From: an uncultured Bifidobacterium sp.
Lineage (GTDB): Bacteria; Actinomycetota; Actinomycetes; S36-B12; UBA5976
DNA: 36,729 bases
Direction of reading: 5' to 3'
Assembly (NCBI GenBank): GCA_964469855.1
Contig: CAYXYW010000004.1
Location: forward strand, 1 to 36,729
Shown here: piece after piece, positions 1 to 36,729 of the stretch
Position numbering within the stretch: position 1 is the stretch's first letter
How the letters are laid out: each line of letters opens with the position of its first letter
The notes under the pieces: model-generated
The model's database searches: none
Told to the model about the DNA's origin: nothing
Seen by the model: the letters and a program-made list of their open reading frames with translations, nothing else
Position numbers and translations under genes: made by a program

Positions 1-555
1 TGCCAAGATAATACCCACCACCGCTAAATGAAAAACTAAATTGCCAACCTCACGCAAATATCCTTTCTCCGCAGCAATAAATTTCTTTTCCTGATCTACT
101 CGAACTCGCCAATTGGCTTTCTTTAATCCCTCACTGACTGAATCAGCGTAAGAATCAAATTGTAACTTTAAATCAAGATTTTCAAATTGAGTCAATCGCT
201 CAAAATTTGCTGGTGCCGTAGGTGGCTGAGCTTTAACAGCGCGATAGTGCTTAAGTGATCTAGGCAAAATACAGCCAACCAGCGAGACAAGCAGTAATAA
301 ATAAACAGCTGAAAACCAAACTGAGCTAAAAACATTGAAGAAGCCAAGTTTGAGCAAGATATTGCCCAGTGTTGGCGAATCCTCTATCCATTGTGATACG
401 CCAAATGCATCTACATTTTGTTGCGGCAATACCGATCCCGGAATTGAAACAATCACTAATAGCAGCAATAGCAGTAGTGCGGTTCGCATGCTGGTCAACT
501 GCCGCCATAAGAAACGTAATGACTCTCTTGGTGTTAATTCAAAAGTTTCACTCAT
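1..555 (-). CDS. resB: Cytochrome c biogenesis protein ResB (system II), 5' part, runs off the window edge
   Basis: Not in ORF track; hand translation from ATG at 555 (overlaps ccdA stop): MSETFELTPRESLRFLWRQLTSMRTALLLLLLLVIVSIPGSVLPQ...FFNVFSSVWFSAVYLLLLVSLVGCILPR...AEKGYLREVGNLVFHLAVVGIILA, typical actinobacterial ResB motifs; follows ccdA. Confidence 0.93.
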   Translation of the reverse strand, partial: MSETFELTPRESLRFLWRQLTSMRTALLLLLLLVIVSIPGSVLPQQNVDAFGVSQWIEDSPTLGNILLKLGFFNVFSSVWFSAVYLLLLVSLVGCILPRSLKHYRAVKAQPPTAPANFERLTQFENLDLKLQFDSYADSVSEGLKKANWRVRVDQEKKFIAAEKGYLREVGNLVFHLAVVGIILA

Positions 556-1262
556 AAAATCACCGTAAAGCCAGCATATTGTTGCTGAAGCCAAATCATA
601 AGTTCATGCCAGATTCCCGTTAATAACAGCACACCAAGCAAGATCAGAAATCCACTGCCAAGCCGGATAAATAATTTCTGTTTGGCGCGCAAGCGCTGCG
701 TAATTGCTATTGATTTATGAGCAAAAAATGACAGCAATAAGAATGGCAATCCCAATCCGACGCCATAACTTATTGATAGTAGTGCCCCTTTAGCGGCTGT
801 TGCTTCAGTTAACGCCAACGTTTGCACCGCTGCCAAGGTAGGTCCAATGCAAGGAGTCCAACCAATCGCAAACACCACGCCAAGCAATATGGGTTGTGCC
901 GAAGAGGCGACCTTGATCGGTAATTTAAATTGCCACTGCGCAAATTGTCCAAAGCCGGCAAAGATTAAGCCAAGTAATATCAACAGCACACCAAATATTC
1001 GATTCAGTATTGATTGATACTGAGTTAAATATGAACCTAATTGACCAAACGCTATGCCATATGAGGCAAAAATTGCAGTGAAGGTCAGAATGAAAATAAG
1101 TGTTGGAAAGATTGGTTTAGTTTTGGTAACAGTGCCACCAAGCACCGCAAGATAACCAGGCAGCAGCGGTAACACGCATGGGCTTAGAAATGAAACTAAT
1201 CCTGCGACGGCCGCAACAGCAATAGCCAGTGGTAAAAAACCACTGACAACAATCTCACCCAT
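552..1262 (-). CDS. ccdA: Cytochrome c biogenesis disulfide transporter CcdA (DsbD family)
   Basis: SFLSPCVLPLLPGYL and GWTPCIGP motifs, about 6 hydrophobic segments. Confidence 0.95.
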   Translation of the reverse strand: MGEIVVSGFLPLAIAVAAVAGLVSFLSPCVLPLLPGYLAVLGGTVTKTKPIFPTLIFILTFTAIFASYGIAFGQLGSYLTQYQSILNRIFGVLLILLGLIFAGFGQFAQWQFKLPIKVASSAQPILLGVVFAIGWTPCIGPTLAAVQTLALTEATAAKGALLSISYGVGLGLPFLLLSFFAHKSIAITQRLRAKQKLFIRLGSGFLILLGVLLLTGIWHELMIWLQQQYAGFTVIL

Positions 1263-1797
1263 TGTTCACTTCATCAACTACTTGCACTAAAAGTGATCTG
1301 GTAACCGCACCAAGAATTCGTGCACTCGGTCGACCAGATTTATCTAACACAATCGTGGTTGGAATTGCGCTCATTGGCAGTGAATCACGAAACACCAACT
1401 GTTTAGAACCATCCGGATCTACTATTGACGGATAAGTGATACCAAAAAATTCTTCAAAAGCACGTGCCGCGGGATCATTGTCGCGAGTATTTATTCCCAA
1501 CATCTGAACTTCTGGATTCTCAATGTTAAAGGCCTTTAATTCTGGTGCTTCTTGTCGGCACGGCGCGCACCAAGATGCCCAAACATTAATTACGACATTT
1601 TGGCCTAGAAAATCAGAAACTGCTAATTCTTCACCAGTTAAAGTTACGCCAGATAGTTCTAACGCGTCACCGCGATCAGCGACTGGTAATACTGTTGTGG
1701 TGCCATCACCTGAAACAAATGCAGTGTTATTACTTCCACTAGTACTACAGCCAGCAAGCAATGCCATAGCGGCAACTACAACAATTAACTTACGCAC
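1255..1797 (-). CDS. TlpA/ResA-family thiol-disulfide oxidoreductase lipoprotein
   Basis: Likely GTG start at 1797 (VRKLIVVVAAMALLAGC, lipobox LAGC); NVWASWCAPCRQE CxxC; cis-Pro loop SAIPTT. Confidence 0.92.
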   Translation of the reverse strand: MRKLIVVVAAMALLAGCSTSGSNNTAFVSGDGTTTVLPVADRGDALELSGVTLTGEELAVSDFLGQNVVINVWASWCAPCRQEAPELKAFNIENPEVQMLGINTRDNDPAARAFEEFFGITYPSIVDPDGSKQLVFRDSLPMSAIPTTIVLDKSGRPSARILGAVTRSLLVQVVDEVNNG

Positions 1798-2428
1798 CAA
1801 CCCCGCCGGTTGATTCTTTATAAAGCGAGGCTGCTGGTTCCAAGTAGGTAATGCTGGCCAACTGGTCATCATGAAATTTAAGTGTAGTGACAGATGCTAA
1901 ATTGCACTCACGGTGTGATGGGTTATGGACGAATCTGTGATTTTGGTAACCAAGTCGAGCTACCCAGATCGGCAATTGGTGACTTACCAAGGCTGCTTCA
2001 TGGCCGAATGCCGTTAACCGGGCAGATTCAACTGCTGTTTGCATCCGAGCGAAGATCTCCCGATATGGCTCTCCCCAACTGGGTCGAAATGGATTCCATA
2101 AATGTCGCCAAGCTGCTGGCTTTCGCAGCACTCCATCTGACAGCGATACTCGCTTGCCTTCGAAAACGTTAGTTGCCTCAAGCAAGTTCGAATCCTGCAA
2201 TATTGGCAAGTTCTTCACGCGACCAATCGGAGTTGCAGTTTGCACTGCTCGCTCCAACGGTGATGAAACTATGTGAGTCAGATCAGATTCCACAAAATAG
2301 TCCGCGACCAGTTCTGCCATAGCCTGACCACGCTCGGAGAGTTTGAAACCAGGGATTCGACCATAAAGAATCTTCTCTGGATTAAACACCTCGCCATGGC
2401 GCACTAAATGAACCAGCGTGGTAACCAT
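1790..2428 (-). CDS. Histidine phosphatase (phosphoglycerate mutase family), Rv0525-like
   Basis: LVRHGEV, SSPLERA and VSHQLPIW motifs; usual position upstream of tlpA-ccdA-resB. Confidence 0.92.
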   Translation of the reverse strand: MVTTLVHLVRHGEVFNPEKILYGRIPGFKLSERGQAMAELVADYFVESDLTHIVSSPLERAVQTATPIGRVKNLPILQDSNLLEATNVFEGKRVSLSDGVLRKPAAWRHLWNPFRPSWGEPYREIFARMQTAVESARLTAFGHEAALVSHQLPIWVARLGYQNHRFVHNPSHRECNLASVTTLKFHDDQLASITYLEPAASLYKESTGGVGA

Positions 2429-3982
2429 TTAGCTTCGCTTACGAGTCAATCGCTTAACTGATGGTCGCCAAACAACTTCACCTTGCTCTACCGCAGCAAG
2501 TCGAAGTTTTTCACCATGCTCAATTAATGCAGCGATAGTTGCTGGTAGCGTCGTTTCTTCCGCCAAAACATCAACAGTTAATCCCATTTCTTGTGCTGCT
2601 TGCGCAGTTTGCTCACCAATACAAGCGATCACCGTAGTGGGGTGTGGTTTGCCAGCGATGCCAACTAAATTGCGAACTGTGCTTGCTGAGCTAAACAGCA
2701 CCGCATCAAAACCGCCGCTCTTTATCGCATCACGAATTGCTGGTGCTGGTGGTGCCGCACGAACCGTTCTAAACGCGGTAATTTCTTCAACTTCCCAACC
2801 CAGCGAAATCATGGTTGCCGAAAGTGATTCCACCGCCACATCAGCTCGCGGAATTAATACTCGATTCATTGGATCTTGAAATTGATCAAACACTGGCCAT
2901 AGATTTGCTAACCCAGCATTTGTGTCATCGGGTGAGATTAAATCAGGATTAATTCCAATCTCTTTCAAAATTGCAACAGTGTCTGCGCCCACCGCACCAA
3001 TTCGAATTCCGGAGAATGCTCTGGCATCAAGGCCATATTCATCCAGTCTTACCTTGATTGCCTTAACCGCGTGCGGGCTGGTGAAAACTAACCATTGATA
3101 TCGGCCAGACACCAAACCATGAACTGCTTTTTCCATCTGTTGTGGTGCCCGTGGTGGCTCAACGCTCAACGTTGGAACTTCAGTGACAGTTGCTCCTGCC
3201 TTTGCCAACAGCGCAGGCACATCAACTGAAAATTCTTTGGTCTTTGGTAATAGCACTTTCCAGCCAAACAAGCTTCGCGTTTCAAACCAAGCATTTCGAT
3301 CAATCTGTCCGGCGGCTTCGGAAATCACCGCATGTGCTGGGCCTTGCAGTTTATGAGCTTTAATCTGTTCAACTGCATCGCCGATTGTCATGCGATAACT
3401 GCGCTGATCTAACGTCATCGCGTTTTGCACTAGCACCATTGGAGTGGATTCAATTCTGCCGGCGGCAACTAAATCAGCAGCAAATCGACCAATCTCATTT
3501 GTTGTACCACGTAGAATCAGTGAAGTTTTATTACCTAAGTAATTTCCCAACTCGTAAGAGTCTTTTGCATCCAATAAGTGAATTGATTCGGTCTTTGCTG
3601 GATCAAACATTGCACCGGCATAAAAACCAACCGCAAAATCAACTGGAACAGTTGGAAATACCTCAAAGTCAATATTTGATTTGTTAACTATCGCCAATTC
3701 TTCATGTAGTGATCCCCGCAAAATACCATCACCAAAAAATACTCGGACGACATCATTTCCCTCTTTTGCTGCAGCAACTGCAGCTTTTGCTAGATCAGCG
3801 CTTTGTTCCCCAGCCACTTGTGCAACTGTTGCTATTGGTGCCACAACTTCAACTAATGATGGATCAACAATTACCGTTTGGGCATCACCAATGGCATCAA
3901 GAGCTGCTTTCGTAAGCACTTTTAGATCGCAGTCTGGCAGCGCGATAAAGGAAATCCGACCAGCGGACTTTGGGGATGTCAT
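2429..3982 (-). CDS. hemD: Uroporphyrinogen-III C-methyltransferase / uroporphyrinogen-III synthase fusion (CobA-HemD) with degenerate motifs
   Basis: C-terminal half matches actinobacterial HemD (WFETRSLFGWKVL, VEPPRAPQQMEKAVHGLVSGRYQW, RTVRAAPP, STVRNLVGIAGKPH); N-terminal tetrapyrrole methylase-like domain is divergent; directly downstream of rex. Confidence 0.88.
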   Translation of the reverse strand: MTSPKSAGRISFIALPDCDLKVLTKAALDAIGDAQTVIVDPSLVEVVAPIATVAQVAGEQSADLAKAAVAAAKEGNDVVRVFFGDGILRGSLHEELAIVNKSNIDFEVFPTVPVDFAVGFYAGAMFDPAKTESIHLLDAKDSYELGNYLGNKTSLILRGTTNEIGRFAADLVAAGRIESTPMVLVQNAMTLDQRSYRMTIGDAVEQIKAHKLQGPAHAVISEAAGQIDRNAWFETRSLFGWKVLLPKTKEFSVDVPALLAKAGATVTEVPTLSVEPPRAPQQMEKAVHGLVSGRYQWLVFTSPHAVKAIKVRLDEYGLDARAFSGIRIGAVGADTVAILKEIGINPDLISPDDTNAGLANLWPVFDQFQDPMNRVLIPRADVAVESLSATMISLGWEVEEITAFRTVRAAPPAPAIRDAIKSGGFDAVLFSSASTVRNLVGIAGKPHPTTVIACIGEQTAQAAQEMGLTVDVLAEETTLPATIAALIEHGEKLRLAAVEQGEVVWRPSVKRLTRKRS

Positions 3983-4662
3983 ATTGCTATTACCTCATTT
4001 GCTTTGGTTTGTTCATGAAATGTCAAAATCTGTAGTTCGCTGGCTAAGTCGATCTGTCTCACATCTACTCCGCTTGGCACGGTGAGCGTGACCGGAGCAA
4101 AAGTCATAATTGAATAAATACCAGCATTAACTAAAGTGTCACAAACACTTTGTGCTGCTGGGGCTGGTGTAGTGATAACAGCAATTTGAATATTATTTTC
4201 TCGAATAAAAGTTGATAGGCCAGCAACATCTTTAATAAAGATTTTTTGTCCTTCTGAAATCTCCACAACTTTGCCAATAATTTCGGGTGCTGAATCAAAC
4301 AACGCCGATATTTTGAAACCACGATTAGTAAAGCCGGCATATTTCGCCAGTGACATACCTAAATTGCCGCAACCAACTATCACAATTGGCCACTGCTTGT
4401 CTACACCTAATGTGGCAGATAGCGCTTGAATCAAAACCGCCACGTCATAACCAACCCCACGAGTGCCATGGCCGCCTAAATGAGATAAATCTTTGCGAAG
4501 TTGTGCGCTCGTTACGTTAACTGCTTCAGCTAACTCTTCGGAGGAAATAACTTCAACCCCACGAGACTTAAACTCAGTCAACGCCCGCAAGTAAATAGGT
4601 AGCCGTTCTACGGTGGCCGCGGGTAATCCGACGGTTTTCCCGGGCGTGCGCTGTTGCGCCAC
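3979..4662 (-). CDS. rex: Redox-sensing transcriptional repressor Rex
   Basis: RLPIYLRAL, SSEELA, QLRKDLS, GTRGVGY and Rossmann VGCGNLG; GTG at 4662 with GGAG SD 5 nt upstream. Confidence 0.96.
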   Translation of the reverse strand: MAQQRTPGKTVGLPAATVERLPIYLRALTEFKSRGVEVISSEELAEAVNVTSAQLRKDLSHLGGHGTRGVGYDVAVLIQALSATLGVDKQWPIVIVGCGNLGMSLAKYAGFTNRGFKISALFDSAPEIIGKVVEISEGQKIFIKDVAGLSTFIRENNIQIAVITTPAPAAQSVCDTLVNAGIYSIMTFAPVTLTVPSGVDVRQIDLASELQILTFHEQTKANEVIAI

Positions 4663-4694
4663 AATGGCTCCTGTTGATCTGGGTTTCAGGGCCA

Positions 4695-4700
4695 ACGGTA
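4695..4700 (-). promoter_or_regulatory. Putative -10 element (TACCGT) for the rex-hemD-ccs operon
   Basis: TANNNT hexamer about 33 nt upstream of the rex GTG; the same hexamer precedes ppx, lysS and ftsH. Confidence 0.45.
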
Positions 4701-4728
4701 ATTAGAAACTAGAAAAAATCAAAATTCC

Positions 4729-4974
4729 TCACAACTTAGGCGGTTGAAGTGCAGAAATTAAGGTTTGCGGCAATATCTGCCAAACCGCAATCTCGCTGCC
4801 ATCTACCAGCACTACTGGGACAAACTCTGCGTGCTGCGCGGCTAACTGAGGATGCTCGGTAATAATCAATTCTTCAAATTTTTCGCCTAATTCGGCACAC
4901 ACGGCGACCACCACTTCGCGGGCGTTATCGCATAAATGGCAGTTGGGTTTAGTGATTAACTGCACCCGCGGCAC
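4729..4974 (-). CDS. Glutaredoxin-like protein (DUF836 type)
   Basis: TKPNCHLCD CxxC and VPVVLVDG; usual position upstream of rex/hem. Confidence 0.88.
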   Translation of the reverse strand: MPRVQLITKPNCHLCDNAREVVVAVCAELGEKFEELIITEHPQLAAQHAEFVPVVLVDGSEIAVWQILPQTLISALQPPKL

Positions 4975-4979
4975 AAGGA

Positions 4980-5078
4980 TTACTTCTTGTTACGTCGCTG
5001 AACACGGGTCTTGCGCAGCAGCTTGCGATGCTTCTTCTTTGCCATTCGCTTGCGGCGCTTTTTAATAACTGATCCCAC
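4980..5078 (-). CDS. 30S ribosomal protein bS22 (AURKAIP1/COX24 domain), 32 aa
   Basis: Not in ORF track; GTG at 5078 gives [40 protein letters not shown] upstream. Confidence 0.96.
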
Positions 5079-5141
5079 GGTTCACCTCTTGGGTTGGACT
5101 GAGTGCCGAATGCTACTAAACCAGGAAACCAGGGGTTGCTG

Positions 5142-5927
5142 CTACCCCAGTTCAGCTGCACGCTGTTTTGCCGCAGCCACCGCCTGAGCCACTAACTCCA
5201 TAAAACCGCCATCGGCGAATACCTGAAGTGCTGCTTCAGTGGTGCCACCTTTTGAAGTCACCCGCTGCCGCAGCGTGGCTGCGGATTCGTTAGTTTCAGC
5301 AATTAATGCAGCAGCACCAGCGATTGTTTCAATAACTGCTGCAGTGGCGTCTGCTTCGGAGATGCCTTGCGCCATTGCAGCAGCAACTAATGCTTCTATT
5401 AGCAAAAACACATAAGCAGGCCCTGAGCCATGAATTGCAGTGAAGCTATCTTGTAGTTTTTCGTCAATAGCGAGCACCGTGCCTGCGGCAGCTAAGAATT
5501 CAGTTGCTCGAGATAAATGAATTGGCTCGGAGTTAGGAAGAACTGAAACCGTGCTAAATCCTTTTCCAACTAATGCTGGTGTATTTGGCATACATCTAAC
5601 TGATACGGCATTTGGCACAAGCGTGGTTAATTTTTCCAGCGTGATGCCTGCTGCAATCGATAAAACTGTTTGAGATTTATTTAGTTTTGGATTTAGTTCC
5701 GCGAGCACCGCAGAAATATCTTGCGGCTTAACGGCAATCACAATTAATTCAGCTGCTGCAATGTCCGAATCATCAGCTTTAGTCACGTCTAACTGATTAA
5801 TTGCTGATTGTGCTTTTGCTTCATCTTTATCAGTTACGGAAATGTTAAGTTGACCATTGGCAGCTTTTGCAGCAGCAATTAACGCGGTGCCCATCGCGCC
5901 TACGCCAATCACAACGACGTTTTTCAC
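5142..5927 (-). CDS. proC: Pyrroline-5-carboxylate reductase
   Basis: IGVGAMG, AVKPQD, RCMPNTP, GSGPAY, VTSKGGTT; GTG at 5927 with GGAG SD. Confidence 0.96.
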   Translation of the reverse strand: MKNVVVIGVGAMGTALIAAAKAANGQLNISVTDKDEAKAQSAINQLDVTKADDSDIAAAELIVIAVKPQDISAVLAELNPKLNKSQTVLSIAAGITLEKLTTLVPNAVSVRCMPNTPALVGKGFSTVSVLPNSEPIHLSRATEFLAAAGTVLAIDEKLQDSFTAIHGSGPAYVFLLIEALVAAAMAQGISEADATAAVIETIAGAAALIAETNESAATLRQRVTSKGGTTEAALQVFADGGFMELVAQAVAAAKQRAAELG

Positions 5928-5938
5928 CTGCGCTCCAA

Positions 5939-6865
5939 TCAACTTAGCGAGTCAATATGGCGAAGCAAAATTCCCTCTCGCAACGCCCACGGACTGATCT
6001 CGATCTCTTCGATATCCAGCAAATCTACCGCGGCCGCAGCAACCATGGCACCAGCAGCCAATTGTGTTGCCCGTGCCTTACTCACACCTGGCAGATTGGT
6101 TCGTTGCTGCACGCTCATTGCAGCAATTTTGGTGGCAATTTGGCTTAGCTTCGCTGCCGGCAAAATTCGCTTAACAAAAGGTCCTGCGGCACTAGGTGCA
6201 GCGCCAGCGATGCGAGCTAACGATCGAAATGTTTTGCTGGTGCCAACAACGTGATCAGCACCCTCTTCAGTTGTGATCTGTTCCATCACTCTTTCAAGTT
6301 GATCGTAAATATATTCATTAAGCAGATTTAGTTGCTTCGCGGTTGGTGGATCGCTTAACTTAAAATCTTTTGTCAACCTTCCAGCGCCAAGTGGCAGTGA
6401 TATTGCCGTATCAGGCATTTCACCACCACCAATGGCTATTTCAAATGAGCCACCACCAATATCAAGATTTAGCAACGTGCCGCTGGACCAGCCAAACCAT
6501 CTCCTGGTTGCCAAAAAGGTGAGCCGTGCTTCATCAGCACCAGAGAGCACAGATATTTGTTGCTTGGTTTTGCTGATCACCTGATCCAAAACTTCTTGAC
6601 CATTTGATGCACCTCTGATCGCGCTAGTGGCAAATGCCAAAATTTCACTACAGCCATTTGATTTAGCTGCTTGAGTTAACTCGGCAATCACGTCAGTTAA
6701 ATGATTTGCCATCTTGTCATCAAAGGCGCCATCGTCGGTTAAGTGTCGGATTAGTCCTAACGGCTCTTTTATTGAGAATGCTGGTAGCGGTGCTGCGCCA
6801 ACAGCCACGTCACACACCAAAAGGTGCACAGTATTGCTTCCTATGTCCAACACGCCCAGCCGCAT
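5939..6865 (-). CDS. ppx: Ppx/GppA-family exopolyphosphatase
   Basis: LDIGSNTVHL, ATSAIR, EARLT, LDIGGGSFE, ALREG motifs. Confidence 0.93.
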   Translation of the reverse strand: MRLGVLDIGSNTVHLLVCDVAVGAAPLPAFSIKEPLGLIRHLTDDGAFDDKMANHLTDVIAELTQAAKSNGCSEILAFATSAIRGASNGQEVLDQVISKTKQQISVLSGADEARLTFLATRRWFGWSSGTLLNLDIGGGSFEIAIGGGEMPDTAISLPLGAGRLTKDFKLSDPPTAKQLNLLNEYIYDQLERVMEQITTEEGADHVVGTSKTFRSLARIAGAAPSAAGPFVKRILPAAKLSQIATKIAAMSVQQRTNLPGVSKARATQLAAGAMVAAAAVDLLDIEEIEISPWALREGILLRHIDSLS

Positions 6866-6899
6866 GAGCAGACGGTACTCCCTGTCTAGGCTAATCCCC

Positions 6900-7679
6900 G
6901 TGAAAGAAACTTCGCTGACCGCGCCGCGCCACTGGGTGGAATTTCAAGACCCAGATGAGCCGTTACAAATTTATCGGATTGACTTAACTTGGCTGACCTC
7001 AAAATGGAATTGTATTTACGGTCGTGGCTGCAAAGGAATTGAAAAGGGCCGACCTAATGATGGTTGCTGTACCCATGGTGCACACTTTTCAGAAAAATCT
7101 GATCATAAAAATGTTAAGAAGTGGGTTGCGAAATTAACTGATGAAGATTGGCAGCACCGAGAAATTGGTATGAAAAAAGGTTGGACTGAAAAAGAAGATG
7201 GTGCCGATAAAACCAAAGTTGTTAACGGTGCTTGCATCTTCTTAAATCGACCTGGCTTTGAAGGTGGCGATGGTTGTGCGTTTCATCGCCTTGCGCTTCG
7301 AATTGGCGAGCAGCCAGCAGATCTAAAACCAGAAGTGTGTTGGCAACTGCCAATTCGGCGCGATTACGAACGACGTAAGTTTGAAGATAAGTCTGAACAA
7401 TTAGTAGTTTTAATTACTGAATACGATCGACGTAGCTGGGGTGAAGGTGGCGTGGAGTTGAATTGGTACTGCTCAAGCAATCCCGAAGCACATAACGCCG
7501 CTGAACCAGTTTATGTCTCGGAGAAATACACCTTAATTAAATTGATGAGCCAAAAGGCATATGACATCCTGGTTGAGCACTGCAAAGCCCATGAAGCAGC
7601 CATTGAGTCGGTGCGAGACAGTAAGGGGCGAAAATTAATTCCGCTTCATCCTGCGACAGCTGTCTGGGAGCGCAAGTAG
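6900..7679 (+). CDS. Conserved Cys-rich protein, probable metal/Fe-S cluster binding (DUF3109/YkgJ-like; syntenic with Rv0495c)
   Basis: GTG at 6900 after TAGGCT; WNCIYGRGC, DGCCTHGAHF, GACIFL, GCAFH, KPEVCWQLP, WYC motifs; divergent from ppx. Confidence 0.75.
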   Translation: MKETSLTAPRHWVEFQDPDEPLQIYRIDLTWLTSKWNCIYGRGCKGIEKGRPNDGCCTHGAHFSEKSDHKNVKKWVAKLTDEDWQHREIGMKKGWTEKEDGADKTKVVNGACIFLNRPGFEGGDGCAFHRLALRIGEQPADLKPEVCWQLPIRRDYERRKFEDKSEQLVVLITEYDRRSWGEGGVELNWYCSSNPEAHNAAEPVYVSEKYTLIKLMSQKAYDILVEHCKAHEAAIESVRDSKGRKLIPLHPATAVWERK

Positions 7680-7688
7680 TCTGCTCCT

Positions 7689-9038
7689 GTGGCAAAGACA
7701 AAATCTCAATTTAAATGCACTGAGTGTGGCTGGGAATCAGCGAAGTGGGTTGGCCGCTGCGGTGAGTGCCAAGCCTGGTCAACTTTAATTGAAGCTGGCC
7801 GCACCCTAGGTAGCACGCAGCCAGTTAAGTTAACTCAATATGCAGTGCCAATAACTGATACCCAAATTATGGAAGCGAACAAAACTTCCACCCAAATTGC
7901 AGAGTTGGATCGAGTACTTGGCGGTGGCATCGTGCCCGGTTCAGTTGTGCTGTTAGCTGGCGAACCTGGTATCGGTAAATCAACCCTGTTACTTGAAGTT
8001 GCTGCTGCCTGGGCTAAATCGGTTGGCGATTCACTTTATTTATCTGCCGAAGAATCTGCCGCGCAAGTAAAGCTGCGTGCTGAACGAATCGCTGCAGTGC
8101 ACGACCGATTGTATTTAGCAGCCGAAACAGATCTCGCCACTATTTTGGGCTTGATCGAGCACCATCAACCAAAGTTGGTAATTGTTGACTCAATTCAGAC
8201 CATTTCATCTAGTGAACTAGATGGTGCCGCAGGTGGTGTGGCTCAAGTTCGCGAGTCAGCTGCAGCGTTGATTGCTGCAGCAAAACGGTCACAAACTGCC
8301 ATTATTTTGGTAGGCCATGTAACTAAAGAGGGAACTATCGCTGGTCCCAGAATGCTTGAGCACATTGTTGATGTGGTGTTGAATTTTGACGGCGATCGTC
8401 ATACCAGTTTGCGAATTTTGCGATCTGTGAAAAACAGATACGGTGCCACGGATGAGATTGGTTGTTTTGACTTAGCGGAATCTGGCTTGGTAGAAGTCAA
8501 AGACCCAAGTGAACTATTTCGAACAACCAGAAAACAACCAATCGCTGGTACCTGCTTAACGGTCAGCATGGAAGGTCAACGGCCGCTGATCACTGAATTA
8601 CAAGCACTAGTAGCAACATCATCTTTAGTATCGCCTAGGCGAGCAACCAGTGGCGTAGATTCATCACGAGTTTCCATGGTGCTTGCTGTGCTGGAGCGAA
8701 AAGCCGGAATTAAAGTTGCTAAAGAGGATTGTTATGTTGCAACTGTTGGTGGTTTAAAGATCGTGGAGCCAGCCGCTGATTTGGCAATTGCGCTCAGCAT
8801 TGCTAGTGCAGCAATCGAAAAACCAATTGAACCCACCGTAGTTGCGATTGGCGAGATTGGTTTGACCGGCGAGATACGACGCGCAACAAATATAAATCGA
8901 CGTCTCTCTGAAGCTGAGCGACTTGGCATGCTGCATGCGATTGTTCCAGCTGGCACCAACTACAACGGCAAGATAAAGTTGCATCAAGTTGATGATTTGG
9001 CTCATGCTGTTTCAATATTAAACCAACTCACTAAATAA
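7689..9038 (+). CDS. radA: DNA repair protein RadA/Sms
   Basis: C4 zinc finger (CTECG...CGEC), GEPGIGKST, KNRYG motif, Lon-like C-terminus. Confidence 0.97.
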   Translation: MAKTKSQFKCTECGWESAKWVGRCGECQAWSTLIEAGRTLGSTQPVKLTQYAVPITDTQIMEANKTSTQIAELDRVLGGGIVPGSVVLLAGEPGIGKSTLLLEVAAAWAKSVGDSLYLSAEESAAQVKLRAERIAAVHDRLYLAAETDLATILGLIEHHQPKLVIVDSIQTISSSELDGAAGGVAQVRESAAALIAAAKRSQTAIILVGHVTKEGTIAGPRMLEHIVDVVLNFDGDRHTSLRILRSVKNRYGATDEIGCFDLAESGLVEVKDPSELFRTTRKQPIAGTCLTVSMEGQRPLITELQALVATSSLVSPRRATSGVDSSRVSMVLAVLERKAGIKVAKEDCYVATVGGLKIVEPAADLAIALSIASAAIEKPIEPTVVAIGEIGLTGEIRRATNINRRLSEAERLGMLHAIVPAGTNYNGKIKLHQVDDLAHAVSILNQLTK

Positions 9039-9074
9039 CAAACCCCCAACTTCGGATCCAAGTTGGGGGTTTGT
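9038..9074. terminator. Bidirectional intrinsic terminator between convergent radA and clpC
   Basis: Perfect 15-bp inverted repeat ACAAACCCCCAACTT / AAGTTGGGGGTTTGT with 7-nt loop and A/T-rich flanks. Confidence 0.88.
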
Positions 9075-9084
9075 AAGTTTTTAG

Positions 9085-11589
9085 TTATTCCGCAGAAGTT
9101 CCTGCCGGTTCAATTGGCGGAACATCTGGTAGTTCACCTTTAGCAGTGCCAGTGAATGTGAATGTTGCATCATCGCCGTCGCCAGAAACATCAACTACAA
9201 CTAGCTGACCTGGCACTAGCTCACTGAACAAGATCTTCTCGCTCAACACATCTTCAATTTCACGCTGCACGGTGCGACGAAGCGGCCTTGCACCAAGAAG
9301 TGGGTCATAACCTTTCTTAGCCAACAGCGACTTAGCATCTGGAGTTAACTCCAAGCCCATGTCCTTATCCTTCAATCGCTCGTCAACCTTTGCCAACATC
9401 AAATCAACGATACTTACGATTTCGTTTTCTGTTAACTGATGGAATACCACAATGTCATCAATGCGGTTGAGGAATTCTGGTCGGAAGTGCTGCTTTAGCT
9501 CTTCGTTAACCTTTAACTTCATTCGCTCATAATTTGATTTTTCATCATTGACGTTGGCGAATCCAAGTCCGGCACCCTTCATGATGTCGCGGGAACCTAA
9601 GTTGGTGGTCATGATGATCACAGTGTTCTTAAAGTCAACTACCCGACCTTGGGCGTCAGTCAATCGACCATCTTCCAAAATCTGTAGCAATGAGTTGAAA
9701 ATGTCTGGATGAGCTTTTTCAATTTCATCGAATAGCACTACTGAGAATGGTCGGCGTCGTACCTTCTCGGTTAACTGGCCACCTTCTTCATAGCCAACAT
9801 ATCCCGGTGGCGAGCCAAATAGTCGAGATACGGTGTGCTTCTCGGAATACTCGCTCATATCCAACTGAATTAGAGATGACTCATCGCCAAACAGGAACTC
9901 AGAGAGCGCCTTGCTTAGCTCAGTCTTACCAACACCAGAAGGTCCAGCAAAAATAAACGAGCCACCTGGTCGCTTCGGATCTTTTAGACCAGCACGGGTG
10001 CGACGAATTGCCTTGCTTAGTGCGATGATCGCATCATTTTGACCAATTAATCGCTTATGTAATTCGTCTTCCATTCGCATCAATCGCTGTGACTCTTCCT
10101 CAGTCAACTTAACAATTGGAATTCCGGTTGCTGTTGCCAAAACTTCCGCAATTAGTTCTTCATCAACTTCAGCAACAACATCAAGATCGCCAGCTTTCCA
10201 CTCGCGCTCTCGCTCAGCTTTGGCAGCAATCAATTGTTTTTCTTTATCACGAAGTGAAGCCGCCTTCTCAAAGTCTTGCGCATCAATTGCGCTCTCTTTT
10301 TCCCGACGTGCTTCTGAAATTCGTGAATCAAACTCTCGAAGATCTGGCGGAGCAGTCATCCGACGAATACGCAACCTTGAACCAGCCTCATCAATTAAAT
10401 CAATGGCTTTATCTGGCAAGAAACGATCATTGATATAGCGATCCGCAAGAGTTGCAGCAGCAACTAGCGCAGCGTCCGTAATTGTCACCCGGTGATGGGT
10501 TTCATAACGATCGCGCAATCCCTTAAGAATTTCAATGCTGTGTGCTAGTGATGGCTCGGCAACTTGAATTGGTTGGAATCGACGCTCAAGCGCAGCATCT
10601 TTCTCAATATGCTTGCGATATTCATCAAGTGTGGTGGCACCAATTGTTTGGAGTTCACCACGAGCCAACATTGGCTTAAGAATGCTGGCGGCATCTATTG
10701 CGCCTTCAGCAGCACCTGCGCCAACAAGGGTATGAATCTCATCAATAAACAAAATGATGTCACCACGGGTGCGAATTTCTTTCAGAACTTTCTTTAGTCG
10801 CTCTTCAAAATCGCCGCGGTATCTTGAACCAGCAACAAGGGCACCAAGATCAAGCGAATAAATCTGCTTGTCTTTTAGAGTTTCTGGAACTTCACCGCGA
10901 ACCACGTTCTGGGCTAGACCTTCAACAACTGCGGTCTTACCAACGCCAGGTTCACCAATAAGAACCGGATTATTTTTGGTGCGTCGAGAAAGCACCTGCA
11001 TCACGCGCTCAATTTCTTTTTCGCGGCCAATTACTGGATCTAGTGATCCTTCGCGCGCTGCTTGGGTTAAGTTCCGACCGAATTGATCAAGTACTAATGA
11101 GGTTGATGGCGTGCCTTCAGTTGGTCCACCAGATGTTGCTGGCTCTTTACCCTGATAACCACTTAACAACTGAATTACCTGTTGGCGTACTCGATGTAAG
11201 TCAGCGCCAAGCTTTACTAGAACCTGTGCTGCAACACCTTCACCTTCGCGAATTAGTCCAAGCAAAATGTGTTCCGTACCAATGTAGTTATGGCCAAGCT
11301 GCAGCGCTTCACGCAATGACAATTCCAAAACTTTCTTGGCACGCGGAGTAAAAGGAATATGACCACTTGGCGCTTGTTGACCAGGGCCAATAATTTCCTC
11401 AACTTGAGCACGAACTTGCTCTAACCGAATATCTAAACTCTCCAACGACTTAGCGGCAACGCCTTCACCTTCATGAATCAATCCCAACAGAATGTGCTCG
11501 GTGCCGATGTAGTTGTGGTTCAACATGCGTGCCTCTTCTTGGGCAAGCACGACAACTCGACGGGCTCGATCTGTAAATCGTTCAAACAT
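9085..11589 (-). CDS. clpC: ATP-dependent Clp protease ATP-binding subunit ClpC
   Basis: [22 protein letters not shown]-terminus, two Clp-N repeats, Walker A GEPGVGKT and [11 protein letters not shown] coil. Confidence 0.98.
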
Positions 11590-11690
11590 TGGGCAGCTCC
11601 TGCGCTATTTCTATGCCTAGATAGTAGGCGTAAAACCTATTTTCCACGACCGAGGGGTTCCGCTACCCCATACGCCTAGGCTTACCCCCG

Positions 11691-14393
11691 ATGAACACCC
11701 CAAGCCTGGGCGGCGCCCCGTCCGAATTAAGCATTGGTGCCGCAATTGCCCAATCAGAGGCGTTGCGTGCCGATATTCGGATGCTGGGTCGAATGCTGGG
11801 GGAAACTCTGATTCGTCATGCCGGTCAAGACCTATATGACAAAGTAGAGGTTGTTCGTTCGCTATCGGCGGAACAACCTGAAAAAGTATTCGATTTTTTG
11901 TCGCAAGAACCTGCTGAAACTGCAATCCCATTGGCACGAGCATTTTCACTTTATTTTCATTTGGCCAACATGGCCGAGCAGGTACATCGAGCAAATGCTT
12001 TAACAGCTGCACGACGCGAGTATGGCGGTTGGCTAAAGCGGGTAGAGCATCGAATTAAGTTAGCAAATTTGCCACATGAACTCATTCAACAAACATTTTC
12101 CAGATTAAAAGTTAGACCGGTTTTTACTGCTCATCCAACCGAAGCAACTCGACGCACTATATTGGTGAAACTTCGATTCATTGCAAATTTGCTTGAGTTA
12201 CCAGCCTCTGCAACAAGACAGCAGCGATTAGCTGAAACCATTGATCTGCTTTGGCAAACTGATGAATTGCGGTTGGAAAAACCAGAAGTCTTGGATGAAG
12301 CAAGAAATATATTGTTTTATTTTGATGCCTTAACAAAGGGACCTTTAACCGAAGTGCTTGATGAGCTAAAAACAACTGCACAAGCCCTGAACGTTGAGAT
12401 ACCAGCAACTAACCAGCCGCTATCAATTGGTAGCTGGATTGGTGGTGATCGCGATGGCAATCCTTTTGTGACACCAGAGACAACTCGGCAAGTTGTTGAG
12501 ATTTCACGTCGAACCGCCATTAGTGAATTTGATCGAATCATCAAGAGACTCTCTGACCAATTGAGTTTGAGTGAGCGACTAAGCCATAACACTTCAGAAC
12601 TAATTGATTCGTTAGCAGCAGATCTTGAGAACTTAGCTATTGAAGATCGCTATCTGCGATTGAATGCCGAAGAGCCATATCGTTTAAAAACTATGGCGAT
12701 GCGGAAGAAGCTAGAACTGACTTTGGAAAAATTGTCCAGCGCGCAAGAGTTAGATGGCAAAACTGACTATCGCACCTTTAAAGAAATAATTGCTGACCTT
12801 GAAATTCTGCAACGATCATTAGTTGCGACACATTCGCTTGCCGCTACAGGTTCAATTGATCGATCAATTCGAACCGTATCGGCATTTGGTAGCACGCTGG
12901 CAGTTCTTGATATCCGCGAGCACGCTGCCGCACACAAACAAGCAGTATCGGAATTTCTGCCAAATTATGAATCTGGCTCAGAGACCGAACGAACACAACT
13001 GCTAACGCAAAATCTAACTAAATCAAGTGTTCCATCGCTCTCTGCAAATGCAGCAAAAACATTTGACACGTTTAAAGCTATCTCCGATATCAAGGCCCGA
13101 CATGGTGAAGATGTAATTGAGTCGTACATCATCTCCATGACTAAAGGAATTGATGACGTAATGGCTGCGGTCTATTTAGCCACACAGGCAGGCCTGATTG
13201 ATCTAGCAGCAAAACGAGCGCAAGTTGGTTTCGTGCCGTTATTTGAAACGGTAAGAGAATTGAAATTGGCTGGCGAATTATTGGATCAGATGCTTTCCAT
13301 TAAAGAGTTCCGGCAAATTGTTAATTTACGTGGGAACTCGCAAGAAGTGATGCTGGGCTATTCCGATAGTAATAAAGATGCTGGCATCACAACCTCACAA
13401 TGGCAGATTCATCAAGCGCAGCGCGAGCTTCGTGATGTTGCTGCCAAGCATGGTGTGAATTTGCTGTTGTTCCATGGTCGCGGTGGCACGGTAGGTCGTG
13501 GTGGCGGTCCAACTTATGAAGCAATCATGTCGCAAGCCGCTGGAGTATTAAATGGTCAGATTAAGTTGACCGAACAGGGCGAGGTTATTAGCGATAAATA
13601 CTTGTTGCCTAAATTAGCTCAAGAGAATCTCGAGCTGCTGGTCGCTGCGACAATTGATGCCTCGTTATTACATCGCGACCCTTCCACCTCGAATGAAGAA
13701 CTTTCCAGGTGGGATCCAATTGCCAATGCACTATCTGAAGCAGCTTTCAAGAAGTATCGATCATTATTTGACCACCCACTGCTGCCAGCATATTTTCATC
13801 AATCAACCCCAGTAGAACAATTAGCTGCGATGCATCTTGGCTCTAGGCCATCGCGTCGATCCAACAAGGATGCTGGTGTTGAAGATTTGCGCGCTATTCC
13901 TTGGGTATTTGGCTGGACACAATCACGTCAAATTGTTCCGGGTTGGTTTGGCGTCGGAACTGCTATTGCCCATGCCAGAGAGATGGGTGCTAGTGAAGAG
14001 TTACGGGCGATGCATAACAACTGGTCATTCATGTCTAACTTCTTATCAAATGTTCGAATGACTTTAGCTAAGACTGACATGGTTATTGCAGAACGTTATG
14101 TGACTAAATTAGTAGCTAAAGAAGAACAAGCTTTATTTGAGATCATTCGAAACGAATATGATGAAACAATCAGGCAAGTTCTCTGGGTCACTGGTTTTGA
14201 TGAATTACTAGCTGATCAGCAAGCTTTAGCACAAACACTTCGAATTCGTGATCGCTATTTGTTGCCTCTGCATATGTTACAAGTGGATTTACTAGCCAGA
14301 CAGCGAGTTAATGCAGATTCGAATCCACAGTTATCTAGAGCGTTATTGACTACCATCAACGGCATTGCAAGCGGCTTGCGAAATACTGGCTGA
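11691..14393 (+). CDS. ppc: Phosphoenolpyruvate carboxylase
   Basis: VFTAHPT, GGDRDGNP, QEVMLGYSDSNKD, FHGRGGTVGRGG, LRAIPWVFGW, C-terminal RNTG. Confidence 0.98.
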   Translation: MNTPSLGGAPSELSIGAAIAQSEALRADIRMLGRMLGETLIRHAGQDLYDKVEVVRSLSAEQPEKVFDFLSQEPAETAIPLARAFSLYFHLANMAEQVHRANALTAARREYGGWLKRVEHRIKLANLPHELIQQTFSRLKVRPVFTAHPTEATRRTILVKLRFIANLLELPASATRQQRLAETIDLLWQTDELRLEKPEVLDEARNILFYFDALTKGPLTEVLDELKTTAQALNVEIPATNQPLSIGSWIGGDRDGNPFVTPETTRQVVEISRRTAISEFDRIIKRLSDQLSLSERLSHNTSELIDSLAADLENLAIEDRYLRLNAEEPYRLKTMAMRKKLELTLEKLSSAQELDGKTDYRTFKEIIADLEILQRSLVATHSLAATGSIDRSIRTVSAFGSTLAVLDIREHAAAHKQAVSEFLPNYESGSETERTQLLTQNLTKSSVPSLSANAAKTFDTFKAISDIKARHGEDVIESYIISMTKGIDDVMAAVYLATQAGLIDLAAKRAQVGFVPLFETVRELKLAGELLDQMLSIKEFRQIVNLRGNSQEVMLGYSDSNKDAGITTSQWQIHQAQRELRDVAAKHGVNLLLFHGRGGTVGRGGGPTYEAIMSQAAGVLNGQIKLTEQGEVISDKYLLPKLAQENLELLVAATIDASLLHRDPSTSNEELSRWDPIANALSEAAFKKYRSLFDHPLLPAYFHQSTPVEQLAAMHLGSRPSRRSNKDAGVEDLRAIPWVFGWTQSRQIVPGWFGVGTAIAHAREMGASEELRAMHNNWSFMSNFLSNVRMTLAKTDMVIAERYVTKLVAKEEQALFEIIRNEYDETIRQVLWVTGFDELLADQQALAQTLRIRDRYLLPLHMLQVDLLARQRVNADSNPQLSRALLTTINGIASGLRNTG

Positions 14394-14903
14394 TTAATTT
14401 TCTGGTAAAACCAATAGCATTCGAGTATTACCAAGTGTATTTGGCTTAACTCGCTCTAGATCTAAAAATTCCGCAACACCCTCATCTTCTGACTTCAACA
14501 TCTGAACGTAAATATCGTGATCCACAATAGGTCCGTCAGTTGGCAAGAAACCAAAACTTGCGAAAAAATCCACCTCAAAGGTTAAGCAGAAGACTCTTCT
14601 AATACCAAGTTGCTTTGCTCGAGCTAGCAAATGATTCACCACAGCTTTTCCAACACCCGTTCGCTTTAGTGATGGCACCACCGCAACGCTTCTTACTTCA
14701 GCAAGATCTTCCCAGAGCACATGAAGTGCACCATAACCAACTGGATTGCCGTCAATTTCTGCAATCACAAACTCTTGGATGTCCTCGTATAGCGTGATAA
14801 TTTCTTTACGAAGCATTCTTCGCTCAGGTGCGTACTGACCAATTAGCGATCTAATGAACTCTACGTCTACAGTTTTAGCAGGACGAAGCTTGATTTCAGT
14901 CAT
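14394..14903 (-). CDS. argA: Amino-acid N-acetyltransferase (short GNAT-type N-acetylglutamate synthase)
   Basis: LYEDIQEF, ALHVLWEDLAEVRS, RVFCLTFEVDFF, DEGVAEFLDLERVKPNTLGNTRM. Confidence 0.88.
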   Translation of the reverse strand: MTEIKLRPAKTVDVEFIRSLIGQYAPERRMLRKEIITLYEDIQEFVIAEIDGNPVGYGALHVLWEDLAEVRSVAVVPSLKRTGVGKAVVNHLLARAKQLGIRRVFCLTFEVDFFASFGFLPTDGPIVDHDIYVQMLKSEDEGVAEFLDLERVKPNTLGNTRMLLVLPEN

Positions 14904-16401
14904 GATGAATTGGCTTCACCAGTGGGAACAAAATTGTGTCACGAATGCCGCGACCAGTTAGCGCCATCAGTAATCGCTCAATTCCCATTCCTTGCCCACC
15001 TGCTGGTGGCATTCCATATTCCAGTGCCCTGATGAAATCTTCATCCATCCGCATAGCTTCATCATCACCTGCAGCAGCTAACGCTTGCTGAGCCGCAAAG
15101 CGATCTCGTTGATCTTGTGGATCATTCAATTCTGAATATCCAGTTGCTAACTCAAAACCAAATGTCACCAAATCCCACTTCTCTGCAAGTAGTTTGTTCT
15201 CACGGTGCGCTTTGGTAAGTGGTGACACTGATTGTGGGAAATCAGTGTAGAAAGTTGGCAAGATGGTCTTGGCTTCGGCGAGATGTTCATAAAGTTCTAA
15301 AATTATTTGCCCACTATCCCAATCTGGTTTTAGCGGTATTTCCAATTTCGCAGCAAGCGATTTAAGTTTTGAAATATTGGTTTCAATAGTGACTTCCTCG
15401 CCAGCAGCCTCACTAATGGCAGTGCATACCGGGATTGATTTCCAGCCTTGCGCTAGATCATGCTCAACAATATTGCCTTCATCATCCTCGTGTTGCACAA
15501 CAGATGAGCCATAAACGGCCATAGCTGCACCAATTACCAACTCTTTTGTTAACTCCGCCATGGTGGTGTAGTCACCAAACGCTTCATACATTTCCAGCAT
15601 CGTAAATTCTGGATTATGCGACGAGTCGGCACCTTCATTACGGAAATTTCGGTTTATCTCAAAGATTTTCTCGATGCCACCAACTAGCAAACGCTTCAAA
15701 TAAAGTTCCGGTGCAATTCGCATGAACATTTTCATGTCATATGCATTTATATGCGTTACAAATGGACGAGCGTTTGCGCCGCCATGCATAACCTGCAGCA
15801 TTGGTGTTTCGACTTCGGTAAAGCCTTTGCCACGTAGTTGTTCTCTTACGCTCGCTACTGCGTCACTACGCAATTGAACTAATCGGCGCGATTCAGGTCT
15901 AACGATTAGATCTAAATAGCGTTGTCTAACTCTGGCTTCCGGATCAGCTAAACCTTTGTGCTTATCTGGCAAAGGATGCAAGCATTTTGCTGTTAACATC
16001 CAGCTATTGGCTCGTACCGTAAGCTCGCCACGTTTGGTAGTAACAACTTCACCAGTAACACTTACCTGATCGCCAAGATCAACAAATTCTTTCCATTGGT
16101 CTAGCGCGACTTCACCTGAAACATCTGCAGTCAACATAACTTGCATGTCAGCACTACCGTCACGCAAAGTTGCAAAGATTAATTTGCCCGCAATACGGTT
16201 TAGCATCACCCGGCCAGCAATTGAAACAACCGTGCCGGTTTGTGAATCCTCGGTGAGGTGACCGTATTGCTCTCGTATCTGAGAAATTAAATTTGTTCGC
16301 GGCGCATTATGTGGATATGGATCAACACCGGTGGCACGGAATCTTGTAAGTTTCTCGAGCCTTATCTGTGCCTGTTCATCAAGTTCGGTTCGGTTATCCA
16401 T
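14896..16401 (-). CDS. lysS: Lysine--tRNA ligase (class II)
   Basis: OB-fold anticodon domain, RQRYLDL, GGANARPF, FRNEG..HNPEFTMLE, YGMPPAGGQGMGIER. Confidence 0.98.
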   Translation of the reverse strand: MDNRTELDEQAQIRLEKLTRFRATGVDPYPHNAPRTNLISQIREQYGHLTEDSQTGTVVSIAGRVMLNRIAGKLIFATLRDGSADMQVMLTADVSGEVALDQWKEFVDLGDQVSVTGEVVTTKRGELTVRANSWMLTAKCLHPLPDKHKGLADPEARVRQRYLDLIVRPESRRLVQLRSDAVASVREQLRGKGFTEVETPMLQVMHGGANARPFVTHINAYDMKMFMRIAPELYLKRLLVGGIEKIFEINRNFRNEGADSSHNPEFTMLEMYEAFGDYTTMAELTKELVIGAAMAVYGSSVVQHEDDEGNIVEHDLAQGWKSIPVCTAISEAAGEEVTIETNISKLKSLAAKLEIPLKPDWDSGQIILELYEHLAEAKTILPTFYTDFPQSVSPLTKAHRENKLLAEKWDLVTFGFELATGYSELNDPQDQRDRFAAQQALAAAGDDEAMRMDEDFIRALEYGMPPAGGQGMGIERLLMALTGRGIRDTILFPLVKPIHHD

Positions 16402-16430
16402 TAGGTAACGGTATCTCGCTTCGGTCGGGT

Positions 16431-17183
16431 TCAGTTACGTTCGAATACTAGGCGTAAGCCTTCGAGAGTAAGGTCAGGCTCAACGTGGGTAATGGTGGTG
16501 CAGGCTTCGACCACTGTGCTGGCAAGGCCGCCGGTTGCGACAACTGCCTTTACCGGACCGATCTCAGCCATGATCTGATTCACTAATCGATCAACTTGAC
16601 CGGCGAATCCATAAAAAGCTCCTGATTGCAGTGCTTCCACGGTATTTCGGCCAATTGCTGCTCGCGGTTTTTGTAATTCAATTTTGCGTAGCGCCGCAGC
16701 TCTAGTTGCTAACGCATCAATACTGATCTCAATTCCTGGCGCAAGTGCTCCACCAATAAAGTCACCATTTTCGTTCACAACATCTAAATTAGTTGAAGTA
16801 CCAAAATCAACAACAATTGCAGGACCGCCATGTCGATGAAAAACTGCTAATGAGTTAACAATTCGATCGGTGCCAACTTCTTTCGGATTATCTGTTGCAA
16901 CTGAAACGCCAGTTTTAATGCCAGGTTCAACAATTACTGACTTAACTTCAGCAAACTCTCGCTTGATCATTTCGCGCATTTCCCGCAGCACATTAGGCAC
17001 AGTGCTACACAAGGCAATACCAGTAATTGTTGGTGAGTTAGCAGTTAATGCTCGCAATTGAATCGCGTACTCATCGGCAGTGGCATAGGCATCGGTTTTA
17101 ATTCGCCAGGACTTAGTTAACTTGTCGCCGTCGTAAAGTCCAAGCACAATATTGGTATTGCCTACATCAATCGCCAGCAACAT
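16431..17183 (-). CDS. coaX: Type III pantothenate kinase
   Basis: AIDVGNTN, VGTDRIVN, VDFGTSTN, VATGG motifs. Confidence 0.96.
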   Translation of the reverse strand: MLLAIDVGNTNIVLGLYDGDKLTKSWRIKTDAYATADEYAIQLRALTANSPTITGIALCSTVPNVLREMREMIKREFAEVKSVIVEPGIKTGVSVATDNPKEVGTDRIVNSLAVFHRHGGPAIVVDFGTSTNLDVVNENGDFIGGALAPGIEISIDALATRAAALRKIELQKPRAAIGRNTVEALQSGAFYGFAGQVDRLVNQIMAEIGPVKAVVATGGLASTVVEACTTITHVEPDLTLEGLRLVFERN

Positions 17184-17191
17184 GCTGCCCC

Positions 17192-17998
17192 CTAATTGAG
17201 CGCAATATTATCGAGTAGCCGGGTCGATCCCACTCTAACCGCTACCACAAGTCGTCGATTGCCTAGATCTTGACAATTAGCTGGCATTGGCAGAATCTCA
17301 ACATAGTCGATCTGATCTGATGAAATTCCTGCCTTGTCTAGGTTTTCACGAAAACTTGAAACTGGATCAGACTGTAGCGCGCCAACATTTAGTGCTTTGT
17401 TGATTTGAGCCGCTAATTGCAATTCTGTCTCTGAAAGATACTTATTTCTGCTGCTCATTGCTAATCCAGAATCTGTTCGTACCGTTTCAACCGCAACTAT
17501 TTCCAGTCTGGGGAATCGCTCATCGGCCATTTCTCTAATCAAAATTAGTTGTTGTAAATCTTTCACACCAAAAACTGTATGTGTTGGCTCGACCAACTCA
17601 AACAACCGGTTAACAATGGTTAATACGCCATCAAAGTGGCCAGGTCGCATCGCTCCTTCTAACTGATTTCCAAAAGGTGGGCTTTCAAGTTTTGTCATGG
17701 TTGGAAATAGCAATTCGCCGGCCTCCGGCGCCCAAACTAAATCTGCGCCATATTCCACCGCTAACTTCTCATCAGCAGCTAGAGATCTTGGATATTTATT
17801 GAAGTCTTCGGTAGGACCAAATTGCAGTGGATTAACAAAGATAGAAACAACTACCTGACCTTCAGCGCCCGCAATCGTGCGAGCAACTCGAATCAATTCA
17901 CCATGGCCAGTATGTAAGGCGCCCATGGTGGGAACGAAAACTCTGGGTTTTGCACCAAGCGAAGCAGTTAACTGCTCGATGCTGTACACGGTTTTCAA
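17192..17998 (-). CDS. panC: Pantoate--beta-alanine ligase
   Basis: PTMGALHTGH, SIFVNPLQF, RPGHFDGV, GLAMSSRN, RLLDN. Confidence 0.96.
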   Translation of the reverse strand: MKTVYSIEQLTASLGAKPRVFVPTMGALHTGHGELIRVARTIAGAEGQVVVSIFVNPLQFGPTEDFNKYPRSLAADEKLAVEYGADLVWAPEAGELLFPTMTKLESPPFGNQLEGAMRPGHFDGVLTIVNRLFELVEPTHTVFGVKDLQQLILIREMADERFPRLEIVAVETVRTDSGLAMSSRNKYLSETELQLAAQINKALNVGALQSDPVSSFRENLDKAGISSDQIDYVEILPMPANCQDLGNRRLVVAVRVGSTRLLDNIALN

Positions 17999-18444
17999 TT
18001 ATCATCCTTTTTGTCAGGCACTAAACAAATTCGTTCTAGCCAAATCGAAACTAGAACTAAGAGTAAAGCGGAAACCGCTGTTCCAGATAAAACCTGAATT
18101 CGATCGGTATTTGCTGCAGTTGGTGGTGCAAGTAAATAACTAACCGCAATACCAATGCTGCCGCCAGCTAGCAAAATTCCAGTATGTGAACCAGCTAGAG
18201 CCAATGCTGCAGTTCTTGCCGATTGAATGGAGGCAAAAGTTTTTGTTGGACCAGAGATGCGATTGCGGGCAAGCAAAGTCCAGCTACCAATTGCCACTAC
18301 TAAACTCAAAATCGCAATTGGCAGATTTAGTGGTACTTGAATAAAGTATTGAAATTGCTCTCGAAGCACATAAAACAAAACACCAAAAAGCCAGCTAATA
18401 ATTATCAATTGCTTCAGTAATGAACTTAGATTGGTTGGTTTCAT
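17995..18444 (-). CDS. DUF3180-family membrane protein
   Basis: Four hydrophobic segments, MKPT start, AARTAALA-like segment and WLERIC..P end; usual position after folK. Confidence 0.82.
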   Translation of the reverse strand: MKPTNLSSLLKQLIIISWLFGVLFYVLREQFQYFIQVPLNLPIAILSLVVAIGSWTLLARNRISGPTKTFASIQSARTAALALAGSHTGILLAGGSIGIAVSYLLAPPTAANTDRIQVLSGTAVSALLLVLVSIWLERICLVPDKKDDN

Positions 18445-18932
18445 ACCAGTTTGTACTCCAGAACCTTCACAACTCCCTGATCACCTAGAGCTGCACTAAT
18501 TTCCGCAATTTTACCTTTAGGTATCAATACTGCTTCGGGATCAATCTCCAGCCACGGCAGCAAGACAAATTGCCGTTCATGTGCTCTTGGGTGTGGCAGC
18601 TCAAGTTCCGCTGATCGAATTGTCGATTCAGAACAAGCGATGATGTCAGTATCTAACGTACGTGGCCCATTTGGAATACTGCGTTCCCGCTCCGCCAGAA
18701 CTTCAATTTCCTTGAGTGAATAAAGCAACTTCTCAGGAGTTAAATCGGTTTCAATTTCAAGCACTGCATTGTAAAAATTTGGTTGATCAAATTTAAGTTG
18801 GGGCGCAGTTTCATAAATTGAGGAAATTTTAGTAATCATTGTTTTTGGAAGTGCAGCAATTTGATCAACAGCAAGTTGCAGATAATTATACCGATCACCT
18901 AAATTTGAGCCTATCGAAATAATGGCAATCAT
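18441..18932 (-). CDS. folK: 2-amino-4-hydroxy-6-hydroxymethyldihydropteridine diphosphokinase
   Basis: SIGSNLGDR, SSIYET, GPRTLDTDI, PHPRAHER. Confidence 0.96.
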   Translation of the reverse strand: MIAIISIGSNLGDRYNYLQLAVDQIAALPKTMITKISSIYETAPQLKFDQPNFYNAVLEIETDLTPEKLLYSLKEIEVLAERERSIPNGPRTLDTDIIACSESTIRSAELELPHPRAHERQFVLLPWLEIDPEAVLIPKGKIAEISAALGDQGVVKVLEYKLV

Positions 18933-19288
18933 TATCTTGTCTTGGTCAGCGATACAGCGAGATCGGATAGGCCCAGCGAAATAGCAGCCTCTGGTTTGTG
19001 CACAGTTACAGTAACGCTTTCGATTAGATTACTTTCCAAGCATTTGGCTGCAATTGCTGCTGCCAAAGTTTCAATCAAATCAAATTCATTACCAGCAATT
19101 ACATCTCTGATGGAACTTGCTAGTTCAACGTAGTCAACAGTAGTCTCAATTTTATCTTCATAGTTTATCCGAGTGAGATTGATCTTCAGATCGACAACAA
19201 ACTTTTGTTTGTTTTGTTTCTCCTGTGGATAGACACCATGTCTTCCGTACTCAACTATTCCAGTTAGCGTTATTTGTTCACTCATCAT
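18932..19288 (-). CDS. folB: Dihydroneopterin aldolase
   Basis: GRHGVYPQEK...QKFVVD, TVDY, LIETLA, TVHKP; start ATG at 19288 or 19285. Confidence 0.93.
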   Translation of the reverse strand: MMSEQITLTGIVEYGRHGVYPQEKQNKQKFVVDLKINLTRINYEDKIETTVDYVELASSIRDVIAGNEFDLIETLAAAIAAKCLESNLIESVTVTVHKPEAAISLGLSDLAVSLTKTR

Positions 19289-20102
19289 TTTCCATAATCT
19301 CAGCAAGAGCGGTTATTGCCGCTGCCGTTCCCGCTACATCGTGCACTCGAACTGCCCAAATCTTATTGGCTGCTAAATAAGCATTGAGCGCATGTGTTGC
19401 TGCATCTTGATCTACGCCTAATTCTCGAATGAACTTTTTTCGAGATGCACCAACTAGCAATGGAAAGCCCAACGAATTCAGCGTTGCTATCTCGGAAATT
19501 AACTGCCAATTATGTTCTGGAAGTTTGGCAAATCCCAACCCAGGATCCAAAATTATGCGGTTTTTTTCAATGCCAGCTCCCAGTGCTACCGCAACTCGTT
19601 GCTCTAGTTCTTCGATAACTTCTAGCGCGACATTCTGATAGGTAGCATTTTCATACATATCAGCAGAATGATTACGCCAGTGCATACAAACATAGGGAAC
19701 TTGCTTTTCAGCTACCGCAAAAACCATCTCCGCATCAGCTAATCCGCCACTAACATCATTGACGATAGCGGCACCAGCAGCAATCGCAGCAACTGCAACA
19801 TCTGCCCGCATTGTGTCAATTGACACGGTTGCAAACCGGCTGACCTCTTCAATAACTGGAATCACTCGAGCTAACTCTTCTGTAGTTGAGATTCGCTCAG
19901 CACCTGGCCTTGTTGATTCGCCACCAATATCTATCACATCCGCGCCCTGTGAAATTAATTCTTTTGCGTGTTTAATGGCATTTGCCGGGTCTAAGAATTT
20001 GCCTCCATCAGAAAAAGAGTCAGGTGTTACGTTAAGTATGCCAAATATCAGCGTGCGATTTAAGTCAGTTAAAGATGCTGGCAGTCCAGACGGATGAATC
20101 AT
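19278..20102 (-). CDS. folP: Dihydropteroate synthase
   Basis: GILNVTPDSFSDGG, IGGESTRPG, DPGLGFAK, GASRK, VRVHDV. Confidence 0.97.
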   Translation of the reverse strand: MIHPSGLPASLTDLNRTLIFGILNVTPDSFSDGGKFLDPANAIKHAKELISQGADVIDIGGESTRPGAERISTTEELARVIPVIEEVSRFATVSIDTMRADVAVAAIAAGAAIVNDVSGGLADAEMVFAVAEKQVPYVCMHWRNHSADMYENATYQNVALEVIEELEQRVAVALGAGIEKNRIILDPGLGFAKLPEHNWQLISEIATLNSLGFPLLVGASRKKFIRELGVDQDAATHALNAYLAANKIWAVRVHDVAGTAAAITALAEIMENDE

Positions 20103-20103
20103 G

Positions 20104-20694
20104 TTAAGAACTTCGAATTAAATTCATTACTTCAGAACGAGCCGGTTCGTCTTTTAGGGAACCTCGTGCGGTGCTGGTAACAGTTAGTGCATTGGTTTTC
20201 TTAATTCCTCGCATTGACATACAAAGGTGTTGCGCCTCCATAATTACAATTACACCAGATGGTTGAAGTTTTTCTTCAATTACATCTGCAATTTGCGTGG
20301 TTAATCTCTCTTGCACCTGTGGCCGTTTTGCATAGAGATCTACTACTCGAGCTAATTTTGAAAGGCCAGTGATCTTGCCACCAAATCCTGGGATATAACC
20401 GATATGCGCAACACCAAAGAAAGGTAATAAGTGGTGTTCACAGATGGAATAAAATTCAATTCCTTTTACTAAAACAAGTTCCTCATGACCAAGATCAAAA
20501 TTTGTGGTTAGTGCCTGTGCCGGATCAACGTGAATACCCCCAAATATTTCTTGATAGGCACGAGCAACTCGGGCAGGTGTGTCGATCAAGCCGTCTCTAG
20601 TTGGATCTTCACCAATAGCAAGGAGTAGTTCAGTTATGGCCAGCTCAATGCGTTTTGCGTCAATTCCAGTTTGAATTGGGTTCTCACTTGTCAT
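20104..20694 (-). CDS. folE: GTP cyclohydrolase I
   Basis: [39 protein letters not shown]; ATG at 20694 overlaps ftsH end. Confidence 0.97.
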
Positions 20695-22666
20695 TTTCAC
20701 TCTTAGGTGAGGAGCCATTCAATTCTGCTTTAGTTGGAACGGGAACGGGTGGCAAATTACTTGGAATGCGCTTATCACTTCCAGTCCATGCGGCACGATG
20801 CTCTCGTCGAATGAGTGGCTCAAAAATTTTTGCCACCTCTGCTTTATCTAAGGTTTCTTTTTCCATCAGCGCAACAACGAGTGCATCTAATACTGTGCGA
20901 TTCTCGGTTAATATCTCATAAGCTTCATGATGCGCTGTTTCAATCAACTTGCGAACTTCATCATCAATTGCAGCTGCAATATCTTCAGAGTAATCACGTT
21001 GCTGCGTAAATTCTCGGCCAAAGAATGGATCAGCACCATCGCGACCATACTTAATTGCACCTAATCGCTCAGTCATGCCGTATTGCGTAACCATGGCTCG
21101 CGCCAAGGACGTGGCCTTCTCAATATCGTTGCTGGCACCGGTGGTTGGGTCATGGAAAACCATCTCTTCAGCAGCCCTACCGCCAAGCATGTAAGCCAAT
21201 TTATCTAGCATTTCATTACGGGTAGTTGAGTACTTTTCCTGATCAGGCAAAACCATGGTGTAACCCAGAGCTCTACCACGCGGCATGATTGTGACTTTGT
21301 GAACCGGATCGCTGGTTGGTAATGCTGCTGCAACTAGCGCATGACCGCCTTCGTGATACGCAGTTACTAACCGCTCCTTGTCATCCATTACCCGAGTACG
21401 TTTTTGTGGACCAGCAATCACACGATCAATTGCTTCATCTAACAATTCATTGGTAATTGTTTCCTGATTAACTCGGGCACTTAATAATGCTGCTTCATTC
21501 AATACATTTGCTAAATCCGCACCAGTAAAGCCGGGCGTGCGTCGGGCAACTGCAAGTAAATCCACATCATCACTAAGTGGTTTTCCTTTTGCGTGTACTT
21601 TCAAAATCTGTTCTCGGCCAGTTAAATCTGGTCGCTCGACTGCAATTTGTCGATCAAATCTGCCTGGCCGCAATAGCGCAGGATCCAAAATGTCAGGTCG
21701 GTTTGTGGCAGCAATCATGATGACAGTGCCCTTATCATCAAATCCATCCATCTCAACCAGCATTTGGTTTAGCGTCTGCTCCCGCTCATCATGTCCGCCG
21801 CCCAATCCGGCGCCACGTTGACGACCAACTGCATCTATTTCATCAATGAAAATAATTGCTGGGGCATTCGCTTTTGCTTGCTCAAATAGATCTCTCACTC
21901 GGCTAGCACCAACACCAACAAACATTTCAACGAAATCTGAACCAGAGATTGAGAAGAACGGCACCCCTGCTTCACCTGCAACTGCGCGAGCTAACAATGT
22001 TTTACCAGTTCCGGGTGGACCATAAAGTAAAACACCTTTGGGAATTTTTGCCCCCATCTTCAAGAAACGCTCTGGGCTGGCTAGAAAATCTTTAATTTCA
22101 GTTAACTCTTCAACGGCTTCATCTGCACCAGCAACATCAGCAAAAGTAGTTTTTGGCATATCCTTAGTGATCTGCTTTGCTCTACTCTTACCAAAATTCA
22201 TTAGTCGGCCGCCACCTTGCATCCGATTCATGAAGAAGAACAGCAAAAAGATAATGATTGCGATCGGTAGCAACGAAATCAGAATTGAAACCAAGATATT
22301 CTGCGACGGCACTCGCACGGTGTAGCCATTAGCTAACCGACCTGCTTCAACTTGGGATTGAAGTTCTTGTTGCAACACTAGACCTTGACCAGTAACAAAA
22401 TCAGTAATTGCGGAGCGGCCGTCCTTTAGTTTTAATTCAAGTCGTTGATCGCGATCAACAATTACCGCACTGCTTACCTGATTGCCACGAATCAACGAAA
22501 GTGCTTCACTGGTATCAATTCGCGTTGGGCCAGTTGCCTGCGAAACTAAATTACTGCCCACTAACAGCAGCACCGTTCCAACCAAAATCCACAGCAGCGC
22601 TCCCCGACGGGTCCGTTTCTTCCTATCGGGTTTTTTCTCTAATTTCTGCTGCGTCAATGCCTTCAA
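20684..22666 (-). CDS. ftsH: ATP-dependent zinc metalloprotease FtsH
   Basis: Two TM segments, GPPGTGKT, second region of homology, HEGGH zinc motif; exact TTG start uncertain. Confidence 0.97.
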
Positions 22667-22734
22667 CCTCTGCTACCAGGTAGTTCTACCTATTTAGCGG
22701 CTAACGGTAATCCACTTAATTAAAGGAGGCACCC

Positions 22735-23286
22735 TTAGGAGTACATATGGGGGGCGAGCACCGCAACATCGCGTAAATTGCGATATTTCTCGGCAAAATC
22801 AAGGCCATAGCCAACTACGAAGTCGTTTGGAATATCAAAGCCCACATACTTCACCGATACCGAAACTTTTGCTGCATCTGGCTTACGAAGCAAGGTCAAA
22901 ACTTCAACGCTACGCGCACCACGCGAGCGCAAATTAGAAACCAGCCAATTCAAGGTGAGGCCACTATCAATAATGTCCTCAACGATCAAAACATCGCGAC
23001 CAATCACATCTTGATCTAAATCTTTATTAATTCTCACCACACCACTTGATTTGGTGCCGGAGCCATATGACGAGACAGCCATCCAGTCTGTGTCAGCATG
23101 CCGGGTTAAACAACGAATGAAATCTGCCATTAAAACTACTGCGCCTTTGAGCACGCCCACCAACAACAAGTCTTTGTCCCGATAGTCGGCCTCCACATCA
23201 GCAGCTAACTCTTGAAGGCGCTGTTGAATTTGCGCTTCCGTCAATAGAACCTTAGTTAATTCACTGCTTACCTGTGCTGATTCCAT
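22735..23286 (-). CDS. hpt: Hypoxanthine phosphoribosyltransferase
   Basis: GVLKGA, LIVEDIIDSGLTL PRPP motif, FVVGYGLD; GGAGG SD. Confidence 0.97.
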   Translation of the reverse strand: MESAQVSSELTKVLLTEAQIQQRLQELAADVEADYRDKDLLLVGVLKGAVVLMADFIRCLTRHADTDWMAVSSYGSGTKSSGVVRINKDLDQDVIGRDVLIVEDIIDSGLTLNWLVSNLRSRGARSVEVLTLLRKPDAAKVSVSVKYVGFDIPNDFVVGYGLDFAEKYRNLRDVAVLAPHMYS

Positions 23287-23298
23287 CTGACCTCCTAG

Positions 23299-24255
23299 TT
23301 AGTGCGAGATAGTAAGCCTCTCACCGCTGCGTTTCACCTTAAACCCGCCCGGCAAGTTAATTTCTTTTTGACCATGCCAATTTGTGACTAATTCTTCAAC
23401 TGTTTTGATATGGATTTGATGCAAACTGCCGCTTGGCACGCCGGCATGAATCAACCAATGTTGAATTACTCTAGTCCTGATAGCAGCATGACGTTTTTCT
23501 AATTCCACCACATCCAAATCATCTTCAACACTACAATTTGCAAATTGCGTTTCAGTTTCAGCAACAAAATATTCACTATCGATTCGAAGTAATTGTGCAG
23601 ATCTGACTAAACCAGAGATAACATCATCACCGAGCTCAGCTTGCATAACAGGTAACACACTTTTTCTTACCCGGACTCGCAAATAGGAATCATCTGCATT
23701 TGCTGGATCTTCAATCACTGAAACTGTTTCAGGAATAGCAGCATGAACAATCGAACGGTCAAGTTCCAAAAGGGGTCTGATAAAAATACCTCGAACTGGC
23801 GCCATGCCAGCTAACGCTTTACTACCAGAACCTCGAACTAATCTCATCAACACCGTTTCAGCTTGATCATCTTTAGTGTGACCAAGTAATACTGGTGCGC
23901 CATTTAATTCTTCACTCTTTCGTTGCAAAATGGCATACCTAATCTCGCGTGCCGCCGCCTCTCTATTTTCGGCTGGTGTTGGTTCAGCAACAATAATTTC
24001 AATATTAGTTACACCATGTGCTTTAAGTTGATCAGCAGCAAACTGGGCATTAGCGGCAGACAACTCACTCCAGCCGTGATCCACAATCACGACTGTTAGC
24101 TTCCAATTGTGTTTTGCTGCCAAGTTGGCAGTTGTTAGCGCAAGTGCAACTGAGTCAGGCCCGCCGCTACAGGCCACAATCACCCAAACTCCGCCGTAAT
24201 CAGCCAGCGCAGTCTCAATCGCTGCTGCTAACTGAAACTCCGGGTCAGTCACCAA
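23299..24255 (-). CDS. tilS: tRNA(Ile)-lysidine synthetase
   Basis: PP-loop SGGPDS, EAAAREIRY, GHTKDDQAET, RPLL; AAGGAG SD. Confidence 0.95.
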   Translation of the reverse strand: MVTDPEFQLAAAIETALADYGGVWVIVACSGGPDSVALALTTANLAAKHNWKLTVVIVDHGWSELSAANAQFAADQLKAHGVTNIEIIVAEPTPAENREAAAREIRYAILQRKSEELNGAPVLLGHTKDDQAETVLMRLVRGSGSKALAGMAPVRGIFIRPLLELDRSIVHAAIPETVSVIEDPANADDSYLRVRVRKSVLPVMQAELGDDVISGLVRSAQLLRIDSEYFVAETETQFANCSVEDDLDVVELEKRHAAIRTRVIQHWLIHAGVPSGSLHQIHIKTVEELVTNWHGQKEINLPGGFKVKRSGERLTISH

Positions 24256-24418
24256 TCTTGCTCCTTATTAATGCGGCTCAAGATACGCCAAAAGTCGAAC
24301 TCGCAGGTAATCCCAAGCGGAAACGGCCAATGGCTAGACTCACCCCCCTACGCACCCCCAGCCAAGCTGGGTGGTCGTCAGGCCCTCGACCAATTTCGTT
24401 GGCCTTCCAAGGAGGAAC

Positions 24419-26695
24419 ATGTTTCGCTCGACCCTGACTGCCGCTGGCACAAGCGATATTGCCATTACCGGCAGCAACCAAACCTTAGTTTTGGTCGTAG
24501 CAGTTATCTCAGCACTTGCGTTAGTTATGGCTTGGGTTTTCCGCCGTGAAGTACTTGCGTTCGGCGAGGGAACTGAAAAAATGCAAGAAATTGCTAAAGC
24601 CGTTCAAGAAGGTGCTGCGGCATATCTTGCTCGACAATTCAAAACACTAGCCCTATTCGTAGTTCTAATTTTTGGTTTGCTTTTTGTGCTACCTGGAACT
24701 GTTGATGTTCGAATCGGACGCTCCATATTCTTCGTACTTGGTGCGTTGTTCTCCGCATTCATTGGCTACTTCGGTATGTCACTTGCTGTTAAAGCAAATG
24801 TTCGTGTTGCCGCAGCCGCCAAAGAAAGTGGTATTGATCGCGCTACTCGCGTTGCTTTCCGAACTGGTGGTGCCGTTGGAATGGCAACTGTTGGTCTTGG
24901 CTTACTCGGTGCTGCTGTTGTGGTTTACCTATACGAAGGTGAAGCAGCGAAAGTGCTTGAAGGTTTCGGTTTTGGTGCCGCAATGGTTGCGATGTTCATG
25001 CGTGTTGGTGGCGGTATCTTCACCAAAGCAGCTGACGTCGGTGCCGACTTAGTTGGAAAAGTTGAGCAAGGTATTCCAGAGGATGATCCTCGTAACGCTG
25101 CCACAATTGCAGACAACGTTGGTGACAACGTTGGTGACTGCGCTGGTATGGCAGCTGATCTATTTGAGTCTTATGCCGTCACCTTGGTGGCAGCATTAAT
25201 TCTTGGCAAGGTTGCCTTCGGTGTTGAAGGTTTGGTTTTCCCGTTAATCATTCCAGCAATTGGTGTAATCACCGCAGTGATAGGCGTATTCATCACCAAG
25301 CCACGCCAGGGTGAGAATGGTTTAAAGGCAATTAACCGTGGCTTTGCTATCTCAGCTGCTATTTCTGCCACGCTTTCCACAATTGCTTCTTATGTTTATC
25401 TTCCAGCAAGCTTCAGTGAGTTCGCTGGAGTTTCCGAAGAAATTACTGCACTTGATGGCGATCCTCGACTAATTGCAACTGTTTCTGTAATTCTTGGTAT
25501 TGCACTTGCCGCAATTATTCTTCGAGTTACTGGTTACTACACCGGAACCGACAAGAAGCCAGTTCAAGATATTGGCAAGACTTCGCTAACCGGCCCAGCA
25601 ACTGTGGTGCTATCTGGTATCGCAATTGGATTGGAGTCTGCAGTTGTCACCGCGGTAATTATTGGTGCAGCAGTTTATGGCGCATTCCTACTTGGTGGAT
25701 CTTCAATTGCACTATCACTATTTGCAATTGCACTTGCTGGAACTGGTTTGCTAACCACTGTTGGTGTTATCGTGGCAATGGATACTTTCGGCCCAGTTAG
25801 CGATAACGCGCAAGGTATCGCTGAAATGTCAGGCGATGTGCATGGTGAAGCAGCTCAGATATTGACTGAGCTAGATGCAGTCGGAAATACCACGAAAGCA
25901 ATCACTAAAGGAATTGCCATCGCAACTGCAGTGCTTGCCGCTACTGCGTTATTTGGTGCTTATCGTGATGCCATCATTCAGGCAGTAGATGAACTGGGTG
26001 CCCAGTTTGATCTGTTAGATGCCTTCAACGTAACTAAACCAAACTCACTATTTGGTCTACTAATTGGTGCATCAGTAGTGTTCTTGTTCTCAGCACTAGC
26101 CATTAATGCGGTATCTCGTGCAGCTGGCGCAGTTGTTTTCGAAGTTCGAAATCAGTTCGCTACCCGACCAGGAATCATGAACGGTACTGAGCGACCAGAG
26201 TATGGTCGTGTGGTTGATATCTGCACCAAAGACTCATTGCGTGAGTTAGTAACGCCAGGACTGTTAGCAGTGCTTGCCCCAATCGCAGTTGGATTTGGGT
26301 TGGGTGTTGGCGCACTTGCTTCTTACTTAGCTGGCGCAATTGGTGCTGGTACCTTGATGGCAGTGTTCCTATCAAATTCTGGTGGCGCTTGGGATAACGC
26401 TAAGAAACTTGTTGAAGATGGCGTGCATGGTGGCAAAGGATCACAGGCACACGCAGCAACAGTTATTGGTGACACTGTTGGCGATCCATTCAAGGACACC
26501 GCTGGGCCTGCAATTAACCCACTGATCAAGGTAATGAACTTGGTTTCAGTATTGATTGCTCCAGTAATTATTTCACTAACTTTGAGTGCTGAGCCAAATA
26601 CAGCACTACGAATGACCATTGCTGGAGTTGCAGTAGCGATCATCGTAGTTTCAATTCTGGTTTCAAAGCGTAAAGAAGTTAGCATCGCTGCTTAA
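24419..26695 (+). CDS. hppA: Membrane-bound H+-translocating pyrophosphatase, K+-independent type
   Basis: ATG at 24419 with AAGGAGG SD; GGGIFTKAADVGADLVGKVE, DNVGDNVGD, GNTTKA (Lys variant), GDTVGDPFKD. Confidence 0.95.
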   Translation: MFRSTLTAAGTSDIAITGSNQTLVLVVAVISALALVMAWVFRREVLAFGEGTEKMQEIAKAVQEGAAAYLARQFKTLALFVVLIFGLLFVLPGTVDVRIGRSIFFVLGALFSAFIGYFGMSLAVKANVRVAAAAKESGIDRATRVAFRTGGAVGMATVGLGLLGAAVVVYLYEGEAAKVLEGFGFGAAMVAMFMRVGGGIFTKAADVGADLVGKVEQGIPEDDPRNAATIADNVGDNVGDCAGMAADLFESYAVTLVAALILGKVAFGVEGLVFPLIIPAIGVITAVIGVFITKPRQGENGLKAINRGFAISAAISATLSTIASYVYLPASFSEFAGVSEEITALDGDPRLIATVSVILGIALAAIILRVTGYYTGTDKKPVQDIGKTSLTGPATVVLSGIAIGLESAVVTAVIIGAAVYGAFLLGGSSIALSLFAIALAGTGLLTTVGVIVAMDTFGPVSDNAQGIAEMSGDVHGEAAQILTELDAVGNTTKAITKGIAIATAVLAATALFGAYRDAIIQAVDELGAQFDLLDAFNVTKPNSLFGLLIGASVVFLFSALAINAVSRAAGAVVFEVRNQFATRPGIMNGTERPEYGRVVDICTKDSLRELVTPGLLAVLAPIAVGFGLGVGALASYLAGAIGAGTLMAVFLSNSGGAWDNAKKLVEDGVHGGKGSQAHAATVIGDTVGDPFKDTAGPAINPLIKVMNLVSVLIAPVIISLTLSAEPNTALRMTIAGVAVAIIVVSILVSKRKEVSIAA

Positions 26696-26705
26696 TTAAG
26701 CACTT

Positions 26706-26745
26706 CAATAAAGGCGATAAGGATTATTCCTTATCGCCTTTATTG
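26706..26745. terminator. Bidirectional terminator hairpin between convergent hppA and copD/ctaG
   Basis: Perfect 18-bp stem CAATAAAGGCGATAAGGA / TCCTTATCGCCTTTATTG with 4-nt loop. Confidence 0.85.
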
Positions 26746-28667
26746 TGTAAGGAACGAAGCATTTGGTTATAAGCTTCACGCTCTTGATCGCCATATATAT
26801 CTGCTTGACGATCCAATCGAGCAGCTTGTTGTCGATCTGATTTCGCCCACTGCACACCAAGCGCAATAAATACTAAAAGCATCGGTAATTCACCAAAACT
26901 CCACGCAATTGATCCAGCCAATTGTTGATCGCCGATTGGATCAGTTAGCCAAATTGGGGCAACTTTGCCGAACCAACCACCGCCAACTAGTGAAGTGCTC
27001 TGCATCAAGATTAAACCAAATACCGCATGTAGCACCATAGACATTAAAACCAAAATTAATTTGAATGGATGCCCAATATTTCGAGGCTGAAAATCAGTTC
27101 CAATAATCAACCAAAAGAATAAATATCCAGATAGCACAAAATGGAGATGCATAATTACATGGCCCAAATGGCTAGACATCATGCTCGTCATAAGTGATGA
27201 AAAATAAACTGCATAAATTGAACCACTATAGATAGTTAGTGCAATGAAAGGATGAGTAATGAGTTTGCTGTAATTACTTTGTAAAACAATCGTTATCCAC
27301 TCACGTGGACCAACTAATTCATGTTGAGCCGGCTTTATTGATCGGAGCGCTAGCGTTATTGGCGCACCTAACACCAACAGAATTGGCACCAACATGCCAA
27401 GTGCCATGTGCTGTGTCATATGAGCACTCATGGCAACTAGCGCATATCTACTTATCTCCGTATTAGTAACAAAAATTCCAACAGCAACTCCAGATAGCCA
27501 CGACAGAGTTCGAAGTTGTGACCAATTGTCACCGCGTTTAATTAAGCGCCTTACCCCAGCCAAATAAAGGAATATCGCGGCTAGGCCGACAACCAAAGTC
27601 AGTGCATCTGCAGTTAATGTGCTAAATGCTGCAAGCCAATTGAGCTCGGGTGGCTCTGGATAGCCAGTAAGTTGCTCAATCAATGTATTTGCTGATTCGG
27701 AAGCTTTGGGAAATGCAGAATTGGCAGCAGCGGAAGCAATGGCTAGGACAGCAATCAACAGAGAAATTTCAAGTCCTAATATTTTTACCGCGGTAGTTGA
27801 TTCTGAAATCAATCTTTTTCTAATCATTTGTGCAATCAAAACGGCAGCAATCGTCAGTATGGACTTCATCATAATGAGTCGACCATATTCTGAGGTCCAG
27901 ATTTGCGATATCTGATTAATTCGCGTCAGCGAATTTGCAACACCAGAAAGAACTACTGTTACGAAAGCGATGCCAGCTATTTTGCCAAACCGAAGTACTG
28001 CGATTTTTCGTAAAATAACTTTAGGTGCTGACAAATGCCGATACAGCGCAATCAATCCGGCTAGCCAAATACTCATACCGAGCACATGAAAAAAGCCAGA
28101 GGTGGTTGCCAGTGCATGTCCGCTAATTCCTGCAGCGTGTGCAGTTAGCGCGGAAAATGTGGCGGCAACTAACGCGATAGCGGCCGCAGCACCAACACCA
28201 TTAATACGGTTAGTAAACCTAAGCGTCACAGCAATAACTAGTGCCGCAACTGAAGTTAGCAGCATAGCTCTTACCACAGTTAAATCCCAGGCATAGGTTA
28301 GAAAAATTTCTGGCGAAAAAAATCTGTTTGGTGATACGCCAAGAATCTTTATTAAAAGCGATTGAGCTGCAACTATTGCAAGTCCAGACCAAATCAGTGA
28401 TGTTGAAATTGCTCGCCGCTTGAACTTTAATGCAACTGGCGAAAGCAGATTCTTAGCTTCTGTTGGCAGGAAGAAGATAATCACGAATAAGTTTGCCAAA
28501 ACCATAATGCCTGCAAAGGCAGTTAAATACTCCGCAACTGGGGAAAGAGTGAAAATTATTGGACCCGCATCTGGAATTCCAGCTGGCGATTGTTGATACC
28601 AACTGCCACCAAAAACTAGGCCCAGTAATAAAACTGCAATTCCAATAAACCAAACTGGAATAATCAA
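26724..28667 (-). CDS. CopD plus CtaG fusion membrane protein (copper transport / cytochrome c oxidase assembly, CtiP/Rv0102-like)
   Basis: CopD part (TAHAAG, HVLGMSIWLAG, SEYGRLIMMK) and Caa3_CtaG part (SAHMTQHMALGM, LGAPITLAL, DQQLAGSIAWSFGE). Confidence 0.88.
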   Translation of the reverse strand: MIIPVWFIGIAVLLLGLVFGGSWYQQSPAGIPDAGPIIFTLSPVAEYLTAFAGIMVLANLFVIIFFLPTEAKNLLSPVALKFKRRAISTSLIWSGLAIVAAQSLLIKILGVSPNRFFSPEIFLTYAWDLTVVRAMLLTSVAALVIAVTLRFTNRINGVGAAAAIALVAATFSALTAHAAGISGHALATTSGFFHVLGMSIWLAGLIALYRHLSAPKVILRKIAVLRFGKIAGIAFVTVVLSGVANSLTRINQISQIWTSEYGRLIMMKSILTIAAVLIAQMIRKRLISESTTAVKILGLEISLLIAVLAIASAAANSAFPKASESANTLIEQLTGYPEPPELNWLAAFSTLTADALTLVVGLAAIFLYLAGVRRLIKRGDNWSQLRTLSWLSGVAVGIFVTNTEISRYALVAMSAHMTQHMALGMLVPILLVLGAPITLALRSIKPAQHELVGPREWITIVLQSNYSKLITHPFIALTIYSGSIYAVYFSSLMTSMMSSHLGHVIMHLHFVLSGYLFFWLIIGTDFQPRNIGHPFKLILVLMSMVLHAVFGLILMQSTSLVGGGWFGKVAPIWLTDPIGDQQLAGSIAWSFGELPMLLVFIALGVQWAKSDRQQAARLDRQADIYGDQEREAYNQMLRSLHNKGDKE

Positions 28668-28668
28668 G

Positions 28669-29199
28669 TTAATTCCCCCGATTGATAGCGGAGATCAAAC
28701 CCGTGACTGAACTTTCAACCATTGCCAAAACATCTTGATATGCCGAAATTGGTTCATAATATGGATCTGGCACTTCCAATTTTGAATAATCTTTTATTGG
28801 ATCAAGGTTTTGCAATTGAGCGTCAAATTGACGTAAGAAAAATACTTTTTGGACATCTGTTGGATTATTTGTTAACTGCAAAACATTATCGTAGTTTGAT
28901 TTGTCCATAACCAACAATAAATCGTGATTTTCAAACATAGCACTATTGAATTGTTGTGCTGTATGTTCGTACTTATATCCAACCGCTTCCCAAACTTTTT
29001 TTGATTTTGGGTTTGGCCCTTCGCCAACATGCCAAGATCCGGTACCTGAACTTGATACCAAATACTTTGGTTTCGTTATTTGCTGGGTTCGATTGTGCAA
29101 AACAGCTGCAGCCATTGGCGAGCGACAAATATTTCCCAAGCACACCATCATGACCCTGATCTCAGATTTATCGGCTAATGCGGCGATGTATTCGTTCAC
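28669..29199 (-). CDS. Low-molecular-weight protein-tyrosine phosphatase
   Basis: VCLGNICRSPMA P-loop, GTGSWHVG, VPDPYY; GTG at 29199 with AAGGAG SD. Confidence 0.93.
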   Translation of the reverse strand: MNEYIAALADKSEIRVMMVCLGNICRSPMAAAVLHNRTQQITKPKYLVSSSGTGSWHVGEGPNPKSKKVWEAVGYKYEHTAQQFNSAMFENHDLLLVMDKSNYDNVLQLTNNPTDVQKVFFLRQFDAQLQNLDPIKDYSKLEVPDPYYEPISAYQDVLAMVESSVTGLISAINRGN

Positions 29200-29260
29200 T
29201 ACTGGCTCCTTAATGGCTAAGGTTAGCCTAGTTCTTAAAGAGCGGAGCAGGGTGAATTCA

Positions 29261-29638
29261 ATGACAGCAATTAGAACCACGTTAAAAACTGGCGCAACTG
29301 TTTTTGGATTAAGTGCGGTGCTGCTACTTCTGCTTCCTAGCGTATTTATTGATCTACTTTTATTGCCACAATCTGATGAATTGAGCTGGGCCATGCGAAT
29401 GATCGGAATTACCTTAGTTGCGCTAACTGGAAATATGTACGTTGTAGCCACCACTGCATCTGATCGTGGTGTGCATCGTGCGGCGCAGGTGATGTTGGTT
29501 GCAGCCACCACACTTGGGATTCTTACCTTATTAATTCCGGTTGAGCTAAACCTATTTACAGGCGTCTATGCTGCCATCGGATTTGGATTCGGGCTTACTT
29601 ATGGCACCTTGCTAGTTAAGTTACGGCGCGCCCACTAG
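29261..29638 (+). CDS. Small hypothetical membrane protein (about 125 aa, about 4 TM)
   Basis: Hydrophobic ORF filling the gap between ptpA and typA; start ATG 29261 or GTG 29252 after GGAG. Confidence 0.72.
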   Translation: MTAIRTTLKTGATVFGLSAVLLLLLPSVFIDLLLLPQSDELSWAMRMIGITLVALTGNMYVVATTASDRGVHRAAQVMLVAATTLGILTLLIPVELNLFTGVYAAIGFGFGLTYGTLLVKLRRAH

Positions 29639-29694
29639 GCTCGTGCTCTAAATCCAATCAAATTAGAAGGGCTGGCAGCACTGCTGCCTAAATC

Positions 29695-31578
29695 ATGAGT
29701 AAACATTTAGCACATTTGCCAGTTAAATCTCGAGATGAATTGCGGAATATCGCAATCATCGCTCACGTTGATCATGGTAAGACCACATTAGTTGATGCCA
29801 TGTTGTGGCAATCTGGGGCATTTGCGGCACATAAAGATCAAGCCGAGGGGCAAGATCGAATTATGGATTCAAATGATTTAGAGCGGGAAAAGGGCATCAC
29901 AATTTTGGCCAAAAACACTGCTGTAAAACGTGGTGACCGGATTGTGAACATTATTGATACGCCCGGACACGCTGACTTTGGTGGTGAAGTTGAGCGCGGT
30001 TTGGAAATGGTTGATGGCGTGCTGTTGTTAGTAGATGCCTCCGAAGGCCCGCTGCCACAAACTCGGTTCGTATTGCGAAAAGCACTTCAAAAAGAACTTC
30101 CGGTTATTTTGGTGATTAACAAAGTAGATCGACCTGATGCGCGAATCAAAGAAGTTGTTGATGAAGCATACGAATTGTTTTTAGATCTTGATGCCTCTGA
30201 GGAACAAATAGAATTTCCAATTATTTATGCATCAGCAAAAGCAGGTAAAGCATCAACAACTCGTCCTGACGATGGTGGTATGCCTGACCAAGAAAATCTA
30301 GATGTGTTATTTGAAACTATCTTCAACACTATTCCAGCACCGAAATATCATGAGGGTGCACCATTACAGGCACATGTAACTAATTTAGATTCATCACCAT
30401 ATTTAGGCAGGCTTGCTATTTGTCGCGTTCGAGAAGGAGAAATTAAGCGCGGCCAAAGTGTTGCTTGGATTAAAGCGGATGGCTCAGTCAGCCGAGTTCG
30501 AATTGCTGAACTGTTAATGAATGATGCACTAGAACGCGTTCCGGCTGAAACTGCAGGTCCAGGCGACATCATTGCTGTTGCTGGAATTGAAGATATCACT
30601 CTTGGTGAAACGCTTGCCGATGCTGAAAATCCAGTTGCACTGCCATTAATTACAGTTGATGAACCAAGTATCTCAATGACTATTGGAGTTAATTCATCAC
30701 CACTTGCTGGTCAATCTGGCACTAAGTTAACGGCTCGGTTGGTTAAGAGCCGACTTGATGCTGAGTTGATTGGAAATGTTTCACTTCGAGTATTGAATAC
30801 CGATCGCTCTGATACTTGGGAAGTGCAGGGTCGAGGCGAACTGCAACTAGCTGTGTTAGTTGAGATGATGCGACGTGAAGGTTTTGAACTAACTGTTGGT
30901 AAGCCACAAGTTGTGACCAAGATGGTTGATGGAAAGCTTCATGAACCAATGGAGCGACTAACAATTGATGCACCAGAAGAATATTTAGGTGTAATTACCC
31001 AGTTGATGGCGCTTCGTAAGGGGCGAATGGAACAGATGGTTAACCATGGTTCAGGTTGGATGCGCATGGACTATCGAGTTCCATCCCGTGGCCTAATTGG
31101 CTTTAGAACAGAATTTTTAACTGAAACACGGGGCACCGGATTGTTGCACCATGTTTTCGATGGTTACGAACCTTGGCATGGTGAGATTAAATTCCGTCCT
31201 ACTGGCTCATTGGTATCTGATCGACGTGGCGTAGTCACTTCATATGCAATCTTCTCATTGCAAGAACGCGGCACAATATTTGTTGAGCCAGGCATGGAAG
31301 TTTATGAAGGAATGATTGTTGGCGAAAATGCACGAGCTGATGACATGGATGTGAATGCAGTGCGAGAGAAGAAGCTAACAAATATGCGTGCTGCTGGATC
31401 TGATGATGCTGAACGACTAATTCCACCGAAACGCCTAAATATGGAACAGGCATTGGAATTTTGTCGAGAAGACGAATGTGTTGAGGTCACACCTGCAATG
31501 GTACGAATTCGCAAAGTAATGTTGGATCAAAACGATCGCGCTCGAGCTGCTAATAAGGCAAAGCGAGCAAACTCTTGA
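29695..31578 (+). CDS. typA: Translational GTPase TypA/BipA
   Basis: [49 protein letters not shown]. Confidence 0.98.
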
Positions 31579-31615
31579 TTCCGTTTGTGTAAACTACACA
31601 AATGGAACAATTTTT
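31579..31615 (+). terminator. Probable typA terminator overlapping the antiporter start
   Basis: 13-bp stem TTCCGTTTGTGTA / TACACAAATGGAA (one G-U pair), 3-nt loop, followed by CAATTTTT. Confidence 0.55.
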
Positions 31616-32792
31616 CGTAGCGCAATTGCTGGTTCCCACCGCTAATCCTGTTGGATTTGATGCCCTTATCTTGGCTGAAATGGGCGGAATATTGCTACTG
31701 CTTGGAATTTTGGCGTTCATTGCAACCAAAGTTCGACTCTCAGTTGTTCCATTATTTATTGGTATGGGCCTTGCTTTCGGTAATGGCGGAATTGTTGGTG
31801 TTGGTTTAAGCGAAGACTTTTTACTAATCGGTGCCCAAATTGGTGCCATCTTGCTGTTGTTATTACTCGGCTTGGAATATTCCGCGCGCGAAATTGGCGA
31901 CTCACTGAAATTGCGCTGGAAAGCTGGGCTCTATGACATTTTGTTCAATGCAACACCAGGTACAATCATCGCACTAGTTCTTGGTTGGGGAATTCCTGGT
32001 GCCATTATTTTAGGTGGCATAACTTATGTCTCCAGCTCTGGTATTGCTGCGCAATTGATTCGAGAGTCTGGATTTCAAAGATCAGAAACTGCTAGAAGAA
32101 CTGTTGGAATTCTAGTTTTTGAAGATCTCGCACTTGCACCCTATTTACCAGTTGCCAGTGCTGTGATTTCCGCTGCCGGCGTTCTAGTTGGGGCTATCTC
32201 AGTTTCAGTTGCATTAGTAGTTATTGGTTTAGTTATTTTAATAAGTATCAAACGAGAACATTTTCTTTCTAATTTTCTCAACACTCAAAACGCAACTGGT
32301 TTATTGCTCACAGTATTTGGTGCAGCGTTGCTATTTGCTGGTCTGGCCGAACTAGCAGGCGTATCTGGCGCGATCGCAGCATTTCTAGTTGGCCTTCTAC
32401 TCTCTGGCGATGTCGCGGCAGTAGCTCGTGCTCGACTTTCACCGTTGCGCGATTTTTTCTCAGCTCTATTTTTCTTATTCTTTGGGTTAATAACTAATCC
32501 TGCCGACATAATTGGCGTGCTACCCATTGCTTTACTTCTAACTGGTCTTGGTGTTGGTGGGAAGTTTCTTGTCGCTAAATTAATGGCTGCTGAGATGTCT
32601 GATCCGATGAGTTGGCTTCGAATTGGTGCATTTCTAACACCGCGCGGAGAATTTTCAATTGTTATCGCAGGTTTAGCACTAGGTGCACCATTTGCTAATC
32701 AATTACTACCTATTGCGTTGACTTATGTGTTGCTAACCACGCTAACCGGATCAATTCTGATAAAAGTATTTCGCAGTAAGTTTGATTCATAG
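31602..32792 (+). CDS. Cation:proton antiporter, CPA2 family (KhtU/CpeB-like)
   Basis: Multi-pass membrane protein; LGLEYS, SSSGIAA, LVFEDL, PLRDFF, PRGEFSIVIA motifs. Confidence 0.9.
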   Translation: MEQFFVAQLLVPTANPVGFDALILAEMGGILLLLGILAFIATKVRLSVVPLFIGMGLAFGNGGIVGVGLSEDFLLIGAQIGAILLLLLLGLEYSAREIGDSLKLRWKAGLYDILFNATPGTIIALVLGWGIPGAIILGGITYVSSSGIAAQLIRESGFQRSETARRTVGILVFEDLALAPYLPVASAVISAAGVLVGAISVSVALVVIGLVILISIKREHFLSNFLNTQNATGLLLTVFGAALLFAGLAELAGVSGAIAAFLVGLLLSGDVAAVARARLSPLRDFFSALFFLFFGLITNPADIIGVLPIALLLTGLGVGGKFLVAKLMAAEMSDPMSWLRIGAFLTPRGEFSIVIAGLALGAPFANQLLPIALTYVLLTTLTGSILIKVFRSKFDS

Positions 32793-32832
32793 CACCTGCT
32801 GCATAAATATGCTGATGTGAGAAACTTCGCTC

Positions 32833-33243
32833 ATGGAATCTATTGCTCTGGTGCTAGCGGTGTTGTTATCAGCCACTTTGGTTGGTTTTGGTTATCAACG
32901 CAGCCGCGGCCGGATCAAAGCAACAATCAAAGATTCTCAACTGAATGTTGGTGCTCGAATTGGCGAAACTTTGGGTGATCGCGCCACTTTGGTGCAGTTT
33001 TCTAGCGCATTTTGCACGCCTTGCCGCACCACCAGAACCTTGTTAAGCCAGGTGATTACCGACTACCCCGGGATTAAGCACATTGAGATTGATGCTGAAT
33101 CTAATTTGGAGCTAGTCCGAGAATTGAATGTGAAATCGACACCAACCACAGTAATTCTTGATGACAAAGGTTTTGAAATATCCCGTGCTGTTGGCGCACC
33201 CCGTCGATCTGATGTGGTTGCAACACTAAATGCAATTCGCTAA
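32833..33243 (+). CDS. Membrane-anchored thioredoxin (ThiX-like)
   Basis: N-terminal TM, QFSSAFCTPCR CxxC, STPTT cis-Pro loop. Confidence 0.88.
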   Translation: MESIALVLAVLLSATLVGFGYQRSRGRIKATIKDSQLNVGARIGETLGDRATLVQFSSAFCTPCRTTRTLLSQVITDYPGIKHIEIDAESNLELVRELNVKSTPTTVILDDKGFEISRAVGAPRRSDVVATLNAIR

Positions 33244-33296
33244 ATGCAATAATTTCGCAATTAGCCTTATTTGATTTGCTCGTCTATATTCACCCT

Positions 33297-33377
33297 ATGT
33301 TTTCCAATGAGATCAAAATTTTTACTCGTCGCAGGGAGATCATCTACTGCCGGCTAGCCGGAACATTGTGTTGTTAG
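33297..33377 (+). CDS. Leaderless Cys-rich leader peptide, 26 aa (Ms5788A-like attenuator sORF)
   Basis: Not in ORF track; MFSNEIKIFTRRREIIYCRLAGTLCC*; TATATT -10 6 nt before ATG; ends 39 nt before the DUF4395 start. Confidence 0.8.
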   Translation: MFSNEIKIFTRRREIIYCRLAGTLCC

Positions 33378-33411
33378 TTTGAATCCATTTAAACCAACAA
33401 CAAACTAAGGA
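33369..33411 (+). promoter_or_regulatory. Putative attenuator hairpins between the leader peptide Cys codons and the DUF4395 SD
   Basis: 33369-33383 pairs with 33388-33402; alternatively TTAGTTTG (33374-33381) pairs with CAAACTAA (33401-33408), touching SD AAGGA (33407-33411). Confidence 0.6.
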
Positions 33412-33416
33412 AAACA

Positions 33417-33878
33417 ATGTCAAACACAAATTCAATCAATACAGCTTCAAAAACATCTCAAGAAATAGACGCGCGCGGCCCTAGATTCGGCGCGGCAATC
33501 ACCACTTTGGTGCTAGCGACTGTGCTGATAACCCAATCCATTGAACTTCTTGCTCTTCAAACTGCAGTATTTGCAATTGGTGGATTCATCGGACCGCAGC
33601 ATTCGCCTTATGCGTTCATTTATCGAAAAATAGTTAAGCCACGACTGAAGTCGCCATTGGTAACTGAAGATAGTCGACCACCACAGTTTGCCCAGCTGGT
33701 TGGGTTTGGTTTCGCGTTGACTGGCTTCATTGCGCTGGCAACGGGATTTGAAATTATTTTCAACATAGCAATAGCTAGTGCACTTTTTGCTGCTTTCTTA
33801 AATGCAGCATTTGCCTTTTGCTTGGGTTGCGAGATGTATCTTCGAGGGAAGCGACTTATTTCCAAGTTTCGCTCTTAG
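33417..33878 (+). CDS. DUF4395-family membrane protein
   Basis: IDARGPRFGA, EDSRPPQFAQLVG, AAFLNAAFAFCLGCEMY motifs. Confidence 0.92.
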   Translation: MSNTNSINTASKTSQEIDARGPRFGAAITTLVLATVLITQSIELLALQTAVFAIGGFIGPQHSPYAFIYRKIVKPRLKSPLVTEDSRPPQFAQLVGFGFALTGFIALATGFEIIFNIAIASALFAAFLNAAFAFCLGCEMYLRGKRLISKFRS

Positions 33879-33901
33879 ATACTTCGGCTACCATACTAGG
33901 T

Positions 33902-35215
33902 ATGCGCAAGTTCAGCCTGATTGTCACCATCGCAATATTGCTTGCGGCCTGTGGAAATGATTCGGCAGAACCCAAAACCACTTACGAAGTTCTCGAAGCA
34001 CAAACGTTAGCACTCCCGTGCGGCGAATCAGATCCTGATGTTAAGCGGTATTTGATAACCAAATCACGAACACAACTGGGCGCAATAACAGCAAGCGCAT
34101 GCGGCTATCCAGACAGCGAATATGGTCCAATCACAATTTTAGCTATCTCAAAGAACCAAGAGTCTGGTGTTGAAGTGCTATCCGAAGCAGAAAGTTTCTG
34201 GATTGGTAACGAATCAAGATTCATAGTTACTGATAATGGCTGGGAGTTAGCTGGACTTGTTGGCAATGGTTTTGATGGAGATGAAGCAATATTCAAAACT
34301 GACTTAGTTACTGATCAGTGGCAAGGAAGTATTGAAGTTCTACCAAAACCTCATCCAGTTTCAATAAAGTCGCTAATGAAAACTCCTCTTGACGGCAAAA
34401 ACTTAAGAATAGTTCGACAAGTATCTGCAACAAGCAGCTATAAGCGCTACGCAGTTACCTATAAAAGTGGCGAGCTAACTATTAGCGGCATCATGAATGT
34501 ACCTAATGGTGATGGACCATTCCCAGCACTAGTGCTTGGCCATGGCTATATCGATCCTCGAATTTATACATCAGGTCGTGGCCTGGCTCGCGAGCAAGAC
34601 TATTTAGCCAAGAATGGCTACATTGTTTTACACACCGATTATCGAAATCATGCTGGTAGTGATGATGATCCAGAAAATAACATTAAATTCCGACAAGGGT
34701 ATGTGCTAGATATCGTTAATGCCGCGCTCGCGCTACGCGGATCTGATCTTCCGCAATTGGACGACACTCGAATTGGCTATCTCGGTAGATCCATGGGTGG
34801 TGGCATTGGATATCAAGCAATGGTTGCTTTCCCATATGTATTCAATACATATGTTTTGTATGCGCCAACAAGCGCGGATTATGCCGACAACTTCAATCGC
34901 TGGGGTCGGGTAGCGGCTGACTTCGCACAAGAAGTATCTGACACTTATGGTCTACCTGAAGACAACCCAGAATTTTGGGCTGGGATTTCGGCACTTAACT
35001 ATTTTGATCAGGTTGCTGAGCCAGTTCTAATCCACCACGGCACTTTGGATGACAGCTGCGAGATTGATTGGTCACGAAGAGCTGCTGCAGAACTTAAAGC
35101 CCAAGGTAAAGACGTTGAGTTAATTGAATACGTCGGTGAATACCATGCGTTTTATCGGGACTGGACCCTTTCCATGGAGCGAACCGTGGCTTTCTTGAAA
35201 CGTACGATGAAATAG
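33902..35215 (+). CDS. Lipoprotein with C-terminal alpha/beta hydrolase (S9 peptidase-like) domain
   Basis: ATG at 33902, lipobox LAAC; GHGY, DYRNH, nucleophile GRSMGG, HGTLDD, EYHAF. Confidence 0.85.
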   Translation: MRKFSLIVTIAILLAACGNDSAEPKTTYEVLEAQTLALPCGESDPDVKRYLITKSRTQLGAITASACGYPDSEYGPITILAISKNQESGVEVLSEAESFWIGNESRFIVTDNGWELAGLVGNGFDGDEAIFKTDLVTDQWQGSIEVLPKPHPVSIKSLMKTPLDGKNLRIVRQVSATSSYKRYAVTYKSGELTISGIMNVPNGDGPFPALVLGHGYIDPRIYTSGRGLAREQDYLAKNGYIVLHTDYRNHAGSDDDPENNIKFRQGYVLDIVNAALALRGSDLPQLDDTRIGYLGRSMGGGIGYQAMVAFPYVFNTYVLYAPTSADYADNFNRWGRVAADFAQEVSDTYGLPEDNPEFWAGISALNYFDQVAEPVLIHHGTLDDSCEIDWSRRAAAELKAQGKDVELIEYVGEYHAFYRDWTLSMERTVAFLKRTMK

Positions 35216-35299
35216 CCGGAACGGCCGGCCAATCAATCTTAGTTATGCCATCGCGTCGCTGGCTCAGATAAGATTCACCGAAATACGCTTGGAGATAAC

Positions 35300-36729
35300 A
35301 TGTCAACTCAAATGATTCCGCATTGGATCGCTGGTAAGGAATTTATTGGTGAGAGCAAAAGAACTGCCCCGGTCTATAACCCAGCAACTGGTGAAGTAAC
35401 TAAATCAGTAGTGCTAGCTAATCAAGCTGATATTGCGGCTGCTGCTAATGCTGCGGCTGCTGCATTTCCAGCCTGGCGTGACACCTCACTTGCTAAACGT
35501 CAGCAAATTATTTTTAACTTTCGCGAACTCTTAAATGCCAGAAAACAAGAGCTTGCTGAAATCATTACCAGCGAGCACGGCAAAGTGATCTCTGATGCGT
35601 TGGGTGAAATTACTCGTGGCCAAGAAGTAGTTGAATTCGCTGTTGGTATCCCAGAGTTGTTAAAAGGCTTTTACAGCGAGAACGCCTCAACTGGGATTGA
35701 TGTTTATTCACTAAGACAGCCGCTAGGTGTGGTAGGCATTATTTCGCCGTTTAACTTTCCAGCAATGGTGCCAATGTGGTTTTATCCAATTGCGATTGCT
35801 GCTGGTAACACTGTAATTATCAAACCATCGGAAAAAGATCCAACTGCTTCAATCTGGATTGGCAAGCTATGGCAAGAGGCTGGTTTGCCAGATGGTGTTT
35901 ATAACGTTTTGAATGGTGATAAAGAAGCAGTTGGCGGACTGCTAGAAAATGAGATTGTTCAATCTATTTCATTTGTTGGTTCCACACCAATTGCAAAATA
36001 CATTTACGAGAATGCCAGCAAACATGGTAAACGCGTTCAAGCGTTAGGTGGCGCAAAAAATCACATGTTGGTGTTGCCAGATGCCGACTTAGATTTAGTT
36101 GCAGATAGCGCAGTTAATGCCGGATTTGGCTCAGCAGGTGAACGTTGCATGGCTATATCAGTAGTTGTTGCTGTTGAACCTATTGCTGATCCGTTGATTG
36201 CCAAAATAACTGAACGGATGGCGGCGCTCAAAGTGGGCGATGGGCGTAAATCTTGCGACATGGGACCTCTGGTAACCAGAGAGCACCGGGATAAAGTTGC
36301 TGGATATATTGATATTGCCATTAACGACGGAGCGAAAGTTGTCGTCGATGGTCGAAATGTGAATCCCGATGGTGACAAGAATGGTTTTTGGCTCGGCCCT
36401 ACTTTGATTGATGAAGTGCCAACAAATTCAAAGGTATATACCGAAGAGATTTTTGGTCCAGTGCTATCAATCGTCCGCGTGAAAAGCTACGAAGAGGGTG
36501 TGAAGTTAATTAACTCTGGTGCGTTTGGAAATGGCACTGCCATTTTCACTAACGATGGTGGCGCTGCTCGTCGCTTCCAATATGAGATTGAAGTGGGCAT
36601 GATCGGTATCAATGTGCCAATTCCTGTGCCAGTTGCTTATCACTCATTTGGTGGTTGGAAGCAATCGATGTTTGGTGACACTAAAGCACATGGTGTTGAA
36701 GGCGTTCACTTTTTCACCAGAGCTAAGGC
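35300..36729 (+). CDS. mmsA: CoA-acylating methylmalonate-semialdehyde dehydrogenase, runs off the window edge
   Basis: Not in ORF track; GGAG SD and ATG at 35300: MSTQMIPHWIAG...YNPATGE...PFNFPAMVPMW...KPSEKDP...ALGGAKNHM...AGERCMA...EEIFGPV. Confidence 0.94.
   Translation, partial: MSTQMIPHWIAGKEFIGESKRTAPVYNPATGEVTKSVVLANQADIAAAANAAAAAFPAWRDTSLAKRQQIIFNFRELLNARKQELAEIITSEHGKVISDALGEITRGQEVVEFAVGIPELLKGFYSENASTGIDVYSLRQPLGVVGIISPFNFPAMVPMWFYPIAIAAGNTVIIKPSEKDPTASIWIGKLWQEAGLPDGVYNVLNGDKEAVGGLLENEIVQSISFVGSTPIAKYIYENASKHGKRVQALGGAKNHMLVLPDADLDLVADSAVNAGFGSAGERCMAISVVVAVEPIADPLIAKITERMAALKVGDGRKSCDMGPLVTREHRDKVAGYIDIAINDGAKVVVDGRNVNPDGDKNGFWLGPTLIDEVPTNSKVYTEEIFGPVLSIVRVKSYEEGVKLINSGAFGNGTAIFTNDGGAARRFQYEIEVGMIGINVPIPVPVAYHSFGGWKQSMFGDTKAHGVEGVHFFTRAK

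Follow-up and report, generated by a model that had tools for sequence, protein, structure and literature searches.

The window, i.e., the whole stretch of 36,729 nucleotides analysed here, carries a CobA-HemD fusion gene that is retained under purifying selection in a family of genomes in which its partner enzymes of heme synthesis are almost always missing. Several catalytic and cofactor motifs of the encoded protein are altered, and retention without the pathway recurs in other lineages. Retention of one altered heme-pathway gene under strong selection, in a freshwater actinobacterium incapable of heme synthesis, suggests a second job for the gene product, and we consider it probable that the fusion is kept for a role other than that of uroporphyrinogen III synthase (UroS). 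As the best explanation overall, with an even chance of being right, we propose a dimeric pseudoenzyme with a pathway-independent, probably tetrapyrrole-binding role.

The fusion (P0001) is encoded at 2429..3982 on the minus strand by an intact open reading frame of 517 amino acids plus stop. Pfam finds two domains in the protein, and these alone: TP_methylase (PF00590) at residues 10-203 with 61.1 bits, and HEM4 (PF02602) at residues 257-483 with 177.7 bits against a cut-off of 27.5. The protein can be divided into a degenerate methyltransferase-like half (residues 1-230, 3293..3982), a HemD-like half (residues 231-490, 2513..3292) and a basic C-terminal tail, ...WRPSVKRLTRKRS (residues 491-517, 2432..2512), all on the minus strand. 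In our alignment, the tail is common to actinobacterial fusions and missing in non-actinobacterial CobA-HemD fusions. The AlphaFold2 model of the fusion reached a pLDDT of 88.5 and a pTM of 0.75, and Foldseek matched it to human UroS 1jr2 (TM 0.70 on the target) as well as to CysG, SUMT 1s4d, NirE and CbiF, the single-domain ones among these having target TM values of 0.70-0.81. By Pfam and Foldseek, the N-terminal half has a class III methyltransferase fold and the protein contains a HEM4 domain with the two-lobed UroS fold. A search of the ESM Atlas with the HemD-like half returned HemD clusters only. The best NCBIfam UroS model, NF004593, gave the window protein 80.6 bits against a cut-off of 275; prototroph fusions, which must be working UroS, also stay below it (110-131 bits), so that models of this type are too narrow to decide.

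The start codon of the fusion overlaps the stop of rex, the gene of a redox-sensing repressor (3979..4695, minus strand), as ATGA at 3979-3982. A glutaredoxin-like gene (DUF836; 4729..4974, minus strand) is the conserved neighbour upstream of rex. Directly 3' of the fusion, at a TAA-ATG junction, lies a histidine-phosphatase-family gene (1790..2428, minus strand), which stands after hemL in relatives. Cytochrome c maturation is represented by a ResA-like thioredoxin (1255-1872; Pfam), CcdA (552-1262; Pfam) and ResB (1-594, truncated where the window ends), again all on the minus strand. The order in the window is thus Glrx-Rex-fusion-HisPhos-ResA-CcdA-ResB, and at loci of Streptomyces, Microbispora, Aeromicrobium, Knoellia and Phycicoccus it is Glrx-Rex-HemA-HemC-fusion-HemB...HemL-HisPhos-ResA-CcdA. 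These named hem-cluster loci were found partly with a pattern containing AYRT, and an alignment of 13 sequences served as search query. For Streptomyces, a rex-hemACD(B) operon has been reported (PMC5355995, in excerpt). The fusion is the positional ortholog of actinobacterial hemD in the rex-hemA-hemC-hemD-hemB...hemL-ccs cluster: it has the architecture, the basic tail and the cluster place of the actinobacterial fusion orthogroup, its place in the tree is among the other fusions of the family, and it stands alone at its locus because hemA, hemC, hemB and hemL are gone.

The closest known counterparts, Streptomyces hemD and mycobacterial Rv0511 and MSMEG_0954 (annotated as 'uroporphyrinogen III methyltransferase/synthase'), share the two-domain architecture and the basic tail, and the actinobacterial hemD cluster has the same flanks, with rex and the glutaredoxin-like gene upstream and HisPhos-ResA-CcdA-ResB downstream. 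Actinobacterial hemD products are 42-49% identical to the window protein overall, and of the 142 columns of the HemD-like half in which conservation across 66 hemC-adjacent fusions reaches 95% or more, it retains 115. In contrast to that cluster, the window locus has lost hemA, hemC, hemB and hemL, which were not found in the genomes of near-complete relatives either, and the window protein differs by Phe404, ALPDCD, GDG, H304 and E457, its genus standing on a stem of 1.75 changes per site in the tree.

No Rex operator was found upstream of rex: the consensus TTGTGAANNNNTTCACAA (given in the excerpted part of PMC5355995), allowing up to three mismatches, matched once in the window, far off at 17334-17351, against 4.1 matches expected by chance. 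No Rfam family was matched in the window. In one small metatranscriptome (X20), contigs covered only 4289-5077, comprising the 5' part of rex, the glutaredoxin-like gene and bS22, and none lay over the fusion, which is evidence neither way.

Since the genome from which the window comes has a completeness of just 74%, absence of the pathway was judged on near-complete relatives. Among the 61 family genomes, six gave a HemC match, and among the 27 near-complete ones a single genome did; the counts for HemB are the same (6/61 and 1/27). An artefact of an incomplete genome is ruled out, as 26 of the 27 near-complete genomes also gave no HemC and no HemB. Searches for URO-D (HemE), ferrochelatase, ChdC and the siroheme-linked NIR_SIR were each negative in five genomes, the window's own and four near-complete relatives. 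In this family, UroS is therefore deprived of its usual context, i.e., a supply of hydroxymethylbilane by HemB and HemC and a use for uroporphyrinogen III. The fusion had been called an orphan with regard to its locus, and this extends to the genomes of near-complete relatives as a whole. According to the literature, acI/Nanopelagicales bacteria are among the most abundant groups of freshwater bacterioplankton, and for this lineage a heme auxotrophy has been described in which the 'middle part' of the pathway is completely missing (bioRxiv 10.1101/2021.01.11.426183, in excerpt). hemD is not mentioned in the excerpted text of that preprint, and a literature search gave no prior mention of hemD together with Nanopelagicales, Planktophila, Nanopelagicus or the acI lineage among the matches listed. 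One gene of this 'middle part' is thus still present in a Nanopelagicales-type genome, nearly all relatives searched have it too, and selection on it matches in strength that seen in heme producers.

Within the genus, dN/dS of the fusion is 0.059 overall; the methyltransferase-like half gave 0.089, the HemD-like half 0.032 and the basic tail 0.109. All of these values are rough because synonymous divergence between members of the genus approaches saturation (dS 1.3-2.5). The neighbours Rex and CcdA gave 0.061 and 0.145. The HemD-like half is under no weaker constraint in the window genus than in prototroph clades, where its dN/dS is 0.042 (Streptomyces) and 0.122 (Aeromicrobium). All 27 near-complete family genomes, and 59 of the 61 overall, gave a match to the fusion, without internal stops and at sequence divergence of up to about 60%. 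The dN/dS check suggested at the outset thus speaks against decay. With catalytic and cofactor motifs lost, the fold kept and dN/dS well below 1, the protein has, as far as its sequence can tell, the profile of a pseudoenzyme.

Five motifs of the fusion are altered. The SAM loop, GAGPGD in relatives, reads ALPDCD (residues 14-19, 3926..3943), and GDP reads GDG (residues 84-86, 3725..3733), leaving the window protein without either SAM-binding loop, GxGPGD or GDP. All eight sequences with an N-terminus from the window genus, g1, read ALPDCD here (L001-L007, L019). In the HemD-like half, FTSxNAV reads FTSPHAV (N304H; residues 300-306, 3065..3085), IGPxT reads IGEQT (P457E; residues 455-459, 2606..2620) and AYRT reads AFRT (residues 403-406, 2765..2776), where the codon TTT at 2771-2773 specifies Phe404 in place of the conserved UroS Tyr; all five lie on the minus strand. 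The sequence-only reading had reported each of these motifs, together with an intact full-length frame and coupling to rex, and it holds on every one of these counts. In Pseudomonas HemD 4es6, the residue aligned to Phe404 is the Tyr. The conserved UroS Tyr has been proposed to assist removal of the hydroxymethylbilane hydroxyl. A review rates it as only a 'possible' catalytic residue and reports that the active site of UroS has so far revealed no residue known to be essential (PMC7242693, section 7), and for this reason Phe404 alone is no proof of inactivity.

The methyltransferase-like half has diverged beyond its SAM loops. The NCBIfam SUMT model TIGR01469 gave the window protein 67.9 bits, below the cut-off of 185. 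When the protein is aligned to CobA 1s4d, Ser91 stands opposite the Arg of FGRGGEE and DPA opposite THR, and both segments are lost; we take them to be the site of the Arg/Glu residues reported for NirE catalysis. The P0230-type CobA/HemD fusions outside Actinomycetia and the actinobacterial L141 of family f25 have the same domain order and folds as the window protein. Unlike it, they carry GKxxxxH...Q..IN and GGDPFVFGRGGEE and pass TIGR01469 (P0230, 300.9 bits; L141, 293.6 bits), and the non-actinobacterial ones are without the basic tail that the window protein has. The methyltransferase signature has decayed in prototrophs too: three prototroph actinobacterial fusions score 129-173 bits, also below the cut-off, and L159, a fusion adjoining hemC and hemB, gave no TIGR01469 match up to an E-value of 1e-25.

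For this half, a homodimer is predicted. The ipSAE was 0.77, compared with 0.00 for the best of three controls, the runs agreed in at least 81% of contacts, and the partner pLDDT was at least 81. In calibration, 20 of 30 proteins with solved structures of two identical chains attained the mark applied, as did 1 of 23 with single-chain structures. Homodimers of class III methyltransferases have already been solved, so that the favourable score may be memory of the predictor.

Replacement of the Tyr at position 404 by Phe is confined to fusions uncoupled from hemC. The Tyr is present in all 67 hemC-adjacent fusions of the tree set and, when each family is represented by one actinobacterial fusion, in 32 of 32 hemC-adjacent ones, the latter count being the one free of bias from the AYRT pattern. 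Among fusions at stripped loci, 22 of 47 have Phe at this position, and the tree requires at least five changes from Tyr to Phe, all of them where the fusion is uncoupled from hemC. Four heme-making relatives (G008, G020, G061 and G065) carry hemA, hemC and a stand-alone hemD elsewhere in the genome in addition to the stripped fusion locus. All five stand-alone HemDs have the Tyr, and the fusion co-resident with such a HemD carries Phe where it could be read (G008). In the Phycicoccus and Knoellia genomes the fusion is the sole HEM4 match, and there it is a working UroS.

Retention without a pathway is not restricted to this family. In a cross-tabulation of the order sample, 37 of the 40 HemC-negative genomes have the fusion, and families f16 and f19 of the class likewise keep it without the pathway; of 12 pathway-less class genomes of this kind, none gave HemB and one gave ferrochelatase. 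The HemD-like half of other pathway-less lineages keeps 125-137 of the 142 prototroph-invariant columns. Since the pathway-less lineages f7, f10, f16 and f19 all keep the Tyr (AYRT), GPGD, GDP and IGPxT, the function retained could be an enzymatic one that uses those residues. The substitutions therefore do not follow loss of hem genes in any simple way; Tyr to Phe recurs in stripped lineages only.

In lineage f36, represented by complete genomes of 1.5 Mb, HemB, HemC and any HEM4 protein were not found, and ResB and the HisPhos-ResA-CcdA-ResB cluster are kept despite loss of the fusion. The function of the fusion is therefore dispensable and not required for cytochrome c maturation, and the link to this process that the sequence-only reading had drawn is weakened, as is a need for the fusion on the part of the histidine-phosphatase-family gene. 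Rex as an obligate partner is ruled out as well, since four genomes (G118, G127, G145 and G158) have the fusion and gave no match to Rex.

Non-decay, partner loss, a stand-alone Tyr-bearing HemD and the Tyr-to-Phe pattern together fit a role other than uroporphyrinogen III synthesis. To this extent the non-enzymatic role suggested beforehand is supported in part, without a simple tracking of motifs and with a weakened connection to cytochrome c maturation. According to the mechanism we propose, hemA, hemC, hemB and hemL would have been removed around the fusion in a heme-auxotrophic Nanopelagicales-type genome, and strong purifying selection would have kept the fusion as a pseudoenzyme. A second, pathway-independent function would be general to the actinobacterial fusion, would be carried on in the window genus, and would be useful enough to outlast genome streamlining in Nanopelagicales-type and other pathway-less lineages. 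The protein of the window genus may have gone through a burst of change that gave it a new shape, after which selection froze it. Its degenerate methyltransferase-like half would act as a homodimerisation scaffold. The HemD-like cleft, in which the Ser/Thr-rich starts of helices (FTSPHAV, FSSASTVRNL) are kept and residue 404 is still aromatic, may bind a carboxylated tetrapyrrole, e.g., imported heme or porphyrin, and the bound tetrapyrrole could be buffered, sensed or passed on. Taken as a specific mechanism, this tetrapyrrole binding is rather unlikely to be correct in our estimate. We put forward only tentatively, somewhat short of an even chance, the combined proposition that a second function, independent of heme synthesis, belongs to the HemD fusion of Actinomycetia, that the window genus has a pure pseudoenzyme, and that the repeated change to Phe, as a natural experiment, marks the Tyr as needed for UroS catalysis in vivo.

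A role unconnected to tetrapyrroles, which we consider unlikely, is the best of the alternatives. The fusion would then be a protein-protein scaffold or regulator, or would associate with nucleic acids or ribosomes via its basic C-terminal tail. RsmI, which methylates rRNA, likewise has the class III methyltransferase fold. Loss of the SAM loop makes an RNA-methylating role unlikely in the window genus. The tail is specific to actinobacterial fusions and is under selection, and the predicted homodimer would be in line with a scaffold. No partner was identified, however, Rex is dispensable, and the HisPhos and Ccs genes persist in f36 without the fusion. Conservation of the HemD-like half across the 66 hemC-adjacent sequences is far higher than that reported for UroS (PMC7242693, section 7) and fits interaction surfaces.

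The protein might instead still be an enzyme, a UroS-type or related isomerase or cyclase that tolerates Phe404 and works on an imported precursor or in an unrecognised pathway, with the methyltransferase-like half as an accessory. Such an enzyme would agree with purifying selection equal in strength to that in prototrophs, with the invariant columns kept in the HemD-like half, with the intact motifs of other pathway-less lineages, Tyr and SAM loop included, and with the lack of any known essential UroS residue (PMC7242693, section 7). It is nonetheless quite improbable, as HemB and HemC are missing from nearly all near-complete family genomes, no consumer of uroporphyrinogen III turned up in the five genomes searched, the change from Tyr to Phe is confined to fusions uncoupled from hemC, and heme-making relatives have a separate HemD. 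Hydroxymethylbilane is chemically unstable, and its uptake is unlikely for that reason. With neither substrate-making nor product-using genes found, Phe in place of Tyr and the SAM loop destroyed, the fusion of the window genus is most likely no longer a tetrapyrrole enzyme. The remaining alternative, a relic on its way out that is held in place between rex and the ccs genes by operon polarity and translational coupling, could account for the ATGA overlap, the direct junction with the next gene, the burst of change on the genus stem and the loss in one lineage, but it is very improbable and already at odds with the data, considering dN/dS of 0.03-0.09 within the genus, the frame kept open across the family, retention in several lineages after separate strippings, and the many invariant residues, which a spacer would not hold.

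A precedent for the proposed pseudoenzyme is NnaR of Streptomyces and mycobacteria, whose HemD domain has no HemD activity and is thought by the authors possibly to interact with a heme-like molecule (PMC6277429, in excerpt). NnaR resembles the reading preferred here in that a HemD-fold domain is retained without HemD activity; it joins this domain to a DNA-binding response-regulator output, and the window protein, in which Pfam finds no such domain, is hence not of the NnaR type. If the second role is real, for instance in dealing with heme or porphyrins taken up from outside, it would fill a gap in the picture of how scavenged heme is used by heme auxotrophs, and hemD of other Actinomycetia would do more than its textbook chemistry. 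Independently of that role, the distribution of Tyr and Phe at position 404 provides evolutionary evidence on the unsettled catalytic residue of UroS.

The open reading frame of the fusion (2429-3982, minus strand) is open over 517 residues, of which 10-203 match the tetrapyrrole (class III) methylase domain of Pfam at 61.1 bits and 257-483 the HEM4 domain of uroporphyrinogen III synthase (UroS/HemD) at 177.7 bits. Its start codon overlaps the rex stop as ATGA, and the ATG of a histidine-phosphatase-family gene (HisPhos) directly follows its stop. The altered motifs named by the sequence-only reading were all found where it had placed them: ALPDCD (residues 14-19) and GDG (84-86), FTSPHAV (300-306), AFRT (403-406, Phe404 codon TTT at 2771-2773) and IGEQT (455-459). 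An AlphaFold2 model from a 34-sequence alignment was confident (pLDDT 88.5, pTM 0.75); in Foldseek comparisons its N-terminal half resembled CysG, SUMT, NirE and CbiF, and its C-terminal half uroporphyrinogen III synthases. The observation is confirmed, and its interpretation as an orphan protein kept for a non-enzymatic role is partly supported. The protein is most likely a pseudoenzyme version of the CobA-like/HemD fusion known from actinobacteria.

Eighty fusion loci came from a scan of species-representative genomes; the closest public one is 95% identical and titled 'Candidatus Nanopelagicales bacterium'. In Streptomyces, Microbispora, Aeromicrobium, Knoellia, Phycicoccus, Actinomadura and other named records, tblastn gave the order glutaredoxin-like, Rex, HemA, HemC, fusion, HemB, (gap), HemL, HisPhos, ResA, CcdA; the window reads glutaredoxin-like, Rex, fusion, HisPhos, ResA, CcdA, ResB. 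This comparison of gene order indicates that the window ORF is the positional ortholog of actinobacterial hemD, around which hemA, hemC, hemB and hemL were excised. PMC5355995 describes a rex-hemACD(B) operon in Streptomyces. In Phycicoccus and Knoellia the fusion is the sole HEM4 match of the genome and must therefore be the working uroporphyrinogen III synthase there.

With the window's genome at just 74% completeness, absence of the heme pathway was assessed in its relatives. The fusion was matched, with no internal stop, in 59/61 genomes of the family and in all 27 near-complete ones, while HemC and HemB were each matched in 6/61 and in one of the 27. In five genomes, that of the window and those of four near-complete relatives, no match was obtained for ferrochelatase, URO-D, ChdC or the siroheme-binding NIR_SIR domain (0/5 each). 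Each of these five genomes had one other TP_methylase match, in an open frame of ~284-315 aa that we take to be RsmI. The absence of the pathway agrees with the heme auxotrophy published for acI (bioRxiv 10.1101/2021.01.11.426183); among the literature matches listed, none joined hemD with acI lineage names.

Retention of the fusion extends beyond the family. Of the 101 genomes in the order sample, 95 carry it and 61 have a HemC match, and cross-tabulation showed the fusion kept in 37 of the 40 HemC-negative genomes. Stripped loci, in which hemA, hemC, hemB and hemL are missing around the fusion, are present in families f1, f7 and part of f10. In the class sample, whose 161 rows include two unpublished genomes used nowhere else (G172 and G179), HemC was matched in 149; the 12 HemC-less genomes had HemB in none and ferrochelatase in one. 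The HemC-less families f16 and f19 retain the fusion, and f36 is the only pathway-less lineage seen to have lost it too. There, genus g64 (G175, G241 and three more complete genomes of 1.4-1.5 Mb; L128, L129) lacks HemB and HemC, with a HEM4 protein in 0/2 genomes and Rex in 0/5. Two HemC-positive genomes of family f4 carry fusion matches with one internal TAA (G096:C80:8172-9722) or split in two overlapping frames (G100:C11:447613-449161), which could reflect either damaged copies or faulty assembly.

The Tyr of the AYRT motif was followed across a tree of 114 of the 120 extracted fusions, from which the frame-shifted L092 and five sequences below 480 aa (L008, L020, L026, L040 and L085) were excluded. 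The tree requires two (well-supported branches only) to four changes between the hemC-adjacent and stripped states, and five Tyr-to-Phe changes, every one inside stripped lineages. Stripped loci carried 22 Phe and 25 Tyr; all 67 loci adjacent to hemC or hemB carried Tyr. Because AYRT was contained in one of the two search patterns behind the 80-locus scan, an independent sample was drawn, each family of the class contributing one genome, with the region fetched beside its HemC match. Among the 36 regions obtained, a contig end truncated one, and hemC had no fusion next to it in three (L131, L155, L164); the fusions in the remaining regions all carried Tyr (32/32). Phe was found in 17/17 fusions fetched from the family sample, covering five of eight sampled genera. 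Since named relatives grouping with genera g4 and g8 in the tree carry Tyr, the substitution is recurrent rather than one ancient event.

In heme-making members of the family and order, hemA, hemC and a stand-alone hemD lie outside the ancestral slot (L014, at G008:C35:1-7835; L101, L099 and L100). Genus g8, of the same family, has a compact operon hemE-chdC-ferrochelatase-hemA-hemC-hemD-hemB-hemL and, apart from it, a stripped Rex-fusion-HisPhos-CcdA locus. This operon is seen in G008 and G020 (hemB of G020 from a separate HemB search of family genomes); G061 and G065 have their heme genes clustered, with no match for chdC. In G020, G061 and G065 the hemA-hemC-hemD genes are likewise remote from the fusion. 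All five stand-alone HemDs carry Tyr, and the fusion of the same G008 genome carries Phe. The heme gene cluster of these organisms may have been re-acquired.

ALPDCD, GDG, PT[VI]P (for PGVS), SPHAV and IGEQT are limited to the window's genus and fixed there. The genus stem measures 1.75 changes per site and is followed by short tips, a tree shape that marks a burst of change, then stasis. Simple decay, which the sequence-only reading had proposed to check by dN/dS, does not describe the fusion. Among seven loci of the genus, dN/dS over the whole gene was 0.059; its methyltransferase-like half gave 0.089, its HemD-like half 0.032 and its tail 0.109, values that are rough because dS (1.3-2.5) is close to saturation. 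The neighbors gave 0.061 (Rex), 0.089 (HisPhos), 0.145 (CcdA) and 0.135 (ProC). In heme-making clades the HemD-like half gave 0.042 (Streptomyces), 0.074 (Streptosporangiaceae) and 0.122 (Aeromicrobium), and the methyltransferase-like half 0.185-0.356; dN/dS in the genus is not above theirs.

Across 66 hemC-adjacent fusions, 172 columns were at least 95% conserved, 142 of them in the HemD-like half. The window fusion retains 115 of these 142, and 16/26 of those in the methyltransferase-like half. At 28 of its 38 changed positions, all seven members of the genus are identical. In other lineages that lack the pathway, 125-137 of the 142 are retained (f7 members without HemC 131-136, f10 135-136, f16 137, f19 125). 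Such conservation is odd for the UroS family, between whose members section 7 of PMC7242693 describes 'very little alignment'. That conservation outlasts the pathway is our main argument for a second function.

Against the curated SUMT model TIGR01469 (cut-off 185 bits), the window protein scored 67.9 bits, Streptomyces 129.0, Knoellia 153.3, Aeromicrobium 173.4, the actinobacterial fusion L141 (family f25) 293.6 and the non-actinobacterial CobA-HemD fusion P0230 300.9; L159, adjoining hemC and hemB, was unmatched up to E 1e-25. By these scores, decay of the methyltransferase-like half is graded and occurs in heme producers too, so that it is by itself no mark of an auxotroph. L141 (G164:C4, ORF 1057-2697) adjoins hemC, reads RLKGGDPFVFG and is probably a true bifunctional enzyme in the same orthologous slot. 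L159 (G184:C1, ORF 1223-2773) and L147 (G170:C16) lie beside hemC, with hemB also matched in L159; their SAM loops (FTDPDV, NTDPGP) are degenerate to the same degree as that of the window protein, and Tyr is retained. Aligned to CobA 1s4d, the window protein has Ser91 at the Arg of FGRGGEE and DPA at the THR segment, residues that reportedly have a catalytic role according to work on NirE. A homodimer of residues 1-235 was predicted with a score of 0.77 (best of three controls 0.00), with at least 81% contact agreement between runs and partner pLDDT of at least 81; the score mark is reached by 20/30 proteins solved as same-chain pairs and 1/23 solved as single chains. Dimers of class III methyltransferases have solved structures, and the prediction may therefore be family memory rather than evidence for the window copy.

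The data show retention, selection, partner loss and relaxation of exactly those residues linked to catalysis or to cofactor binding. We propose that the fusion is a homodimeric pseudoenzyme whose HemD-like cleft would still bind a carboxylated tetrapyrrole, possibly imported heme or porphyrin. Binding is proposed because the protein has retained its Ser/Thr-rich helix starts and an aromatic residue at 404, and because the HemD domain of NnaR offers a precedent (PMC6277429). A role as an enzyme seems less probable to us; in its favor, most pathway-less lineages have every motif intact and, according to PMC7242693, no essential residue of UroS is known. A narrower role tied to the cytochrome c maturation genes, as the sequence-only reading had suggested, is weakened, as f36 keeps ResB and a HisPhos-ResA-CcdA-ResB cluster without the fusion. 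Rex as an obligate partner was rejected, since the fusion does not need it. As a probable pseudoenzyme, the fusion is of real interest to research on heme auxotrophy and tetrapyrrole enzymes.

Elsewhere in the window, an H+-pyrophosphatase gene lies at 24371-26695 (plus strand); hppA is given as a Rex target in S. avermitilis in PMC5355995, and no Rex operator-like site was found in the window near this gene or rex. In run X1, a DNA contig of depth 26 connects 507 with 2067 and leaves out 1559 bases that span the 5' part of ccdA, the whole resA-like gene and a portion of the phosphatase gene; as the shorter side of the contig has just 32 letters, it may come from another organism. A 321-aa ORF at 6714-7679 (plus strand), without Pfam or NCBIfam match, overlaps at its start with the 5' end of ppx/gppA, an ORF of the opposite strand (5939-6865). 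At 26724-28667 (minus strand), a 647-aa CopD and Caa3_CtaG fusion (cytochrome oxidase assembly) is encoded in this lineage without heme synthesis. Between the glutaredoxin-like gene and proC, a 32-codon ORF with a GTG start (4980-5078, minus strand) encodes ribosomal protein bS22, scoring 62.3 bits with NCBIfam NF047430 (cut-off 34), and accounts for a depth spike at 5001-5200 in 4/4 runs.

Follow-up and report, generated by a model that had tools for sequence, protein, structure and literature searches.

The closest described system is Ms5788A of Mycobacterium smegmatis, for which the available text of 10.1101/834739 reports translational attenuation by pairing of the Cys tract with the Shine-Dalgarno (SD) sequence, loss of the response upon frameshifting of the Cys tract, which fits sensing of tRNA-Cys, and the locus order Ms5788A/Ms5788/cysA2. 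The same text counts as such leaders those short ORFs before an annotated gene that hold at least two Cys codons in a row, and notes that they have conserved non-Cys residues, for which a ribosomal interaction was suggested. DUF4395 is not named in that text, and we infer from synteny that Ms5788 is DUF4395. Cys leaders without terminators were also predicted before cys operons in the available part of PMC1262725, and the part of PMC8079986 that was available lists no such leader. Beyond 10.1101/834739, literature searches for cysteine arrest peptides in Actinobacteria and for leaders in Nanopelagicales gave nothing relevant, with most subscription papers lying outside the search.

The window, by which we mean the whole stretch of 36,729 nucleotides that was analysed, belongs to a genome (G000) with a completeness of 74%, whose nearest named relatives are freshwater Actinomycetota, several of them labelled Nanopelagicales. 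A short leader ORF lies here between a thioredoxin-like gene and DUF4395, which is the synteny of the Ms5788A family, and we consider that it is probably a cysteine-responsive translational attenuator of DUF4395. The layout of the locus is as follows:

32833..33243, + strand: thioredoxin-like gene with a hydrophobic N-terminus (PF00085, E 1e-10), the upstream synteny marker
33285..33290, + strand: -10 hexamer TATATT, read from the sequence, 6 nt upstream of the ATG (leaderless geometry)
33297..33377, + strand: leader sORF of 26 codons, a divergent Ms5788A-family member (ATG at 33297, TAG ending at 33377)
33407..33411, + strand: Shine-Dalgarno AAGGA of DUF4395, read from the sequence (AGGAAAA invariant in 6 genus members)
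33417..33878, + strand: DUF4395 membrane protein gene (PF14340, E 3e-41), the presumed regulated gene
33902..35215, + strand: S9-family alpha/beta hydrolase lipoprotein gene, in the place of the sulfurtransferase found in most relatives

The -10 and the 26-aa ORF, 6 nt apart, confirm what the original prediction had placed there. The peptide matches a single NCBIfam family, NF042933 (leader_Ms5788A), at 19.2 bits (E 7e-4), under the curated cut-off of 45 bits; it had been called unannotated, which is right only in that it scores under this cut-off, since a model exists. Congeners score 18.7-34.1 bits on the model, which matches 17 of 18 relatives, two of them (the syntenic L076 and L116) exceeding the cut-off, and the poly-Cys leaders over the cut-off lie between thioredoxin and DUF4395 with the sulfurtransferase next. 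The leader ORF was the sole match of NF042933 in the genome, and hits to the model occur in 213 of the 301 class genomes, counting the unpublished G139 and G146. The family NF042934 (cis_reg_atten) shares the motif and matches 14 of the 18 relatives, 8 of them over its cut-off of 27, whereas the window peptide was unmatched at E up to 10. When a profile built from 40 leaders was run on the source genome, no second copy of the family came up, the leader before its cysK gene being missed because it is too divergent, and Rfam at gathering score gave no match over the leader and two chance hits elsewhere.

Like Ms5788A and Rv0815A, the window leader is a leaderless sORF, close to them in length, whose Cys codons sit at the C-terminal end, and it shares with Ms5788A the RR...CR...C motif, the position between thioredoxin and DUF4395, RBS-sequestering pairings (predicted here) and the lack of a terminator. 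It differs from Ms5788A in having three Cys instead of nine, a spacer from leader stop to DUF4395 start of 39 nt instead of 97 nt, no motif Asp, an S9 hydrolase gene next instead of cysA2, its own 5' end instead of the Cys tract as the main predicted anti-SD, and a Nur-type box on its promoter, which occurs in 1 of 29 class-wide HMM-picked loci. Its consecutive Cys25 and Cys26 would place it, by the two-consecutive-Cys criterion, among the poly-Cys sORF attenuators. Because it is a syntenic homologue, yet under the cut-off and without cysA2, we class it as a variant of the Ms5788A kind, and on sequence grounds it is a divergent orthologue of Ms5788A.

A -10 followed by a short ORF with two Cys is frequent by itself (28 of 542 such ORFs in this genome), so the case for the leader rests on conservation and not on the pattern. 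DUF4395 was found in 5 of 7 congeners and the leader in all 5 of those, which is the outcome of the search for the sORF between thioredoxin and DUF4395 in relatives that had been put forward with the original prediction; more widely, the thioredoxin-like gene flanks leader and DUF4395 in most relatives. In two sets of DUF4395 loci that overlap, motif searches recovered leaders at 36 of 50 and at 60 of 80 loci, and 93 leaders with 77 distinct ORFs were kept after 3 were dropped that had no start or no -10; analyses of 76 leaders leave out one ORF with no confident start. The search pattern included the RR, the following D/V/I and the aromatic positions, whose conservation is therefore built in; where the late Cys falls was left free, as the second pattern wanted one Cys in the last 14 residues and the first none. 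TAnnnT lies 6-7 nt upstream of the start in 77/77 leaders, the starts having been picked by a -10 feature within a 5-8 nt range. A metagenome scan gave 5 leader-bearing sequences among 119 hits, one of them clearly a new variant. The sORF at 33297-33377 is, we conclude, real. In freshwater RNA libraries, short contigs with 1-2 differences cover 33313-33447 in 2 of 3 runs of one study; they carry neither strand nor transcript start and the runs contained just 4-5% of words, so that they are a weak hint of expression. A consensus promoter scan returned 0 sigma-70 sites because a canonical -35 is absent, and the leader yielded no terminator call.

Against a near relative, the leader middle differs at 10 of 57 nt, the spacer at 1 of 39 and the DUF4395 start at 5 of 184; since the DUF4395 start is equally conserved, a constraint on the spacer is unsupported. 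An in-frame fusion or readthrough of leader into DUF4395 was considered and rejected: the two are in frame here, but the spacer holds a TAA, and gaps of 41-44 nt break the frame in three congeners. In genus g6 (L008, L013, L017, L022, L337, L338) no leader was found, and thioredoxin runs directly into DUF4395. No leader was found either in L073, L081, L089, L095 and L127, where a Nur-type box lies 52-98 nt before DUF4395; the offset of 52 in three of these suggests that DUF4395 itself became leaderless. The DUF4395 protein carries an invariant FCLGC motif in the alignment and its structure model is a confident helical bundle (pLDDT 91), for which fold searches gave nothing more specific than helical bundles (best Z 9.6; Foldseek without a hit at E<=0.001). 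Elsewhere in the window, a 230-codon ORF without a Pfam hit (28946-29638) overlaps an opposite-strand LMWPc phosphatase ORF (28669-29511), and the true starts of both probably lie further in.

The coding content of the leader is constrained at two places:

33324..33353, + strand: conserved peptide motif T-K/R-R-R-x-V/I-D-x-C/G-R (codon table of 77 leaders; Asp replaced by Ile in the window)
33369..33371, + strand: Cys25 codon UGU at RR+13, the likely sensing codon (Cys in 77/77, UGU in 75/77)

With respect to the core RR-x-x-D-x-C/G-R-x5-C, the window peptide has RR, CR and the Cys at RR+13, and Ile in place of Asp, a residue kept in 74 of 77 leaders. At this position (RR+4; window 33336-33344) G000, G002, G007 and L230 have Ile or Val, and all four have Glu at RR+2, so that the acidic residue has apparently moved from RR+4 to RR+2. 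The Thr, Arg, Arg, Asp and Arg of the motif show synonymous variation over the 77 leaders. RRxxxxxCR had been described as typical of these peptides; RR and CR are indeed present, but the invariant Cys is the one at RR+13, the 'CR' position being Cys in 42/77 and Gly in 33/77. The description of the leader as a minimal three-Cys version has to be given up, as 52/77 relatives have one or two Cys and 18 of the 29 top NF042933 matches have three.

The RR+13 Cys is fixed in position in every one of the 77 leaders, whereas an earlier Cys of the leader is encoded by UGC in 39/42. Consecutive Cys occur in just 20/77 leaders and a single Cys in 8/77. At loci with GC>0.6 the RR+13 codon is UGU in 30/30, whereas their own DUF4395 genes use UGC in 63/64. 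Cys/UGU at RR+13 was also found in 29/29 HMM-picked loci (the top 30 of the NF042933 model minus one from an unpublished genome). UGU is not rare in the source genome (834 vs 987). The predicted partner of the third base of the RR+13 codon is A in 42 of 76 leaders and G in 14; in the other 20 this base is predicted as unpaired or mixed, from which we consider that base pairing and slow wobble decoding may both contribute to the constraint. Within the genus, Cys18 and Cys25-UGU are kept in 6/6 members and in one further metagenomic variant.

Folding of the leader RNA gave the following elements:

33298..33305, + strand: anti-SD arm at the leader's 5' end, predicted to form an 8-bp helix with 33409-33416 (free-fold P 0.97)
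33363..33369, + strand: anti-AUG arm (Thr-Leu-Cys codons), predicted 7-bp helix with 33414-33420, forming when the 5' end is ribosome-covered
33369..33402, + strand: 15-position hairpin over Cys-Cys-stop (14 pairs, one G-U, one A-C mismatch; -11.2 kcal/mol)
33374-33381/33401-33408, + strand: alternative 8-bp stem (-4.6 kcal/mol), which excludes the 15-position hairpin

Two stems had been proposed originally as mutually exclusive pairings. The longer one was recovered, burying Cys25-Cys26-stop (spacer-shuffle p 0.004), and the 8-bp stem exists and excludes it, although it overlaps the SD, which it was said to reach, in the first 2 nt alone. As an on/off pair the two do not hold: both stems use the same 5' arm over Cys-Cys-stop, so that a ribosome at the Cys codons removes both, and the 15-position hairpin stops 4 nt short of the SD and leaves it free. 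The original prediction had also missed the two predicted RBS-blocking helices listed above, 33298-33305/33409-33416 and 33363-33369/33414-33420, as well as a palindrome at 33244-33260. In the free fold the 5' end lies on the SD, and the model pairs the Cys tract of the window with the SD region only once that 5' end is occupied. Covering nt 1-18 lets 33363-33369 pair with the AUG region of DUF4395, alongside either the 15-position hairpin (0.54) or the 8-bp stem (0.41).

The RBS opening energy in the window, an equilibrium prediction with an assumed ribosome footprint as are all those given here, is 7.2 kcal/mol for the free RNA. It drops to 3.6 when the 5' end is covered, stands at 7.4 when one ribosome occupies Cys25, and reaches 1.1 when a queue has formed behind that ribosome. 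Because a single ribosome at Cys25 leaves the RBS closed in 6/6 genus members (5.7-7.4 kcal/mol) and covering the 5' end alone opens most of it in 4/6, cysteine dependence would rest on queueing. A clear second layer formed by the Cys tail was seen in just the window and G004 among the 6 genus members, the anti-AUG helix being strong in the window and weak in 3 of 5 congeners, and the pairing of the Cys tract with the SD region weak in 4 of 5. A helix equivalent to the 5' anti-SD is predicted in 6/6 genus leaders (shuffle p 0.001-0.036, non-independent), and its fixed register is 92% paired versus 40-71% in slid controls. Both arms of this helix have changed in two congeners, where the pairing with the genome's own RBS is the better one and its register is shifted; fixed-register covariation in the genus gave no compensatory pair among 7 distinct variant types. 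Of 76 leaders in the free fold, 41 pair the RBS with the Cys tail, 17 with the 5' end and 18 with other regions; when the 5' end is covered, the Cys tail is the partner in 48. Averaged over these leaders, RBS opening costs about 7.5 kcal/mol at first and 4.8-5.8 kcal/mol once the ribosome has arrived at Cys+0 to +2, and just 33/76 gain at least 2 kcal/mol at the Cys. Among the genus members, it is chiefly the 5' end of the leader itself that is predicted to act as anti-SD.

The gene order after the 76 leaders is DUF4395 and a two-domain rhodanese (sulfurtransferase) in 55; 10 of the remaining loci lead to a Nur-type gene, 6 (this genus) to the S9 hydrolase lipoprotein and 5 to other genes. A DUF4395-sulfurtransferase operon, which the original prediction had named for mycobacteria, was not found: no sulfurtransferase follows here, the S9 hydrolase follows DUF4395 in 6/6 genus loci, and a CysA2-type sulfurtransferase query gave 0/8 genus genomes (66-94% completeness). 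A rhodanese domain near DUF4395 in congeners was considered as a candidate and belongs to a UPF0176-type protein, not CysA2. In G004 the hydrolase gene after DUF4395 (L205:2528-2848) has just 107 codons versus about 437 in congeners. CysK is encoded in the source genome, and a -10 with a leaderless Cys-tailed sORF precedes cysK in 8/8 genus genomes; two of these 8 leaders belong to the Ms5788A family and have the Cys at RR+13, and six are without the motif but with terminal Cys codons. The cysK leaders are the best independent support for cysteine as the signal. Like Rv2334A and the actinobacterial cys-operon leaders in the available text of 10.1101/834739 and PMC1262725, they are Cys-tailed short ORFs before cysK without a terminator; compared with what those texts describe, two in this genus are of the Ms5788A family and all have a weak upstream Nur-like site. 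The cysK leader of the source genome (G000:C9:23539-23601; L171:1365-1427) has 20 aa and a single terminal Cys-UGU, and its counterparts across the 8 genus genomes are Cys-tailed and otherwise very different peptides.

Upstream of the -10 lies a candidate operator:

33244..33260, no strand assigned: candidate operator for a nickel repressor, a palindrome of the Nur type (6-5-6) that spans about -53 to -37 relative to the leader start

It matches the Streptomyces coelicolor consensus tTGCaa-N5-ttGCAA, as given in the available part of PMC2691836, at 10 of 12 positions. Its core is kept in 6/6 genus loci, the exact box lies within 120 nt of 50/76 leaders at clade-specific offsets, and a flanked box pattern was found in 49/61 family genomes versus 3 control hits. 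Because the exact core is not raised genome-wide (8 copies versus 5-13 with other spacers), enrichment rests on position and conservation. Just 3 intergenic sites with <=2 mismatches occur in the source genome, namely at the leader, before a CbiM/NikM-type gene and before a YceI gene. A matrix trained on 15 sites from nickel/cobalt-transporter loci (one probably incidental) places the leader box 2nd in the genome; it also scores weaker sites (9.5-16.6) at 67-69 nt upstream of 8/8 cysK leaders. Nur is encoded at C26:2321-2734 (best PDB match 3EYY, E 5e-38) and keeps the Ni site H70/H72/H126, all three histidines of the S. coelicolor protein, and the DNA-contact residues Y56/R57; Ni-SOD is encoded as well. 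The leader promoter is thus predicted, from these sequences, to be repressed by nickel-bound Nur. As in the available parts of PMC2691836 and PMC3919588 on S. coelicolor, the box is a 6-5-6 palindrome found before nikM-type transporters; the targets named there are sodF, sodF2, nikABCDE and nikMNOQ, whereas here it also lies before DUF4395, cysK, DoxX and YceI genes. A literature search for Nur linked with cysK or cysA gave nothing relevant, most subscription papers being outside it.

The nur gene of many relatives is found downstream of DUF4395, no more than 3.3 kb away, for which reason the box may have begun as autoregulation of nur. In the source genome the box has been retained while nur sits on another contig (G000:C26:1028-3753; L209) beside glnR and a THAP4-like heme-binding gene, with thioredoxin-leader-DUF4395 elsewhere, and the nur/DUF4395 cluster seems to be broken in this genus. 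At loci without a leader the box sits upstream of thioredoxin, and in two genomes of genus g6 a strong Nur box lies between the thioredoxin-DUF4395 pair and a divergent cysK. Further copies in the family precede CbiM/NikM-type, NiCoT and DoxX genes. The two other sites of the source genome lie 59 nt before the CbiM/NikM-type ECF transporter gene (G000:C14:3949-3965) and 143 nt before the YceI gene (G000:C66:2741-2757). Boxes before DoxX genes were seen in L179, L181, L182, L184 and L185, and in L180 a box lies between an O-acetylhomoserine sulfhydrylase and a RuBisCO-like gene, which suggests a possible wider nickel/thiol regulon in that family. A TAA-ATG mini-ORF within the palindrome was discarded, as it is not conserved (2 codons here, 6 in others).

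The family match, the synteny, the invariant Cys codon and the parallel cysK leader support the Ms5788A-like cysteine-sensing attenuator of DUF4395 that was predicted originally, and we regard it as likely that this Ms5788A-family leader attenuates DUF4395 according to cysteine from a promoter predicted to be Nur-repressed. From the observed ORF, -10 geometry, family match, synteny, Cys-UGU codon, complementary arms and box, we infer the following course. The mRNA would start at the leader AUG. With plentiful cysteine, ribosomes would clear the leader and the free 5' end would pair with the DUF4395 SD, turning translation off; with a ribosome on the 5' end, the Thr-Leu-Cys-Cys-stop codons would pair with the SD and AUG instead, so that DUF4395 would stay off. 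When Cys-tRNA is short, a ribosome would wait at Cys25/26 and cover the Cys tail, and ribosomes queued about 10 codons apart would cover the 5' arm, so that both blockers would be gone and DUF4395 could be translated. Nickel-bound Nur at 33244-33260 would lower transcription, and full expression would then need both low nickel and low cysteine.

Other readings of the same observations could be considered. The fixed RR-to-Cys spacing (77/77), together with the synonymous variation at Thr, Arg, Arg, Asp and Arg, the single Cys of 8/77 leaders and the CC of just 20/77, would be compatible with a sequence-specific arrest peptide, in which RRxxDxxR in the exit tunnel stalls the ribosome at the Cys 13 codons later and senses a small ligand (sulfide, persulfide, free thiol or metal) and not uncharged tRNA-Cys; the ribosomal interaction suggested for conserved non-Cys residues in the available text of 10.1101/834739 points the same way. 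We nevertheless consider this unlikely, since RR, D and R belonged to the search pattern, the motif codons also make a recurrent RNA hairpin, Asp is lost in the window and two congeners, 6/8 cysK leaders have no motif and keep terminal Cys, and the Ms5788A frameshift in that text, which abolished the response, fits sensing of tRNA-Cys. Another reading, quite unlikely in our judgement, holds that the leader has decayed in this genus to a cysteine-insensitive coupling device, where any ribosome on the leaderless AUG melts the 5'-end:SD helix. Covering nt 1-18 does bring RBS opening to 1.1-3.9 kcal/mol in 5/6 genus members, the sulfurtransferase was not found in the 8 genus genomes, and the leader middle diverges fast (10/57 nt from the near relative); but Cys18 and Cys25-UGU are kept in all 6 members and the metagenomic variant, opening energy in the window and G004 drops sharply only once a ribosome covers the Cys tail, and parallel Cys leaders precede cysK.

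A role of the peptide in trans, such as that of a small Cys-bearing partner of DUF4395 or thioredoxin that binds metals or thiols, with the RNA pairings incidental, would agree with conservation at the peptide level and with possible co-control by a metal regulator. It is very improbable given the UGU codon constraint, the fixed first position in the operon and the complementarity to the RBS, and reporter mutants of Ms5788A act in cis according to the available text of 10.1101/834739. Hardly credible is a transcription attenuator with the 15-bp hairpin as terminator: a stable hairpin does come directly after the sensing codons, but the sequence behind it (AACUAAGG) has no U-tract, nothing like a terminator was called within the leader, and Ms5788A is shown in that text to be translational.

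Translational attenuation of DUF4395 by cysteine is already known in kind as a basic element, to which this locus would add, as predictions, a single invariant UGU codon, a 5'-end anti-SD and a Nur box. We can also hypothesise, as a possible but doubtful extension, that the thiol genes (DUF4395, cysK) of freshwater Nanopelagicales are under a two-input switch, made of a Nur operator and an RRxxDxxR-sharpened stalling at one wobble-read Cys-UGU, with the queue stripping the 5' end off the SD in this genus, and that the class-wide Ms5788A family is a single-codon, peptide-assisted cysteine sensor of which the mycobacterial poly-Cys tail is a derived amplification. If the cysteine-responsive reading is true, cysteine attenuation, which we found tested only in M. 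smegmatis, would reach genome-streamlined freshwater Actinomycetota, and a question left by 10.1101/834739, namely the smallest sufficient number of Cys codons and the role of the conserved non-Cys residues, would become testable, with the invariant UGU codon at RR+13 as an exact target. Through the Nur box, moreover, cysteine synthase and DUF4395, whose function is unknown, would be linked with the nickel status of Ni-SOD-encoding cells, a tie which suggests that DUF4395 works in thiol/redox defence.
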